Shown here piece after piece: positions 1-64,000 of a stretch of DNA of 64,000 nt. This stretch comes from Planctomycetota bacterium (GTDB lineage: Bacteria; Planctomycetota; Planctomycetia; Pirellulales; PNKZ01). A program made the position numbers and the translations under genes. The number at the start of each line of letters is the position of its first letter. Within the stretch, counting starts at the first letter, position 1. The stretch lies in the NCBI GenBank assembly GCA_018242585.1, contig JAFEBQ010000031.1:1044-65043 (forward strand). The letters are read 5' to 3'. The notes under the pieces are model-generated. The model did no database searches. It worked only from the letters and a program-made list of their open reading frames with translations, and was not told the DNA's origin.

Positions 1-14
1 GTAGGGCGTGATTC

Positions 15-1112
15 TTAGAAGCCCGCCAAACTGCGCTGCGCTTCCATCGCGGCGACCCTAAGTCCATTAACGCCTGCTTTAGCGGCGTCGACAAACTCGG
101 CAACCCTCTCGGTTGACCACCCCTCCATGAATCGGAAGGCCGAACCGATCGCATAATCACGTTCGCAATCAATGGCAATCCAGTGGCGTTTGGCGTCTTC
201 CGCCGCTGCGCCGGTCGTGTTCGAACCGGCAAAAATATCCACGACCATATCGCCTTCATCGGTCAAGAAGTCGATGAAGAACTTAGGCAGTGCTTTCGGA
301 AACCGGGCGGGGTGCGGTTCCAGTCCGAAAGCTTTGCAATTGCGGATATGCAACGAGTTGCTTTCGGTGTTCGAATATTGGAGCAAATTCGAACAGATGG
401 CGCCGCCATTGTCCCGGCCGAACTTGGCGCTGATGTCGTGCCCCGAAGGTCGTCCTTTGGGCTTGTAGAACTTCTCGGGGTCTTCAATCAGCTTTTTCAT
501 TCGATCGCTATATGGCGTCAAGACGTTGCGCACATCGGCCTTTGGATTCTCGGACTTTGAAAGCCACCAGACAGTGTTGACCGAATCTTTTGCCCGAATC
601 TTGCGCTTATTAACCCACTCAATCGGCGAAGGCAACTTCGCAGGGTTGTGCCAAAAGAACTCTTCGGCCAGATGAAAGCCGTGGCCATCGCACAGTCGCA
701 AGAGGACGCGGAAGTTGTAGAGCGATCGAACGGGCTTGCCGCGCTGATATGCGCCGCCCAGGTCAATCACGAATGAGCCTGATTCTTTCAGCACGCGATG
801 TACTTGTGGGCCAAACGAGACGAGCCAATCCACGTAATCGATTTGATTAAGGTTGCCGTACGACTTTTGCCGCAGCAACGCGAATGGCGGTGAGGTCATC
901 ACCAGATCGACGGACGCATCCGGCAAGGACGAAAGGTACTCTTCCGATCGCCCGACAATCATCTGGCCAAGATTGGTTCGATAGAGTTCAACCCATGACA
1001 GAGACACGCGACGAATTCTCCGGCGCTTGACCAGTGCTGCCTGCTTCATATCTGCCACCACCTTACCAGAGAAGTCTATCGCGGTATGTAGACCATCAGA
1101 CACGTAACTCAC
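15..1112 (-). CDS. N4-cytosine-type DNA methyltransferase, PvuII-like (beta-class amino-MTase)
   Basis: 365-aa ORF. TSPPF (motif IV) lies near the N-terminus and DIFAGSNTTGAAAE (motif I) near the C-terminus, which is the beta-class order seen in M.PvuII. GTG start at 1110-1112, TAA stop at 15-17. Divergent from a C-protein gene and a PvuII-like endonuclease gene. Confidence 0.85.
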   Translation of the reverse strand: MSYVSDGLHTAIDFSGKVVADMKQAALVKRRRIRRVSLSWVELYRTNLGQMIVGRSEEYLSSLPDASVDLVMTSPPFALLRQKSYGNLNQIDYVDWLVSFGPQVHRVLKESGSFVIDLGGAYQRGKPVRSLYNFRVLLRLCDGHGFHLAEEFFWHNPAKLPSPIEWVNKRKIRAKDSVNTVWWLSKSENPKADVRNVLTPYSDRMKKLIEDPEKFYKPKGRPSGHDISAKFGRDNGGAICSNLLQYSNTESNSLHIRNCKAFGLEPHPARFPKALPKFFIDFLTDEGDMVVDIFAGSNTTGAAAEDAKRHWIAIDCERDYAIGSAFRFMEGWSTERVAEFVDAAKAGVNGLRVAAMEAQRSLAGF

Positions 1113-1154
1113 AGTCTGTAGAGCTATGAATTACCCCCATTTAGACTGATTGTC
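1106..1154. promoter_or_regulatory. Candidate C-box operator region between the divergent M and C/R genes
   Basis: AACT-CAC-AGTC TGTA GAGC-TAT-GAAT at 1106-1131 and GACT-GAT-TGTC at 1144-1154. These resemble the paired GACT-N3-AGTC inverted tetranucleotides with a TGTA spacer that I recall for C.PvuII-family operators. The matches are imperfect. Confidence 0.35.
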
Positions 1155-1188
1155 AATCCGATCGGGCCGCAGTTGGTGGTAAATCAGC

Positions 1189-1398
1189 GTGAGCAGCCTC
1201 CATACACGATTCGGCGACAATTTGCGCAAGGTGCGAAAGAGCAGAGGCCTTTCGCAAGAGGGCTTGGCTGATAAAGCCGCGCTCCACCGCACTTACATTA
1301 GCAGCGTCGAACGCGGCGAGCGCAACGTCACCCTTGAGACGATCGAGAAGCTTGCCAAGGCATTGGGCGTGCCGATGACAAGACTCATTCCTGACTGA
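1189..1398 (+). CDS. Controller (C) protein, XRE-type helix-turn-helix regulator of the R-M system
   Basis: 69 aa with a GTG start. [39 protein letters not shown] is a typical C-protein/XRE HTH. The gene sits immediately upstream of the endonuclease gene and divergent from the methylase gene, as in PvuII. Confidence 0.8.
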
Positions 1399-1412
1399 AC
1401 GAGGGCTACGGC

Positions 1413-1925
1413 TTGTCTCCTCGACGGCGCATTCCCGCGTTTAAGCAGCACGCCGATAAGGCCCAACTCGACAAGATTTTTCCGCATTTGCGTCTGCTGC
1501 AGGTGCTCGCCAACAAGCATGGCATACGAGATATCTTCCAAGACAACGGGGGCAAATATCTTCAGTTGGCGCTAGTAACGGGCTTGACGCTATTGCAATC
1601 ACGCGAAGGCAACGACGCGGTTGATGAGACGGGGCGAGAATATGAACTGAAAACGCTCAATGCAGACGTTGTTTCCAGCTTCACGACTCACCACCATCTC
1701 AACCCCGTCATTCTCGCCAAATATCGGCAGGTCGACTGGATCTTTGCGGTCTATCGTGGCATTGAATTGGAGGCGGTGTATTACATGCCGGTTTGAAAGC
1801 TCGAATCGCTGTTCGCTGCTTGGGAAATAAAATGGAATCGTGATCGCAAGGACATTAACAACCCCAAGATTCCGTTGAAGTTTGTGCTAGAACAAGGAAA
1901 GAAGATCTATCCTGCGCAAGAATAG
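1413..1925 (+). pseudogene. PvuII-family type II restriction endonuclease interrupted by an in-frame TGA (1794-1796)
   Basis: The 127-aa ORF (TTG start) contains [32 protein letters not shown] (D...E-x-K core) and [33 protein letters not shown], colinear with R.PvuII as I remember it. After the TGA, the same frame runs 42 more codons ([42 protein letters not shown]) to TAG at 1923-1925 and still matches the R.PvuII C-terminus. Confidence 0.8.
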
Positions 1926-2169
1926 CGATTTCGCAAATCTGGTTGAAGGTATGCTGCGACCCTGTTGTGCGTGCTACCCGCCAAGGTGCATCGATAGTTG
2001 AGTCCCCGGCTTTGGGCGGGTATTCTGCCGGTTTCGGCCGCTGGTCTGCCGGCGGTCGAAACCTTGTCAACCGGTCACTCGTTTCAGTCAGCGTTACACA
2101 CGTCAGTCATCACGCGCCGCGCACGCCGCGCTGGCGGTTCGCGTTCATTGAGCCACGGAGATTTGGTCC

Positions 2170-3048
2170 ATGGGATTGTTCGACGGCAAAAAGGGTTTGA
2201 TTCTCGGCGTCGCTAACGATCGCTCGCTCGCTTGGGCCATCGCCGAATTCGTCATGCAGCAAGGAGCCGTCTGCGGCTTCTCGCACTTGCCCGACCGGCC
2301 AGACGACGAGAAGAAAAAGAATCGTCTCCGGGTTTCAAAGTGTACCGACAAGTACCCGCAGAACGCCAAGATTCTCGGGCCGATGGACGTGCAGCGCGAC
2401 GACGACATCAAGGCGATCATGACCGCCGCCGCCGCCGAGTACGGCAAGATCGACTTTTTGGTCCACGCCATCGCTTATGCCAAGCTCGACGATCTGAAGG
2501 TCGACACCGTGCAAACTAGCCGCGATGGTTTCAACCTGGCCATGGAGATCAGCGCCTACAGCCTGATTGCCGTCGCGAACGCCGCGCGCGTGGCGGGGAT
2601 CCTCAAGGAAGATCCTTACGACCGCGCTAGCAAGTCGGGTGGCAAGAACGGCACCTCGATCCTCACGCTGACTTACTTTGGTGGCGAGAAGGCGGTGCCG
2701 GGCTACAACGTAATGGGCGTTTGCAAAGCCGCGCTCGATTCGATCGTCAAGTACCTGGCCTACGATCTGGGCCCGCAAGGCGTGCGCGTCAACGCGGTCA
2801 GCGCCGGCCCAGTCCGCACGTTGGCCGGCAGCGCGGCCGGCGTGGACGATATGCAGAAGCTGTACGAGCTGATGGCGCCGATCGGCCGCAACATCGACCA
2901 CGAAGAAGTCGGCAAGACCGGCGGGTTCCTGTTGTCGGACCTGTCGGCCGGCATCACCGGCGAGATTCTGCACCTCGACGGCGGCTACAACATCATGGGT
3001 TCGCCCGGCCGGCTGCTCGACGCGGCCAAGCCCGGGGCTCCGGCTTAG
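2170..3048 (+). CDS. fabI: Enoyl-[acyl-carrier-protein] reductase (NADH)
   Basis: 292 aa. The N-terminal GKKGLILGVANDRSLAWAIA and the SDR-type body with a YNVMGVCKAALDS (Y-x6-K) region are typical of FabI. Confidence 0.9.
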   Translation: MGLFDGKKGLILGVANDRSLAWAIAEFVMQQGAVCGFSHLPDRPDDEKKKNRLRVSKCTDKYPQNAKILGPMDVQRDDDIKAIMTAAAAEYGKIDFLVHAIAYAKLDDLKVDTVQTSRDGFNLAMEISAYSLIAVANAARVAGILKEDPYDRASKSGGKNGTSILTLTYFGGEKAVPGYNVMGVCKAALDSIVKYLAYDLGPQGVRVNAVSAGPVRTLAGSAAGVDDMQKLYELMAPIGRNIDHEEVGKTGGFLLSDLSAGITGEILHLDGGYNIMGSPGRLLDAAKPGAPA

Positions 3049-3053
3049 GTTTA

Positions 3054-3260
3054 TTCACCACGGAGGCACAGAGGAATCGCAGAGGGGAAGTTGAACCGCA
3101 AAGACGCAAAGGGCGCGAAGAAGACAAAAGAGATTTTGAATCGCAGAGGACGCTGCGCGTCGCGGAGAAAAGAAGTCAAAATCCCACTCCGCGTTCCCTG
3201 CGCTCTCTGCGATTAAGTCTGCTGCTTTTCCTTTGCGATCTTTGCGTCTTTGCGGTTCAA
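3054..3260. repeat. Composite intergenic palindromic repeat (CACGGAG / GCAGAG / GCAAAG word family)
   Basis: It starts TTCACCACGGAGGCACAGAGG. The arm GTTGAACCGCAAAGACGCAAAG (about 3090) is mirrored by CTTTGCGTCTTTGCGGTTCAA (about 3240). It lies between the convergent genes fabI and ribF. Related copies are at 20278, 21734, 49974, 53605 and 55595. Confidence 0.7.
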
Positions 3261-3320
3261 AATTCTTCGCCATTTCCGACGTCGTGTCCGTCGTGCCGTC
3301 GTGGTCGAATTCATTGCATT

Positions 3321-4244
3321 CTATTTCTCCGCAATGCGCTTCGCCGTCGCTACATCCGCGGCGAGTTGCGCCTTTAGCTCTTCCACATTCTTGAACGAGC
3401 GGACGTCGCGCAGGCGTGCCAGGAAGTCGACCTCGAGTGGTTGCCCGTACAGCGGATCGCTCCAGCCGATCAGGTGGACCTCGACCTTCAACGCCTTTTC
3501 GCCGAACGTCGGGTTCGGGCCAATGTTGATCGCCGCTGGCCACGGCTCGCGATTCACGTAACCGATGCCGGCATACACGCCCGGCCCGGGCAGCAGCGTA
3601 TCGATCGCCTCGAGGTTGGCCGTGCCAAAGCCGAGCTTCGTGCCGCGCCCCGCGCCGTGGGTGACCATGCCGCGGATGCGATAGGGATGGGTCAGCATCT
3701 GCCGGGCTTCGTCCAACTGGCCCGCGGCGATCAAGCTGCGAACGACCGAACTGGACACCATTCGCCCATCGAGCACCAGCGGCGGCACCACTTCCAGGAT
3801 CATGCCTCGCTCGCTGGTCCATTGCGCCAACAAGTCGACCGTGCCGCGGCGATCGTGCCCGAAGTAGAAGTTCGGCCCCTCGACCAGCGCCTTGGCCCCC
3901 AGACGGCGACAGATCACGTCGTCGAAGAATTGCCGAGCTTCGAGCGCCAACAGCGCCTCGTCGGTCGGGTAGGCGATCATCGCGTCGACGCCCAGCTCGA
4001 CCAGCAGTTCGGCCTTGCGATCGGTCCAGGTGAGCGGCGGCGGCGCATGTTCGGGGCGTAACAGCCGAACCGGATGCGGATCGAACGTAAACACCACGGC
4101 CGGGCCGCCGGCGCGATGGGCGTGGGCCACCAGCCGCTCGATCAGCGCCGCGTGGCCGCGGTGAACGCCGTCGAAGTTGCCAATGCTGACAGCGCCGCCG
4201 CGTAGCCGATCGGGCAGGACGTCAAAAGCGCGAATCAGTTCCAC
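3321..4244 (-). CDS. ribF: Bifunctional riboflavin kinase / FMN adenylyltransferase
   Basis: 307 aa. The N-terminal SIGNFDGVHRGHAALIERL adenylyltransferase motif and the C-terminal riboflavin kinase region (GPNPTFGE...VEVHLI) are present. Confidence 0.9.
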   Translation of the reverse strand: MELIRAFDVLPDRLRGGAVSIGNFDGVHRGHAALIERLVAHAHRAGGPAVVFTFDPHPVRLLRPEHAPPPLTWTDRKAELLVELGVDAMIAYPTDEALLALEARQFFDDVICRRLGAKALVEGPNFYFGHDRRGTVDLLAQWTSERGMILEVVPPLVLDGRMVSSSVVRSLIAAGQLDEARQMLTHPYRIRGMVTHGAGRGTKLGFGTANLEAIDTLLPGPGVYAGIGYVNREPWPAAINIGPNPTFGEKALKVEVHLIGWSDPLYGQPLEVDFLARLRDVRSFKNVEELKAQLAADVATAKRIAEK

Positions 4245-4506
4245 GGTGTTTTCGTTCGCCCGGGCTGCGCCGGGCCAAGGTTCGCGGCCGCAAAAAGTCG
4301 TTACGCTGACGCCGGTTTTAGCATACCACCGGCTGGCGCGGAACTAACGACACGGGGCCGAGTTTTGTGCTATTCTAGGAGGGCCTCAAGCGCGCCAAAC
4401 ATTCTGGCCTGGCAACGAATGAAAGCCGACGGTTTCGGCCGACGGTTTGCCGAGCGAGGGACGTGGCCGCGGCGCGCGTACTTGCCACCCTAGGTTGCGC
4501 TGGTCG

Positions 4507-6090
4507 ATGGAAGACAAGCAGATATTCCTCTCGCCCGAGCTGAGCCATCGCCTGGCCGCGATCGATATTGGCACCAACAGCATCCGGCTGGTCATTGCCG
4601 AGGCGCTGCGTGGCGGCACCTACCGGATTCTGGACGAAGAAAAGACCACCAGCCGGCTGGGTCGTCAACTGGCCGAGACCAATCGCCTGGACCCGCAAGC
4701 GGTCGAACAATCGATCGAAGCCCTGCGGCGAATGAAGCAGATCGTGGCGGGCTTTCAGGTCGGCGACTTCCGCTGCATTGCCACTTGTGCGGTGCGCGAG
4801 GCGATTGACGGGCCCGAGTTTGTCGGCCGGGCCAAGAATGAACTCGACCTGGACATCGAAGTCATCAGCGGCGAGAAGGAAGCTCGGCTCGCGTTCCTGA
4901 GCGTGGCCCGCAGCTTCCCGCTGGAAGGCAAGCCCATCGCGGTGGCCGACATTGGGGGCGGCAGCACCGAGTTGATCCTGGCGTCGGGCTCGGCGATTGA
5001 AAGCTTGTGTACCACGCCACTGGGCGCGGTGCGGATGGCCGAGCGCTATGGCGCGGCCCAGGCGATGTCGCACGACCAGTTCGAAAAGATGGTCGAAGGG
5101 ATCGACCGCGAGCTTCGCAAGCACACCAAGAAGGTGCTGCTCGAACCGCACCAACTGATCGGCTCGGGCGGCACATTCACAGCGCTGGCCGACATGGTCA
5201 TGGCGTCCAAGGGGCAGCTTGGTCTGCCGCTGCGTGGCGCCGAAGTGACTCGGGCCGAGGTGCGGCACCTGCTCGATCGCCTGCGCAAGATTCCAGCCGA
5301 GGCGCGGCGCAGCATTCCGGGCCTGAGCCCCGATCGGGCCGACATCATCGTCTCGGGCATCACGATCATCGACCGGATCATGCACCGCTTTGACTTGAAT
5401 CGCGTGGTGATCCACGACCGGGGCGTGCGCGACGGGCTGCTGCTGACGATGATCGATCAGTCGCTGGGCTCAGCCCCCAACGGCCAGGCCGAGCGCGACG
5501 TGGCGATCGAGCAATTCGCCGTCAACTGCGGCGTCGAGATGACCCACGCCCGGCATGTGGCGTTTCTGGCCGGACAGGTTTTCGATCAACTGGCCGAGCG
5601 CAAGCTGCTCGACCCGGCCGATCGCCCGCTGTTGATGGCGGCGGTGCGGCTGCAAGATGTCGGTTACTTGATCAATTACGAGAAGCACCACAAGCACAGC
5701 TATTATCTGATTCTCAACAGCCGCCTGCCGGGCTTTCAGCCGCAAGAACTCGAACTGGTGGCGAACATCGCCCGCTACCATCGCGGCTCGGAACCCAAGA
5801 AGAAGCACGCCAACTACTCGGTCCTGACGTCGCGCGATCAGCAGCGCGTGCGGCGGTTGTCGTCGATTCTGCGCCTGGCCGGTGGCCTGGACCGGGCCAA
5901 CATGCAGCAAGTGCGCGGCGTGGCCCTCGAGACCGAAGGACGCCACTGGAAGCTGCACGTTGTGGCTGATCGCTTGCCCGAGGTCGATCTCTGGGCCGCG
6001 CGACGTCGCGCTGCCCCGCTAGAACGGGCGTTCGACGTGAAGCTGGACATCGAATGGCGCGAGACCGCGGCCGCCAGCGCCGCGTCGTAA
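4507..6090 (+). CDS. Ppx/GppA-family phosphatase (exopolyphosphatase-like)
   Basis: LAAIDIGTNSIRLVIAE and DIGGGSTELIL are ASKHA-fold motifs. A C-terminal HD-like region is also present. I chose the ATG at 4507; the ORF track begins at a TTG at 4447. Confidence 0.85.
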   Translation: MEDKQIFLSPELSHRLAAIDIGTNSIRLVIAEALRGGTYRILDEEKTTSRLGRQLAETNRLDPQAVEQSIEALRRMKQIVAGFQVGDFRCIATCAVREAIDGPEFVGRAKNELDLDIEVISGEKEARLAFLSVARSFPLEGKPIAVADIGGGSTELILASGSAIESLCTTPLGAVRMAERYGAAQAMSHDQFEKMVEGIDRELRKHTKKVLLEPHQLIGSGGTFTALADMVMASKGQLGLPLRGAEVTRAEVRHLLDRLRKIPAEARRSIPGLSPDRADIIVSGITIIDRIMHRFDLNRVVIHDRGVRDGLLLTMIDQSLGSAPNGQAERDVAIEQFAVNCGVEMTHARHVAFLAGQVFDQLAERKLLDPADRPLLMAAVRLQDVGYLINYEKHHKHSYYLILNSRLPGFQPQELELVANIARYHRGSEPKKKHANYSVLTSRDQQRVRRLSSILRLAGGLDRANMQQVRGVALETEGRHWKLHVVADRLPEVDLWAARRRAAPLERAFDVKLDIEWRETAAASAAS

Positions 6091-6239
6091 TCGCGTAGCC
6101 TTATTGAGCTGCGCATCTATCGGGTGGCCCAGCCGCTTGCCGGCTGGGTCGCGCAGCGACAAGAAGGACGCGCGACGCCACCGGTTCTTCTCGTTGCTTC
6201 GCAACCCGGCCGTCGAGCGGCCGGGCCACCCAGCACTCA

Positions 6240-7112
6240 TCACGCGCGAGCAATGGCCGTGTGCAAGTAACGTACTACATCGCCAGCGGTCAGTGACACT
6301 TGTCCGAGCGCCGCGGCCGCCGCGTCGCCAGCCAAGCCGTGCAGGTGAACCGCCAGCCGCGCCGCATCGATCGGTGCCAGATGCTGCCCAACCAGCGCCG
6401 CGATCAACCCCGTCAGCACGTCCCCGGCGCCGCCGGTCGCCATGCCCGGATTGCCCGTCGTGTTGTGCGCGCTGCGCGTGCCGTCGGTCACGAGGGTGTG
6501 ATGCCCCTTGAGGACGATCACCACGCCCCACTGGCCGGCCAACTGCTGTGCCGCCGCCTCGTGTTCGGCGCGTGAGTTCATGGCACTCGACAGTTTGTGC
6601 CCAACCGCACCAGCCAGACGTTGAAACTCGCCGGGGTGTGGCGTGAGAATCCGCGGGCCACCGGCGCGATTCAACAACTCGGGCTGCCGCGCCAGGGCAT
6701 TCAACCCGTCGGCATCGACGACGATCGGCTGCGTCCAAGTGGTGAACAACTCGGCCACCACGCGATCGACGCCCACTGAACGACCTAGCCCGGGCCCCAC
6801 GGCCACCACGTCGGGCCAGTCGCGAAGCGCTTCCAGTTCGGCGATCGCCGCCTCAGCCAGGCGTCCATCGTTGTCGGCGGTCAGGCCAACCGTCATGTAC
6901 GCCGGCTCGAACCCGGCCACGACCGGCTGACACTCGCGCGGCGTGGCGACTTGCACCAGCCCCGCTCCGCCGCGCAGCATCGCCATGCCCGCCAGGGCCG
7001 GCGCGCCGTACATGCCGCGCGAGCCGCCGACGATCAGCACGCGACCGTAGTCCCCTTTGTGACTGTCGGCGGCGCGCGGGGGCAAGTGGGCCAGCGGCCA
7101 GGTGTCGGTCAT
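6240..7112 (-). CDS. nnrD: ADP-dependent NAD(P)H-hydrate dehydratase (YjeF C-terminal family)
   Basis: HKGDYGRVLIVGGSRGMYGAPALAGMAMLRGGAGLV and GGAGDVLTG are motifs of the carbohydrate-kinase-like YjeF_C family. I chose the ATG at 7110-7112 (MTDTWPL). The upstream part of the ORF is Arg/Gly-rich and overlaps the end of mgtE. Confidence 0.8.
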   Translation of the reverse strand: MTDTWPLAHLPPRAADSHKGDYGRVLIVGGSRGMYGAPALAGMAMLRGGAGLVQVATPRECQPVVAGFEPAYMTVGLTADNDGRLAEAAIAELEALRDWPDVVAVGPGLGRSVGVDRVVAELFTTWTQPIVVDADGLNALARQPELLNRAGGPRILTPHPGEFQRLAGAVGHKLSSAMNSRAEHEAAAQQLAGQWGVVIVLKGHHTLVTDGTRSAHNTTGNPGMATGGAGDVLTGLIAALVGQHLAPIDAARLAVHLHGLAGDAAAAALGQVSLTAGDVVRYLHTAIARA

Positions 7113-7126
7113 CACGTCGTGCCCCC

Positions 7127-8509
7127 TTACATCGGGATGAACAGGCCGGCGATGGCAAAGTAGGTGACGATGCCCGTCGCGTCGACCAGGCTGGCGACTA
7201 CCGGATTGCTCATCAACGCCGGGTCGAAGCCCAATCGCTTGAGCAGCAGTGGCAACAGCGCCCCGACCAGATTGCCCAGCACCACGACCACCGCCACGCC
7301 AATGGCCACGATCTTGGCGATCAACAACACGCCGATCTCCTCCCCCGTCGGGCCGCGAAAGGCGTTCTCGGGCGTCAGCCAGACGCGGGCAAAGCCGACC
7401 AGGCTGAGCGCGCAACCGAGCGACAGGCCCATCAGCACTTCATGCCACAAGACCCGGAACCAGGCCGCCGGGGTTAACTCGCCCAGGGCGAGCGCACGGG
7501 TAATCAGCGTGGTCGATTGCGAGCCGCAATTGCCGCCGGCCGAGAGGATGAGCTGCATGAACAGCACCAGCGGCGGCACCTTCTTGAAGAAGTCCTCGAA
7601 GTAGGTCAGGGCTGAGGTGGTCAGGAAGCCGCCGAGAAACAGAATCGTCAACCAAAAAGCTCTTTTGCTCCACAGCTCGAAGAACGACGACGCCAGGTAG
7701 CCTTCTGCCAACGGCGTCATACCACCCAGGCGCTGCACGTCCTCGGTCGCCTCGTCAACGATCACGTCCAGCACGTCGTCGTGCGTGACAATGCCCACGA
7801 TCCGGTCGTCGGCGTCGATGATCGGCAAGGCGATCAAGTCGTACTCGCCCAGCTTGTGGGCGATCTGCTCGCGGTCCTCGTCGACGCGGCCATAGACCAC
7901 GTCGCGCTGCATCACATCGGCCACGCGCCGCGCCGGTGGCGCCAAGATCAAGTCCTTGAGCGATACGAACCCGATCAGCCGCCGCTGCTCGTCGATGACG
8001 TAGCAGTAGTAGATCGTCTCGCGGTCGGGGGCTTCGTGGCGCAGCTTGTCAATCGCCGCGGCCGCGCTCAGGTCGGGGGACAGCGTCGCATAGTCGCTGG
8101 TCATCACCGCGCCGGCGGTCCCCTCGTCCTGGTCGGTGAGCAAGCGAATGTCTTCGCGCTCGGCCCGGGCCAACAGCGGCATGATCTGCTCGACGCGCTC
8201 GGGCGGCAGTCGCTCGACCAGGTCGGCCCGCTCGTCGTGCGACATATTCGTGATCAGCTTGGCCAGCGAGCCGCGCTCCATCAGCGCGGCCACGCCATCT
8301 TGCAGCGGCGGGTCCAGATACGAAAAGATCGCCGCCTGGGCCCGATCGTCCAGCAAGTTCAGGACGTACAGCGTCTCGTTCGGCTCCAAGTCATCAAGCA
8401 ACTCGGCCGCTTCGGCCGGGTGATGCGGCGAAAAGAATTCGCGCAACGAGTCCGCGTCGCACTCTTGCACGAGCTCGCGCAAATCGGGAGCCAACAGCGG
8501 GTGACGCAT
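7127..8509 (-). CDS. mgtE: Magnesium transporter MgtE
   Basis: It has an MgtE N-domain, tandem CBS domains (VMTSDYATL..., VMQRDVVYG...) and a C-terminal five-TM channel domain. I chose the ATG at 8507-8509 (MRHPLLAPDL). Confidence 0.9.
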   Translation of the reverse strand: MRHPLLAPDLRELVQECDADSLREFFSPHHPAEAAELLDDLEPNETLYVLNLLDDRAQAAIFSYLDPPLQDGVAALMERGSLAKLITNMSHDERADLVERLPPERVEQIMPLLARAEREDIRLLTDQDEGTAGAVMTSDYATLSPDLSAAAAIDKLRHEAPDRETIYYCYVIDEQRRLIGFVSLKDLILAPPARRVADVMQRDVVYGRVDEDREQIAHKLGEYDLIALPIIDADDRIVGIVTHDDVLDVIVDEATEDVQRLGGMTPLAEGYLASSFFELWSKRAFWLTILFLGGFLTTSALTYFEDFFKKVPPLVLFMQLILSAGGNCGSQSTTLITRALALGELTPAAWFRVLWHEVLMGLSLGCALSLVGFARVWLTPENAFRGPTGEEIGVLLIAKIVAIGVAVVVVLGNLVGALLPLLLKRLGFDPALMSNPVVASLVDATGIVTYFAIAGLFIPM

Positions 8510-8610
8510 CTGCGAAGCTTCGGAACGGGGAACGACGAGAAGAAAACGACGAGCGCGCAATCCCACGGTCGGGCGCGAACCCCTAGGGCCGATCGCGCGC
8601 GGCGGCAAGA

Positions 8611-9390
8611 TTACAAGCGGACCAGCCGGGCTTGGCCCGCGCGGTCTATGCCCAGAATACTGTGTTCGGGGACTTCTTGCCATGCACCGATTCCGGTCGC
8701 TTCGCTGGCCACGACGGTGACTTCGGGCTCTTGACGCCAGTGCAGGTCGTGGTTCCAGCGGCTGGACGCCAGGACCACGCCGTCGGTGAGCAAGAAATTG
8801 AACTTGGTCTTTTCATTGGGCGGGAATTCTCGCGACCAACGATCCAAGTCGCGCAACGTCTCGACCAGCGCATCGACCAGCGGCCCCGCGTCTCCGACGG
8901 GCTGCGTCAGGTCGATGCCGAGTCGTTGCAAACGGGCCAGCACGTGGACAAAGATCAACTCGCTGTCAGTTGTGCCACCACGTAGGGCCAGCAACTCGTC
9001 CGGCACGATCGCCGCCAGCCGAGGACCGATCACGTCGAAGTTGGTGACCGTCCCGTTGTGCGAGAACAGCCAGGCACCATGGCGGAACGGGTGGCAGTTC
9101 GCTTCCGAAACGCTACCGACCGAACTATTCCGCACGTGGGCAATCCACGTCGGCGCGACGAGTTCACGTGCCCGGGCCGCGAACGACTGGTCCAATCGGG
9201 CATCGGCCGGGCGGCGAATGACCAGCGGGCCGACACGATCGGCCACGTAATAGCCGAGCCCCCAGCCGTCGCTGTGACAATCGCCATGCCGATCGCAAAT
9301 ACTCTGCACGCGCAGCGCGTTGGGATCGTCGAGCAGCAAACCAGCGGCCGGGTAAGGCCGCCGCGCGATCACGGCCAGATGACGACACAT
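8611..9390 (-). CDS. Class II (Ntn) glutamine amidotransferase domain protein
   Basis: 259 aa starting MCRHLAV (Cys2 nucleophile). DGWGLGYY, NCHPFRHG and FSHNGTV are typical of the GATase_2/4/6 families. Confidence 0.75.
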   Translation of the reverse strand: MCRHLAVIARRPYPAAGLLLDDPNALRVQSICDRHGDCHSDGWGLGYYVADRVGPLVIRRPADARLDQSFAARARELVAPTWIAHVRNSSVGSVSEANCHPFRHGAWLFSHNGTVTNFDVIGPRLAAIVPDELLALRGGTTDSELIFVHVLARLQRLGIDLTQPVGDAGPLVDALVETLRDLDRWSREFPPNEKTKFNFLLTDGVVLASSRWNHDLHWRQEPEVTVVASEATGIGAWQEVPEHSILGIDRAGQARLVRL

Positions 9391-9396
9391 CGTGTG

Positions 9397-10479
9397 CTAA
9401 CCGTACACCGAGACGGGGGTGCGCACGGTCGTCGAGCGGATGCCGCGGGCGGCGTTCCGCAGGGCGTGACAGGCGTGGTTCAAGTCGTCGTCCGAAATGT
9501 CCAAGTGGGTCACGGCCCGCAGCGTGCGCGAGTTCTCGACCATGATGAACACGCCCGCCTCGCGCATGGCGGCGGCAAATTCCAGCGCGGTTCCCAGCTT
9601 GGGATTGATTTCGATGAACACGATGTTCGTCTCGACCGGCCCCCCGCGGAGCGACAGCCCCTCGGTCTGCTCGACCACGCCGGCCAGTTGCTTGGCCCGG
9701 TAATGATCTTCGGCCAATCGCTCGACGTGATGTTCCAGGGCGTACAGCGCCCCGGCCGCCAAGATGCCCGCCTGGCGCATCGCCCCGCCGAACAACTTGC
9801 GATGCCGCACCGCTCGGGCGATCAGGTCGTGCGGGCCGCAGATGGCCGAACCGACCGGCGCGCCGAGCCCCTTGCTAAAGCACACGCTCACGGTGTCGAA
9901 CGGCGCGGCCAATTGAGTGAGCGGCACGCCCGTGGCGACGTGCGCGTTGAACAATCGCGCTCCGTCCAGGTGGGTGGCCAACTTATGATCGTGAGCCCAG
10001 GCGCAAATCCGCTCGACCTCTTCGATCGGCTGCACGCGGCCGCCGCCGCGGTTGTGTGTGTTCTCGATGCAGATCAAGCGGGTGCGAACGTAGTGCTGAT
10101 TGTCGGGGCGGATCAGCGATTGCAGTTGTTCGAGCCGCATCACCCCGCACTCGCCGTCGATGGTTCGCGTGGCCACGCCCGACAACTGGGCCACGCCCCC
10201 TTGCTCGTGGTTGTAGATGTGACAGCCGCTATCGAGGATCACCTCGTCGCCGGGGTGGCAGTGCAGTCGCACGCCGATCTGGTTCGACATGGTTCCCGAC
10301 GGCACGTACAGCGCCGCCTCTTTCCCCAGCAGTTCGGCAATCCGTTGTTGCAGGCGAATGACCGTTGGGTCTTCCCCCCAGACATCGTCCCCCACCTCGG
10401 CGGCCGCCATCGCGGCGCGCATCCCTTGCGTCGGTCGGGTCGTGGTATCGCTCCGCAGATCGACGGGCAAGCGGACCAT
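9397..10479 (-). CDS. ltaE: Low-specificity L-threonine aldolase (PLP-dependent)
   Basis: DLRSDTTTRPTQGMRAAM, GDDVWGEDPTV, PSGTMSNQIG and a PLP-lysine region (CFSKGLGAPVGS) are present. I chose the ATG at 10477-10479. Confidence 0.8.
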   Translation of the reverse strand: MVRLPVDLRSDTTTRPTQGMRAAMAAAEVGDDVWGEDPTVIRLQQRIAELLGKEAALYVPSGTMSNQIGVRLHCHPGDEVILDSGCHIYNHEQGGVAQLSGVATRTIDGECGVMRLEQLQSLIRPDNQHYVRTRLICIENTHNRGGGRVQPIEEVERICAWAHDHKLATHLDGARLFNAHVATGVPLTQLAAPFDTVSVCFSKGLGAPVGSAICGPHDLIARAVRHRKLFGGAMRQAGILAAGALYALEHHVERLAEDHYRAKQLAGVVEQTEGLSLRGGPVETNIVFIEINPKLGTALEFAAAMREAGVFIMVENSRTLRAVTHLDISDDDLNHACHALRNAARGIRSTTVRTPVSVYG

Positions 10480-10713
10480 GTTCGTTGCCTGCGCTTTCTG
10501 AAGGATTCGAGGGGCAATGGGGCGGGACCGCACGTTCGAGCCGGCGCGACTCGGCGTACGACGTGTTGTCCCAGGTTTTTTCGCGGCCTGACATCGGTTC
10601 TAACCCAGCCGATTCCGGCGAACAAGAGCCCTAGCGAATTGGCCGATCGGTGGCGACAATAGAAGCTTTCGCACTTGTTAATCTTGGCGCCACCCGGCGG
10701 CGGAACACGCCCG

Positions 10714-12111
10714 ATGACAGCGACGCTCAACATCCAGACGATTGACGCCAACCACGACGACCTGCGCTCGGCCATTGGCGATTTACGCCGCCGCTTGAGC
10801 CCGCAAGGGAACATTGTCAGCCAGGCGGGCCGCCAGCGGACGATCGACGTCTTTGGCGCGCCGCTGACCCCGGTCGAGGTGGTCGAGCGGATCTGTCACG
10901 ACGTCCGTAACCGAGGTCTCGATGCGGTGCTCGACTACACGGCCAAGCTCGACGGCGCCAAGCTCACGCCCGAGACGCTGCGCGTGTCGGCCGACGAGCT
11001 GCAAGCCGCCTATCAGGCCGCGCCGCCGGGGCTGCTCGAAACCATCGCCAAGGTCGCCGACAACATCCGCACGTTCCAGCGGGCTATCCTGCACGGCGAT
11101 GTCCGCGTGCCGACGATCGAAGGAGGCTACCTGCGGCAGCGTTATTTGCCGCTGGACCGCGTGGGAGTTTGCGTCCCCGGCGGAGCGGCGGCGTACCCCT
11201 CGACCGCGCTGATGACCGTGGTGCCGGCGCAAGTGGCTGGCGTGCGCGAGATCGCCGTCGTCGCGCCGCCAACCAAGTTCGGTTCCTACAGCCCGGTGTT
11301 GTTGGCCACCTGTCACGCGCTGGGCGTGACCGAGGTGTATCGAATGGGTGGCGCGCAGGCGATTGCCGCGCTGGCTTACGGTGTGTCGGGCGTGCCGCAG
11401 GTCGACAAGATCGTCGGCCCCGGCAACCTGTTCGTGGCGCTGGCCAAGAAATGCGTCTATGGCGACGTCGACATCGACTCGATCGCCGGTCCCAGCGAAG
11501 TGGTCCTGGTGGCTGACAAGAGCACGCCACCCGCCTTCGCGGCCGCCGACCTGATTGCCCAGGCCGAGCACGCCCCCGGCGCGAGCATTTTGATCACCTG
11601 GGAGCCGGAGTTGATTCCGGCCATCCGCGCGGAGCTTGAACAGCAATTGGCCCAGCTTGAGCGCGGACAATTGGCGAGGCAGTCGCTCGAAGACTTCGGC
11701 GCGTTGATTCTGGTGCGTGACCAGGACCAGGCCACGGCGCTGGCCGACGAGATCGCGCCCGAGCATTTGCACCTGGCCGTGAACAACGCGGCCGAAATGC
11801 TCGAACAAATCCGCCACGCCGGCGCGGCTTTCATTGGACAATGGAGCCCGGTGTCGGTCGGCGACTATGCCGCGGGGCCGTCACATGTCTTGCCGACGGG
11901 TGGAACGGCGCGGTTTGCCAGCGGGCTGTGCGCCAATGACTTTCTCCGCCGCACCAGTGTGATTCACTACACGCCGGCCGATTTGATCTGTGCCGCGCCG
12001 CTGGTGCAAAAGCTGGCCGACCTGGAAGGGCTGACCGCGCACCGAGCCAGCGTGGACGTGCGCCTGGTGGCGGCCAAGGCGGCCAGGAATGGCAAGAAGC
12101 CGACTCAGTAG
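10714..12111 (+). CDS. hisD: Histidinol dehydrogenase
   Basis: YPSTALMTVVPAQVAGV, AIAALAYG, GPGNLFVALAKK, IAGPSEVVLVAD, AQAEH and APEHL are canonical HisD blocks. I chose the ATG at 10714. Confidence 0.9.
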   Translation: MTATLNIQTIDANHDDLRSAIGDLRRRLSPQGNIVSQAGRQRTIDVFGAPLTPVEVVERICHDVRNRGLDAVLDYTAKLDGAKLTPETLRVSADELQAAYQAAPPGLLETIAKVADNIRTFQRAILHGDVRVPTIEGGYLRQRYLPLDRVGVCVPGGAAAYPSTALMTVVPAQVAGVREIAVVAPPTKFGSYSPVLLATCHALGVTEVYRMGGAQAIAALAYGVSGVPQVDKIVGPGNLFVALAKKCVYGDVDIDSIAGPSEVVLVADKSTPPAFAAADLIAQAEHAPGASILITWEPELIPAIRAELEQQLAQLERGQLARQSLEDFGALILVRDQDQATALADEIAPEHLHLAVNNAAEMLEQIRHAGAAFIGQWSPVSVGDYAAGPSHVLPTGGTARFASGLCANDFLRRTSVIHYTPADLICAAPLVQKLADLEGLTAHRASVDVRLVAAKAARNGKKPTQ

Positions 12112-12380
12112 GATTGGCCACTGAGACTAGGATTGGCCACTGAGACACGGAGGAGCGGAGGAGTTAGGCCTGGGCTACAGAAAAGTGCCTGGGCTGGCGG
12201 AAAAGGACCACGCCGCGCACTCTAGATCGCTTCTCACCACGTTCTAGCGTCTGAGTGGCACGCCCGTCCTGCGGGCGTGGAGAAGCATGTACCGACCCTG
12301 ATATTTGGTTGGCGATTCTCCCCGCGCCCTGCGCTCCGCTTGGGACGCGCCACCCCTGCTAGAGCCTCTTGAGAGCTGCT

Positions 12381-14006
12381 CTAGCCAACGACGTCGTCCC
12401 ACGGCGCGCGCCAGTACGGCACTTGCGGGAAGAGGACCGTGGCCAGCTTGGCCGCCGTGCGGTTCGAGGCCTTGAGCGCCCCCGATTCCCGATCCGCGTC
12501 GATATCGACGTGTCCCAGCAGCAGCCGGGTCAACTCGTCGCGCGACAGCCGCAGATAGTTCCGCCCCAATTGCCCGCGGCCAAAGCGGACGCCGCGGCGG
12601 CTGACGGCCAGCTTCAGCCGTTCGCCGTCAACCAGCAGCCCCAGTTCCACGGCCCGCGAACCCGCCGCCTCGGCCGCGCGCCGTTGCAGCACCGGGGCCA
12701 GCCGGCGCAGCAAGCCGGGCAGGTCAAACACCTTCATCATGTACGACTCGCCCTGGTGCTGCTCGCCAAAGTTCGTCTCGCCGCCGGCGGCGCGGAACAA
12801 TTCGTGCAGCGAGTCATCGGCCGGCGAGTGCAACTGGACTGCGTAGTCGTCGCGCTCGATCGCCTCGGCACAAGCCCGGGCCAGCAACTGCTCGGCCACG
12901 CCGTGCCGCGCTTGTTCGAGCAGCGGTGACGTCGACGGCGCGCTCGGCGCGCCGACCAGCTCGATCACGCGATCTTCCTTCATCAGCATATAACCAACGA
13001 TCGGCAGCGTGGCCGCTTGCCAATCGAACTTGTCGGGCCCTTCGATGGCGACGAACAAGTGATCGACATTCTGCCGGCTGACCAGCCAACGCCAGGTGGC
13101 TTCCGTGCGCAACAGCGGCCCGGCGGCGCGCGAGATCCGCTCGCTGTACAACCGCATCAGCGCTGGCAGCTCGACTTGCCGCCAGGGACGAATGACCAGT
13201 TGATCGTCCGACGCGGCCAGGCCCCGCGCCGAAAGCTGCGCCAGCACCTCGCGCGGGTTGGCCCGGCTGTGACTGTGGCGGCCACAGACGGCCCAGCCTT
13301 CCGAAGCGAAGAACGCTGGGAAGCGCGTCCGGGTCAGGCCGATCACCGCGCCGTCGGCGGCCATCGCTCGCTCGGCACGTCGCACGAGCGCGCCAGCCAT
13401 TCCCAGATTGCGATACTCGGGCAGCGTGCCCAGGCAGGTCAGACCCGAGACCGGCAGATCGACCTGGTCGAAGCGCATCTCGCGCCGCACGGTTTGCACG
13501 TGGGCCAGCACTTGCGTGCCGCGGCGAACCAACCAGCGGTCGCAAGGTTCGTACAACGGGTCGTCAAGCGACGAAGCAAAGCCATCGCGCTGTGGCGAGG
13601 GGAACGCCGACTTGAAGAACTCGGCAATCGCCAGATGATCGGAAGCGGTGGCCGAAATCAGCCGCAGGCCTTCCCTCGCCTGCGCGTTGTCAGACGGCGA
13701 ATGCGCCTTGGCGCGGCGGCGCGAGCTGCGCCGTGGGCGGGTTGCTTCGCGCGCGGCCGGAGCGGGCGTCTCGACAACCGCGGGCTTGGTTTCGACGGCC
13801 GGCTGGTCCGCTGCTTCCGTCGCCGTGCGCGATTCCGTCGTGGCGCGCTTGGCCGTGGAACGCGCTTCCTTGGCCGGTTCGGCCGATTTGCCCAGTTCGG
13901 CCGATTTGCCTGACGCCAGCCGCTTCGCCTGCCCCGGCTTGCCCCGAGAGGCGGCGCTGCGTTTGACCGTTCGACGGACGCTGGCGGGCGAAATGGTCGT
14001 GCTCAT
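12381..14006 (-). CDS. GNAT-family N-acetyltransferase (Eis-like architecture) with a basic low-complexity N-terminal tail
   Basis: The GNAT core reads TLPEYRNLGMAGALVRRAERAMAADG and is followed by a long C-terminal extension. The N-terminal ~130 aa are K/A/E/T/P-rich and contain an in-frame 18-bp tandem duplication (13877-13910, GKSAEL/GKSAEP). I chose the ATG at 14004-14006. Confidence 0.6.
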   Translation of the reverse strand: MSTTISPASVRRTVKRSAASRGKPGQAKRLASGKSAELGKSAEPAKEARSTAKRATTESRTATEAADQPAVETKPAVVETPAPAAREATRPRRSSRRRAKAHSPSDNAQAREGLRLISATASDHLAIAEFFKSAFPSPQRDGFASSLDDPLYEPCDRWLVRRGTQVLAHVQTVRREMRFDQVDLPVSGLTCLGTLPEYRNLGMAGALVRRAERAMAADGAVIGLTRTRFPAFFASEGWAVCGRHSHSRANPREVLAQLSARGLAASDDQLVIRPWRQVELPALMRLYSERISRAAGPLLRTEATWRWLVSRQNVDHLFVAIEGPDKFDWQAATLPIVGYMLMKEDRVIELVGAPSAPSTSPLLEQARHGVAEQLLARACAEAIERDDYAVQLHSPADDSLHELFRAAGGETNFGEQHQGESYMMKVFDLPGLLRRLAPVLQRRAAEAAGSRAVELGLLVDGERLKLAVSRRGVRFGRGQLGRNYLRLSRDELTRLLLGHVDIDADRESGALKASNRTAAKLATVLFPQVPYWRAPWDDVVG

Positions 14007-14073
14007 GGCATCGAGTCCTTTCCATCCTTGCGTTTTCGCTCCCTCAAAGCCCACAACTTAGGGTTTGAGTAAA

Positions 14074-14093
14074 TGAAAATCCAGCAAAAAGTT
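14074..14093. repeat. Left copy of the 20-bp direct repeat (candidate attL core)
   Basis: Exact 20/20 match to 16103-16122. It is AT-rich in a GC-rich context. Confidence 0.9.
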
Positions 14094-14139
14094 TGAAGGA
14101 TGGAAATTATCTGACGCTGCGTAACTGAGGAAAGCTGCG

Positions 14140-14739
14140 ATGGCCGGTCCCGTCCCGACATTTCTGCTGCCACAGTTGGAAGCGTGGATCGCGAGTCAGT
14201 GGCGGCACACCACGCAACGGACGCGACGGCGTGGCTTGTTCATCGGTCTGTGTTACCACGGGCTTCGTTCGGTCGAGGTCATCCGCATGAGGGCGGATCA
14301 GTTTTGCCCGCTGGGACCGAGCCTGTATTTCAAGAGTGCCAAGCGTGGGAGATACCGCACGGTGCAGTTGGAACCGGAGTTCGCTCGGGTGTTGCACGGA
14401 TTCCATACCCGCTATTGGCCGGATCACGTGCTGCTGTTCCCGAGTGAACGCGGCACGCCGATTGATCGCAAGCAGTATTTCTTGTACGGACTCGCGATGC
14501 GTCGTGTGATCGGCGGCAAGTTCTCACTTCACTCGTTGCGGCACAACTCGGCTCTGCGAGTCTGGTATGCGACGCGAGATTTGCTCGCGGTGCAGTCGCA
14601 CCTGGGGCACAAGTCGGTGGCGATGACCGCCAACTATTTGCATCGCATCATGCCGTTGCCGCCCGAGACGCTGCCCAGTTGGCCGAACGTCAGTCCCCGT
14701 TTCCATCCCCACCTTCAACTGAGAAAGTTTGCTCCATGA
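14140..14739 (+). CDS. Tyrosine recombinase / phage-integrase-family protein, catalytic domain only
   Basis: 199 aa. GLRSVEVIRMR (Arg I), HSLRHNSA (H-x-x-R), GHKSVAMTANYLH (His and the catalytic Tyr) are present. There is no room for an N-terminal core-binding/SAM-like domain. Confidence 0.8.
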   Translation: MAGPVPTFLLPQLEAWIASQWRHTTQRTRRRGLFIGLCYHGLRSVEVIRMRADQFCPLGPSLYFKSAKRGRYRTVQLEPEFARVLHGFHTRYWPDHVLLFPSERGTPIDRKQYFLYGLAMRRVIGGKFSLHSLRHNSALRVWYATRDLLAVQSHLGHKSVAMTANYLHRIMPLPPETLPSWPNVSPRFHPHLQLRKFAP

Positions 14740-14972
14740 GTGACGACAGTTTTGAGTCAAGACATTTTTCCAGGATGCAGGAACTGCAACGCCTGGTCGT
14801 TGAATCGCGACTGCTTCGCAGTCGCGGTCAGCACGTGCGTGCCAACGACACGCTTCGCTTGGCGTGCGACGTGCTGTTGGTGGATGAGTGCGACAGCCAC
14901 GGTCGCAACATCGAGTTCGATGAGTGTCCGTTATGTGCCGAACGTCTCAAGCCGTGGAGTTCCCGTCGATGA
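14736..14972 (+). CDS. Small hypothetical protein with a CxxH...CxxC zinc-ribbon-like motif
   Basis: 78 aa. Its ATG overlaps the recombinase stop (ATGA at 14736-14739). The motif is ECDSHGRNIEFDECPLC. Confidence 0.45.
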   Translation: MSDDSFESRHFSRMQELQRLVVESRLLRSRGQHVRANDTLRLACDVLLVDECDSHGRNIEFDECPLCAERLKPWSSRR

Positions 14973-15187
14973 GTCGCAAAAGTCTCAAAGGGCAACGAAA
15001 TATTTTCGACGACAGCACGCACGTTCCCGCGTCGCGGGAAGTGCGTGCCCGTGACCATCGTCTCGGCGAGCATGGCAAACGCTCGCACACGCGGAAGCGG
15101 AGTTTTGCTGCCCTCGTCAAGACGCTCGATGCCGATGATCGTCGGCGTCGTGCCGCACGCACTGAAACGGAGAATAACCGTGCCTGA
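14969..15187 (+). CDS. Small basic hypothetical protein (alternative frame, uncertain)
   Basis: 72 aa. Its ATG overlaps the preceding stop (ATGA at 14969-14972), and its stop at 15185-15187 overlaps a GTG at 15180 in the next frame. It competes with the 15045 ORF for the same DNA. Confidence 0.25.
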   Translation: MSRKSLKGQRNIFDDSTHVPASREVRARDHRLGEHGKRSHTRKRSFAALVKTLDADDRRRRAARTETENNRA

Positions 15188-15578
15188 ACCCGATTCCAAA
15201 CGGCCGCGGCCACGAGCGGATGGTGACACGTTCAAACGCACGGCTCGCGGTACGTTCGCCCCGGGCACCAGGCCCGGTCCTGGTCGCAAAGGTGGCGACA
15301 CCGCCGCCGAGCGTGCCATACGGAAGCAACACGAACACCTCTCGGAGCTCGCCACCGAGTTGGCCAACCGTGCCAGTCGCGGAAACGTCTACGACGCCGC
15401 GTTGCTGCTGCGGGTCGTGTCGATCGTGTTTCACACCCTCGGCAAAAACTCCTGCACGCGGGACAATTTCGAGGACGTCTTGCAACGCATCGTCGCCTCA
15501 CCGTTCGTGTACGAGCCTGATGACCCGCCAGAGAGGCAAGCCACCACCCCACGTTCCGCCGACGATCACACCGACTGA
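15045..15578 (+). CDS. Hypothetical protein with a GxFxPGxxPGPGRKGG motif (phage/plasmid DUF5681-like, tentative)
   Basis: ORF of up to 177 aa. The start is ambiguous: GTG 15045, ATG 15072 or GTG 15180. The motif RGTFAPGTRPGPGRKGG is followed by a helical region. A strong terminator follows the stop. Confidence 0.45.
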   Translation: MPVTIVSASMANARTRGSGVLLPSSRRSMPMIVGVVPHALKRRITVPEPDSKRPRPRADGDTFKRTARGTFAPGTRPGPGRKGGDTAAERAIRKQHEHLSELATELANRASRGNVYDAALLLRVVSIVFHTLGKNSCTRDNFEDVLQRIVASPFVYEPDDPPERQATTPRSADDHTD

Positions 15579-15598
15579 GGCTCGCCACCTTCAAAGGT

Positions 15599-15629
15599 CA
15601 CCACCCATCCTTGGGTGGTGCGGATTTTT
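15599..15629 (+). terminator. Rho-independent terminator
   Basis: The stem is CACCACCCA-TCCT-TGGGTGGTG (9 bp, perfect), followed by CGGATTTTT. It lies 21 nt after the stop at 15578. Confidence 0.6.
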
Positions 15630-16102
15630 GCGGGCCTCCCTGCCCGCGTTCGCCCCGCCCGGTGTGTCGCGTCACGTCACCCGCACTTCGTTGCTCTTGC
15701 CCGCGACGTGGTGCGGGACGCACCACCGGGCGGGTCTCACACGCCGCGTGGGCTCCATCCGGTCGCCACCGGCGGCGGTTCGGCGGACCATCCGTGGTCC
15801 GCCGTCACAACTCCTGCTGCCCACTCGCTCATTCCCGCACCGACCCCGCCGCGTCGGTTCGGCGTCGGCCGCGTGCGACGTGCGTGGCGTCGCACCCGCC
15901 GCCGCCGCCGCCGCTCATCGCTCGAAGTTCTGGTCGCATCCTGCTCTGCCAATTCCGTCGGCATCCTGCCGACGGTCGCACCGCGAATGTCTCGACACCT
16001 CGCCCGGGGCGACGGTCTCTCTCTCTCGTCGCGTGGTTCCAGGTCGCTCCCAAGTCGAAAGACGCGGAGTGCGGCGGGTGCGACAGTGAACGGTTGTACA
16101 GT

Positions 16103-16122
16103 TGAAAATCCAGCAAAAAGTT
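16103..16122. repeat. Right copy of the 20-bp direct repeat (candidate attR core)
   Basis: Exact 20/20 match to 14074-14093. Confidence 0.9.
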
Positions 16123-16279
16123 CACAAGAAGTGCAAGGAAGTATCCGAGCAAGCGCCGCCGTGTGGTGCGAGGCGACGATCAAGCGCGCTTTCGCGCCGC
16201 ACGGGAGCGAACATGCGCCGCGCATCTCAAAATGAGAAGCACAGCCCGCCGCGCGATGCTCCAAATCGACGTCACGCGG

Positions 16280-17926
16280 TCAAACTTGCCCCGCGCGCGG
16301 CATGCCCTCGACCAGAAAACCGCGCAGCGTCGGCTCGGGATACCACGCGAACGGATACTCGCGCCAGCTCAGCACTTGCCGCCGCGCCAATGCCGCGCGG
16401 AGCCGCGTTCGTTCGGCCAATAGCTCGCGTCGCCGCTCGGCCACGGCGGGTTGTAACTCGTCGTTAAGCTGGGAAATCTCGCGAGCGCGACGTTTGGCGT
16501 TCGACGGCTCGAACGGATCATCGATCCAGGCGCGCTTTCGTTCGATCAGCTCGCGAACCTGGCCATCGGCGCCGGCCAGAAACCGTTCAGGCTGAAATTC
16601 GAGCGAACGGAGCTGGTGTTCAAGCCGCCGCATCTGGTCGATTGCGACGTTCTCCTTCGCCACGGGCAGATGCAATGTGCCCGAGACGACCCCATCGGCC
16701 GGCAACGGCGCGGCGGCGAAGCGTGCGGCCAATAGCTGGGTAACTTCGTCATATTTGCCGCCGCCAATCCCGTGCAGAAACAGATCGCTGGCCACTAGGC
16801 GGCAAAACAGCGTCGTGGTCAGCGCTCGGCTACGCAGCCGGATGCCTTGGCTTTTGAGCGCCGTGATGGCCGCGACGGTGGCCGCCGCGCGACCCGTTCC
16901 AGGGGCCGGCAGCGCGACACGGATCGTTTGGCGGTCGGTCAGGATCAGTTCGCCAGCTTGCCGGGTGACGAAAGCCGCCCGGCGTCGCGGCGACGCGCCG
17001 GTCCACAGCCAGAAGGGGGCTTCGAGCGCCGGCCCGTCGGCGGCCAGTTTCGGCGCGGGATGGTTCGCGCTGCGCAAATGGTAGACCTGGCGATACTCGT
17101 CGATCGCGCCATTATAGATGTCACGAAACCGCGGCAGCCCGTCGAGCACCCAGGCCGCGAACCAGGCGAAGCTCTCGGTTTCGCACAACGCGCTTTGCGG
17201 CAGTTCGAGCGTCGCCAGCCCCCAGTCGGCTTCCAAGGCATGGCGCGCTTGCGCCATGGCCAGTCCGGCGCGGTCAGTGGCGCGAGCGCGCTCGACAACG
17301 CGCGGCCACAAGGTGCCAATCAACGGCTGCGCGAGCAAACCTTTGAGCAAGTCACTCGCCCGGCGATCGACACTGGTCCACAACGCCTCGTCCAGCACCG
17401 CACGTTCTTCCCACGGCAGCTCCGGGCCGTCGGCGTCGAGCGGCATGGCGCCGCGGTGCGGATGCTCAGGCGTGCCCGTGGCGATCGGCACGAGCGACGA
17501 TTTGATCGTGTCGCCGTCAACGACCAGGTTCAACGCGGCCGCGCCGGCGCGCCGCGCCAAAGCGTCGAGCGAGAAGTTCTTCAGCCAGACGCCGGGATGA
17601 AACAGTTGCGGCTGATGGCCGGCCGCGACGAGTGGCTGCTCGGGCGAAAATGCGGGCGCGGCGCGATACGCCGAGGTGTAGCGAGTGGCTGCCGTTAGCA
17701 ATTCACCGCGCGCCTGCGCGGCCAGCTCGACCAGCGGTCGATCCAGGATCAGCCGCGTGTCGATCCGACGAGCCGCGACATTTCGAGCCAGCAGCCCGGG
17801 CAGGGTTTCCCAGGCGGGTTCGACGAGCACGCTCCGGTCGGCCTGCGGCGCGCGGAGCTTGCGCTTCACGAGCGAATGCTGCGACGCGGCGGCGAGTGAG
17901 ATCGAATCGCTGGTCGCCGCTTGCAT
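16280..17926 (-). CDS. Conserved hypothetical protein (weak BshC-like / COG4365-like pattern)
   Basis: 548-aa ORF that reads like a real coding frame. AAGHQPQLFHPGVWLKNF and FLHGIGGGKYDEV loosely recall the GQQxGLFxGPLYxxxK and GGGGExxYW blocks of BshC-family ligases. This comes from memory only. It lies downstream of a GT2 gene on the same strand. Confidence 0.5.
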   Translation of the reverse strand: MQAATSDSISLAAASQHSLVKRKLRAPQADRSVLVEPAWETLPGLLARNVAARRIDTRLILDRPLVELAAQARGELLTAATRYTSAYRAAPAFSPEQPLVAAGHQPQLFHPGVWLKNFSLDALARRAGAAALNLVVDGDTIKSSLVPIATGTPEHPHRGAMPLDADGPELPWEERAVLDEALWTSVDRRASDLLKGLLAQPLIGTLWPRVVERARATDRAGLAMAQARHALEADWGLATLELPQSALCETESFAWFAAWVLDGLPRFRDIYNGAIDEYRQVYHLRSANHPAPKLAADGPALEAPFWLWTGASPRRRAAFVTRQAGELILTDRQTIRVALPAPGTGRAAATVAAITALKSQGIRLRSRALTTTLFCRLVASDLFLHGIGGGKYDEVTQLLAARFAAAPLPADGVVSGTLHLPVAKENVAIDQMRRLEHQLRSLEFQPERFLAGADGQVRELIERKRAWIDDPFEPSNAKRRAREISQLNDELQPAVAERRRELLAERTRLRAALARRQVLSWREYPFAWYPEPTLRGFLVEGMPRAGQV

Positions 17927-17966
17927 GGAAATACAATTCGCCGAGCGTCAGGAAGAACAGCCGTGC

Positions 17967-18728
17967 TCAAGAGCCGGCACACGGGCCGCACAACGTGCCC
18001 GACCAAAGCTGCGGTTCTTGCTCGACCCGCGCAACGGCATGATTGTCCATGCTCCGGTCCAGCACCAGATGGTAATACTGCAAACGCGTGTCGCCGTTGT
18101 CGAGCGCCCCGCCGAACGAACGCTTCTCGTCCAGGTAGATCAGCGGGACGGGCAGTTCGGTGATCCGCAAGCCGGCCTTGGCGGCGCGAACCCACAGTTC
18201 CAGCGGCATGGCGTAGCCCGCTTCGGTCACGTGCAGGTGCTTGAGCGACGCAACGCGATAGGCCTTGAAGCCGCAAAACGCGTCAGTGATGTTCAGGCAG
18301 AGCCGGCGGTTCAACTCGGCGGTCAGTTGTTCGTTGATCCGGCGGCGCTCGGCCGGCGGCTCGCTTTGGCCGTCGAACTTCTGCAAGTAGCGACTTCCCG
18401 AGACGATGTCACAATCGGCGGCCGCGGCCACGAACTTGGGAATCCGACAGGGCTGATGCTGGCCGTCACAGTCGATCGTGACGAGCACATCGTAGCCGTG
18501 CTGCTCGGCATAGCGAAACGCTGACTGCAGCGCGGCGCCGTAGCCTTGGTTCTTGGCATGGGTGACGACGTGCAGGCCGGGCTCTTGCTTCAGCAATTCC
18601 GCCGTCCCGTCGGTCGAGCCGTCATCGACGACGAGAATCTCGGGGCTGAAGCGCCGCACCTCGGCCAGCACTTTTTGAACGTGCTTGGCTTCGTTAAACA
18701 CGGGGAGCGCGGTCAAGTAACGCGTCAT
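17967..18728 (-). CDS. Family 2 glycosyltransferase (polyprenol-phosphate sugar transferase-like)
   Basis: LPVFNEAKHVQKVLAEV, ILVVDDGSTDGTAELL, NQGYGAAL and IDCDGQHQP are GT2/DPM1-like motifs. Confidence 0.85.
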   Translation of the reverse strand: MTRYLTALPVFNEAKHVQKVLAEVRRFSPEILVVDDGSTDGTAELLKQEPGLHVVTHAKNQGYGAALQSAFRYAEQHGYDVLVTIDCDGQHQPCRIPKFVAAAADCDIVSGSRYLQKFDGQSEPPAERRRINEQLTAELNRRLCLNITDAFCGFKAYRVASLKHLHVTEAGYAMPLELWVRAAKAGLRITELPVPLIYLDEKRSFGGALDNGDTRLQYYHLVLDRSMDNHAVARVEQEPQLWSGTLCGPCAGS

Positions 18729-18985
18729 CGTCGAGCCCTTTGCAAAAGACCGTCCTATGCCAGCGGCAATATTACTGACCCGCGGCTGGCGGTAGCGAGG
18801 CGGCCGGCTAAGAGCCCACCAATTCCCCGAACAACCGACCTATTGTAGGTGGCCCCCGGGGGCAGTCAACGCACGCCGCCGGAACCACCGTCGAGCGCAA
18901 CAGTTACGCTGCTTGCAGCGAAGGGGAAAGCTTCGCGGACACCCCGGCTCGATTGGGGATGAGGTTGCTTACTTCAGTCGCATTG

Positions 18986-19091
18986 GTAGGGTGCTCTGTG
19001 AGCACCAAATCATCGCGTTACAAGCCGAAAGGTTTGGAGCGATTGTTTTCGGCCAGTAGCGTGAAAATATGGTGCTCACAGAGCACCCTAC
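18986..19091. repeat. Nested palindrome: 22-bp perfect inverted repeat with self-complementary arms
   Basis: GTAGGGTGCTCTGTGAGCACCA (18986-19007) pairs with TGGTGCTCACAGAGCACCCTAC (19070-19091), separated by a 62-bp spacer. Each arm contains its own hairpin, GTGCTC-NNN-GAGCAC. Confidence 0.85.
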
Positions 19092-19121
19092 GAACGAGGG
19101 ACGCCCTCGCGCCAATTGTGT

Positions 19122-20144
19122 TCACTCGGCCTGGCGCTTGGCGCGGGTCGAGGATGCGTCGCGGCGGCTGCGAACATGGGGCGCGTCGATCCGCGCGGCC
19201 GAGCCGGCTTCTGACTCGTGGCCCAGCGTGCCGGCGGCCAATTCGTCGAGCAACTGCCAATGGCGACGGCAACCGACGATCGATGGCAGGGCGCTGAGGC
19301 GACCCAACGTGTGCATCGCGCCTGACAGACTCGTCACCGTGCCGATCGCTTCGCCCAGACAGCACGCCGCATGGGCCAGCAGCGCGCGCCGCCAGCCCCA
19401 CAGCCGAGCATTGCGCCAGAACAACTGTTCGGCCTGGCGACCTTGGCCGAAACTCGAACCCAGGTCGGCGTGATTGGGCGTCGGCAGTGCAACGCGGGCC
19501 GATGGCTCGAAGACCGTCGCGTAACCAGCCGCGTGAAGTTGCAGTCCCAGGTCGATGTCGGCAAAGCCGGCCCCCAAGCGCCGCTCGAGTTGCAGCCCGA
19601 GCGCGTCGAGCGCCGAGCGGCGATAAAACGCGGCTTCGACGCTGGTGGCGATCACGTCGCACGCTTCGTTGGGAACTTCGGCGGCGGCCAGGTGTTGATG
19701 CCGCGCGCGGCGAATGCCGCCGACACCGTACTCCAAGCCGGCCGAGCGAACCTCGGCGTCGCTAGCCAGGTGATGCACAATTAAGGGCGCGACCGCCGCC
19801 ACCTGGGCCGTTTGGAAATGAGAGAGCGCCATATCGATGGTTGCTGGCGCTAACTCGGCGCCGCTGGCCAGCAGCAGGACGATGTCGCCGTGGCTGGCGG
19901 CCAGGCCCTGGTTCAGGCATTCGATCAGCGACGCGCGACGGGGCGCGTCGACGAACTCGACCTCGTCGCGCAGATGGTAAGGATCGTCGTAAGGACGATT
20001 CAGGACGATCACCACCTGGGAGTCCGCGGTCCGGTTTTCCAGCACCGAGACGAGGCCGTTTTCCAGCGCAGCCGTCGGCCCCGTGGCGGCGATCACCACC
20101 GACAGGCTTAACGACTTGCGAGAAGAGGCCGAGGACTTGGGCAT
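19122..20144 (-). CDS. Family 2 glycosyltransferase-like protein
   Basis: LSVVIAATGP...VVIVLNRPYDD...LNQGLAASHGDIVLLLASG shows a GT2 Rossmann-like N-terminal pattern. I chose the ATG at 20142-20144 (MPKSSASS). Confidence 0.7.
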   Translation of the reverse strand: MPKSSASSRKSLSLSVVIAATGPTAALENGLVSVLENRTADSQVVIVLNRPYDDPYHLRDEVEFVDAPRRASLIECLNQGLAASHGDIVLLLASGAELAPATIDMALSHFQTAQVAAVAPLIVHHLASDAEVRSAGLEYGVGGIRRARHQHLAAAEVPNEACDVIATSVEAAFYRRSALDALGLQLERRLGAGFADIDLGLQLHAAGYATVFEPSARVALPTPNHADLGSSFGQGRQAEQLFWRNARLWGWRRALLAHAACCLGEAIGTVTSLSGAMHTLGRLSALPSIVGCRRHWQLLDELAAGTLGHESEAGSAARIDAPHVRSRRDASSTRAKRQAE

Positions 20145-20277
20145 GCTAGCACCCGATACATTCGCCCCAGGCAGACAGGCCGGGGCTCTTCGGATACTTC
20201 GACCAGCGCAGGCAGCCAAGTTTATTCTGGCTGCGCCGATTGGGCCGCGTGACATGCTAGCAACCCTAGAGGACTAG

Positions 20278-20466
20278 CCGCGGAGGCACGGAGACACGGA
20301 GGTGAGCACGGAGTAGGGGGGACAGCAGGGAGTCGAAGTCTCAATGACCAAATCCCAATGACCAAAAAAGGCAACCGGCTTCTTCGCATTATTGGTCATT
20401 GGTACTTGGGCATTGGTCATTCGCATTTACTCCGTGCCAACCTCCGTGCCTCTGTGCCTCCGTGGT
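20278..20466. repeat. Composite intergenic palindromic repeat
   Basis: The left arm CCGCGGAGGCACGGAGACACGGAGGTGAGCACGGAG mirrors the right arm CTCCGTGCCAACCTCCGTGCCTCTGTGCCTCCGTGG. The centre carries CAATGACCAAATCCCAATGACCAA ... TTGGTCATTGGTACTTGGGCATTGGTCATT. Confidence 0.8.
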
Positions 20467-20473
20467 TAGCGAT

Positions 20474-21712
20474 TTACGTTTGCTCTGACCAGACTTTGCA
20501 AAGCTCGATGACGACTTCAGCGGCTTGTCCCATTTCTTCCAGGCAAGTCCATTCCAACGGCGAGTGAATCTGGTGTTCGCCGCACGACAGATTCGGTGTT
20601 GGCAGCCCCAGTTCAGTTAAACGCGAGCCATCGGTGCCGCCGCGAACGATCGTCAATCGGGCCTCGCGTCCCAAGCGGCGGTGGGCCTCGACGGCCAGCG
20701 CCACGGCGCGTGGCTCGGCCACCAGGCCGTCGGCCATGTTGCGGTACTGCTCGATGATCTTCACGTCGATCGCAAGGCCAGGGAACTGAGCCTGCGCCTC
20801 GGCGGCGGTCTTGCGCAACAGTGCCGCCTGATCGGTCAGCGCCGGCGTCTGGAAATCGCGCAGCAAGATCAATAGCTCCGCCTCGGCCACGCCGGCGCGT
20901 AGATCGTAAGGGTGCAAAAAGCCTTGCCGACCATCGGTCACCTCGGGGGCCAATTGATCGCGCGGCAACAAGTCGACGAACATGCCGGCGGCCCGCAGCG
21001 CGCTGACCATCTTTCCCTTGGCGATCGACGGATGAATGTTCACGCCGCGGAACGTGACGGTCGCCTGGTCGGCCGAGAAGGTCTCGTTGTCGATCTCGTT
21101 GGCTCCCGCGCCGTCGAGCGTGTAACAGACCGTGGCGCCGAGCGCCGCCACGTCGACGTGATCGACCCCGTGGCCGATCTCCTCGTCGCAGGTAAAGCAG
21201 ACCTTGACCGGCCCGTGAGGAACCTTGGAATGCTCGGTCAGCCATTCGATGGCTTCCATGATGACGGCCACGCCGGATTTGTCGTCCGAGCCGAGCAGCG
21301 TGGTCCCGTCCGAAGTGATGATCGTTTGGCCTTTGAACTGGGCCAGGGCCGGACACTCGCTGGGGCGCACGACGCGCGTCGGGTCGCCCGGCAAGCGCAG
21401 GTCGCCGCCGTCGTAGCTGCGCCACACCTGCGGCTTGACGTTCTTGCCCGAGGTGCTGGGCTCGGTGTCGACGTGGGCGCAAAAGGCGATGGTCGGCGCG
21501 GCATGGCGAACCGTGGCGGGAAGCGTGGCGGTGACGATGCCGTGCTCGCTTTGCTGGGCATCGGCCAGCCCGATCGCGCGCAGCTCGTCGGCCAGCAAGC
21601 GGCCCAGGACCAACTGGCCCGGCGAACTGGGATAGGTCGACGACCGCGCATCGGCCGTGGTGTCGACTTGCACATAGCGGACAAACCGGGCGAGCAATCG
21701 TTCGAGGTTCAT
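20474..21712 (-). CDS. pepT: Peptidase T (tripeptide aminopeptidase, M20B)
   Basis: LLARFVRYVQVDT, AHVDT, DGTTLLGSDDKSG and CDEEIGHG are typical M20B/PepT blocks. I chose the ATG at 21710-21712. The upstream part of the ORF runs into a repeat. Confidence 0.85.
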   Translation of the reverse strand: MNLERLLARFVRYVQVDTTADARSSTYPSSPGQLVLGRLLADELRAIGLADAQQSEHGIVTATLPATVRHAAPTIAFCAHVDTEPSTSGKNVKPQVWRSYDGGDLRLPGDPTRVVRPSECPALAQFKGQTIITSDGTTLLGSDDKSGVAVIMEAIEWLTEHSKVPHGPVKVCFTCDEEIGHGVDHVDVAALGATVCYTLDGAGANEIDNETFSADQATVTFRGVNIHPSIAKGKMVSALRAAGMFVDLLPRDQLAPEVTDGRQGFLHPYDLRAGVAEAELLILLRDFQTPALTDQAALLRKTAAEAQAQFPGLAIDVKIIEQYRNMADGLVAEPRAVALAVEAHRRLGREARLTIVRGGTDGSRLTELGLPTPNLSCGEHQIHSPLEWTCLEEMGQAAEVVIELCKVWSEQT

Positions 21713-21733
21713 GTCGAGTCTTTCAGAGAAGGT

Positions 21734-21899
21734 TTGAACCGCAAAGACGCAAAGGACGCAAAGAAAATACGGCAGCATTAAATCGCGGAGAGCGCAGAGG
21801 ATCGCGGAGAATTCCAATTAGGTCTCCTTGGTTCCGCGAATCTCCGCGATTCATCTCCTGATGGCATTCCTTTGCGATCTTTGCGTCTTTGCGGTTCAA
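21734..21899. repeat. Composite intergenic palindromic repeat (GCAAAG-type arms)
   Basis: TTTGAACCGCAAAGACGCAAAGGACGCAAAG mirrors CTTTGCGATCTTTGCGTCTTTGCGGTTCAA. An inner pair is ATCGCGGAGA / TCTCCGCGAT. It lies between divergent genes. Confidence 0.8.
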
Positions 21900-22026
21900 T
21901 GCTTCGGCGTCGAAATCATTGTGTAATGGGGATGTGTCACGCCAACTGGAAAAGTTATAACCAGCGGCGCGGGATTTTCGCAGTGGCGATCGTTTCGGCG
22001 GCTGATTCGATTTCGGAGAGCGCGCG

Positions 22027-22881
22027 ATGGCAACGCCGGCGGTGCGGTATCTGGTGTTCGACGTCGAAGGCGTGGCCGACATGGCGCTGGTGGCCCGGCA
22101 ACGGTACGCCGGCCAGGCGCTCGACGACCGAGCCGCGCTCGAACGCTTTCGCCGCGAGCTGTTCGAGCGCTATGAAAACGATCTGGTGCCATACACGTAC
22201 CAGATTCCCGCCGCGGTCGGCGTGGCCAAGGTAGCCGCCGATTTCACCTTGCTCGACGTGGCGGTGCTCGACGAGCCCGAGTACCGGCCGCACGTGATGA
22301 CCGAGCAATTCTGGCGCGGCTGGACCAAGTACAAGCAGCCCACGCTAGTCAGCTTTCATGGCCGCGCGTTCGATCTGCCGGTGCTCGAGCTGGCGGCGTT
22401 TCGCTATGGGCTGCGCTTGCCGACCTGGTTTCAAGGGGGCAAGGGGAACTCGCGCGGGCGGTTCAATTCGGAATCGCACTTCGACGTGGAGGAGTTCCTA
22501 ACCAACTTTGGCGCCACGCGATTCACCGGCGGGTTGAACCTGTCGGCGAACTTGCTGGGGAAGCCGGGCCGCATGATCGGCCAGGACGATCGCGTGCAGG
22601 ATATGTGGCTGGCCGGCCGGCGCGACGAGATCAGTCAGCTCTGCCGCTGGGACGTGCTGGATACGTACTTTGTTTTTCTGCGCTCGCGCGTGCTGGTCGG
22701 GCAGATGACGCTGGATGACGAGCGCGAACGGGTACAGGGGGCGCGCACCTGGCTTGAAGCCCGGGCCGAGCAACAGGCGGCCTATCGCCAATACCTGGAA
22801 CATTGGGGCGACTGGGCGAATCCTTGGGCCGAGCCCGAGGCGGCCGAGAAGTCGAAAAGTGGGAAAAAGGGCGCACGATAG
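22027..22881 (+). CDS. Predicted 3'-5' exonuclease (PolB-exonuclease-like, RNase H fold)
   Basis: RYLVFDVE (Exo I-like D-x-E) and LVSFHGRAFDLPVLELAAFRYGL are typical of the DNA_pol_B_exo2 / COG3298-like family. This is from memory. Confidence 0.55.
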   Translation: MATPAVRYLVFDVEGVADMALVARQRYAGQALDDRAALERFRRELFERYENDLVPYTYQIPAAVGVAKVAADFTLLDVAVLDEPEYRPHVMTEQFWRGWTKYKQPTLVSFHGRAFDLPVLELAAFRYGLRLPTWFQGGKGNSRGRFNSESHFDVEEFLTNFGATRFTGGLNLSANLLGKPGRMIGQDDRVQDMWLAGRRDEISQLCRWDVLDTYFVFLRSRVLVGQMTLDDERERVQGARTWLEARAEQQAAYRQYLEHWGDWANPWAEPEAAEKSKSGKKGAR

Positions 22882-23274
22882 CCGGGCCGATAATTTGGGA
22901 AGCACGTTTGCCGCGGAGACTGCCAGCGTCCGGCGCGCAAATTGCCATAGGTCACAAGTGCTTGAAATCAGGCACGGTAATGATGTTGCTTTGCCCAAAA
23001 AAGCGGCCGCGCGCGCCGCGCGAGCGCGCAGCACGCCCAAACGGTCACCGTGCGCACCCAGGCGGCCTACCAGAATTCTTGTCAAAAACTTTTGCATTCC
23101 GCCGAAGTTTTTTCTCTGCTTTCTGGAGCGTCGCCGCGGGGGTCAAGCTGCGGAGCGAGCGCCCGTATGGACTCAGCGCCCTGTACCTACCAAGACTCGG
23201 CGCACACTTGTGCCCCGAAATAAGTCGGCGTCGAACGTGTTGACCCCTGCGGCCCCCACTGGGTAGGCGAACCG

Positions 23275-24810
23275 ATGGCCACGGCGAATTCAACTGCGAT
23301 GAACTTGAACCTGCTGCGAAGCGCGACGGAGTTGGCGTTCCCCGACTATGACGTCGACGGCTTCTTCGACGAGATGTTCGACAGCGAGCGCCGCCCGTGG
23401 CCGCGGGCCGAGCTGCTGGCCTGGCGGTTGAAGTCGCTGTCCGATGGCGAGCTGCAGCGGCGTCAGCGGCTGGCCGAGATGGCGCTGTTGAACATGGGCA
23501 TCACGTTCAACGTCTATGGCCACGAAGCCGGCACCGAAAAGATTTGGCCGTTTGACCTGATCCCCCGCATCATCGAAGCCGCCGAGTGGCAGTCGATCGA
23601 GGCTGGGCTCAAGCAGCGCATCCGCGCGCTGAACCTGTTCATCGACGACATGTACCACGAGCAGCGGATCGTCAAGGACGGCGTGTTCCCCGAGTTCATG
23701 GCCCTGTCGAGCAAGTGCTTCATGAATCGCTGCGCCGGGCTGAACCCGCCCAAGGGGGTCTGGTGCCACATCACCGGCACCGACCTGGTGCGCAACAGCG
23801 ACGGACAGATTTACGTGCTCGAGGACAATCTGCGCTGCCCGTCGGGTGTGTCGTACGTGCTCGAGAACCGCGAGGTGATGAAGCGAACCTTCCCCCAGAT
23901 GTTCGACGGCTTGCCGGTCACGCCGGTCGAGGACTATCCCGAGCAGTTGTTGAAGATGTTGCAGTACATCGCCCCGCCCACGGCGCGCACGCCGACGGTC
24001 GTGGTGCTGACGCCGGGCATCTATAACTCGGCCTATTTCGAGCACTGCTTCCTGGCGCAACAGATGGGGGTCGAATTGGTGCAAGGTTCGGACCTGGTCG
24101 TCTCGAACGGCTTTGTTCACATGCAGACCACGCGGGGCCTGAAACGCGTCGACGTGATCTATCGCCGCATCGACGACGACTTCTTGGACCCACAGTGTTT
24201 CCGCCCTGATTCAACCCTGGGGGTGCCGGGGCTGATGGATGTCTATCGCGCCGGCCGCGTGGCGCTGGCCAACGCGCCGGGCACGGGCATTGCCGACGAC
24301 AAGGCGGTTTACGCCTATGTCCCGCAGATGATCAAGTATTACCTGAACGAAGAGATCAAGCTGCCGAACGTGCCGACGTACATCTGTGCCGACGAAGAGC
24401 AGCGCAAGTACGTCCTCGAGCACTTGGACGAGCTGGTCATCAAGCCGACGAACGAATCCGGGGGCTACGGCATTTTGCTGGGCCCGCGTTCGACCAAGGA
24501 ACAACGTGAAAAGTACCGCGAGCTGATCGGCGCGAACCCGCGCAACTACGTGGCCCAGCCGATGCTGTCGCTGTCGCGCGTGCCGACGATCGTCGGCGAC
24601 CGGCTGGAAGGACGGCACGTCGACCTGCGGCCTTATATTTTGTATGGCGAAGACATTTATGTATTGCCCGGCGGGCTCACACGCGTGGCGCTGGTCAAAG
24701 GTTCGCTGGTGGTCAATTCGTCCCAGGGGGGCGGCAGCAAGGACACTTGGGTCTTGAAGCACGCGCCGACAGGCTCGCCGTCGTCGGCTCCGCTGGCGCG
24801 TACGTTGTAG
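23275..24810 (+). CDS. Circularly permuted type-2 ATP-grasp protein (COG2308 family)
   Basis: 511 aa. [16 protein letters not shown], the [20 protein letters not shown] block and [12 protein letters not shown] are characteristic of the CP_ATPgrasp_2 family. Confidence 0.85.
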
Positions 24811-24848
24811 GCTAGCTGTTGATCGATGACCGAAAGGCGGGAACGAAG

Positions 24849-25862
24849 ATGTTGAGTCGGGTTGCCAATTCGATCTACTGGATGAGCCGCTACGTCGAGC
24901 GGGCCGAGAACGTGGCCCGCTTTATCGACGTCACGCTGAACTTGTCGCTCGACGCGGCGGCCCATCTGGCTCATCAATGGTCGCCGTTGATCTACATCAC
25001 CGGCGACCACGAGCCGTTTCTGGAACATTACGGCGAGGCCAACCAGGCGAACGTGATCCAGTTCCTGACGTTCGACGATCAGAACCCGAACTCGATCATC
25101 AATTGCCTGCGCTATGCGCGGGAAAACGCTCGCACGATTCGCGAGATCATCAGCTCGCAGATGTGGGAAGAGCTGAACAAGTTCTTCCTGCTGGTGCAAA
25201 GCGCCAAGAGCGAAGGAACCGCGCTCGAATCGCCCTATGAGTTCTTCGAGCGGATCAAGCTCTGCGGCGCGCTGCTGGAAGGAGTGGCCGAGTCGACCAT
25301 GTCGCGCGGCGAAGCCTGGCACTTCCGTCGCCTGGGACGCCTGATCGAACGGGCCGACAAGACGTCGCGGATTCTGGACGTGAAATACTACTTGCTGTTG
25401 CCCAGCGCCGCCGACGTCGGCACGCCGCTTGACACCAACCACTGGGCCGCGCTGCTAAAAAGCGCCAGCGCCCTGGAAATGTACCGCAAGGTGCATGGTT
25501 CGATCACGCCGGCGCGGGTGGTCGAGTTCTTGGTGCTGGACCGGGACTTTCCTCGGGCCATGCACTTCTGCCTGTTGCGCGCGGAACAATCGTTGCTTTC
25601 GATCACCGGCGGCTCGATGGGGACGTACAACACCGTGGTCGAGCAGCGGCTGGGACGCCTGCGCTCGGAACTCGACTACGCCATGGTCAACGAGATCATT
25701 TTGGGCGGACTGCACCAGTTTATCGATGGTTTTCAAACGAAGTTGAATCAAGTGGGCGAGGCCATCAGTGAGACCTTCCTGGCTTCGCATCCAGCTCACG
25801 CGACGGCCGCGGAACCGGTCGCAGCGGCGGTGGGCGCCTCGGTTCAACAACAAACCGCCTGA
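24849..25862 (+). CDS. Alpha-E domain protein (COG2307 family)
   Basis: MLSRVANSIYWMSRYVERAENVARF is the signature alpha-E N-terminus. It lies immediately downstream of the ATP-grasp gene. Confidence 0.8.
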   Translation: MLSRVANSIYWMSRYVERAENVARFIDVTLNLSLDAAAHLAHQWSPLIYITGDHEPFLEHYGEANQANVIQFLTFDDQNPNSIINCLRYARENARTIREIISSQMWEELNKFFLLVQSAKSEGTALESPYEFFERIKLCGALLEGVAESTMSRGEAWHFRRLGRLIERADKTSRILDVKYYLLLPSAADVGTPLDTNHWAALLKSASALEMYRKVHGSITPARVVEFLVLDRDFPRAMHFCLLRAEQSLLSITGGSMGTYNTVVEQRLGRLRSELDYAMVNEIILGGLHQFIDGFQTKLNQVGEAISETFLASHPAHATAAEPVAAAVGASVQQQTA

Positions 25863-25874
25863 GTGTGATCGAAC

Positions 25875-28800
25875 ATGTCGCTGCGAGTCGCTCTGAATCA
25901 CGTTACGCGCTACAAGTACGACCGGCCGGTGATGCTGGGGCCCCAGGTGGTCCGCCTGCGCCCGGCGCCTTCTGGCCGCACACCGGTCAAAAGTTATTCG
26001 TTGAAGGTCACGCCGGACGAGCACTTCATCAATTGGCAACAAGATCCGTTCGGCAACTTCCTGGCCCGGCTGGTGTTCTCCAGGCCGACCACCGAGTTCT
26101 GTCTGGAAGTCGATCTGGTGGCCGAGATGACGGTCATCAATCCGTTCGACTTCTTTCTGGAGGCCGACGCGACCAAGTACCCGTTCCAATACGGCGAGCA
26201 GGTCAGCGAAGAGCTGCGTCCCTACCTGGCCACGTCGCCGGTCGGGCCGCGCCTGCGACAATTGATCGACAGCGTCCCGCGCGACATCGAAGGGACCGTC
26301 GACTTTCTGGTGGCCCTGAACCAGATCGTCCACAAGGCGGTTCGCTATGTGATTCGCCTGGAGCCCGGCGTGCAGTCGCCGGAGCAGACGCTGGAATCGG
26401 CCAGCGGCTCGTGTCGCGATTCGGCTTGGCTGATGGTGCAATTGTTGCGCAACCTGGGACTGGCCGCGCGATTTGTCTCGGGCTACCTCATTCAACTCAC
26501 CCCCGATGTCAAGTCGCTTGATGGGCCGTCGGGCACGCCGCACGACTTTACCGATCTGCACGCCTGGACCGAGGTCTATCTGCCGGGCGCGGGCTGGATG
26601 GGGCTCGATCCCACCTCGGGCTTGCTGGCGGGCGAGGGGCACTTGCCGCTGGCGGCTACGCCCCACTACACCTCGGCCGCGCCCATCGTCGGCACGCGGG
26701 ACGACTGCCAGTCCGAGTTCGAGTTCCACATGGGACTACAGCGGATCCACGAAGACCAGCGCGTCACCAAGCCATACACCGAAGCACAGTGGAAGCGGAT
26801 CGAAGCACTCGGCCATCGCGTGGACGAAAAGCTCGCGCAAGGAGATGTCCGCCTGACCATGGGTGGCGAGCCGACCTTCGTATCGATCGACGACATGGAC
26901 GCGCCCGAGTGGAACACAGCGGCCATGGGGCCGAACAAGCGCCGGCTGGCCGACACGCTGTTCCGCCGCTTGGGCGACCGGTTTGCCGTCGGGCCGCTGT
27001 TGCACTTTGGAGAAGGCAAGTGGTATCCCGGCGAGCAGTTACCGCGCTGGGCGCTGGGTTGCTACTGGCGCAAGGATGGCGAGGCGATCTGGCACGACTC
27101 CGAGCTGATCGCGGCGGACCAGATCAACACCAACTACGGCCCGCGCGAGGCCGAATCGTTCATTCACGCCCTGGCCGACCGGTTGCAGGTCGGTGGCGAT
27201 CACATCGAAGCCGGCTATGAAGATAGCTGGTACTACCTGTGGCGCGAGCGTCGGCTGCCCACGAACGTCGACCCGCTGAAGTCCAATTTGGACGACGTCG
27301 AGGAACGGGCCCGGCTGGCGCGCGTCTTTGAGCAAGGTTTGAATCACGTGGTGGGGTACGCGCTGCCGCTGCGTCCGCGCGGCGACACCGGCGCGAAGCG
27401 CTGGGAGACGGGCCCCTGGTTCTTGCGCCAGGAGCACATGTTCCTGATTCCTGGCGACTCGGCGATGGGGCTGCGACTGCCGCTCGATTCGCTGCCGTGG
27501 TCCGCGCCGGGCGATCTGCACCAGGATCCTTCGCGCGACCCGTGGACCGATCGTCCGTCGCTGCCGCAGTACTTCAACAATGGTTTGCCGCCGACCCAAG
27601 GGGGGCACTACGGCAACGGCTTGTCGCGCAGCGTCGCTTCGCAGCTCCGGCTGCTGCGCCGCGCGGCTAGCGGCAATCCCTACACCGATTACGGCGACCC
27701 AGCGTCGCTGGCGCTGGACGATGAAATGGAAGCCGAGCTGCGGGCCAACCCCGCCGCGCGGATCGCGCCGGCCCTGCACCAATCGGCCAAGTGGCAGGTC
27801 CGCACGGCCCTGTGCGTCGAAGCCCGCAAGGGGCGACTGCACATCTTCATGCCGCCGCTTGGCATGTTGGAAGATTACCTGGCGCTGGTCGAGAGCATTG
27901 AAGACACGGCCGAAGCGCTCGGCTTGCCAGTGATGATCGAAGGCTACACCCCGCCGCACGACCCGCGGTTGCAGCACCTGAAGGTCACTCCGGACCCGGG
28001 CGTGATCGAAGTGAACCTGCAACCGGCCCAGAACTGGAACGAGCTGGTCCACTTCACGACGACGCTGTACGACGAAGCACGACAGTCGCGATTGGGGACG
28101 GAGAAGTTCATGCTCGACGGCCGCCACACCGGGACCGGCGGCGGCAACCACCTGGTCATCGGCGGCGCGACGCCGGCCGATAGCCCGATTTTGCGCCGGC
28201 CCGACCTGCTGCGCAGCCTGGTCACCTATTGGAACAACCGGCCGAGCTTGTCGTACTTGTTCTCGGGCTTGTTCATCGGGCCGACCAGCCAGGCGCCGCG
28301 CGTGGACGAAGCGCGACACGAAGCGGTCTACGAGCTGGAGACCGCGTGCAGCTTGCTGCCCGAGAGCAGTCCTTGCCCGCCGTGGCTGGTCGATCGGCTG
28401 TTCCGCAACTTGCTGGTCGATTTGACCGGCAACACCCATCGCGCGGAATTCTGCATCGACAAGTTATACTCGCCCGACAGCAGCACGGGTCGCCTGGGCT
28501 TGGTCGAGTTCCGGGCGTTTGAGATGCCGCCCCACGCGCGGATGAGCCTGACGCAACAGTTGCTCCTGCGCTCGCTCATCGCGCGGTTCTGGCAACAGCC
28601 TTACCGCGAGCCGATGGTCCGCTGGGAGACGTCGCTGCACGACAAGTTCATGTTGCCTCACTTCGTGGCGCAGGATTTTTCGGAAGTGCTGGCCGACCTG
28701 CAAGAGCATGGCTACGCGATGGAGCAGGACTGGTTCGCGACACACTTCGAGTTCCGCTTCCCGGTCTGTGGCGAGGTGACGCAACAGAACATCCAGGTCG

Positions 28801-29324
28801 AGCTGCGCCAGGCGATCGAGCCTTGGCACGTGCTGGGCGAAGAAGGTGTCACCGGCGGCACGGCCCGCTATGTCGATTCGTCGGTCGAACGGTTGCAGGT
28901 CAAAGTCCGCGGCATGACCAATCCGCGGCACACGATCATCTGCAACGGGCGGCAAGTGCCGCTGCACCCGACCGGCGTGCCGGGAGAGTTCGTGGCCGGC
29001 GTCCGCTATCGGGCGTGGCAGCCGCCGAACTGTCTGCACCCGACGGTCGGCGTTCACTCGCCGTTGGTGTTCGACATCTACGACAACTGGTCCGAGCGTT
29101 CGATCGGTGGCTGCACCTGGTACGTGGCTCACCCGGGCGGGCGCAACTTCGAACGCTTCCCGATCAACGCGCTGGAAGCCGAGGGGCGGCGCATCGCCCG
29201 GTTCTTTGCCACGGGCCATACGGCGGGTCGACGCACGCGGCCGCCGCGCGAGCAGAACCGCGACTTCCCCATGACGCTCGATCTGCGCCGGCCCATCGAG
29301 CAGGAGTCGCTGGGCCGAAGTTAA
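25875..29324 (+). CDS. Large transglutaminase-like protein with DUF2126-type C-terminal region (COG4196-like)
   Basis: 1149 aa. The N-terminal region begins LNHVTRYKYDRPV (bacterial transglutaminase N). The Cys-His-Asp core is GSCRDSAWLMVQLLRNLGLAARFVSGY ... HAWTEVYLPGAGWMGLDPT. A long C-terminal domain follows. Confidence 0.85.
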   Translation: MSLRVALNHVTRYKYDRPVMLGPQVVRLRPAPSGRTPVKSYSLKVTPDEHFINWQQDPFGNFLARLVFSRPTTEFCLEVDLVAEMTVINPFDFFLEADATKYPFQYGEQVSEELRPYLATSPVGPRLRQLIDSVPRDIEGTVDFLVALNQIVHKAVRYVIRLEPGVQSPEQTLESASGSCRDSAWLMVQLLRNLGLAARFVSGYLIQLTPDVKSLDGPSGTPHDFTDLHAWTEVYLPGAGWMGLDPTSGLLAGEGHLPLAATPHYTSAAPIVGTRDDCQSEFEFHMGLQRIHEDQRVTKPYTEAQWKRIEALGHRVDEKLAQGDVRLTMGGEPTFVSIDDMDAPEWNTAAMGPNKRRLADTLFRRLGDRFAVGPLLHFGEGKWYPGEQLPRWALGCYWRKDGEAIWHDSELIAADQINTNYGPREAESFIHALADRLQVGGDHIEAGYEDSWYYLWRERRLPTNVDPLKSNLDDVEERARLARVFEQGLNHVVGYALPLRPRGDTGAKRWETGPWFLRQEHMFLIPGDSAMGLRLPLDSLPWSAPGDLHQDPSRDPWTDRPSLPQYFNNGLPPTQGGHYGNGLSRSVASQLRLLRRAASGNPYTDYGDPASLALDDEMEAELRANPAARIAPALHQSAKWQVRTALCVEARKGRLHIFMPPLGMLEDYLALVESIEDTAEALGLPVMIEGYTPPHDPRLQHLKVTPDPGVIEVNLQPAQNWNELVHFTTTLYDEARQSRLGTEKFMLDGRHTGTGGGNHLVIGGATPADSPILRRPDLLRSLVTYWNNRPSLSYLFSGLFIGPTSQAPRVDEARHEAVYELETACSLLPESSPCPPWLVDRLFRNLLVDLTGNTHRAEFCIDKLYSPDSSTGRLGLVEFRAFEMPPHARMSLTQQLLLRSLIARFWQQPYREPMVRWETSLHDKFMLPHFVAQDFSEVLADLQEHGYAMEQDWFATHFEFRFPVCGEVTQQNIQVELRQAIEPWHVLGEEGVTGGTARYVDSSVERLQVKVRGMTNPRHTIICNGRQVPLHPTGVPGEFVAGVRYRAWQPPNCLHPTVGVHSPLVFDIYDNWSERSIGGCTWYVAHPGGRNFERFPINALEAEGRRIARFFATGHTAGRRTRPPREQNRDFPMTLDLRRPIEQESLGRS

Positions 29325-29359
29325 GAGCCTCTTGATTCAGGGTAGTGTTGGCTTAGCTT

Positions 29360-29409
29360 CCAAGCCGGTGGCTTTGCCACCGAGATCGGCGGCAGAGCCG
29401 CCGGCTTGG
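29360..29409. repeat. 50-bp palindromic repeat with two internal mini-hairpins
   Basis: CCAAGCCGG[TGGC-TTT-GCCA]CCGAGATCG[GCGGC-AGA-GCCGC]CGGCTTGG. A near-identical inverted copy is at 46475-46524. Confidence 0.85.
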
Positions 29410-29622
29410 GTGAGCAACTGATGCATGGTCCAAAGTATTGGCCAACCCACGGATCGCAGCAGTTTTGGCCACAGCATCCCAGACCGCTGTGTAAGATAAA
29501 GGTGCCCTGGCAAGCCGGGCGGGCGGCTCGACTTGATCGTTTTGCCCACGTCGGGCTAAGCTGCCGCTCGGCGCTCATGAGGGGCGCCCTCGCTTGTTGA
29601 TCGACAAGGATTGGCCTACGGA

Positions 29623-32190
29623 ATGAGTTCGGCATCGCCACCAGTCGATTCGTCGCTGCCCGACGGGCCGTTCCGGCAGTACACGCCGCCGGCTGGTGGC
29701 TACGACGAAGTTCTGAGCGCCGACGGCCGCTTGCGTGGACCGTGGGCTCGGTTCGTCGGCCGACTCAGCGAACTGGGGCCGTCGGGACTGGCGCAGCGCA
29801 GCGATTATGCCCGGCGGTTGCTCCGCGAGAACGGCGTCACCTACAACGTCTTTGGCGCGCCCGAGGGGCCCGATCGCCCTTGGGAACTCGACCCGATCCC
29901 GCTGTTGATCGAGAAGCGCGAGTGGGATCCGCTGGCGGCCGGCCTGGCCCAGCGCGCCATGCTGCTCAACTCGATCCTAGCCGACATCTACGGATCGCAG
30001 CAACTTGTCCGCTCGGGCTTGCTGCCGCCGGAGTTGGTGTTTGGGCACTCGGGCTTCTTGTATCCGTGCCACGGGTTGAACGTGGCCCAGAACATCTGGC
30101 TGCACTTGTACGCCAGCCACCTGGCGCGCGGACCTGACGGACGTTGGGTCGTGCTGGCCGATCGCACCCAGGGCCCCTCGGGCGCCGGCTATGCGGTCGA
30201 AAACCGAATCATCATCTCGCGCACGTTGCCCAACGACTTCCATTCGCTGCACGTCGAGCGACTGGCCGGGTTCTTTTCGCAGTTGCGCGAGACGCTCCAT
30301 TCGCTGGCCCCGAACCATCGCGACAATCCGCGCGTGGTGCTGCTGTCGCCGGGGCCGCGCAGCTCGACGTATTTTGAAGACGCCTACCTGGCGCGCTACC
30401 TGGGTTACACGCTGGCCGAAGGGGGCGATCTGACGGTTCGCGACACGAGCGTCTACTTGAAAACGCTCGGCGGCTTGTTGCCGGTCGATGTGATCTTGCG
30501 CCGCCTGTCGGACGAGGATTGCGATCCGTTGGAGCTGCGCCCTGATTCAGCGCTGGGCGTGTCGGGTCTGGTCCAGGCGGCGCGCTCGGGCCAGGTCTCG
30601 ATCGCCAACTCGTTGGGGAGCGGCTACCTCGAAGCGCCGGCCCTGATGGCGCTGCTGCCCGAGATTTGCCAACACCTGCTTGGCGAGGAGCTGAAGCTGC
30701 CGTCGGTCCCCACGTGGTGGTGCGCTCGGGAAGAAGACCGGCTGTACGTGGAGTCGCACCTGGAAGAGCTGACCATCCGGCCGGCGATCCTGCACCGTGG
30801 TTCCGGGCCGATCTTTGGCTCGCGACTGACCCGGCAACAGCGGATCGAATTGCTCGAAGTGATCCGACAGTCGCCCGCCCAGTATGTCGCCCAGCCGCAG
30901 GTGGCGCGCTCGACCGCGCCGGTCTGGGCCTGCGGCGGGTTGCAACCCTGGCAGGTCGGTGTCCGCGTCTTTGCCGCGGCCGTGCCCGACGGCAGCTACT
31001 TGGTCATGCCGGGCGGGCTGCTGCGCGCCAGCTCGGGCAACGAGGCGATGGGCGAGTCGATCTCCGGCGGGCAATTGAGCAAAGACCTCTGGGTGTTGGC
31101 CGAAGGGCCGGTCAAAACGGTCACGCTGTTGAAGCCGCCGGGCACGGCCGTCGAGCTGCGCCGCAGCACCAACGACCTGCCCAGCCGCGTGGCCGACCAT
31201 TTGTACTGGCTGGGTCGACAAGTCGAACGGGCCGAAGGGATGGTCCGCCATTTGCGCAGCATCGTCGTCCGCATGACCAATGAACTCGACCCCGGCGGGC
31301 TCCCCGAGTTGGTCGCGCTGGTGCAATCGCTGACCGAGTTTGGCCAAGCGCCGGTCAGCCAACGAGTGGAGGCGGAAGAGGTCTTCGACGCGCTACAGAC
31401 CGAGGTGATTTCGTTCATCTTCGACGCCCAGCGCAACAACGGGCTGTACGCCACGATCATGGCCGTGCATCGCAGCGCCAGCGCTGTGCGCGACCGGATT
31501 TCGATCGACAGTTGGCGGATCGTCAACCAGCTTGATATCGACATGCTCTTTCCCCGCACGGCCAGCATGGGACGGATGGGGGAAGTGCTGCTGGGGCTGA
31601 ACCAGATGTTGAATCTGCTGGCCGCGCTGAGCGGGTTGGGAACCGAGAGCATGACGCGCGGCCCAGGCTGGCGATTCCTGGACATGGGACGGCGCATCGA
31701 GCGCGGGCGGCACACGGCGCAACTGTTGCAGCGGACGCTGGTCCGCTGGCAGGGGGACTTGCTGCCGCTGCTCGAATCGCTGCTCGAAATCGCCGATAGC
31801 TCGATGACCTATCGCTATCGGTATCTGGCGGCGCTGCAACCGGCGCCGGTGCTGGACTTGCTGTTGACCGACGAGACGAATCCACGCTCGGTTGGGTTTC
31901 AATTGTGCGCGCTATTCGATCACGTGCGGCAGTTGCCGGCCCAGCATTCCGACCCGCTGCGCAATCCCGAGCAGCGGATCACCCTGGCGGCCCAGGCGGC
32001 GTCGCGACTGGCCGACGTCGAAGCCCTGGTCGAGCCCGACGAGCACGGCGTGCGCAAGCGGTTGGAAGATTTCCTCGAACAGACGGCCCATCAACTGTCC
32101 CAGTTGTCGGACAGCATGACCCACACCTACCTGGCCCATACGGGACCGTCGCGGCAGTTGGGCTCGGCTAGCATTACCTCGACCGTATGA
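29623..32190 (+). CDS. Fusion protein: circularly permuted ATP-grasp (COG2308) + alpha-E (COG2307)
   Basis: The N-terminal half parallels 23275-24810 (VTYNVFG, PWELDPIPLLI, IANSLGSGYLEAPALMALLP). The C-terminal half has the alpha-E signature (RVADHLYWLGRQVERAEGMVR). I chose the ATG at 29623 with AAGGA 12 nt upstream. Confidence 0.85.
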   Translation: MSSASPPVDSSLPDGPFRQYTPPAGGYDEVLSADGRLRGPWARFVGRLSELGPSGLAQRSDYARRLLRENGVTYNVFGAPEGPDRPWELDPIPLLIEKREWDPLAAGLAQRAMLLNSILADIYGSQQLVRSGLLPPELVFGHSGFLYPCHGLNVAQNIWLHLYASHLARGPDGRWVVLADRTQGPSGAGYAVENRIIISRTLPNDFHSLHVERLAGFFSQLRETLHSLAPNHRDNPRVVLLSPGPRSSTYFEDAYLARYLGYTLAEGGDLTVRDTSVYLKTLGGLLPVDVILRRLSDEDCDPLELRPDSALGVSGLVQAARSGQVSIANSLGSGYLEAPALMALLPEICQHLLGEELKLPSVPTWWCAREEDRLYVESHLEELTIRPAILHRGSGPIFGSRLTRQQRIELLEVIRQSPAQYVAQPQVARSTAPVWACGGLQPWQVGVRVFAAAVPDGSYLVMPGGLLRASSGNEAMGESISGGQLSKDLWVLAEGPVKTVTLLKPPGTAVELRRSTNDLPSRVADHLYWLGRQVERAEGMVRHLRSIVVRMTNELDPGGLPELVALVQSLTEFGQAPVSQRVEAEEVFDALQTEVISFIFDAQRNNGLYATIMAVHRSASAVRDRISIDSWRIVNQLDIDMLFPRTASMGRMGEVLLGLNQMLNLLAALSGLGTESMTRGPGWRFLDMGRRIERGRHTAQLLQRTLVRWQGDLLPLLESLLEIADSSMTYRYRYLAALQPAPVLDLLLTDETNPRSVGFQLCALFDHVRQLPAQHSDPLRNPEQRITLAAQAASRLADVEALVEPDEHGVRKRLEDFLEQTAHQLSQLSDSMTHTYLAHTGPSRQLGSASITSTV

Positions 32191-33080
32191 AGTATCACGT
32201 CTCGCACATCACGACGTTCATCTACGGCGAACCAGTGCCGCTGGGTCACAACGAGGCCCACCTCACACCGCGGACGTTCGGCCCGCAGACCTGTCTGGTC
32301 AGCCAGTTGAACATCCGCCCGGTGCCGATCGCGGTGCATCACTGGACCGACTTGTTCGGCAATCAGGTCAGCTACTTCAGCATGGAGCAAGAGCACCGCG
32401 ATTTGTCGGTGTCGGCGTCGAGCGTGGTCGAGCTGAACGAGCGACCGGTCCCCGATCCCAATGCGACCATGCCGTGGGAAGAGGTGCGAGCGATGTGCGA
32501 GCGGCCGACCGACGCGGCGGCGCTGGCGGCCGCGCCGTTCCGGTTCGAGTCGCCTTTGGTGAAAAAGAGCCACGAACTCGGGTTCTATGCTCGCGATTCA
32601 TTCCGCCCGGGTCGGCCGATCCTGGCGGCGGCGCTTGAGCTGACCGAGCGGATCTTTCGCGAGTTCAAATACGACCCGGCCGCGACCGTCATCAACACGC
32701 CGACGGCCGAAGTGTTTCAGCAGCGGCGCGGCGTCTGTCAGGACTTCGCCCATCTGGAGATCGCCTGCCTACGTTCGCTGGGATTGCCCATTCGTTACGT
32801 CAGCGGCTATTTGATGACCACACCGCCGCCGGGCAAGGCCAAGCTGATCGGCGCCGACGCTTCGCACGCCTGGGTGAGCATTTTCTGTCCGGGGGCGGGG
32901 TGGATCGATCTGGACCCGACCAACAACCAGATTCCCCAGTTGCAGCACGTGACGTTGGCCTGGGGTCGCGACTACGGCGACGTCTGCCCGGTGAAAGGGG
33001 TTTTCCTCGGCGGCGGCAGCCACCACACGATGAGCGTGGCCGTGGACGTCGAGCCGTACGAGCAACCGCTGGTGGGGTGA
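32187..33080 (+). CDS. Transglutaminase-family cysteine peptidase-like protein (COG1305)
   Basis: MKYHVSHITTFIYGEPV (Bact_transglu_N), RGVCQDFAHLEIACLRSLGLPIRYVSGY and HAWVSIFCPGAGWIDLDPT give the Cys-His-Asp triad. The ATG overlaps the upstream stop (ATGA). Confidence 0.85.
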   Translation: MKYHVSHITTFIYGEPVPLGHNEAHLTPRTFGPQTCLVSQLNIRPVPIAVHHWTDLFGNQVSYFSMEQEHRDLSVSASSVVELNERPVPDPNATMPWEEVRAMCERPTDAAALAAAPFRFESPLVKKSHELGFYARDSFRPGRPILAAALELTERIFREFKYDPAATVINTPTAEVFQQRRGVCQDFAHLEIACLRSLGLPIRYVSGYLMTTPPPGKAKLIGADASHAWVSIFCPGAGWIDLDPTNNQIPQLQHVTLAWGRDYGDVCPVKGVFLGGGSHHTMSVAVDVEPYEQPLVG

Positions 33081-33123
33081 TTTCCCCCTTCTCGCGATTC
33101 ATCGAGCGGCACGAAGCGCGCGA

Positions 33124-33167
33124 GATGAACATCCCTCCCTTCCAGGGAGGGACTGAGGGAGGGTCAA
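33124..33167. repeat. CCCTCCCT-hairpin repeat unit (left flank of the R-M pair)
   Basis: GATGAACATCCCTCCCTTCCAGGGAGGGACTGAGGGAGGGTCAA. Its reverse complement matches 36491-36534 at roughly 38 of 44 positions by eye. Confidence 0.8.
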
Positions 33168-33250
33168 AACGTCGCCGGGCGAAATGCCTTCAGTCTCAGA
33201 TTTCACTCGTGCGAACAAGGCCGGTTTTTTCGCGCCTTGTGTATGCGATC

Positions 33251-35380
33251 TTAGAAGAGCGACATTTGTGCAGTTACACGGACAGCGGGCGCAGGTGAAA
33301 AGGCGTCGTCGTCTAACGCTCGCTCTACTAACAGATCCAGGTCGTCAACATTGCCACCTGGTTCAAGGGCGCACAGAAGTTGCCCTACGAGTGTGATGCG
33401 CCGATCGTTGCGAGATAATGTGAACCCCGCGTTTGCCAGTCGCTGCAATTTCGCCTTCGCGCGTTCGAGAGCATCAACAGAATCGCCAATCAGCCTGTCC
33501 GCCGGCGTTTGCTTGCGGCAGACAAGAATCACATCCAATTGGATCGGTTCCTTTGCTTGAAACTTGGGCGTGGCCACGGACATCTCGGCCTTGACGGGAT
33601 GAGCATTCACGAAGCGAAACCCAGCGCCCCAAACGGCGGTCGCAAGCGATCGCCACCCTTCGGGCCGCGAGTGGTGGTACGTGAAAACGAGCATGCCGTC
33701 GTCGCGCAGCACGCGGTGGCACTCGGCGAATACCGCGCACAGTTTGTGAGCGAAGTGATCGGCGTCGGCGTCCTGTACTTCACCAGGCTGGCGCGTCGAG
33801 AAAGGGGGCGCACCCGAGTCAGCCTCGCAAGCCGACACTTGCCAAGCGTGGAAAAAGTCAGCAAGTTCCGAATAATGCACGTTGTCGAAGAACGGTGGGT
33901 CGGTAGCGACGACATCGACTGATTGGTCTGTCAGGCCCGTGCAGGACGAGTCTCCCGCCGCCAGATAAATACCCCGAGGTAACAAGGCCCCATCCGTCGG
34001 CCAGTTTGGTTCGACGCGGCCCGAAAAAGGCGGCGAACAGACCCTGGCGGTCGAGGACGAGCCATTCAGCTCGGTTGGCGATTCGCGATAATTGATGGCA
34101 CGGAGCAAGCGACTTCGCAGGAGATTCGAAAAACCACCGGAACTCTTAGGTGTGCCCCAAACATTTGCCTCGATCGGCATTCGCTCGGGCTTGAGAATGT
34201 GGTGCGAGAACATATGGCGCACTGCGCCAGTACCCTCGCCTTTGTAGGAAGCAAAGAGGTTGTTGAATTCCAGCGTGCCAGAGAACAGCGTGAACAACGC
34301 ATCGCGGGCATCGACATCATCGAGATCGAGGATTGCGCGCCGCAGCCAGCCGAGCGCGAGCAGTTGGCGATTGTTGAAGAAGTCCGCCCAGCGACGGAAG
34401 TTGTAGTTCAGCGCCTGTCGGGTGTTGTGCCCATCGGTCAGGCAAAGCGAAGGGAGCACTAGTCGCCCACTCTTTAGCTCGACTTCTAGTATCTCGCTAC
34501 ATTGGCGGAAGCTGGCGAGATCGCTGTCGGTGACCGACAGATATTCCTTGTTGCCATCACTGCGCAGGACGAGTTTTCCGTAGAGTCGGAAACGCGGGTG
34601 AGCGTCGCCGATTGCCTTAAGGATCACAAAATGCGACTTGCACTCCGTGCATGTTGCCTTCGCGCCGGAGGTGTTTCCCTTCGTCGCGTCGAAATGAAAA
34701 CCACAATCGCCGCAGGTCACATTTTCCGGCGATTGCATGATCTGGAAAATATCGGCACAGGCGGGGCAACGAACTCGCACGTGGGTTTTGCGTTTCGGGT
34801 GTGCGTTCCGGGCCACAATATGGGATGGAAAAAGGTCCACCGTTGATGAGCAATCTGGGCACTGGGCTTGCATCACCCAGAAGTAATAAAGCACTTCGCA
34901 GGGGAGTCCGCGGCTGTCGGACGTCTGATACAGCGCTCGGATACGTTGTTCCACACTGTCGGCTAGCGCATCGTACGCCGCCAAGACTCGGCGTCGATCG
35001 AGAGGCCCCATCGCGGTGCGGACGTTGCGAACCGCTACGGGGTTAATGTCGCGTCCGATCGCCGTCATTCCGAGCTTGTGCGCCTCGCCAATGGTCGTAC
35101 CGGACCCCATGAACGGGTCGAATACATTGACGTTTGCGAGGTGGTGCGGTTGGAAAAACAGCGCGCGAAGGTCGCCTTCCGGCGGCAACGTGGCACCGAG
35201 GAGAATACCTCGAAACACCGAGCCGAGCCGCTGTGCCCACCACTTGTGGACGTGATAGACGGGCCGGTGGAGCTCTTTCCGCCAGCTCTCGCGCTCGGCC
35301 AGTTTCGACAGGAACTCGAAGGCGAAAGCGTCAGCCTCGATAAGACGGGCGTCAGGGGGAGTCGTCGTCGGATTCGTCAT
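33251..35380 (-). CDS. DNA methyltransferase with DUF1156-like N-terminus and internal Zn-ribbons (COG1743-like)
   Basis: 709 aa. HKWWAQRLGSVFR is a DUF1156-like block. VFDPFMGSGTTIGEA is motif I. Four CxxC pairs are present (CPDC, CPAC, CGDC, CTEC). VVATDPPFFDNVHYSELADFF is motif IV, D-P-P-F. Confidence 0.85.
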   Translation of the reverse strand: MTNPTTTPPDARLIEADAFAFEFLSKLAERESWRKELHRPVYHVHKWWAQRLGSVFRGILLGATLPPEGDLRALFFQPHHLANVNVFDPFMGSGTTIGEAHKLGMTAIGRDINPVAVRNVRTAMGPLDRRRVLAAYDALADSVEQRIRALYQTSDSRGLPCEVLYYFWVMQAQCPDCSSTVDLFPSHIVARNAHPKRKTHVRVRCPACADIFQIMQSPENVTCGDCGFHFDATKGNTSGAKATCTECKSHFVILKAIGDAHPRFRLYGKLVLRSDGNKEYLSVTDSDLASFRQCSEILEVELKSGRLVLPSLCLTDGHNTRQALNYNFRRWADFFNNRQLLALGWLRRAILDLDDVDARDALFTLFSGTLEFNNLFASYKGEGTGAVRHMFSHHILKPERMPIEANVWGTPKSSGGFSNLLRSRLLRAINYRESPTELNGSSSTARVCSPPFSGRVEPNWPTDGALLPRGIYLAAGDSSCTGLTDQSVDVVATDPPFFDNVHYSELADFFHAWQVSACEADSGAPPFSTRQPGEVQDADADHFAHKLCAVFAECHRVLRDDGMLVFTYHHSRPEGWRSLATAVWGAGFRFVNAHPVKAEMSVATPKFQAKEPIQLDVILVCRKQTPADRLIGDSVDALERAKAKLQRLANAGFTLSRNDRRITLVGQLLCALEPGGNVDDLDLLVERALDDDAFSPAPAVRVTAQMSLF

Positions 35381-36164
35381 CTTCGACTTCGACCTTTCCG
35401 CCTTCGAGGCTCTTCATAGATACCTGGTTCTTGGGTCCACTCTTTACGCGCCATGCGGTAAAATGATGCTCCTTGCCTGCGTTCGGGTTGGCAATCAGCT
35501 TGGGAGATAGGTCGTCGGTGGGGCGGTCGTATGTGTAACCGATGACCAATTGTTCGCATTCACGTCGGCAAAGGTCGCCGACCTTGACCAGGCCAGGCGC
35601 ACTCATGTCCGACGGCAGGATGAGCGTTTGGTGGTGGGCGAGTCCTTCCGCAAGATGGAATGGCGTCGGAGCAACGTACATCCGCCTAGCGCGAATCAGG
35701 ATGTCGCCATAGCTGCCGAAGTTCTTGACGCTCTTATTCCGTCGGTGTGGTTCGCGATCGGCGTTCAGGAAATCGCCGTGGCAGATCACCAGGTCAAGAA
35801 CTGGATACGAATCCCCATCCGGCTCCTTCGGATAGCGACCGAAGACGTAGAAAATCGTCCGCCCGTTGTGCTGCCCAGTTGGCAGCTGGCTGTTGCTGTC
35901 GAAGCTCGCTTCGCGCCCAGGATAGGCGAGGCCCTTTACCTCGAACCCGTCAGTATGCGCGACCATCCGAAAGTCGGGATAACTGTTCCGCCCCCCGGTC
36001 TCAATGTGCTCAACGACGGCTCGGAGTCGATCGTGGAACCAGTTTTGAAAGTGAAACTCTTTGTCTGACGAGCTGACTCGCTGGATCATGGCCCCGTCGC
36101 CAATGGCCTTCACGCATTGAATGAACACGCGCACCGGAATGGAGGGCGAGGGACGGCTCGGCAT
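35352..36164 (-). CDS. Candidate PD-(D/E)xK restriction endonuclease
   Basis: 270 aa. NSYPDFRMVAHTDGFEVKGL fits PD...(D/E)-x-K. It has an acidic C-terminal tail (EVEDDESDDDSP). It lies upstream of the methyltransferase gene and overlaps it by 29 nt. G+C is visibly lower than the surroundings. Confidence 0.55.
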   Translation of the reverse strand: MPSRPSPSIPVRVFIQCVKAIGDGAMIQRVSSSDKEFHFQNWFHDRLRAVVEHIETGGRNSYPDFRMVAHTDGFEVKGLAYPGREASFDSNSQLPTGQHNGRTIFYVFGRYPKEPDGDSYPVLDLVICHGDFLNADREPHRRNKSVKNFGSYGDILIRARRMYVAPTPFHLAEGLAHHQTLILPSDMSAPGLVKVGDLCRRECEQLVIGYTYDRPTDDLSPKLIANPNAGKEHHFTAWRVKSGPKNQVSMKSLEGGKVEVEDDESDDDSP

Positions 36165-36490
36165 GCCACGATCTTATGCGAATTTGGGTCGTCCAGCAAC
36201 GATGACAATCACCCGATAGAATGGGCTTGCTTTAACTCTCGATCCGTTTGCAAGAGAGCTATAGAGCAATTTAGCAACAGTCTCGCCCGGCGTGGAGCAA
36301 AGGACCAAGAGGACACTCAGGGGGCGCTAATCGGCTTTCCTTCTCGAAACGCTGCTGAGAATATCTGTTGTCTTGTCCGCCGCTGCTCGCAAGAGAATTG
36401 TTTCTCTTGGTGGACTAATTCTTATGGAACGGCAAGGAAAGAGCGAAGAGGTGAGTGAAGGCCAAGGAGAGGGCTTTGGCTGGCCACGCA

Positions 36491-36534
36491 TTGACCCTCC
36501 CTCAATCCCTCCCTTCCAGGGAGGGACGTTGATC
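36491..36534. repeat. CCCTCCCT-hairpin repeat unit (right flank of the R-M pair, inverted)
   Basis: TTGACCCTCCCTCAATCCCTCCCTTCCAGGGAGGGACGTTGATC, an inverted counterpart of 33124-33167. Confidence 0.8.
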
Positions 36535-36794
36535 GTTCGCCATTCGCCACCGAAAGGCAGTGGTCGCCCTGGAAACGCCACGTTTCTCCCGCCGAAAAAG
36601 TGGTGGCGGACGGCCGGTTGACCGTCTAAAATCGGTCGTTTACGCCGATGCGTCGCGCACGCTCCATCAACTTCGCGCGTGGCCTCGGTTCGCACGCCGT
36701 CCCACCCTGCACATCTGTTCTTCCTCTGGGAGAACGCGGTACTTCACCGGTACCGACGAATTCTCGACGCTATCGTTTCAGGAGCTTGCCTCGC

Positions 36795-37781
36795 GTGGCT
36801 TGTTGTCGCACTTCGATCAGCGGCCTCTCGGTCGCCATGTTGGTCCTCTTGCGGATCACCGTGGGCTGGCACTTTTTCTATGCGGGCATCGACAAGCTGA
36901 CGAGCCCGAACTTCACGGCCACCGGTTTTCTGGGCCAGGCCAAGGGCCCGCTGGCCGAGCAGATTCATGATCTGATTCCCGACTGGGACGGCCGCGAAAA
37001 GTTTGGCGCCCTGGAAGTCAAAGCCGGCGACAAGGCCGAAGACGCCAAACGCCGCACCGAAGCCCGGGAAAAGACGTTCGCCAAGCTGGGCGAGCCGTGG
37101 GGCAACTACGTCAAGCTGTTCCTGTCGCACTACCAGTTGAACAAGGAACAAGAAGCGTCGGCCCAGAAGTTCTTTGAACGTCGCCAGGCGATGCTCCAGG
37201 AATGGGTCGGAGACAATCAACTGGCGATCGAAGATTACTTCCACGAACTGCACCGTCTGGAAGCGGCCCGCAAGCAGCGTGACGCGATGGTCCCCTTTCA
37301 ACAGAAGCGGAACTGGGAAGCCCAGACCAAGCTGCGCGGGCAACTGGCCGGTTGGAACCTGCAACTGGGCCAGTTGGAAACCGATCTGCACTACGATCTG
37401 CGTTCGCTACTGACCGAGGCGCAAGTCAAACGCGGCACCGTGCCCGAGCCGGTCAGCAGCATGTTCACGCAAGACAAGATTGTGATCTACAGCAACCTGG
37501 CGATCGGCATGTGTCTGATGCTGGGGTTGTTCACGCGCCTGGCCGCGTTGGGCGGGGCGCTGTTCCTGTTGCCGGTGGTGCTGGCCCAGCCCGATTGGCC
37601 GGGCCTTTATCCACCACCGCCGCCGTCGGCGGGGCGGACGTTCATCGTGGGGAAAGAGTTTGTCGAGATGATGGTCCTTGCGACCCTGGCGACCTTGCCG
37701 GTCGGCCGTTGGGCGGGCCTTGATTTTCTGGTTTACCATTTGCTTGTGCGGCCGGTCTACCGCCAGAGGAAAGAGTCATGA
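36795..37781 (+). CDS. DoxX-family membrane protein with a long soluble insert
   Basis: MLVLLRITVGWHFFYAGIDKL is a DoxX-type first TM, and C-terminal TMs are also present. I chose the GTG at 36795 with AGGAG about 10 nt upstream; the ATG at 36837 is an alternative. The stop overlaps the next gene's ATG. Confidence 0.6.
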   Translation: MACCRTSISGLSVAMLVLLRITVGWHFFYAGIDKLTSPNFTATGFLGQAKGPLAEQIHDLIPDWDGREKFGALEVKAGDKAEDAKRRTEAREKTFAKLGEPWGNYVKLFLSHYQLNKEQEASAQKFFERRQAMLQEWVGDNQLAIEDYFHELHRLEAARKQRDAMVPFQQKRNWEAQTKLRGQLAGWNLQLGQLETDLHYDLRSLLTEAQVKRGTVPEPVSSMFTQDKIVIYSNLAIGMCLMLGLFTRLAALGGALFLLPVVLAQPDWPGLYPPPPPSAGRTFIVGKEFVEMMVLATLATLPVGRWAGLDFLVYHLLVRPVYRQRKES

Positions 37782-39433
37782 ACCTGAGTCCTGAAGAACG
37801 TGCCATTGGCAAAGGCAACTTCAAAACCGTCATCAACAGCGACCTGACGCGCCGCGAGTTTCTGGCCGGCAGCGCCGCCGCCATCGCCGCCGGCGGCGCC
37901 GGCTTGGGCGCGTACTACTTTGGTTACGCCAAGGTCGACAACCCGGTTCGCGTCGGCTTTATCGGCACGGGTGACGAAGGGAACGTGTTGATCAACAACA
38001 TCACGCCCGACTACATCCAGGTCGTCGCCATCTCGGACATTCGACCTTACAACATCTTCCGCACCTTCTACGGCGATCACAGCAGCCCGAGCGCCGCGGC
38101 CAACCGTTGCGGCCTGATGAAGAAGTACGGCTGGAAGAGCGAGGACGAAGCCCGCAAGCAGGTCAAAGTCTATAACGACTACAAAGAGCTGCTGGCCAAC
38201 CCGGACATCGAAGGGGTGATCATCGCGTTGCCGTTGCACCTGCACGACGTGGTGGCCATTGAGGCCATGCGCGCCGGCAAGCACGTGCTGACCGAAAAGC
38301 TGATGGCCCATAGCATTGGCCAGTGCAAGGACATGGGGCGCGTCTCGAAGCAGACCAAGAAGATTCTGGCCACCGGCCACCAACGACATTACAGCATTCT
38401 GTACGCCAACGCGGTCGACACGATTCAGCGCGGGCTGCTGGGCAGCGTCCATTGCATTCGCGCCCAGTGGCACCGGGGCAACCTGCCGGGCAAAGACAGT
38501 TGGCAGCCGCCGATGCCGGCCGATTTGGTGGCCAAGCTGGCCGCGCTGGATGAAAAGCTGAACAAAGATCCCAGCAACGAAACGCTGCAGAAGCAGTTGC
38601 GGATCATGCAGCAGCAAATCCTGGACAAGGATGTCGACGCCGGCAAGTACGGCTATCAGTCCAAGAAGCTGGCCTCGGGCTACGAGGTGTCGCCGCTCGA
38701 AGAGCTAATTCGCTGGCGGTTGTGGAACCGAACCGGCGGCGGCTTGATGGCCGAGTTGGGCAGCCACCAGTTGGACGCGGCCGGCATCTTCAGCAGCGCC
38801 CAGCGCAAGGACGGCAAAAAAGCCCGACCGCTGGTGGTCGACGCCGTCGGCGTGCGGTCGTTGTTCCCCGAGGACCGTGAAGTGGACGACCACGTTCACT
38901 GCATGTACGAGTTCGAAGGGCCCGACTACGATCCCAAGGACGAAGCCAAGAAACAGAAGAAGATCGTCGTCACCTACTCGTCGATCAACGGCAACGGCTA
39001 CGGCGGGTACGGCGAAGTGGTGATGGCCACCGGCGGCACGCTGATCTTGGAGAACGAACAGGAAGTGATGTTGTTCAAGGACGCCGCCACCTCGACCAGT
39101 GTCGGCGTCGCCAAGAGCAAGGGTGGCGCTGCGGTTCTCGACACCACGGCCAGCGGGCCGCCGACCGCGGCCGCGTCCAAGGCCGTCGCCGAAGGGCCAG
39201 TGAGCCGCGGCTATACCGAGGAGATGGAGCACTGGGCCTGGTGCATTCGCAACTATGACTACGAGCAGAACCAGCCCAAGTGCAAGCCGGCGGTGGCGTT
39301 GGCCGATGCGGTGATTGCGCTGACGACGAACATCGCGATCCGCGAAGGGAAGCGGTACGAGTTCAAGGACTCGTGGTTCGACATCGACAGCGACGAGACC
39401 CCCGACGGCCGCTCACCGTCGATCAAGGTCTAG
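37778..39433 (+). CDS. Gfo/Idh/MocA-family oxidoreductase with a twin-arginine signal
   Basis: LTRREFLAGSAAAIAAG is a TAT motif. VRVGFIGTGDEG is a Rossmann motif. EKLMAHS is the family motif. Confidence 0.85.
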   Translation: MNLSPEERAIGKGNFKTVINSDLTRREFLAGSAAAIAAGGAGLGAYYFGYAKVDNPVRVGFIGTGDEGNVLINNITPDYIQVVAISDIRPYNIFRTFYGDHSSPSAAANRCGLMKKYGWKSEDEARKQVKVYNDYKELLANPDIEGVIIALPLHLHDVVAIEAMRAGKHVLTEKLMAHSIGQCKDMGRVSKQTKKILATGHQRHYSILYANAVDTIQRGLLGSVHCIRAQWHRGNLPGKDSWQPPMPADLVAKLAALDEKLNKDPSNETLQKQLRIMQQQILDKDVDAGKYGYQSKKLASGYEVSPLEELIRWRLWNRTGGGLMAELGSHQLDAAGIFSSAQRKDGKKARPLVVDAVGVRSLFPEDREVDDHVHCMYEFEGPDYDPKDEAKKQKKIVVTYSSINGNGYGGYGEVVMATGGTLILENEQEVMLFKDAATSTSVGVAKSKGGAAVLDTTASGPPTAAASKAVAEGPVSRGYTEEMEHWAWCIRNYDYEQNQPKCKPAVALADAVIALTTNIAIREGKRYEFKDSWFDIDSDETPDGRSPSIKV

Positions 39434-39507
39434 TCGTTGGTCAATTAACCATGTCGGCTAAGCAGATGCGTGGACGCTTTGTTCGGCGCTAGAAATTCGA
39501 GCATCGC

Positions 39508-39735
39508 ATGCCGCGGCCTGAGTTGCCCAGCGTCGGCGCGCCGAACAGTTCGGTGACGCTGAAAGATGACGCTGGCGCGCCGCTCCGGCGGCGCTTCTTC
39601 GGCAGCGACGGTCGGGCGGTCAAGGATATTGACTACGACCACGATCATGGGGCGGGAGTGCCCCACGCGCACGATTGGGACTATACTAAGACTCCGCCGC
39701 GACAGCCCGGCCGACCCGTTAGGCCGGGCGAGTGA
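39508..39735 (+). CDS. Small His-rich hypothetical protein
   Basis: 75 aa containing GRAVKDIDYDHDHGAGVPHAHDW. The stop overlaps the start of the next ORF (GTGA). Confidence 0.45.
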   Translation: MPRPELPSVGAPNSSVTLKDDAGAPLRRRFFGSDGRAVKDIDYDHDHGAGVPHAHDWDYTKTPPRQPGRPVRPGE

Positions 39736-40271
39736 GTGAGTTCACGATGCTGAAGTATAAGACCTTCCTGGCCGGTTCGATGGCCGGTTCAATTCGCGAC
39801 TTTCTCGACGCGCTCCCCGCGCGTCGGACCAGCACCAGGTACGCGCTGATTGCCGCGCTCGACAGCAACCTAGCGCCGGCGACTTTGTTGGAGTCGAGCA
39901 CCGAGTTGCGACGGCTGGGGCGGAAGGTCAAGCCGCTGGGGCAAGGGCTGCTGTTGGCCACCGATCTGCTGGCCGAAGTCCATGAGCAAGTGTTGTTCGG
40001 CTTTGACGAAGTCTGGTTCTTTCCCAGTAGAGACATCAGCGACAAGCCGGCCTCGCCCACAATCGTTGGTCCCGGGCGGATCGAACAAGAAACGCTCAAG
40101 AAGCTGGAGCGGTGGATGACGAAGAACGGCTGCACGCTGGGGCTGGGGGACGGGGACGGCTTGAACTTCATCATCCGCGCGCAAGGGGCCGTGGAAGACT
40201 TGTTGTCATTTACGATTACTCACGCGGCCGAAAATGCTCCGTTGGCGCCCCCGCAACTTGGCGTGGGTTGA
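39732..40271 (+). CDS. Hypothetical protein translationally coupled to the preceding small ORF
   Basis: 179 aa with no recognisable family motif. The GTG at 39732 overlaps the upstream stop; the ATG at 39747 is an alternative start. Confidence 0.5.
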   Translation: MSEFTMLKYKTFLAGSMAGSIRDFLDALPARRTSTRYALIAALDSNLAPATLLESSTELRRLGRKVKPLGQGLLLATDLLAEVHEQVLFGFDEVWFFPSRDISDKPASPTIVGPGRIEQETLKKLERWMTKNGCTLGLGDGDGLNFIIRAQGAVEDLLSFTITHAAENAPLAPPQLGVG

Positions 40272-40313
40272 ACGACCGCACTCATCACGACTCTGATATT
40301 GAGGATGCTTCCC

Positions 40314-41156
40314 ATGAATCAATGGCCGATCGGCGTGTTTGCCAGCATTGACGCTGGCCTGGGCGTACAGTTGGACGTGGCCCGCGAATTGGGCGTGCCG
40401 ACCATTCAGTTGCACGCGCCGTCGCCGGCTTCGCGCACGCCCCAGCACGCCGAGGAGTTTCTCAAGCGGCTGGCCAGTTACGGCATCACCGTGACGGCGG
40501 TGTTTAGCGGCTTTGAAGGGGAAAGTTACGCCGACATTCCCACCGTGGTTCGCACCGTGGGGCTGGTGCCGCCGGGGCCGCGGGCCGAGCGCCTGGCCGA
40601 GTTGAAGGCCAACGCCGACTTTGCCAAGCTGCTGAAGTGCAACGTGATTGGGCTGCACATTGGTTTCGTGCCGCACGACCGGAACGAGCCGTTGTACCAG
40701 GAAGTGATCGCGGTGGCCCGCGAGGCCTGCGATCACTTGAAAAAGAACGGGCAGAGCTTGCATCTCGAAACGGGACAAGAGCCGGCCGACACGCTATTGC
40801 AATTCATCGGCGACGTCCAGCGTGACAATCTGTTCATCAACTTCGACCCGGCCAACATGATCCTGTACGGCTCGGGCGAGCCGATCGAAGCGCTGGAAAA
40901 GGTGGGGCGCTACGTTCGCAGCGTTCACTGCAAGGACGGCCGCTGGGCCAAGAACCCGGGCCAGGAATGGGGTCAGGAAGTCCCGCTGGGCGAAGGCGAT
41001 GTCGGCATCGAGCGCTACCTGCGGACGCTGCAGAAGATCGGCTACACCGGCCCGCTGACCATCGAGCGCGAAATCCCGCAGGAACCCGCGCGGCAAAAGG
41101 CCGAAATCGGCCACGCGGTTCGCTTGCTTACTGAATTGAAGCGGAAAATCCTGTAA
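40314..41156 (+). CDS. Sugar phosphate isomerase/epimerase (xylose isomerase-like TIM barrel)
   Basis: It shows an AP_endonuc_2-type pattern: LHLETGQE, NFDPANMILYG and PLTIEREI. I chose the ATG at 40314 with GAGGA 8 nt upstream. Confidence 0.8.
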   Translation: MNQWPIGVFASIDAGLGVQLDVARELGVPTIQLHAPSPASRTPQHAEEFLKRLASYGITVTAVFSGFEGESYADIPTVVRTVGLVPPGPRAERLAELKANADFAKLLKCNVIGLHIGFVPHDRNEPLYQEVIAVAREACDHLKKNGQSLHLETGQEPADTLLQFIGDVQRDNLFINFDPANMILYGSGEPIEALEKVGRYVRSVHCKDGRWAKNPGQEWGQEVPLGEGDVGIERYLRTLQKIGYTGPLTIEREIPQEPARQKAEIGHAVRLLTELKRKIL

Positions 41157-41303
41157 GATCGCTCGTCGGCTCGCGGCCTGTCGGGCCGACGAGCAGCGTC
41201 CGTTGATTTCCCGCGCGCGAAGTGTCGACGCGCTTGGTTGGACTTTTTCAGCGCGCGAGCCCGCGATGGGTCGCGCCGCCAGCAACAGACAAGGATTCGC
41301 TTC

Positions 41304-41621
41304 ATGCCCAAGATCACGTTCAGCGTTCCGCACGAGATGTCTGCCACCGAGGCCCGCGAGCGCGTCGAGACGTTTCTGCCCCGCGTCGAAGAGCAGTACA
41401 AGGACATGATCAAGGACATGTCGCGGCAGTGGAACGGCGACGTGCTGGAATACTCGTTCAAGACGCTGGGCTTTGTCTTCAAAGGGACGATCGCGCTCGA
41501 AGAGAAGCAGGTCACGGTGAACATGGACGTGCCGCTGGCGGCCATGATGGTCAAGGGGCGCATCGAGCAGGAGTTCAAGGCCGGCCTTGAACGCTTGCTG
41601 CTTGGGAAGAAGAGGGGTTAG
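41304..41621 (+). CDS. Putative polyhydroxyalkanoate-system protein (PHA_gran_rgn-like)
   Basis: 105 aa starting MPKITFSVPHEMSATEARERVE, which resembles the TIGR02610-type small protein family. This is from memory. Confidence 0.5.
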   Translation: MPKITFSVPHEMSATEARERVETFLPRVEEQYKDMIKDMSRQWNGDVLEYSFKTLGFVFKGTIALEEKQVTVNMDVPLAAMMVKGRIEQEFKAGLERLLLGKKRG

Positions 41622-41690
41622 GGGCTAGGGAAGGCGCGACTTGCCGCTTCTCCCGCTTAGCCGCAACTCCATAGGAGTGCGCCCGCGCTT

Positions 41691-42689
41691 TCAACGCGCC
41701 GCCGGCGCGTGAATCGTGATCGTCTTTCCCTCGCGTTGTGCCGCTAGTTTCAGCGGGACGAGCAGTTCTCGGAACAACTCGTCGGCGGTCGCGCGCTTGA
41801 CGCTCAGCGAGACGAGCTGATCGAGCTTCACGCCAGCGGCCGTGCAGGAGGCCCGGTCGATTTCGACGGTCAGTTCCATCCGCTTCCCCAGGGTCATTAG
41901 CAGTGGCTCCAGCGGCACCTGCTCGACGGCCAGCGTGAACCGCTCTTCACCTCCTGGGGCGATGGCAGGAGGCTTGCCCGTGGGGGCTTTCGGCGTCAGC
42001 GCGATCCCCGATCCTGATTTCGACGATGGCCCGGTGCTTCCGCTGCCGGCTAATTGATCGCCGATTGGTATCAGTCGGAGCGAGCGTCCTTCATCCTCGA
42101 ACGCCCAAGTCAGATCGAATTGATTGAGCGTCACGGTCAAACGCTCGACGGCAGATGAACCAGGCCAGGTAGCGCCGGCCCAGAGATCGTGTGGAATCAG
42201 CTCGGGATTGCGCGGCGTGGCTCCGGCGCCCTCGGCGATGGCGTCGGCCAATGCGCGTGGCAGCGTTAGATCGGAATAACTCCAGCGGCTGGTCGTTAGC
42301 CAGCCCTTGCGCGCGACCAAGGGCAACTTTTGCACGTCGGCCTTGCGCTGGGCTACGAGCGTTGACAACCGCTCGGTCTTGGCCGGCGGGCCAATGTAAA
42401 CAAGCGTGCCGAGCTTCACCGCTTGCAAGCCTCGGCTGCCGGCGGCGCGTGCGAACACTTCGTCAACGGTTAGGGAAGGCAACGCCACATCAAGCGGCTG
42501 GCCCGGGTCGACGCGGCGGTCAATGATCAGGCCGCGCCCGTAGCGCTCGGCCAGATCACTTACCGCGGCGCGCAAAGGGACACCGGACCAGCGAGCCTCG
42601 AGCGTCGGTTCCGCCGCCGGGGGCGCGGCCAGCAACGACGTCGCCAGCGCCGACAACAAGCAAACCAGCAGCAGTCGCCGCCAATTCAA
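41691..42689 (-). CDS. Secreted protein with two STN-like (secretin/TonB N-terminal-like) modules
   Basis: I chose the TTG at 42687-42689, preceded by GGAGA. That start gives the signal peptide MNWRRLLLVCLLSALATSLLAAPPA. Two repeated modules resemble VPLRAAVSDLAERYG...IIDRRV. Confidence 0.45.
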   Translation of the reverse strand: MNWRRLLLVCLLSALATSLLAAPPAAEPTLEARWSGVPLRAAVSDLAERYGRGLIIDRRVDPGQPLDVALPSLTVDEVFARAAGSRGLQAVKLGTLVYIGPPAKTERLSTLVAQRKADVQKLPLVARKGWLTTSRWSYSDLTLPRALADAIAEGAGATPRNPELIPHDLWAGATWPGSSAVERLTVTLNQFDLTWAFEDEGRSLRLIPIGDQLAGSGSTGPSSKSGSGIALTPKAPTGKPPAIAPGGEERFTLAVEQVPLEPLLMTLGKRMELTVEIDRASCTAAGVKLDQLVSLSVKRATADELFRELLVPLKLAAQREGKTITIHAPAAR

Positions 42690-43031
42690 GAGACATCTCC
42701 GAACGATTGATGAAGGCCTCGGCCAGGTGGCCCCGCAGGCTGTGTCCGCCGGTGCGCGACTTGCATTATAACCCGGCGGCGCCGTGGCGCTCCCCGGCGA
42801 AATCGCCGGCGTGGCTGCAAATCGGCCGGCAATTCCCGGCGAAAAACCGGTGGTCCGGTTGTAACGATCGTTCGGTCGACCGTTCATGAGAATCTGCGCG
42901 CACCGACTCTGGCAAGTCGAACCGCGCGGATTAGGCTGAGACCTAAGTGACCAGCGCGAGGCGTGGCCAAGGGCTCGTTTCGCGAGGCACAGGGGCCTTG
43001 GTTTCGGCTGGCTTTTTGGCGGGATTAGACT

Positions 43032-43694
43032 GTGAGTGAACCGATCTTTCGCGTCGCCCTGCTCGAACGCATCTATCATGGCTACCTGGTCGACCAGGAT
43101 GCCACGTCGTTCATGCGCCAGGTCTCGGCCAAGTACGTTCCGGCGACGCTCGAACGGCTGTTGCAGTTCGGCCCGCGGCTGACCCGTCGCGCCGCGGCCT
43201 TGGCGATCGGATTGTTAGGAGATTATCGCTCCAATGCCCCCTTGGGCCAGGCCTTGCACGACGAAGATCGGGGCGTGCGGACCCTGGCCGAAAACAGCTT
43301 GCGCACCGTCTGGTGCCGCGATGGCAGCGAATCACAGCGCGGCCTGCTCGAGCAGGTCATCCGGCTGAACTCGGCCCAGAACTATCGCGACGCGAACCAG
43401 CGCGCCACCGAGTTGATCGATCAATGCGCCAGCTTTGCCGAAGCCTGGAATCAACGGGCGATTTCCCACTATGGCCAAGCCCGATACGTCGAAAGCATTC
43501 ACGATTGTCGCCAGGCTGCCGAGCTAAACCCGTTTCACTTCGGGGCGGTGGCCGGCCTGGGGCAGTGCTATCTACAACTGGGAAACCAGCTCTGGGCGTT
43601 GGAAAGCTTTCGCCGGGCGCTGGAATTGAACCCGGATTTGGAAGGGATTCGCGCCCAGGTCAACGCCCTGGAACGCCGGCTGAAGCAGAACTAG
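43032..43694 (+). CDS. HEAT/TPR repeat protein
   Basis: It has a HEAT-like segment (AAALAIGLLGDYRSNAPLGQALHDEDRGVR) followed by TPR-like repeats (AEAWNQRAISHYGQARYVESIHDCRQAAELNP ...). Confidence 0.65.
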   Translation: MSEPIFRVALLERIYHGYLVDQDATSFMRQVSAKYVPATLERLLQFGPRLTRRAAALAIGLLGDYRSNAPLGQALHDEDRGVRTLAENSLRTVWCRDGSESQRGLLEQVIRLNSAQNYRDANQRATELIDQCASFAEAWNQRAISHYGQARYVESIHDCRQAAELNPFHFGAVAGLGQCYLQLGNQLWALESFRRALELNPDLEGIRAQVNALERRLKQN

Positions 43695-43968
43695 CCCGGT
43701 TGGTCGCAAAGCCAAGCGGTACAGGGGAGTAGCCTTCATCCCAGCTCATTTTTTGCTGGCCCCGTCGCGCGCAATTGCTATCATAAACTAGCGCGGACCA
43801 AGCGCCGGTGGGTTCGCGCGCCGGCTTCGTTCTGGTGTCCACGGCGCATGCCTCATCGGCTTGTCGCTGGTCTCGTTCCACGGCGCTACGGCATCGATGG
43901 CGCGGCGGTGCGTCGGACGAATGCATGGCAGGCGGCGGCAGCTTCCTTTTGTTCAAGGCGATCGTTCC

Positions 43969-45120
43969 ATGACTACTCACCATCGCGCCAGTTTCCCTCA
44001 CGCCATTCGCAACCGCGCGGGCTATACGCTGATCGAAGTCATGGTCGTGATGGCGATCATCGCCACGATCTCCAGCCTGGGCGCCTGGGGCGCCAATCGC
44101 GCCTATAACTCGATGGTTCAGAGGGGAGTAATCGTCGAGTTGGAGGGCATTAGCCAGAGTCTCGAGAAGTACCGAACCGAGAACAAACTCTATCCGCCCT
44201 GCATGGGCGCCAATCCCGACGCCACGATTACCGGGGCCGCGTTGCAAATGGGGCTGAAGGGGCGCGAGACGATGTTCGATTTGCACATTCGCTCGCGTTG
44301 GACTCGCGCCACGCAGATCAACTACAACACGCTGCAGCAATACCTGACGATCGGCGCGGCGCCGTACAACTATAACTACAAGTCCCCGTCGGGGGGCACG
44401 GCCAAGCTGAACTTGAACACCATGGACCAGGCCGAGGCGCTGGTCTTCTGGCTGGGAGGCTTTCCCTCGCCGGTCGATGCGTCGGGTGTCCCTTATTCGT
44501 CAAACCGACTCATCGGGTTCCACCGAGATGATAGAAATCCGTTCCGGCTCAACGTCAAGCCGGCGACGCCGTCGGCCCTGGTCGAAAATCGGTCTCCCGC
44601 CGGAGAGTACTTCTTGTTTGATCAGACTCGATTGCAGGACGTTGACGGGGACGGCTGGCTCGAGTATCGCCCCGCGATGACTCAGGGAGACGGCACGGCC
44701 GCCGCGCCGCCGATCGTGTACTTTGACTCGGGCACTTATTCGACCACCCGCTCGCAGTCGGGCCTGGTGACGTTCACTTCCTATCCGCCCCTGGGCAATC
44801 AGCACCCTTTCTCGCCGGCGCTGGGTGGGTTGGCGGCCCAATGGGGCATTGCCATGCCCTATGCCGTCGAAGTGGAATCGAACGGGGCCATCATTTGGCA
44901 ACGGAGCCAGTCGTACCAGTTGATCGCCGCCGGATTTGACGGCTGTTACAGCAAGCCAGCCGCCAGCAAGCTCTATATTCCGGAATTTCCCTCCGGCGAA
45001 CAATTCAACTCGGCAGGCAGCGGTGGTTTTACGCAGCAAGGATTCGTTGACGCCGAAGGGGAAGACAACCTGACGAGTTTTGTTCCGTCCAAGCTGGGCG
45101 ACAGCTTCATCAATCGGTAA
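43969..45120 (+). CDS. Prepilin-type N-terminal cleavage/methylation domain protein (pseudopilin-like)
   Basis: GYTLIEVMVVMAIIATISSLG is a class III signal motif. A long C-terminal domain shares MDQAEALVFWLGGFP and DGWLEY with the next gene. I chose the ATG at 43969. Confidence 0.8.
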   Translation: MTTHHRASFPHAIRNRAGYTLIEVMVVMAIIATISSLGAWGANRAYNSMVQRGVIVELEGISQSLEKYRTENKLYPPCMGANPDATITGAALQMGLKGRETMFDLHIRSRWTRATQINYNTLQQYLTIGAAPYNYNYKSPSGGTAKLNLNTMDQAEALVFWLGGFPSPVDASGVPYSSNRLIGFHRDDRNPFRLNVKPATPSALVENRSPAGEYFLFDQTRLQDVDGDGWLEYRPAMTQGDGTAAAPPIVYFDSGTYSTTRSQSGLVTFTSYPPLGNQHPFSPALGGLAAQWGIAMPYAVEVESNGAIIWQRSQSYQLIAAGFDGCYSKPAASKLYIPEFPSGEQFNSAGSGGFTQQGFVDAEGEDNLTSFVPSKLGDSFINR

Positions 45121-45216
45121 CCAGCCAGGGCCGCCAAGTGGCACGCAGCCACCCTGCGGCGATTGCCCTGGTGGCTGCCACGCCCGCCAGCGCGACATTT
45201 TACAAGGTTGAAGATC

Positions 45217-46425
45217 ATGAATCGTAACGGACTGACCGCGGTTATTCCGCATCGCCTGGCCGGCGCGCCATCGCCTGGTTCCCAGTGCTCGTCTCGGCGC
45301 GGCGGCGTAACGCTTGTCGAGTTGCTGGTGGTGATCACCATCATGCTGATCCTGATGTCGATGGGAAGCTATGCGGCGTGGCGGGCCTATCGCGGCTCAA
45401 TTGAAAAGAGCATGCGCGTCAGCCTAGCCGAGTTGCATGGCGCCATGACCAAGCTGACCACGGACGGGGGGGGGAAAGTCCCGCCGAGCAATGGGGGCCT
45501 GAGCACCGCGACCAAGAATGCCATCAACCGCAGCGATCGGTTCATGGACTATGTGCGCACGCGCTGGCCCAAGCAGAAAATGCCGGCCACCTATTCGGCA
45601 TTGCGGACGTTTGTTCTGGGAAAATACGTTTTCGTGCCGCGCAATTGCTTTCCGCTCCCTGGCAGCTCGGAGCGGCAAGGACTGGACATCGATACCATGG
45701 ACCAGGCCGAAGCGCTAGTCTTTTGGCTGGGGGGCTTTCCCAACGTCCTGAACGGCACCTCATCGAACTATGTCTCGAATACCAAGCTGATCGGCTTCAG
45801 CAATGATCCGAGCTATCCGTTCAGACTGGACTCGGGAGTGGGCAACCAGGTGTTACGCGGCCTCAGCGGCAGAGGTGATTATATGGGCCGCAATTCGCCC
45901 GACGAATACGTCAGATTCGACGAGGCGAAGCTGGTCGACTATGACCAGGACGGCTGGCTGGAATATGCGCAGGAGACTCCCAAGGACTCGAACGATTGGG
46001 TTCCGCCATACGCATACTTCGATGGGCCACTCTATTCTGCCTGGCTCCAATCCTCGACCACGGCCTCGTTCAACAGCTACCCGTCGATGTCGGCCGTGCC
46101 CCCCTGGACCGGTCTGACCGCCAGCCAAGGAGCGGTCCTGGCCGGCCAATGGGGAGTCGCTTGCCCGTACGCCACTTCGATCGAGCAGAACAACAACCCG
46201 ATCAAGTGGGTCAATGCCTTTACGTTTCAGATCATCTGCGCGGGGCTCGATCGGCAATACGGCGACCCGTCCAGTCCGCAGATGCGCATTCCCCTGGTGC
46301 CGGCGGGCAATACCGTCGTCGGCGGCAAGGTGACCCCAGGGCTTTCCGACGCCGATAACGACAACCTGACCAACTTCGCCGACCAGAGAATTCAGCTTTA
46401 CAACCAGGTCAGCACCGGACAGTAG
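45217..46425 (+). CDS. Prepilin-type N-terminal cleavage/methylation domain protein (paralogue of 43969-45120)
   Basis: GVTLVELLVVITIMLILMSMG is present, along with the shared blocks MDQAEALVFWLGGFP, LIGF and DGWLEY. I chose the ATG at 45217. Confidence 0.8.
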   Translation: MNRNGLTAVIPHRLAGAPSPGSQCSSRRGGVTLVELLVVITIMLILMSMGSYAAWRAYRGSIEKSMRVSLAELHGAMTKLTTDGGGKVPPSNGGLSTATKNAINRSDRFMDYVRTRWPKQKMPATYSALRTFVLGKYVFVPRNCFPLPGSSERQGLDIDTMDQAEALVFWLGGFPNVLNGTSSNYVSNTKLIGFSNDPSYPFRLDSGVGNQVLRGLSGRGDYMGRNSPDEYVRFDEAKLVDYDQDGWLEYAQETPKDSNDWVPPYAYFDGPLYSAWLQSSTTASFNSYPSMSAVPPWTGLTASQGAVLAGQWGVACPYATSIEQNNNPIKWVNAFTFQIICAGLDRQYGDPSSPQMRIPLVPAGNTVVGGKVTPGLSDADNDNLTNFADQRIQLYNQVSTGQ

Positions 46426-46474
46426 AACCGCGGCGGCTCACGACTAGTTTTGGAAGCGCATGTCGATTGTCCGC

Positions 46475-46524
46475 CCAAGCCGGCGGCTCTGCCGCCGAGA
46501 ACGGTGGCAAAGCCACCGGCTTGG
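46475..46524. repeat. 50-bp palindromic repeat (inverted copy of 29360-29409)
   Basis: CCAAGCCGGCGGCTCTGCCGCCGAGAACGGTGGCAAAGCCACCGGCTTGG. Its reverse complement differs from the 29360 copy only in the central few bases. Confidence 0.85.
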
Positions 46525-46556
46525 AAGAGACGGCATCGATTGAATCGAGAATCGCC

Positions 46557-48008
46557 TTAGCCCAGGCCCTCGATCGGGTCGCCGTGATAGACGAAGTGGG
46601 GCCGGCCCGTGGCGTCGTGCCAGGCCAGCTCGCGCGGAATGCCCAGGGCGCGATAGATCGTGGCCCCCAAGTTCTCGGGCGTCTGCAAGTCCGACGCCGG
46701 CAGCGCGCCGATCTTGTCGGTCGAGCCGACCACCGTGCCGCCGCGCACGCCACCACCGGCCAGGAACACGGTTTGAGTTCCCCAATGGTCGCGCCCGGGG
46801 CCGGCGTAAAACTGGGCGAGCGTCGATATCTTCGGCGTGCGACCCATCTCGCCGGCCATCACGATTAGCGTCTGGTCCAGCAATCCGCGCTCGTGCAGAT
46901 CGTCGAGCAAGGCCGACACCGCGCGATCGGTCGGCGGGAACAAATAGTCCTTCAAGGTCGGGAAGGCGTTGCCGTGCGTGTCCCAGGTTTCGTTGTTCCC
47001 CAGGTTCACCTGCACCAGGTTCACGCCCGCCTCGACCAGTTGCCGCGCGATCAGCAATGACCAGCCGAACGTATTGCGGCCATAGCGATCGAGCGACCGG
47101 TCGTCGGCGTGCGAGACGTCGAAAGCGCGGCGGACGCGCGGGTCGGTGACCAGCGAGATGGCCCGCTGGCGGTAATCGTCAAAGGCCGAGACGCTGGCCA
47201 TCTTTTCCAGCTCGGCGCGTTGTCGGTTCAAATCGGCCAGCAGCTCAAAGCGATCGGCTGCCCGTTCGCCGCCAAATTCGGTCGGCAAGGTCAGATTCGG
47301 CGCTTGGAACTTGAAGTCTTCGAGTTTCTGCGGACCTTTGGCATGATGAAAGGCGTAGCCCGGCTTGGCGCCGTAGGCCGTGCTGCTGAACGGCGACAGC
47401 GAGAGGAACATCGGATCCCGATGTCGTCCCATCTCGCCGGCGAATTGTCCCGGGATCACGCGCCCTTCGCGGTGGACCAACACCTCGGGCAAGACGACCG
47501 CCGGCGGCAAGTTGTTGCGCGGCTGGGTGACGGCCTGGGCAATGGCCGCGATCGACGGCCAGTCGCTCGGCTTGGGTTCCGTGCGACTGAAACCCGGCGG
47601 CATCATCGACCGCCCGGTCAACATCGCCAGGTGTCCCATCGAATGGTCGGGAAACGGGTGCCGTAGCGACCGGACCAGCGCCCAGTGCTCGCTGCGCGCG
47701 GCCAGCAGGGGCAAGTGTTCGCAAATCTGGATGCCGGGCGTCGCCGTGGCGATCGGGTTGAACTCGCCGCGGATATTATCCGGGGCGTCGGGCTTCATAT
47801 CGAAGCTGTCGTGCTGCCCCAACCCGCCCGACAGAAAGATGTAGATCACCGACTTGGCCCGGGCCTTGGGTGCCGTACCAGCGGCCAGGGCGCGCAGGCC
47901 CTCGACGTGGTTGATCCCCAGACCCAACAGTCCGATCGCGCCGGCTTCGAGCATCGAGCGTCGCGGCAAGCGCGCAGGCCGAGGAATCGGTTGAGCCGAA
48001 GGCTGCAT
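46557..48008 (-). CDS. DUF1501 domain protein (sulfatase-fold) with a TAT signal
   Basis: RRSMLEAGAIGLLGLG is a TAT motif. SVIYIFLSGGLGQHDSFDMKPDAP and GEMGRTP are typical DUF1501 blocks. Confidence 0.85.
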   Translation of the reverse strand: MQPSAQPIPRPARLPRRSMLEAGAIGLLGLGINHVEGLRALAAGTAPKARAKSVIYIFLSGGLGQHDSFDMKPDAPDNIRGEFNPIATATPGIQICEHLPLLAARSEHWALVRSLRHPFPDHSMGHLAMLTGRSMMPPGFSRTEPKPSDWPSIAAIAQAVTQPRNNLPPAVVLPEVLVHREGRVIPGQFAGEMGRHRDPMFLSLSPFSSTAYGAKPGYAFHHAKGPQKLEDFKFQAPNLTLPTEFGGERAADRFELLADLNRQRAELEKMASVSAFDDYRQRAISLVTDPRVRRAFDVSHADDRSLDRYGRNTFGWSLLIARQLVEAGVNLVQVNLGNNETWDTHGNAFPTLKDYLFPPTDRAVSALLDDLHERGLLDQTLIVMAGEMGRTPKISTLAQFYAGPGRDHWGTQTVFLAGGGVRGGTVVGSTDKIGALPASDLQTPENLGATIYRALGIPRELAWHDATGRPHFVYHGDPIEGLG

Positions 48009-48252
48009 GGCCGAGTGCTCCTGGCGGGAAGAACTTGCGGGAGACGGAACGGTCGAACCTTCACGCGCGGCAAATCATGTCGGCCGCGTCATTCGTGGGC
48101 GGGCGTCAAACCGGTGGGCTCGGCACGCATCAAGTAATGCCGATAAATCAGATTATCGGCAGGCCGAGACCCCGTCAAGAAAAGTTGCCGAGGCGTTTTG
48201 GGGTCATTTTTGTAACGTCCTAAGCAAGCCCCACTTGCGGCAACGCCGCAAC

Positions 48253-48414
48253 ACCTCTCCCTTTCAGGGAGAGGTCGCGAGCGCAGCGAAGCGGGTGAGG
48301 GTAGATGGGTCACTGGCCGACAGACATCGCGCTCAACGGGTCTCCCTCGGCGCAATCTCCAATGGCCCTCGACGTCCTTACCCTCCCCCAGCCCCTCCCT
48401 GGCAGGGAGGGGTG
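48253..48414. repeat. Pair of inverted CTCCCT/CCCTCCCT hairpin repeat units flanking about 75 bp
   Basis: The first unit is ACCTCTCCCT-TTCA-GGGAGAGGT followed by ...GGGTGAGGGTA (48253-48303). The second is TTACCCTCCCCCAGCCCCTCCCT-GGC-AGGGAGGGGTG (48378-48414). The second closely resembles the 36491 unit. Confidence 0.7.
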
Positions 48415-48455
48415 TTTATCACGCGCGACTGCAGTATTGTCCAGAGCGCGGAGCA

Positions 48456-49931
48456 TTATTCCAACGCCTCGGCCTTTTCGATCACTTCCATCGTGCGCCA
48501 GCGGCCACCGAGGAAGCGGCCCAGCAGCACAAACCCTTGCAGCGTGATCACCGCGCTCATCAGCGTCCAAAGCAAGTGCAGGCTGCCTTGGCCACTCTGC
48601 AGGATCAGCCAGGCCGCGCCGGCGAAGACCGCGCCGACGATCCAGGCCAGATGGAACACGAACCAGGTATCGCCGGCCCCTTTGATGGCCGACGAAAAGA
48701 CGACCGCCATCGCGTCGGCCAGGCTGTAGATGGCCAAGAACACCAATAGCTCGCGCGTCGTATCGCGCAGCGCGCCAGTCGGCTGTTCTTCGGCGGCGAC
48801 CCATTGAAAGAACAGCACCGCGTCGGGAAAGAACAGGTAGATCACCGTAAACGCCAGCATGTAGCCGCTGGCCAGCGCGAACGCCGACCAGGCCGACCGC
48901 GCGGCCCGCTCGACGTGGCGATGGCCCATGTGCCGGCCGACCAGCGTCATCGTTGCCAGGCCGATCCCGACCACGGGCATGAAGGCCAGGTTGTTGACGT
49001 TGAACGCCAAGGTCGTGGCCGCGAGCGCTTCTTGGCTGACCTTGCCGATGACCATGATGAAGAACGTATACGCCACCGCCTCGAACATCAGTTGCAGACC
49101 GCTGGCCAGGCCGAACTTGGACAGCCGGCCGAGCATGGCCAGTTGCGGTCGCCAGCCAGCGAGCGTGTGGTATTCGCTACGGTACGCCTTCGGCACGAGG
49201 AACAGCGCGGCATAGACCACGGTCTTGAACCAGATGGCGATCACGGTGGCCCAGGCGGCGCCGGCGATGCCCGCTTCGGGAAAGCCGTAATAGCCATAAA
49301 TCCAGCAGTAATCGAGCCCGATGTTCAACAGCGCGCCGGCAATATCGACGATCATCACCACCAGCACGCGGCCACGACCCGTGAAGAAGGCGCTGAGCGC
49401 CGTCGTGGCGATCATGCCCGGCGCGCCCCAGGCGTTGATCTCGAAGTAAATCACCTCCAACGGGCGCACCGCGTCGCCGTGGTCCACCAGCTCGAACAGG
49501 CCGGGCGCGAACGGCACCAGCGCAAACATCACCGGCGCCGCGGCCACGCCGATCCAAATGCCCTGCCAGACGGCAGGTCCGATCTGCTGGGGCCGCCCGG
49601 CGCCGTAGTATTGCGAGACGAAGGTGTTGGCGTATGACGCGATGCCGATCGGAAAGCAGACCAGGCTCCAGAAGAGCATGGCCGCGGGCAGCGCCGCCGC
49701 CACCGCGTCGTGCGAGTAGCCCAGCAGCAACACCCGATCGATGAAGTTCATGATGGTCCACGACAGGGTCGAGATCATCAACGGCAGCGCCACGCGCCAC
49801 ACCTGGGCCATCGCCACGCGCCACAATCGCCACTGTTGCCGGCGCCATTGCTGTCGTCGCGCGCGCAGCGGGTCGGGCGTGCCAGCAGCGCTGGTCGACA
49901 CGGGCTCGGCTATCGGCGCGGCAGTGGGCAT
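48456..49931 (-). CDS. MATE-family efflux transporter
   Basis: 491 aa, about 12 TM segments. ALPLMISTLSWTIMNFIDRVLLLGYSHDAVAAAL is a typical MATE N-terminal block. Confidence 0.85.
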   Translation of the reverse strand: MPTAAPIAEPVSTSAAGTPDPLRARRQQWRRQQWRLWRVAMAQVWRVALPLMISTLSWTIMNFIDRVLLLGYSHDAVAAALPAAMLFWSLVCFPIGIASYANTFVSQYYGAGRPQQIGPAVWQGIWIGVAAAPVMFALVPFAPGLFELVDHGDAVRPLEVIYFEINAWGAPGMIATTALSAFFTGRGRVLVVMIVDIAGALLNIGLDYCWIYGYYGFPEAGIAGAAWATVIAIWFKTVVYAALFLVPKAYRSEYHTLAGWRPQLAMLGRLSKFGLASGLQLMFEAVAYTFFIMVIGKVSQEALAATTLAFNVNNLAFMPVVGIGLATMTLVGRHMGHRHVERAARSAWSAFALASGYMLAFTVIYLFFPDAVLFFQWVAAEEQPTGALRDTTRELLVFLAIYSLADAMAVVFSSAIKGAGDTWFVFHLAWIVGAVFAGAAWLILQSGQGSLHLLWTLMSAVITLQGFVLLGRFLGGRWRTMEVIEKAEALE

Positions 49932-49973
49932 AGGTTCAGGAGCGCGGAAGGTACAAATCGGTTCGCAGGACTA

Positions 49974-50159
49974 GCCACGGCACAGAGACACGGAGGATTG
50001 CACGAAGTGTGGAGGAGCGATTGCTAAGCCCCAATGACCAAATCTCAATGACCAATGCGGAATTGACGCATCTTTGGACATTGGGCATTGGTGCTTGGTC
50101 ATTGGAACTTCCCTAATCCCCCCTCCGTGCAATCCTCCGTGTCTCTGCGACTCCGTGGC
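49974..50159. repeat. Composite intergenic palindromic repeat
   Basis: GCCACGGCACAGAGACACGGAGGATTGCACG mirrors CGTGCAATCCTCCGTGTCTCTGCGACTCCGTGGC. The centre carries CAATGACCAAATCTCAATGACCAA ... TTGGGCATTGGTGCTTGGTCATTGG. Confidence 0.8.
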
Positions 50160-50162
50160 AAA

Positions 50163-51068
50163 TCAGACCCGCCAGACCAGTTCGCGCTTCTCGCCGTGGG
50201 CCGGGTGTTTCGGGTCCAGCGCTCGCAGCTCGAACGTCGCGCCGCCGTCGGTCAGGGTCACATCGACCCAGCCGTTCGGGTCGGTCTGGTTGAACACATA
50301 GGCCGTCGGCGGCAGGTTGAGGAAGTGAATCCCTTCATGGTCGGCCAGGCCCCAGTGGTGCGTATGACCGAAAATGTAAGCCTTCACTTGCCGGCGCGGC
50401 GCCAGCACTTTGAGCAACTCGACCGTGTCCAACAGCCCCGTGATCTTGCCGACCGTGACCAGCACCGGGTTGTGATGGCCGAGCACGATGGCCGGCTTGT
50501 CGGTTCGAGCATCTAGCGCCGTGGCCAGCCATTCGAGCTGATCGGCCCCCAATTGCCCTGGCGTGGCGTTGACCACGTCCAGCGAGTCGACCACGAACCA
50601 GTTCACGTGCGACGTCTCGACGACCGAAACCTGTTTTGATTCGAGCAGCCGGCGGGTGTCGCTGGGGACGAGGGCCGCGCGGAAGTTGTCGCGGTGGTCG
50701 TGGTTGCCCAAGGCCATGTGGACCGGCACGCCGGCCTGGCGCACCGGCGCGAGCTGTTCGACGAGCGTGGCATAATCGCCGGGCGCCCCCGTCAACATGG
50801 CACAGTCGCCGTCGATGAATAGTCCCGCCGGCCGCTCGTCGAGCGCTAGTACTTGGGTTAGCACGTTGCGCAGGTTGTCGGCCATGCAGACGTCGCGAAG
50901 CACGCGGGCCGCGTCGGCCGCGATGTGCGTATCGCTCAGCAGCGCGAACCGGCGCGGGTTGGTGCCCCGCTCGGCGGCGCACAGATCGCGGATCGCCAAC
51001 GCGCCCAGCGCGGCGGTCGAGCCTTGCAAGAAACGACGTCGGTTCAGCGGTGGGAGATGCCAGGGCAT
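50163..51068 (-). CDS. Metallophosphoesterase with a TAT signal
   Basis: NRRRFLQGSTAALGALA is a TAT motif. The calcineurin-like motifs LSDTHI, GDCAMLTG, GNHDH and GHTHHW are present. I chose the ATG at 51066-51068. Confidence 0.8.
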   Translation of the reverse strand: MPWHLPPLNRRRFLQGSTAALGALAIRDLCAAERGTNPRRFALLSDTHIAADAARVLRDVCMADNLRNVLTQVLALDERPAGLFIDGDCAMLTGAPGDYATLVEQLAPVRQAGVPVHMALGNHDHRDNFRAALVPSDTRRLLESKQVSVVETSHVNWFVVDSLDVVNATPGQLGADQLEWLATALDARTDKPAIVLGHHNPVLVTVGKITGLLDTVELLKVLAPRRQVKAYIFGHTHHWGLADHEGIHFLNLPPTAYVFNQTDPNGWVDVTLTDGGATFELRALDPKHPAHGEKRELVWRV

Positions 51069-51101
51069 GAAATTGCTCGCCTGTGATGCTATATAAGGAA
51101 C

Positions 51102-52073
51102 ATGCGAATTGTACTCTGTTATCCCGTCGAGCCGAAGCACCTCGCCCAGATCGCCGCCGTCGCGCCGCAAGCGGAACTCGTCGATGCGGGGCAGGAAGGC
51201 GTCGCGCGCGAGATTCTGGAAGCTGACATCTATTGCGGCCACGCTAAGGTCCATCCCATTCCTTGGGGACAGGTGGTCGAGCGAGGCCGCTTGCGCTGGA
51301 TTCAATCGTCGGCTGCTGGCACCGATCATTGCTTGACCCGCGAGGTGATCGAGTCGGACATTCCCGTCACCAGCGCTAGCGGCGTGTTAGCCGACCAGGT
51401 GGCCGAACATACGTTGGCGCTCATGACTGGCTTGTCGCGCAACTTGCCCGTCTTTTTCCATCAGCAGCAAGCCAAGATGTTCGTGCGCCAGCCGACCCGC
51501 GACGTGCATCACGGCACGGTCGGCATTGTCGGCTTTGGCGGCAACGGCCGGCGCATTGCAGAGGTGTTGCGGCCGCTGCGCGTGCGGATCGTCGCCACCG
51601 ATTACTATCCGGTCGGCAAACCCGATTACGTCGAGCGGCTGCTGCCGCCCGAAGGGCTTGATGAGTTGCTGCCGGAGATCGACTTCCTGGTACTGGCTGC
51701 GCCGCTCAATGCACACACCCGCGGCATGATTAACGCCGACACATTCGCGCGACTCAAGCCAGGCGCGTTTTTGATCAACATGGCGCGGGGCAAGCTGGTG
51801 GTGGAAGATGACCTGGTTGCGGCGCTCGAGAGTCGTCGATTGGAAGGGGCTGGGCTCGACGTGACCTGGGACGAGCCATTGCCCGAGTCGAGCCGGTTGT
51901 GGGACCAGCCGACCGTGATCATCACGCCTCACGTCGGTGGGCAAGCGGCCACGCGGATCGACGACATGACGAACTTCTTCTGCGAGAACCTGCGCCGGTA
52001 TCAGGCCGGCGAGCCGCTGTTGAACCTGTTGGTCGACAAGCGGCTGGGCTTCCCGCCGCCACGCATGGGGTAG
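51102..52073 (+). CDS. D-isomer-specific 2-hydroxyacid dehydrogenase family protein
   Basis: VGIVGFGGNGRRIAEVL is the NAD-binding GxGxxG motif. LINMARGKLV and ITPHVGG are family motifs. Confidence 0.85.
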   Translation: MRIVLCYPVEPKHLAQIAAVAPQAELVDAGQEGVAREILEADIYCGHAKVHPIPWGQVVERGRLRWIQSSAAGTDHCLTREVIESDIPVTSASGVLADQVAEHTLALMTGLSRNLPVFFHQQQAKMFVRQPTRDVHHGTVGIVGFGGNGRRIAEVLRPLRVRIVATDYYPVGKPDYVERLLPPEGLDELLPEIDFLVLAAPLNAHTRGMINADTFARLKPGAFLINMARGKLVVEDDLVAALESRRLEGAGLDVTWDEPLPESSRLWDQPTVIITPHVGGQAATRIDDMTNFFCENLRRYQAGEPLLNLLVDKRLGFPPPRMG

Positions 52074-52421
52074 GAAGTCACCAAGCGGGTCTGGTCAGGC
52101 CCCCGCGGCTTCGTTTGTGCGAGATCCGCGAACCTAACCTTGCCGAACCTTAATCCTTGCGCCGGCGTCCTAAGTCGGGGTCCAACAATGGCCCAATTGC
52201 CGTAAATTGCCTCGGCGGCGTGTCGACACGGCTTGGCCTATTCCTGAGCTGGCGGCGTAAGTCATGGCAAGTTAGAACTTTGCGAAGGTTGTCTACCGGT
52301 CACTTCGGGGGCCCGGTATAGACGCATTTCGACGACTCGAACTAGAATATTCGCACCGATCGCATCAATGGAATTAGATCGTTTTCACGGATGATTTTCC
52401 AAGGCCCAGGCGTAGTTCCGG

Positions 52422-53525
52422 ATGTCCAATACAACATTTCTTACCGGCTCGGCGACCCTCCTGTTTAACGGTCAGCGGAGCACCCGCTGCCCGGAATTAT
52501 TATTGGAGCGGTATCGCGAGCTGATTCAGCAACAGCGGTTGAACTGGACCGAACACTTGCGTTTCTCCCGGCTGCTCGGTTCGGGCGGCCAGGGGATGGT
52601 CTATTTGACCGAGCGTCGCGGCACCGACAACTTTACCTTGCCGGTCGCGGTCAAGGTCTTTTCGCCCGACCCGTACGATGACGTGCGGGCGTATGAAGAG
52701 GCGATGAGCCGTATTGCGCACGTCGCGGCGCGCGTCGCGCAGATTCAGCAGGACAACCTGCTCGACGTCCACAACTTCGTCGAACGCAATCGCATCCGCA
52801 TCATGGAAATGGAGTGGATCGACGGCTACGACTTGAGCCGATTGTTGAGCAACGAAAAGTTCAAGGAAGTTCAAAGTCGCGTTTCGACGCGCCGCTGGGA
52901 ATACATCAATAACGTCATCGTCACCGACGGGCCGGTGCAGCCGCGCTTGAAGCCGGGCATTGCCATCGCCGTGTTGCGTGAATGCTTGGGCGGCCTGGGC
53001 GCGCTCCACCGCGAAGGAATCGTTCACGGCGACATGAAGCCGTCGAACATCATGCTCAAGCGAACCGGCAACGCCAAGATCATCGACATCGGTTCGGCGA
53101 TCGACCTGGAGAACATGCCGACGCGGCGCAGTTGCACGCCGGCTTACTCGGCCCCCGAGGTGCTCGAAGGGAACGGTACGTCGCCGCGGGCTGACTTGTG
53201 CAGCCTGGGCTATGTGCTGATCGAAATGCTGTCGGGAGTCCCGTGCTTCGCGGGCGTGGTGACCTATCGCGATCTGATGGAAGCCAAGCGACTGTTGGTG
53301 CAGAAGCTGCCCGAGCGGTTGCCCAAGGAAGTGGTTCGCAACGAGTTGTTGATGAACTTGATCCGCAACCTGATCGCGCCGGACCCGATGTGCCGGTTCA
53401 CCAGCGCCGAGGCGGCGGACCTGGCCAAGGAAGGGGCGGCCAACTTCCAGCGTCAATTGGTCAAGGGCGACCTGGCCAGCGAGTACGAAAACGAGATTCG
53501 CCTCTGGCTTGAAGAGCTCGAGTAA
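52422..53525 (+). CDS. Serine/threonine protein kinase
   Basis: LLGSGGQGMVYL is the P-loop, VAVKVF carries the VAIK Lys, and IVHGDMKPSNIML is the catalytic loop with HGD in place of HRD. DIGSA replaces the DFG motif, and YSAPE is the APE motif. Confidence 0.85.
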   Translation: MSNTTFLTGSATLLFNGQRSTRCPELLLERYRELIQQQRLNWTEHLRFSRLLGSGGQGMVYLTERRGTDNFTLPVAVKVFSPDPYDDVRAYEEAMSRIAHVAARVAQIQQDNLLDVHNFVERNRIRIMEMEWIDGYDLSRLLSNEKFKEVQSRVSTRRWEYINNVIVTDGPVQPRLKPGIAIAVLRECLGGLGALHREGIVHGDMKPSNIMLKRTGNAKIIDIGSAIDLENMPTRRSCTPAYSAPEVLEGNGTSPRADLCSLGYVLIEMLSGVPCFAGVVTYRDLMEAKRLLVQKLPERLPKEVVRNELLMNLIRNLIAPDPMCRFTSAEAADLAKEGAANFQRQLVKGDLASEYENEIRLWLEELE

Positions 53526-53554
53526 GCGAATTGACCGATAGCGACGCTACTACA

Positions 53555-53584
53555 AGCCCAGGGGTTCTATCCCCTGGGCTTTTT
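53555..53584 (+). terminator. Rho-independent terminator
   Basis: AGCCCAGGGG-TTCTAT-CCCCTGGGCT followed by TTTT, 30 nt after the kinase stop. Confidence 0.75.
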
Positions 53585-53604
53585 CATGCGCTCGCAGGTT
53601 CGAT

Positions 53605-53760
53605 TTTCACCGCAGAGACGCAGAGGGCGCAGAGAAGACGGCAGAGAGAAATACGGAAGGAGTGCGATATCTGCTATCGGGGTCGCGGTAAGGTAAAAGT
53701 CGCAGAACATCATTTCTTCTCCTGGTTTTCCTCTGTGACCTCTGTGTCTCTGTGGTGAAA
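53605..53760. repeat. Composite intergenic palindromic repeat (GCAGAG-type arms)
   Basis: TTTCACCGCAGAGACGCAGAGGGCGCAGAGAAGACGGCAGAGAG mirrors CCTCTGTGACCTCTGTGTCTCTGTGGTGAAA. Confidence 0.8.
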
Positions 53761-53973
53761 CCTCGTCCTTTTGTCTTTGCAACGCCCGCTGAGCCCTGAC
53801 TTTTTCGCAAAACTTGGCTGCAAACGTCCTGGCGGCGGGCTAAGATAATCGTTCGTCGCCCGGCGGCCTGGCTGCCCCCCAAGGTGGCGCCCGCCCCAAG
53901 CTTTCCCATCCTTCGACTCGTAGTTCCTCTCGAAATACTCGTTCCCCTCGAAATATTCAGGAGACGCGCGCCC

Positions 53974-55509
53974 ATGGAACCGCAAAACGTATCCCGTCGT
54001 TCGTTTGTCAAAACGGCGGCCGTCACTGCCGCCGCTTCGAGCTTGCTGGCCGCGCCGGCCCCGGCTCGCGCCCTGGGCGCGAACGACCGGCTGCGCATCG
54101 GCTTCATCGGCCCCGGCGGTCGCGGCTTTGGCGCTCACGTGGTCAAGCTGGCCGAGCTACGCAAGGCCGGCGTGAACGTCGACCTGGTCGCGGTCTCGGA
54201 AGTTTACAAGGTCCAGGAAGACAAGGTCTGCGACTACATCAAGAAGGAAACCGGGGTCGAACCGAAGCGCTATGAAGACTATCGCGACATGCTGGCCGAC
54301 GGCTCGATCGACGCCGTCTGCATCGGTACGCCCGACCACTGGCACCATCGGCAAACGATCGATGCCTTGAAGGCTGGCAAGCACGTCTACTGCGAAAAGC
54401 CAATGACCAAGACGGTCGAAGAAGCCATCGACGTCATGCGCACCTGGAAGTCTAGCGGCAAGGTCATGCAGGTCGGCGTGCAATCGACCAGCTTGCCGGT
54501 CTGGAACGCTACCCGCGAGTTGCTCAACGACGGCAAGCTTGGCAAGGTGCTCGGCTATCAGACCGAGTACAACCGCAACTCGAGCACCGGCCAGTGGCGG
54601 ACCTACAAGCTGATGAAGGAAATGACTCCCAAGACGATCAATTGGGAGCGCTGGCTGGGGAGCAAGGAAGGGCTCGCGCCGGCGATTGACTTTGACCGGA
54701 CGATCTATGCCCAGTGGCGCTGCTACTGGCCGTACGGGTCGGGCATGTTCACCGATCTGTTCGTGCATCGCACCACGGCCATGTTGAAGGCCACGGGTCT
54801 GCGGTTCCCGGCTCGTGTTACTGGCGCCGGCGGCATTTACCTGGAACTCGATAGCCGCGAAGTGCCCGACGTGGCGACGGTGGTGGCCGACTTCAACGAA
54901 GGTTGCCAGGGGATCATCACCTCGACGATGTGCAACGAGAACGCCCGGATTTCGCAAATGATCCGCGGGCATTTCGGCGCGTTCGACTTTGGCAACGGCG
55001 AAGAGTTCTCCGAGTTCGCTTTCCGCGCCGAGCGTCCGCAAGTCACCTTGGACAGCAAGGTGGTCGACGACACCATCAAGGTCGATTTCCCGGCCGACTA
55101 CAAGTACTCGCTGCGCAAGAAGGGGAAGTCGGAGGAAAAGGTGCCCGACACCAGCTACATGCACTTCAAGAACTGGGTCGAAGCCATGCAAAGTGGCAAG
55201 CCCGAGATGTGCAACAACACGCCGGAACTTGGCGCGGCCGCGGTCACCACGGTGATTCTCGGCGCGATGAGCTACCGAACCGGCAAGATCTACCACTTCG
55301 ACGGCCAGCACGGCACGTACAGCGACGCCGACAACAGTTGGGCCAAGCGGTGGGAAGCCTTGTCCAAGTCGCACGGCAAGCCGACGCAGATTCCCGGCTG
55401 GCGTGCGGGCGACAAGGGCTCGACGCTGCAACCGCCCGAGCACATGGCGCTGGGTGGCCCGTGGAAGAACGGCATTCCGCCGGAAGGATCCGACAAGGTC
55501 GCCGGCTAA
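53974..55509 (+). CDS. Gfo/Idh/MocA-family oxidoreductase with a TAT signal
   Basis: SRRSFVKTAAVTAAASSLLAAPAPARA is the TAT signal. LRIGFIGPGGRG is a Rossmann motif. CEKPMTKT is the family motif. I chose the ATG at 53974 with AGGAGA 9 nt upstream. Confidence 0.85.
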   Translation: MEPQNVSRRSFVKTAAVTAAASSLLAAPAPARALGANDRLRIGFIGPGGRGFGAHVVKLAELRKAGVNVDLVAVSEVYKVQEDKVCDYIKKETGVEPKRYEDYRDMLADGSIDAVCIGTPDHWHHRQTIDALKAGKHVYCEKPMTKTVEEAIDVMRTWKSSGKVMQVGVQSTSLPVWNATRELLNDGKLGKVLGYQTEYNRNSSTGQWRTYKLMKEMTPKTINWERWLGSKEGLAPAIDFDRTIYAQWRCYWPYGSGMFTDLFVHRTTAMLKATGLRFPARVTGAGGIYLELDSREVPDVATVVADFNEGCQGIITSTMCNENARISQMIRGHFGAFDFGNGEEFSEFAFRAERPQVTLDSKVVDDTIKVDFPADYKYSLRKKGKSEEKVPDTSYMHFKNWVEAMQSGKPEMCNNTPELGAAAVTTVILGAMSYRTGKIYHFDGQHGTYSDADNSWAKRWEALSKSHGKPTQIPGWRAGDKGSTLQPPEHMALGGPWKNGIPPEGSDKVAG

Positions 55510-55549
55510 TCGCGGCGGTCGCCGGTGACAACTCGATCGACTTCAAAAG

Positions 55550-55577
55550 CCCAGGGGTTCCGCCCCCTGGGTTTTTT
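55550..55577 (+). terminator. Rho-independent terminator
   Basis: CCCAGGGG-TTCCGC-CCCCTGGG followed by TTTTTTG. Confidence 0.75.
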
Positions 55578-55594
55578 GTTGCGCAGAAGAAGTA

Positions 55595-55753
55595 TTCACC
55601 ACGGAGGCACGGAGGTCACAGAGAAAGCACGGAGAACGCGCCGATGACAAAGCGCTAATGACCAATGAGAGGAGCACCGTCAGCTGCTTGCATTTGGTCG
55701 AAAGAAGTTGGTCACTACGGCTTTGCTCTGTGACCTCTGTGCCTTGTGGTGAA
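55595..55753. repeat. Composite intergenic palindromic repeat
   Basis: TTCACCACGGAGGCACGGAGGTCACAGAG mirrors CTCTGTGACCTCTGTGCCTTGTGGTGAA. The centre carries TAATGACCAATGAG ... TTGGTCACTA. It lies between convergent genes. Confidence 0.8.
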
Positions 55754-55781
55754 TTCCCTCTGCGAGAGCGAGAAGGTCCGC

Positions 55782-56792
55782 TCAGAATTCGAGCGTCTCG
55801 CGGCGCCCGTGAGCGTGGCTGGCGCGGGCTTGTAGCACGACGGCTAGCGCCCGGTAGGCGTCCTCCAGGCTCGACGTACTGCGGATCAGGCTGGTGACGT
55901 GGCGATAGAACTGGCTCAGCAGTTGTTCGCCGACCGGGCGTTCGTTGTCGAGTGATTCCTGATGACGCCCCGCGCCGTCGAACCAGACTAGCGTGGACGG
56001 CAGATCGATGAACGCGATCCCGTTCTCACAGGCCACCTGCAGCGCGGCCGGCGGGCGGTAAGCCATCGCCTCTTGCCAAGCCGACGGCATGTATCGGCCG
56101 CAACTGATCTGGGCCGTGGCCGAGGTTCCCGGGCCGCAGGCCGGCTCCGAGAAGTCCAGGCTCATCATCTGGTAGTCGTCTTCGGTCGGATTCGCGGCCG
56201 CGGCGTGACGCAGGCCGAGCACGCTGGTCGGCTCGTGTCCCACAACGTATCGGCACCAATCGACTAGTTCGACTAGATCGTGCAGCGGCGACGTGTTGGC
56301 CAGCTTGGCCGCCGGTGTCGGTTCGGCCGCCACTCGGGCGTGACAGAACAGCAACCGCGGCTGTCCTAGCCGGGTGGCAATCAGCTCTTTCAGCCGCAAC
56401 GTGGCGGGCATTTGCCGCCGCGGCAGCTCGGTCATGAACGCCACGCCCGATTGTTCGACCCGTTGCTTGAACTGCCGGGCCTGTTCGATGTCGAGTTCCA
56501 GGCTGTTGATGCAGTAGACCGCCTTGCCGGCGTCACAGGCCGCCAGTACCGGCAGATAGCCGAACCATTGCGGCGCCAGGATCATGACGACATCAACGTC
56601 GGGTCGCTGCGCCAAGGCGCGGAACCCGTCGACGGTCTCGGCGTTCCATTCGCGCGCCGCTTGCTCGGCCCGATGGACGACCGGATCGCACACGGCACGG
56701 ACCTCGAAGCGGTCCCCCAGCGTGCGCAAGGCGGGCCGGTGACGCGATTCCCAGGCGGTTCCCAATCCGACCAGACCTACCCGCAGTTTCAT
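55782..56792 (-). CDS. Gfo/Idh/MocA-family oxidoreductase (cytoplasmic type)
   Basis: MKLRVGLVGLGTAWESRH is a Rossmann N-terminus. The family architecture fits, and there is no signal peptide. Confidence 0.8.
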   Translation of the reverse strand: MKLRVGLVGLGTAWESRHRPALRTLGDRFEVRAVCDPVVHRAEQAAREWNAETVDGFRALAQRPDVDVVMILAPQWFGYLPVLAACDAGKAVYCINSLELDIEQARQFKQRVEQSGVAFMTELPRRQMPATLRLKELIATRLGQPRLLFCHARVAAEPTPAAKLANTSPLHDLVELVDWCRYVVGHEPTSVLGLRHAAAANPTEDDYQMMSLDFSEPACGPGTSATAQISCGRYMPSAWQEAMAYRPPAALQVACENGIAFIDLPSTLVWFDGAGRHQESLDNERPVGEQLLSQFYRHVTSLIRSTSSLEDAYRALAVVLQARASHAHGRRETLEF

Positions 56793-57308
56793 CGTGGCTC
56801 GATCGAGCTAGAGGAGATTGCTTGCATGCATGCCCCAGCTTGCCAGCGCGAATGGCCTAGGCAAACGGACGGCATGTTGCACCATATTCAGACTGGCGCT
56901 CGAAGTCTACCAGTTTTCGACACTTACGACGCCCGACTCGCATCGATTTATATCGGTCGATACTTAGGCAGACTAGGGTGTGTCGTTAAACTCGACGCCT
57001 TGGGAAAAGTGACCGCAATTTATCGTTGCATTCGCATCTCGCCCAGCTAAACTTAGCCGCTCTCGACGGTCGCTCGCGACCAGGCACTGGTAAGGAAGCC
57101 GTCGGGTGGTGGAACCGCACGAAGCTGGAATGCCCGCTACGTATTGCAGCCACTCGTCACGCCGCTTGGCTGTCGTCTGGTAGGCCGCTGACTCATCTCC
57201 GCCGACCGACCACAGCCACCGTTTGCGATCGCCTGTCCGTTTTTTTCAGCCGAGCTCGTCGGCCGGCGGCGGTCGTCAGGATTTTTTCATTTGAGGAGGA
57301 TAGGAACT

Positions 57309-57716
57309 GTGACCAGTCTCGCTCTTGCTGTCATGATGCAAGCATCGATGTTGTCAGTCGGAAACACTAACTACGACACCGCTCTGGAAGCGGCCGAAAA
57401 GTCCGGCAAGCCGTTGGTTGTACTCGTCGGGGCCGATTGGTGCCCGGGCTGCCGAACCATGAAGCAAACGTCGATTCCACAGTTGCAGAAGCAAGGGGGC
57501 TTGGACCGCGTGGCTTTCGCCACGGTGAACACCGACCAGCAGAGCTCGCTGGCCAATCGGCTCACCGGCGGCGGCAGCATTCCGCAATTGGTGATGTACA
57601 GCCGTGACGGCGAAAAGTGGCAGCGCCGCGTCCTGATCGGCGCCCACAGCCCACGGGAAATCGAGCGCTTCATCGGCCAGGCATTGCCCAAGACCGCCAA
57701 CGAAGCCAGCGAATAG
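57309..57716 (+). CDS. Secreted thioredoxin-fold protein
   Basis: LVVLVGADWCPGCRTMK carries the WCxxC active site. A signal-like N-terminus is present. I chose the GTG at 57309 after GAGGAGGA; the ORF track starts at the TTG at 57291. Confidence 0.7.
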   Translation: MTSLALAVMMQASMLSVGNTNYDTALEAAEKSGKPLVVLVGADWCPGCRTMKQTSIPQLQKQGGLDRVAFATVNTDQQSSLANRLTGGGSIPQLVMYSRDGEKWQRRVLIGAHSPREIERFIGQALPKTANEASE

Positions 57717-57744
57717 TTCGCCGCCCAAGCGGTGAAAACCCACG

Positions 57745-57785
57745 AGGCGTCTGCTGTCCCACCCGGATGGCAGACGCCTTTTTTA
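57745..57785. terminator. Bidirectional Rho-independent terminator between convergent genes
   Basis: AGGCGTCTGC (57745-57754) pairs with GCAGACGCCT (57770-57779). TTTTTT follows on the plus strand, and a short T-run follows on the minus strand. Confidence 0.65.
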
Positions 57786-59102
57786 TTTGAGCCGAGTCAG
57801 GTCTTCCTGCTGGGTACCGTCGCCGGCTTTGACCAGCTTGTGGCCGGTGGGGGGCGTCAACTGCGCAAGCTGCGTCACCCGGGGGTGATCGTTCAGCCAG
57901 GCCTGCGCCAACTGGCGCGAGGCGTCCCAGGCCTGCCGGTCGCTCCCTTCCAGGAAGTCGCGGTCGACGATGGCCGCGATCCGCGCCACCGCCACATCGC
58001 AGTAACGCCACGCCTGGGCCGGCTTCTCGACCCGCGGGCGCTCGTCAGCCAACAGGACGGCCAGATACGGAATCCGATTCTGAGTGAACCGGTTCCCCAG
58101 TCCGGCGACCAGTGCCGCGTAGCGACGCGTAACCGGCCCGCCGGCGCGCACCTCGGCCCGCAGGGTTTCGAGCAAGCGTTGTTGATCCTCGGGCGTGCCA
58201 TAGTCGGCAACCAGGGCGGCGGCCATCTGGTATTCGGCGTCGGTTGCCTCGTGAGATTCGATGAGCTTGGCGCCCTGGTGCGCTGCGCTGCGCCCGATCA
58301 GATCAGTAGGCCCATCGGCCAGCCGCTGGGCCAACGGAATCGCAAATGGGCCGTGTGAACCCTGGTAATGTGACACGGCGTTCATCGTGTCGGCGTCACC
58401 CCGCTTGGCGCGCAGTCGGCGGATCAGCTCTTCATATTGCGTCGGCTTGGGCTCGCCGATCACCGGGGCAAAATGCTCGGCCAGCGCCTGCCACTCCTTT
58501 TCGCTCGGGTGCGGCCGGGGCAAGTAGGTCCGCAGATTCGCTTGCTGGACCTGCACGCATTCGTCGAAGCTGAAACTGTGCATCTCGGCCAGCGCGTCTT
58601 CGGCGCTCCAGCGGTCATATTCCATGCGGAACAGCGCGGCCAGCGTCCCGGTGCGATGCCGGCCACCCATGCAATGGATCGCCACCGGCAAATTGTCGGG
58701 GTCGTCCATGAGGCGGAAGAAGGCTTCGTATTCCCAGGGCGTGGGCCAGGGCCAGCACGCTTCGTCCCCCATCGGCCATTGCACCATCCGCGCGCCCAAG
58801 CTGGCAACCCAATCGGACTCCTGCTGGCCGCTGGGACCGAACGGATCGACCAGCCCTTCGTGCAGTCGGTAGTCGTAAAGCTGCAGGCTGACCACGGTTC
58901 GCACGTGATAATCTTCGATCAGATGGCGCAGGCCCCACTCGGTCGGCTGGGCCACGCGGTAGAACACGCCGGCATGGACTTCCTGGAACCGCTTCAGGTG
59001 ATAGCGCGCCAACGCTAGTTGCAGCCCCCAGCCGGTGCCGAGCGCGACGATGCCGATAACGGCCCAAATCGATAGTTGTTTTCCAGTCCAGCGCGATGCC
59101 AT
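57783..59102 (-). CDS. Membrane-anchored protein tyrosine / dual-specificity phosphatase-like protein
   Basis: There is an N-terminal TM (LSIWAVIGIVALGTGWGL). VAIHCMGGRHRTGT is the C-x5-R(S/T) P-loop. About 230 aa of helical C-terminal domain have unknown function. Confidence 0.7.
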   Translation of the reverse strand: MASRWTGKQLSIWAVIGIVALGTGWGLQLALARYHLKRFQEVHAGVFYRVAQPTEWGLRHLIEDYHVRTVVSLQLYDYRLHEGLVDPFGPSGQQESDWVASLGARMVQWPMGDEACWPWPTPWEYEAFFRLMDDPDNLPVAIHCMGGRHRTGTLAALFRMEYDRWSAEDALAEMHSFSFDECVQVQQANLRTYLPRPHPSEKEWQALAEHFAPVIGEPKPTQYEELIRRLRAKRGDADTMNAVSHYQGSHGPFAIPLAQRLADGPTDLIGRSAAHQGAKLIESHEATDAEYQMAAALVADYGTPEDQQRLLETLRAEVRAGGPVTRRYAALVAGLGNRFTQNRIPYLAVLLADERPRVEKPAQAWRYCDVAVARIAAIVDRDFLEGSDRQAWDASRQLAQAWLNDHPRVTQLAQLTPPTGHKLVKAGDGTQQEDLTRLK

Positions 59103-59476
59103 GCGTAACTAGCCCCGTGTCTTAAGGAGTGCGGTCGGCAACAATAGTCAATCGGCGCTGACCGGGTCAACGTCGGTCGTGGGACGACGTTGCGGTGCTA
59201 GCTTCCGTATCAAACAAGCACCGACGTTTCTGCGACGAACCGGGGGGGCAGTTGTCAGTCGTCCGTTGTCAGTTGCAGTGAAGTTCAGCTTCCAGTTGGT
59301 CATTGGGACTTGGACATTCGGGCTTTGTCTTCGCGTCGACCGCGATTATTCGCCTTTTCATGGGCCGGTTGTGATCGGCCCGGCCAGCGATCACAATGCG
59401 GTATTGCCCGCTGCTAGCACGCGCGGGCGCTGATTCCCACTCAACCCACACCGATTGGCCCGCCCGGCAGCTGCGC

Positions 59477-60277
59477 ATGAGCCCTTCCGACACACGCATG
59501 ACGGTCCCCAAGTTCGTCGCCCTCAAAGCCGCCGGACAAAAGATCACCGTCCTGACGGCCTATGACTATCCGCTGGCCCGACTGCTCGATCAGGCCGGCG
59601 TCGACGCGATCTTGGTTGGGGACAGTATGTCGATGGTCGTGCAAGGGCACGACACCACGCTGCGGGTGACGCTCGACGAGATGATCTACCACGCCGAGAT
59701 GGTGGGGCGCGCGGTCGAGCGGGCGCTGACCGTGGTCGATCTGCCGTTTCCGATCAATCACCTGGGACCGTACAAGGCGGTCGAGAGCGCGGGCCGAGTG
59801 CTGAAAGAAACCGGCTGCCAGGCCGTCAAACTCGAAGGGGGCGCCGAGCAGTCCGAAGTCATCAGCGCCATGGTCGCGGCCGGCATTCCAGTGATGGCTC
59901 ACGTCGGCTTGCGCCCGCAAAGCGTGCATGTGCTGGGTGGTTACAAGGTCCAGCGCGACGTCGAGCGCTTGATGGCCGACGCCCGAGCGGCCGAGGCGGC
60001 CGGCGCGTTCGGCATTGTGCTCGAATGTATTCCGGCCGAGTTGGCAGCCTCGATCACCAAGACGTTGCAGATACCGACCATTGGCATCGGCGCCGGCGCG
60101 AACTGCGACGGCCAGGTGCTGGTCTCGTACGACATGCTCGGCCTGACCGGCGGTCACGTGCCGCGCTTCGTGCGACAGTACGCCAACCTGAAGCAAGACG
60201 TCATCGACGCAGCCGCGCGCTTTCGCGACGACGTCCGCAACGGCAAGTTCCCCGGTCCCAACGAAAGCTTTTCGTAA
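59477..60277 (+). CDS. panB: 3-methyl-2-oxobutanoate hydroxymethyltransferase
   Basis: ITVLTAYDYPLARLLDQAGVDAILVGDSM, VKLEGG, MAHVGLRPQS and IGIGAG are canonical PanB blocks. I chose the ATG at 59477. Confidence 0.9.
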   Translation: MSPSDTRMTVPKFVALKAAGQKITVLTAYDYPLARLLDQAGVDAILVGDSMSMVVQGHDTTLRVTLDEMIYHAEMVGRAVERALTVVDLPFPINHLGPYKAVESAGRVLKETGCQAVKLEGGAEQSEVISAMVAAGIPVMAHVGLRPQSVHVLGGYKVQRDVERLMADARAAEAAGAFGIVLECIPAELAASITKTLQIPTIGIGAGANCDGQVLVSYDMLGLTGGHVPRFVRQYANLKQDVIDAAARFRDDVRNGKFPGPNESFS

Positions 60278-60299
60278 ATCACACGCCGAGGCGTGAACC

Positions 60300-62801
60300 A
60301 TGCATCGCCGCTTGTTCCAGTTCGTTTGCACTGCCGCGCTGATCGGCTCGCTGCCGGCCTTCGCCCTTGCCGCCGAAGGTGCGACGGCTGGCGATGCCAA
60401 GCCGGTGGCCACCGCACCTGCGGCGTCGGCCGCGCCGCTGCCGGGTCACTCGGCTCACGGGGCGGCGTTCGACGATGGCCCGCGGCAAGCGGCGCACTTG
60501 ATCCCCGGCTGTGGCAACGTCTCGATCCAGGTCACGACCAAGTCTCCCGAGGCGCAGCAGTTCTTCAATCAAGGGCTTGGCCAGTTGCACGGCTTCTGGT
60601 ACTTCGAAGCCGAGCGCTCGTTCCGGCAGGCGGCCCAGTTGGACCCGGACTGCGCGATGGCCTATTGGGGGATGGCGCTGGCGAATATCAACAACGCGAA
60701 GCGGGCCAGGCAGTTCATCGAGCAAGCGACCAAACGCCGCGCGAAAGCTTCGCCGCGCGAGCAAGCCTGGATCGACGCCTGGGCCACGTACTATCGCGAA
60801 CCGCCCGCCGCCAAGGCCGACAAACCCAAGGAAGCCTCGCCAGCCGTTGCGAAGCCAGTCCCCGCGACGACGGGCGACAAACCTGCCACGCCGGCGAAAC
60901 CCGCCGCTCCTGCGGCATCGGCCGTCGCGGCCAAGGCGAATCCACCGGCCAAGCCCGACGCGACCAAGGCCCAGGAGACTGAACGCCGTCGCAAGCTGGT
61001 CCGCGCGCTCGAGGACATAACCTTTGACTATCCCGACGAGGTCGAGGCCAAGGCGCAGCTCGCCGTGTTGATTTGGCAGAACCGCGAGCACAACTTGCCG
61101 ATCAGCAGCCACCGGGCCGTCGATGCGCTGCTGGGCGAAGTGTTCGCCACGGTGCCCAATCACCCGGCCCACCATTATCGGATTCACCTGTGGGACGACG
61201 AGAAGCCGCTGCGCGCCGTGAAGTCGGCGGCCCAGTGTGGGCAAGCCGCGCCGGCCATCGCCCACATGTGGCACATGCCAGGGCACACCTACTCGAAGTT
61301 GCACCGCTACCGCGACGCGGCCTGGCAGCAGGAAGCGGCTACGCGAACCGATCACGCCTACATGATTGCCAATCGGGTCATGCCCGACGAGATTCACAAC
61401 TATGCTCACAACCAGGAATGGTTGATCCGCACGCTGGGGCTGTTGGGCCGAGCCCATCAAGGGGTCGCGCTGGCCAAGAACATGACCGAACTGCCGCGTC
61501 ATCCGCGGTATAACACGGCCAGCAAAGGGAAGGGGAGTGCCAGCTTCGGCCGGACGCGCTTGATTGAAACCCTGTCGACGTTCGAGCTGTGGGACGAGCT
61601 GATCGCGCTGGCCGACACGCCTTATTTGGAAAAGCGGGACGAGCGGGCCGACGAGTTGCCGCGCGTCCGGGCGCTGGGGACGGCGTACTACTTGACGGGC
61701 AAGCGCGAGCAAGGAGACACGCAACTCCGAACGCTCGAAACCTGGCTTGCCGAAGAGAAGAAGCCCAAGTCAACCGACAAGAAGGACGACAAGACCGCCG
61801 CCGCCAAGCAGCCCGACGAGAAGAAGCCAGCCGACGCTAAGAACGCCGTCGCCGACAAGAAGACCGACGACGGCAAGAACGCGTCGAAGCTGGTCACCGA
61901 CCTGGAACGGGCGATCGACGAGCTGCGCGGCCACCGCGCCACCAGCGAAGAGCAATGGGACGAAGCGCTCAAGCACTTGGAACGGGCCAAGGTCAGCCGC
62001 GAAGTTCTGAGTCGAGCCAACCTCGCCGCCGGCAAACGCGACGAAGCCGAGAAGCTCGCTCGCCAGGCAGCTACGGCCGACAAGGATCAGGCCTATCCGC
62101 GGGCCAATCTGGTCGATGTGCTGAATCGGCTCGAAAAGCACGACGAGGCGGCCAAGGAACTGGCCGAGCTGCGTCGCGTCGGCGGTAAGATGGACCTGGA
62201 CTTGCCGGTCATCGCGCGGATTGCGTCGGTAATCGCGCGCGAGAAACTGTCGGGCGACTGGCGGACCAAGCCAACCGACGCGACCGACGTTGGCGTGCGC
62301 CCTCAGCTCGACAGCCTGGGCCCGGTGACGTGGACACCGCCAGCCGCGCCAAAGCTGGGCGAGTTCACCACGGCCGAGGGGAAAAAGCTCCGCTGGGACG
62401 ATTACCGTGGCAAGCCGGTCGTGCTGGTGTTCTACCTGGGCAAGAGTTGTTTGCACTGTGTCGAGCAGTTGAAGAAGTTCGCCCCGGCGGCGGGCAAGTT
62501 CCGCGACGCCGGCATCGAGTTGTTGGGCGTCAGCACCGATGGGCCCGAGGCACTGGAAACGTCCTGGACCAGCTTTGCGAGCGACGGCGAGTTTCCGTTC
62601 CCGCTGGTCTCGGACGCCGGCATGGAACGGTTCAAGGCTTATGGGGCGTACGACGATTTCGAGCGCGTGCCACTGCACGCCACGGTGGTGGTCGATGGCC
62701 GCGGGCGGATCGTCTGGCAGGACATCGGCGCCGAGCCGTTCACCGACGTGGACTTCGTGCTGAAAGAAGCTCGGCGGCAATTGAGCTTCCCGCGGCCGTG
62801 A
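60300..62801 (+). CDS. Secreted multidomain protein: TPR-like region, K/D/A/P-rich linkers and a C-terminal AhpC/TSA-type redoxin domain
   Basis: The signal peptide is MHRRLFQFVCTAALIGSLPAFALA. The C-terminus reads KPVVLVFYLGKSCLHCVEQLKKF ... FPFPLVSD, a peroxiredoxin/thioredoxin fold. Confidence 0.7.
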   Translation: MHRRLFQFVCTAALIGSLPAFALAAEGATAGDAKPVATAPAASAAPLPGHSAHGAAFDDGPRQAAHLIPGCGNVSIQVTTKSPEAQQFFNQGLGQLHGFWYFEAERSFRQAAQLDPDCAMAYWGMALANINNAKRARQFIEQATKRRAKASPREQAWIDAWATYYREPPAAKADKPKEASPAVAKPVPATTGDKPATPAKPAAPAASAVAAKANPPAKPDATKAQETERRRKLVRALEDITFDYPDEVEAKAQLAVLIWQNREHNLPISSHRAVDALLGEVFATVPNHPAHHYRIHLWDDEKPLRAVKSAAQCGQAAPAIAHMWHMPGHTYSKLHRYRDAAWQQEAATRTDHAYMIANRVMPDEIHNYAHNQEWLIRTLGLLGRAHQGVALAKNMTELPRHPRYNTASKGKGSASFGRTRLIETLSTFELWDELIALADTPYLEKRDERADELPRVRALGTAYYLTGKREQGDTQLRTLETWLAEEKKPKSTDKKDDKTAAAKQPDEKKPADAKNAVADKKTDDGKNASKLVTDLERAIDELRGHRATSEEQWDEALKHLERAKVSREVLSRANLAAGKRDEAEKLARQAATADKDQAYPRANLVDVLNRLEKHDEAAKELAELRRVGGKMDLDLPVIARIASVIAREKLSGDWRTKPTDATDVGVRPQLDSLGPVTWTPPAAPKLGEFTTAEGKKLRWDDYRGKPVVLVFYLGKSCLHCVEQLKKFAPAAGKFRDAGIELLGVSTDGPEALETSWTSFASDGEFPFPLVSDAGMERFKAYGAYDDFERVPLHATVVVDGRGRIVWQDIGAEPFTDVDFVLKEARRQLSFPRP

Positions 62802-62955
62802 CGAGCGCGCCGAAACGCCCATTTCGCACACGATCTTGAACCCAAGGCGGCCGATAGACTCGCCGCTGGCGCTGGGTTAAGCTCTTTCATCGGTAATCCA
62901 TTAACGCGATCGCGCCAGCCGTGACGCGATTCGATTTGGCGCAAAGGAGCGGGCG

Positions 62956-63738
62956 ATGTCCAAGTTGATGCGGAGTTTCCTGGCGGGGTGTGGGCTCGTG
63001 CTGCTGGTGCAAGCCGGCTGTGGCAAGGCGCCGCACGCCAGTCCCGAGCGCCAGGCGGTCGACCAGGTCGTCAAGGCGATCGAAGACCTGCACGGCAAGG
63101 CGATTCGCAACACGCAATCCGACGAGGGGGCGATCATCGAGGCCGACTTGGAAGAGACCGCGGTCACCGACGCGCAGCTGGCCACGTGGAGCGCGACGAT
63201 CGGCTTTGCCAAGCTGCACACCTTGGACCTGAGCGATACCAAGATCGACGGCTCGGGGCTGGAGCAGTTGGGCAAGCTCAAGACCTTAAAGAAGCTCGAC
63301 CTGAGTGGCACGCAAATCGACGACACGGACTTGGCCCATTTGAAGGCATGTCTGTCGCTCGAATCGCTCGACCTGGAAGAGACGCAGGTGACCGCCAAGG
63401 GGGTGGCGTTGTTAGAGGAACTGCCGGCGCTGGCTGAATTGTCGCTGGGCTCGACCAAGCTGGCCGATGCCGACCTGACTAAGGTGGCTACGTTGGTGCG
63501 ACTGCGCAGTTTGAACCTGAGCGGCACGCAAGTCACTGGCAAGGGGCTGGAGTCACTGGCTGTGTTGACGAAGTTGGAGTCGCTGGACCTCAGCGGTACG
63601 GCGGTCGACGACAGCGCGATCCCGGCGCTCGCGGCGCTGAAATCGCTGAAGACCCTGGTGTTGTTCGACACCAAACTCACCAAAGCCGGAGCCGAGCAAT
63701 TGCGGAAGGCGATGCCGAAAGTAAACATCACGTTCTAA
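62956..63738 (+). CDS. Leucine-rich-repeat lipoprotein
   Basis: LLVQAGCG is a lipobox. There are about 8 tandem 24-residue LRRs (LxxLxLSGTxVTDxGLxxL). Confidence 0.8.
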   Translation: MSKLMRSFLAGCGLVLLVQAGCGKAPHASPERQAVDQVVKAIEDLHGKAIRNTQSDEGAIIEADLEETAVTDAQLATWSATIGFAKLHTLDLSDTKIDGSGLEQLGKLKTLKKLDLSGTQIDDTDLAHLKACLSLESLDLEETQVTAKGVALLEELPALAELSLGSTKLADADLTKVATLVRLRSLNLSGTQVTGKGLESLAVLTKLESLDLSGTAVDDSAIPALAALKSLKTLVLFDTKLTKAGAEQLRKAMPKVNITF

Positions 63739-63755
63739 CGCGCCGCGCAACACAA

Positions 63756-63780
63756 AGCCCCCGGTCATTGACCGGGGGCT
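63756..63780. terminator. Bidirectional terminator hairpin between convergent genes
   Basis: AGCCCCCGGTCA-T-TGACCGGGGGCT forms a 12-bp perfect stem. The flanking U-tracts are weak. Confidence 0.6.
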
Positions 63781-63818
63781 AATGTTCATTGCTCGACGAT
63801 ATAAGTCGCGGCGGTCGC

Positions 63819-64000
63819 TTACGTGCCGAACTCGGGCCGGCGGCGGCCGAGTTGCTGTTGTAAGCGCTGCACGATCGAGCTGTGCATCTGGCTGACGCGG
63901 CTTTCGGACAGATCGAGCGTCGCGCCGATCTCCTTCATCGTCAGCTCTTCATAATAGTACAGGATGATGATCAGGCGCTCGTTGCGATTGAGCCCCTTGG
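63819..64000 (-). CDS. Sigma-70-family sigma factor, FliA/WhiG-like region 4 (partial; 5' part lies beyond the window)
   Basis: The reverse-strand translation ends ...KGLNRNERLIIILYYYEELTMKEIGATLDLSESRVSQMHSSIVQRLQQQLGRRRPEFGT*. YYYEELTxKEIG...SESRVSQxH is the region 4.2 HTH typical of FliA-type sigma factors. It is not in the ORF track because it is truncated by the window edge. Confidence 0.7.
   Translation of the reverse strand, partial: KGLNRNERLIIILYYYEELTMKEIGATLDLSESRVSQMHSSIVQRLQQQLGRRRPEFGT

Follow-up and report, generated by a model that had tools for sequence, protein, structure and literature searches.

A unit of 2029 bp, bounded by two direct copies of a 20-mer, lies between two minus-strand genes in the window (the whole 64-kb stretch of DNA that was analysed). 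Between the repeats are a four-gene overlapping operon, a terminator and 524 nt of non-coding DNA; the features are listed in Table 1. The operon starts with the gene for a 199-aa tyrosine recombinase, followed by ORFs of 78, 72 and 132 aa (orf2, orf3 and orf4), and successive genes overlap by ATGA, ATGA and GTGCCTGA. The recombinase ATG begins about 46–47 nt past the left repeat; an earlier note on this DNA (the original prediction) gave the distance as 47 bp, and the repeat ends 46 nt before the ATG.

Table 1. Features of the unit and its flanks (positions in the window).
Feature	Position	Strand	Remarks
Left flank: GNAT/Eis-like acetyltransferase, SCP2-like C-terminus	12381–14006	-	Frame open to GTG 14054; ribosome-binding site better at ATG 14006
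Left 20-bp direct repeat, proposed attL core	14074–14093		TGAAAATCCAGCAAAAAGTT; 67 nt upstream of the likely GNAT ATG (14006)
Tyrosine recombinase, 199 aa, catalytic domain only	14140–14739	+	Pfam PF00589
orf2, 78 aa	14736–14972	+	ATGA overlap with recombinase stop; four Cys/His as CxxH...CxxC; no family match
orf3, 72 aa	14969–15187	+	ATGA overlap; very basic, pI 11.6; no family match
orf4, 132 aa	15180–15578	+	Counted from GTG 15180, start uncertain; frame open from 15045; no family match
Non-coding region, 524 nt	15579–16102		GC 70–73%, packed with hairpins
Intrinsic-terminator-like hairpin	15599–15630	+	Hairpin 15599–15620 with a 9-bp stem, then CGGATTTTTG T run; closes the four-gene operon
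TTGTACAG, candidate recombinase-binding element	16094–16101	+	No other exact TTGTWCAG inside the unit; separated from the right repeat by a single base
Right 20-bp direct repeat, proposed attR core	16103–16122		TGAAAATCCAGCAAAAAGTT
Right flank: conserved 548-aa Pirellulales protein, no Pfam family	16280–17926	-	

The 20-mer was found exactly twice in the window, as the original prediction had stated, with both copies on the plus strand and a start-to-start distance of 2029 bp. No further copy was found in the 64 kb on either strand when up to three mismatches were allowed. The two copies match at 20 of 20 positions, and the identity ends exactly at 20 bp. A chance duplicate had been called very unlikely, and two controls bear this out: no copies of the 20-mer were obtained in 100 shuffles of the sequence, and an exact direct repeat of at least 20 nt with the same geometry was found at 1 of 2212 anchors in an empirical null, in which 300-nt segments of 1.3 Mb of real Pirellulales DNA were compared with the DNA 1–5 kb downstream. 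Both marks of an integrative element, direct repeats that bound the unit and an integrase gene near one end, are present. Typical core sites are flanked by inverted-repeat binding sites, whereas neither dyad symmetry, inverted-repeat binding sites nor a dif-like palindrome was found around the core in the reconstructed attP or attB. The 20-mer was also considered as a dispersed repeat and rejected as such: its 11 matches in metagenome contigs all lie in unrelated contexts (e.g., the coding sequence of an ABC-ATPase), and viral contigs (IMG/VR) gave 0.

The recombinase matches PF00589 with 54.6 bits (gathering threshold 27.1, E = 1.4e-14) over profile positions 19–168 of 172. The catalytic residues are all present (R43, K68, H131, R134, H157 and Y166), among them the R...HxxR...Y signature read earlier, and the C-terminal tail beyond them (P-x-W ... 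LRLF-P) is specific to the family. In 26 aligned family members R43, H131 and H157 are invariant, K68, R134 and Y166 are each conserved in at least 90%, and the N-termini coincide. The protein starts about 20 residues ahead of the catalytic domain; AGGAAAG is located 5 nt ahead of its ATG, and upstream extension of the ORF is blocked by an in-frame TAA (14122–14124). No Pfam match to the core-binding domains PF02899 or PF13495 was obtained for the protein. The AlphaFold model (pLDDT 92.1) had a confident Xer-like catalytic fold, and the top structural matches (Foldseek) were the catalytic domains of XerH and XerA (TM 0.71 over the query, 0.42 over the targets). Seventy structures in the PDB matched with E ≤ 0.001, the best 50 of the 70 being all tyrosine recombinases, and the PDB and NCBIfam alignments span catalytic domains only. 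The enzyme was therefore rightly described as core-domain-less, by sequence and by predicted fold. It is no truncated pseudogene: it belongs, intact, to a coherent family of ~200-aa enzymes.

Sixty-one representatives of the family scored E < 1e-10, most of the best-scoring being ~200–220 aa long. In the profile search thirteen members scored 186–230 bits, followed by a drop to 118 bits, the level of ordinary Xer-like proteins; by these scores the ~200-aa enzymes form a small and sharply separated family. A full-text literature search returned no description of the family or of such elements. The window's recombinase is recorded on a single contig, and an identity look-up returned no gene entry for this product.

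By sequence and by fold, the catalytic domain is closest to the Xer-type simple recombinases (XerA, XerC/D and XerH); XerA (5hxy) matched the family profile with E = 2.7e-28. Like the window's enzyme, Xer proteins have the full RKHRH+Y active site. Unlike it, they have an N-terminal core-binding domain, and the alignments begin at about residue 108–148 of Xer; they belong to the chromosomal dif/FtsK system, whereas the gene studied here is element-borne and its product has a C-terminal tail specific to its own family. The NCBIfam equivalog cut-offs were missed (XerC 44.1 vs 335, XerD 38.4 vs 330 and XerA 36.1 vs 220 bits). FimB/FimE-type invertases are of the same size (~200 aa), and residues 30–166 of the recombinase align to profile positions 33–176 of 200 in PRK09870, with a nearly equal N-terminal offset and a score (22.9 bits) below the cut-off of 221. 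FimB/FimE-type enzymes are the classic example of tyrosine recombinases that lack a separate core-binding domain; they rely on host bending proteins. The Fim enzymes act on short inverted repeats and flip a promoter, whereas here the repeats are direct and the 64 kb hold no inverted copy; the predicted outcome is therefore excision or integration. The integron integrase profile TIGR02249 gave 22.4 bits (cut-off 265), and a search for a cassette array or repeated attC-like sites found none. The family placement, which the original prediction had left to such searches, is that of an Xer-like catalytic domain which misses the Xer, Fim and IntI profile cut-offs alike. Elements with SSV-type integrases, once integrated, have the recombinase gene at their extreme end, as does the unit here. 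A split integrase of this type was considered and rejected, since the in-frame TAA lies between the core and the ATG and the opposite side is non-coding; given that TAA and the lack of a coding signal in the non-coding region, the recombinase gene is not completed by circularisation.

Related loci were found in several settings. The original prediction had pointed to metagenomic plasmid or virus contigs as a place to look for similar units. Family members do occur on apparently circular contigs: overlapping contig ends in loci L100 and L102 define units of 2643 and 2632 bp, and in L100 an ORF continues over the contig-end junction. The L124 member is carried by a 694-kb contig, in a 3.08-kb chromosomal unit bounded by a candidate direct repeat (15/25 nt) that is weaker than the window's pair and has its copies 3083 bp apart; 119 nt separate the left copy from the recombinase gene downstream of it, and the GC content shifts at each end. 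This pair was noticed post hoc, and has p ~0.012 in the Pirellulales empirical null. A giant palindrome suggested in L124 by the MFE fold was rejected; a gapless repeat search gave short arms and one 32-nt inverted repeat only. Family members adjoin unrelated genes (ROK; L27/Obg), and those of L098 and L099 are embedded in more extended arrays of small, phage-like genes on one strand (CsrA, D12 methyltransferase, ASCH and DUF6166). Most loci of the family have an ORF of 76–105 aa after the recombinase gene, and no cargo ORFs are common to the window's element and the other loci. The L100–L102 sub-lineage encodes a conserved 230-aa protein with no match in Pfam, PHROGs, the PDB, phage records or IMG/VR. 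The motif TTGTWCAG (background frequency 0.0245 per kb) recurs upstream of the recombinase gene in L100–L102; TTGTACAG would be upstream of the window's recombinase gene only after circularisation. The TTGTWCAG match was spotted after the fact.

Known plasmids and phages gave no match to the element DNA. The recombinase protein had generic catalytic-domain matches only (~30%) in plasmid and phage records, and generic matches only in IMG/VR; matches of the element type were absent from the phage, plasmid, IMG/VR, PHROG and PADLOC resources. The original prediction counted three or four short overlapping genes, and three follow the recombinase gene. No matches to orf2–4 were obtained in Pfam, PHROGs, NCBIfam, PADLOC or PDB sequences, and no similarity to the small ORFs of the related recombinase loci was detected. 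The coding signal of orf3 is the weakest among the four genes (GC3 0.58). The orf4 product is basic and rich in Gly and Pro at its N-terminus and helical at its C-terminus; its single-sequence structure model (pLDDT 57) was too poor for a structure search. No replication, transfer or packaging function was detected in the element (Pfam, PHROGs, NCBIfam and PADLOC), nor a relaxase or Mob family match (Pfam, PHROGs and NCBIfam).

Downstream of the operon, the strong terminator and the roughly 500 bp of hairpin-dense non-coding DNA described previously were recovered as the terminator-like hairpin with its T run and the 524-nt region, which folds more strongly than its shuffles (z = -6.4 on the plus strand and -5.6 on the minus strand) and is free of codon periodicity. 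The structured region could serve as an oriT; it carries no identifying feature of one. No Rfam family reached the gathering score, and the sole match with E ≤ 1 in the region was a 15-bit chance match.

The GC content is 56–60% in the recombinase part against 66–70% in the flanks, and GC3 is 0.73 inside the unit against ~0.82 in the flanks; the composition of the unit is foreign relative to its surroundings. Both flanking genes are on the minus strand and no tRNA or tmRNA was found in the 64-kb window by ARAGORN, so the location first reported, a gap between two minus-strand genes and not next to a tRNA, holds. A tRNA or ncRNA as the insertion target was rejected on this result and on the Rfam search. 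The 548-aa gene has its own terminator-like hairpin (16254–16239, minus strand), outside the element.

Orthologues of the flanking genes are adjacent in 29 of 80 related Pirellulales genomes, with the gene order GT2, 548-aa gene, GNAT retained at these loci. The spacer measures 8–289 bp in 28 of the 29 (the ORF calls overlap in L095), and subtraction of 2029 bp leaves about 196–244 bp in the window. No homologue of the recombinase or of orf2–4 was found between the flanking genes in the 29 syntenic loci. The nearest relatives of the 548-aa protein are 47–48% identical, and no strain-level relative of the host was found, in the GTDB genomes or a 5.8-billion-protein collection. As the flanking proteins are only ~48% identical, the 'empty site' of the relatives is a conserved gene adjacency and not a sequence-level attB; absence of the unit from the orthologous site is gene-order evidence from distant relatives (at most 48% identity). 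Of the empty sites proposed originally, the adjacency of the flanking genes was found, and the single copy of the 20-mer was not: the spacers of the relatives hold no sequence like it. Neither the attP junction nor an empty attB of the element was found in metagenome or viral collections, a search of little power because the source sample is apparently absent from them.

We estimate a probability of about 0.72 that the unit is an integrated, att-flanked 2029-bp mini mobile element between two conserved Pirellulales genes. A minimal integrative element was also the original reading, and it is backed by the repeats, the GC shift, the short spacers of the relatives, the intact recombinase family and the family members on small, apparently circular contigs. 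Counting against it are the undetected attP and attB junctions, the lack of inverted-repeat sites around the core, the absence of a detected replication, transfer or packaging function, and cargo ORFs that other family loci do not share. The element is probably among the smallest self-integrating mobile elements seen. The two 20-bp repeats would be the attL and attR cores, a sequence common to the element's attP and the chromosomal attB, and the 199-aa catalytic-domain-only enzyme would exchange strands inside the 20-bp identity. Excision would yield a circle of 2029 bp and leave the flanking genes with one 20-mer between them again, and integration would be the reverse reaction; the apparent circularity of related elements lends excision indirect support. 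The predicted attP junction is ...GGTTGTACAGT-20mer-TGAAGGATGG... (with other flank lengths, ...GAACGGTTGTACAGT|TGAAAATCCAGCAAAAAGTT|TGAAGGATGGAAATT...), and the predicted attB junction is ...TTTGAGTAAA-20mer-CACAAGAAGTG... (likewise, ...GGGTTTGAGTAAA|TGAAAATCCAGCAAAAAGTT|CACAAGAAGTGCAAGG...). Circularisation would bring the 524-nt hairpin-rich region and TTGTACAG immediately ahead of the core and the recombinase gene; both probably hold binding sites for the recombinase or accessory proteins, and possibly an origin. Since the enzyme has no core-binding domain, site recognition would need help, which might be provided by the translationally coupled orf2–4 proteins or by host DNA-bending proteins. 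Present-day excision and integration and the position of strand exchange are inferred, as are the transfer route and the roles of orf2–4 and of the non-coding region.

The unit could instead be the decaying relic of a larger prophage or integrative element that was deleted internally and kept its att ends and integrase module, as might be suggested by the longer phage-like arrays around the L098 and L099 family members and by the recombinase being the only mobility function detected in the element. We consider this rather unlikely: the operon of four genes is tightly packed and translationally coupled, ends in a terminator and shows no pseudogene scars, the repeats are still 20/20 identical, and independent relatives measure 2.6–3.1 kb (apparently circular 2.63–2.64 kb in L100 and L102, and 3.08 kb in L124), so that the small size looks native to the group.

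A domesticated cassette, whose excision and reinsertion the host would use to switch the downstream GNAT gene, would resemble the recombinase-bearing elements excised from cyanobacterial genes and phage regulatory switches. The left core precedes the GNAT start codon by just 67 nt, the insertion lies between GNAT and the upstream 548-aa gene (8–289 bp apart in 28 relatives), and no transfer functions are detectable in the element. Its absence from all 29 syntenic relatives, however, gives no sign of long-term vertical retention, its composition is foreign, and its intergenic position interrupts no reading frame; as family members also adjoin unrelated genes (ROK; L27/Obg) or reside on 2.6-kb contigs that appear circular, such a recombinase-controlled cassette is decidedly improbable.

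There is a slim chance that the recombinase-like protein acts mainly as an atypical relaxase of the SGI1 MpsA or pCW3 TcpM type, with a small partner that would supply DNA binding and the non-coding region as oriT; the unit would then be a mobilisation module, which is compatible with the integrative reading. In SGI1, MpsA adopts the fold of a tyrosine recombinase, and MpsB, a small protein co-transcribed with it, is similar to a core-binding domain; the GC-rich oriT with inverted repeats adjoins mpsA-mpsB (PMC6414798). The layout here is similar, likened by description only, to mpsA-mpsB-oriT and TcpM (recombinase-fold protein, small partner, GC-rich inverted-repeat DNA); the non-coding region is strongly structured, and most family loci have the 76–105-aa ORF downstream of the recombinase gene. 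These small downstream ORFs, however, have no detectable similarity across sub-lineages, and no conjugation genes were noticed among the larger ORFs of the window. MpsA nicks oriT instead of recombining repeats, and with its catalytic Tyr at residue 319 is more than 100 residues longer than the 199-aa recombinase (PMC6414798). A relaxase would also fail to account for the direct repeats of 20 bp, whose presence demands a recombination event.

That the repeats are a chance duplicate or an assembly artefact, such as a small plasmid joined to the chromosome at a common 20-mer, is hardly credible: although a de Bruijn assembly with k=21 has a k-1 overlap of exactly 20 bp, so that the integrated state rests on the assembly, and although the recombinase is on one contig only with no recorded gene for its product, chance is excluded by the shuffles and the empirical null, and a plasmid would match exactly that spacer's 20-mer only if the 20-mer were the plasmid's att site, and therefore by the same biology.

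The integrated mini-element is best compared with small integrative mobilizable elements (Tn5520 and the NBU type), which are likewise bounded by att sites or ends and carry one tyrosine recombinase gene and few others. Tn5520 has a size of ~4.7 kb; at 2.03 kb the window's element is less than half as large, and differs in having no relaxase/Mob gene and a recombinase without N-terminal domains. The IMEX elements (CTX-phi and others, which use the host XerCD) are small integrating circles, like the window's element, and the att site of CTX-phi is formed by a folded DNA region. IMEX have no recombinase of their own and integrate at dif, whereas the window's element encodes its enzyme itself and targets an intergenic site other than dif. 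Tn5520 has been cited as the 'smallest bacterial mobilizable transposon' (PMC5704250), and in a 2026 survey IMEs with fewer than five genes accounted for only 0.5%.

Tentatively, and with the odds somewhat against it, the element might be a member of an undescribed group of 2–3-kb self-integrating circular episomes of Planctomycetota, with a catalytic-domain-only recombinase that recognises a TTGTWCAG-type site and, in L100–L102, a 230-aa protein that could be capsid-like. If that protein is capsid-like, these would be the smallest among bacterial replicons that integrate and resemble viruses or satellites. The findings hint at a pool of tiny circular Planctomycetota elements overlooked by current mobile-element and virus finders. 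If active, the unit would be a ~2-kb self-integrating element, less than half of Tn5520, and a bare catalytic domain of ~200 aa would be able to act as an integrase; how such an enzyme recognises its site, by a partner protein in trans, host factors or folded DNA, is the question it raises. It would also provide a compact, defined recombinase/att pair (199 aa and a 20-bp core) in a phylum with few genetic tools.

The 64-kb window has two copies of the 20-mer TGAAAATCCAGCAAAAAGTT and no more, at 14074-14093 and 16103-16122, as the original prediction had stated; they lie on the plus strand, 2029 bp apart from start to start. A third copy was absent from either strand of the window with up to 3 mismatches allowed, and the sequences flanking the two copies showed no similarity past the 20 bp. 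An empirical null was drawn from 2212 anchors in 1.3 Mb of Pirellulales DNA, at each of which a 300-nt segment was compared with the sequence 1-5 kb downstream of it and the longest exact direct repeat scored. The repeat pair is real and chance is ruled out, the 20-mer being found in none of 100 dinucleotide shuffles and a repeat of at least 20 nt at 1 of the 2212 anchors; misassembly is very unlikely as well, and 20 bp is k-1 at k=21.

Features of the repeat-bounded unit, its chromosomal flanks and the TTGTWCAG motif (window coordinates unless a locus is named)
Feature	Position	Strand	Remarks
GNAT/Eis-like acetyltransferase gene, left flank	12381-14006	-	
Left 20-bp direct repeat (proposed attL core)	14074-14093	+	exact match to TGAAAATCCAGCAAAAAGTT
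Recombinase gene, 199 aa	14140-14739		starts 46 nt past left repeat; AGGAAAG ahead
orf2, 78 aa	14736-14972		ATGA overlap with preceding stop
orf3, 72 aa, pI 11.6	14969-15187		ATGA overlap with preceding stop
orf4, 132 aa if GTG is the start	15180-15578		overlaps preceding stop
Non-coding region, 524 nt	15579-16102		GC 70-73%
Terminator-like hairpin and T run	15599-15620		closes four-gene operon
TTGTWCAG motif site, window	16094-16101		
Right 20-bp direct repeat (proposed attR core)	16103-16122	+	exact match to TGAAAATCCAGCAAAAAGTT
Gene for 548-aa protein without Pfam family, right flank	16280-17926	-	own terminator 16254-16239
TTGTWCAG motif sites, L100	748-773		
TTGTWCAG motif sites, L101	726-772		
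TTGTWCAG motif sites, L102	760-806		

The integrase-family gene predicted 47 bp from the left copy, the short overlapping genes behind it, the strong terminator (as a terminator-like hairpin) and the approximately 500 bp of hairpin-dense non-coding DNA were all recovered between the repeats (see table). Upstream extension of the recombinase ORF is blocked by an in-frame TAA (14122-14124). A split integrase gene of the SSV type was ruled out, because a stop precedes the ATG and the DNA beyond the junction is non-coding. The 524-nt region has no codon periodicity and no RNA-family match; both of its strands fold far better than shuffles (z of -6.4 and -5.6), which makes the hairpins a feature at the DNA level. 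The GC content was 56-60% in the recombinase part against 66-70% in the flanks, and GC3 was 0.73 against ~0.82 in the window's remaining genes. No tRNA or tmRNA gene was found by ARAGORN in the whole window, in line with the predicted lack of an adjacent tRNA, and no Rfam family reached its gathering score across positions 1-64000.

The unit lies in the gap between two minus-strand chromosomal genes, as anticipated. The gene for the 548-aa protein comes after a GT2 glycosyltransferase gene. Relatives of the protein were found in Pirellulales and Thermoguttaceae MAGs only, at no more than 48% identity, a distribution that gives the placement of the host and means that its lineage is otherwise unsampled. 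Of the best 80 loci, 29 have GT2, the 548-aa gene and GNAT in this same order, and homologues of the recombinase or of orf2-orf4 were present in none of the 80. The spacer between the 548-aa gene and the GNAT gene measured 8-289 bp in 28 of the 29 syntenic loci (in the other, L095, the automatic ORF calls overlap); subtraction of 2029 bp from the window leaves ~196-244 bp, inside this range. Judged by gene order, the unit is an insertion, the evidence being adjacency in distant relatives and not a sequence-level empty site, since the 20-mer is not recognisable in their spacers. Of the empty sites envisaged in the original prediction, adjacent flanking genes without a recombinase were found, but not the single 20-mer copy.

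The 548-aa protein belongs to no Pfam or NCBIfam family, yet 874 proteins at E<=1e-50 were found across Pirellulales and Thermoguttaceae, and in 77/80 loci the same GT2 glycosyltransferase gene stands immediately upstream of its gene (window 16280-18728; L016-L095 in the relatives); together they make up a conserved pair of genes that is uncharacterised. The GNAT protein has an N-terminal extension of ~130 aa that is of low complexity and rich in Lys, Ala and Glu, and two 18-bp units in tandem, TTGGCCGGTTCGGCCGAT and TTGCCCAGTTCGGCCGAT, were observed within its coding sequence at 13869-13905. Matches from the relatives begin only at about residue 110-127 of the GNAT protein.

The 199-aa protein scored above the Pfam threshold for PF00589. 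Its NCBIfam and PDB sequence alignments (XerC, XerD, XerA and XerH) span the C-terminal catalytic domains only, with scores far under the family cut-offs for every such match. HMMER, run in full against 1.84 billion representatives, returned 61 proteins at E<1e-10, the best-scoring of which are mostly ~200-220 aa long and aligned from their first residues. In an alignment of 26 family members R43, H131 and H157 are invariant, K68, R134 and Y166 are nearly invariant, and a C-terminal tail (P-x-W ... LRLF-P) is common to them. A profile search scored 13 members at 186-230 bits and ordinary Xer-like proteins at no more than 118 bits. The AlphaFold model was confident (pLDDT 92), and its top structural matches were XerH and XerA; the TM-scores (0.71 over the query, 0.42 over the targets) show that the protein is the catalytic domain and nothing else. 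On the strength of these relatives, conserved residues, profile gap and fold, the recombinase is intact and belongs to a separate family of short proteins; it is not a truncated gene. The prediction of an R...HxxR...Y signature (R43, H131, R134, Y166) without an N-terminal core-binding domain was likewise borne out.

Lineage B of the family is represented by P0015, a second chromosomal recombinase, in the 694-kb contig L124. Its gene has L27/Obg genes on one side and genes typical of planctomycetes on the other; ORFs of 82, 69 and 60 aa come after it, and then ~1.3 kb in which no coding signal is present. A candidate direct repeat was observed at 9858-12965 of this contig (AGTTAGCCAGCGCCACGGGGGTCAA and AGTTTGCGGACGCCACGGGGGTCAA, 3083 bp apart; 15 nt exact, 21/25 overall), with one copy preceding the recombinase gene by 119 nt. 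It brackets this gene, the three small ORFs and the ~1.3 kb of GC-rich non-coding DNA, which carries a 32-nt inverted repeat, and the GC content changes at both ends (65-74% inside, 57-62% outside). The 15-nt repeat has p ~0.012 under the same Pirellulales anchor null and is moderate, post hoc evidence. The same integrated form was seen in L125, from a second sample, and L096 has two small ORFs in common with L124.

Lineage C (L100, L101 and L102, from two samples) shows 70-74% identity over two genes and one architecture (L100 1-2669, L102 1-2820, L101 1-2530), with a recombinase of 204-218 aa and an ORF of 76-86 aa. The opposite strand encodes a conserved 230-aa protein (63-66% identity), for which no match was found in Pfam, PHROG, PDB, phage records or IMG/VR. 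L100 has a terminal overlap of 26 nt (24 identical), which makes the unit 2643 bp long, with an ORF across the junction; in L102 the terminal overlap is 188 nt (179 identical) and the unit 2632 bp. From these imperfect terminal overlaps both look like circles or tandem copies, and the lineage C contigs may represent circular replicons of very small size.

Lineage D comprises two more distant loci, L098 and L099, in which small genes form phage-like arrays that include CsrA and a D12 methyltransferase. The CsrA-like gene precedes the recombinase gene by at most ~850 nt (L098 422-2081, L099 807-1765), and the small same-strand genes encode DUF6166, an ASCH-like protein and the D12 DNA methyltransferase; the arrays look phage- or plasmid-like. 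One further family member adjoins a ROK gene. No cargo gene was common to the lineages compared, and an ORF of 76-105 aa right behind the recombinase gene recurs in most family loci.

The stretch 40-66 nt ahead of the recombinase gene is otherwise divergent among L100-L102 but retains two copies of TTGTTCAG, in direct order and 18 nt apart. An exact inverted TTGTWCAG is present in L101 and L102, the corresponding L100 copy being degenerate. The window's element has one exact TTGTWCAG only, with a single base between it and the right repeat; the background frequency, both strands counted, is 0.0245 per kb. Only circularisation of the element would place this copy ahead of the recombinase gene, a position that fits an integrated unit formed by the opening of a circle at its 20-bp core. 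The motif is a candidate recombinase-binding site; it was noticed after the fact and is so a lead, not proof (moderate post hoc evidence).

The element appears to work like a site-specific integrative element. The recombinase resembles Xer recombinases in its catalytic domain and Fim-type invertases (~200 aa) in architecture, and scored below the NCBIfam membership cut-offs of both. Fim-type invertases have inverted repeats, whereas the predicted substrates here are direct repeats. Tn5520, cited as the 'smallest bacterial mobilizable transposon' in a review of IMEs (PMC5704250), is far larger than the 2.03-kb element, and IMEs with <5 genes made up only 0.5% in a 2026 survey. No trace of the element or of the recombinase family was found in phage, plasmid, IMG/VR, PHROG and PADLOC resources, and no description in the literature searched.

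It is possible that the element is the deleted remnant of a larger one; however, the operon is intact, the repeats are perfect and independent relatives are of similar size. By analogy with MpsA/MpsB/oriT of SGI1 (PMC6414798), the recombinase could be a relaxase with an oriT; this may hold alongside the integrative reading, but it leaves the 20-bp repeats unexplained. A domesticated excision switch for GNAT is less likely, as the element is missing from relatives and of foreign composition, and the recombinase family occurs in varied contexts.

For an integrative element, strand exchange by the recombinase would take place inside the 20-bp identity common to attL and attR. Excision would release the element as a circle of 2029 bp, in which attP is made up of the structured region, then TTGTACAG, the core and the recombinase gene, and the two host genes would be left with a single 20-mer between them; integration would reverse these steps. 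As it has no core-binding domain, the recombinase probably needs help in recognising and bending its site, which the co-translated small proteins or host factors may supply. The C-terminal segments of Cre and Xer dock onto the neighbouring subunit, and the C-terminal tail modelled here (pLDDT 60-70) may dock onto an adjacent subunit. The hairpin-rich region may carry accessory sites or an origin. The GNAT start codon is 67 nt downstream of the insertion, and expression of this gene may be affected.
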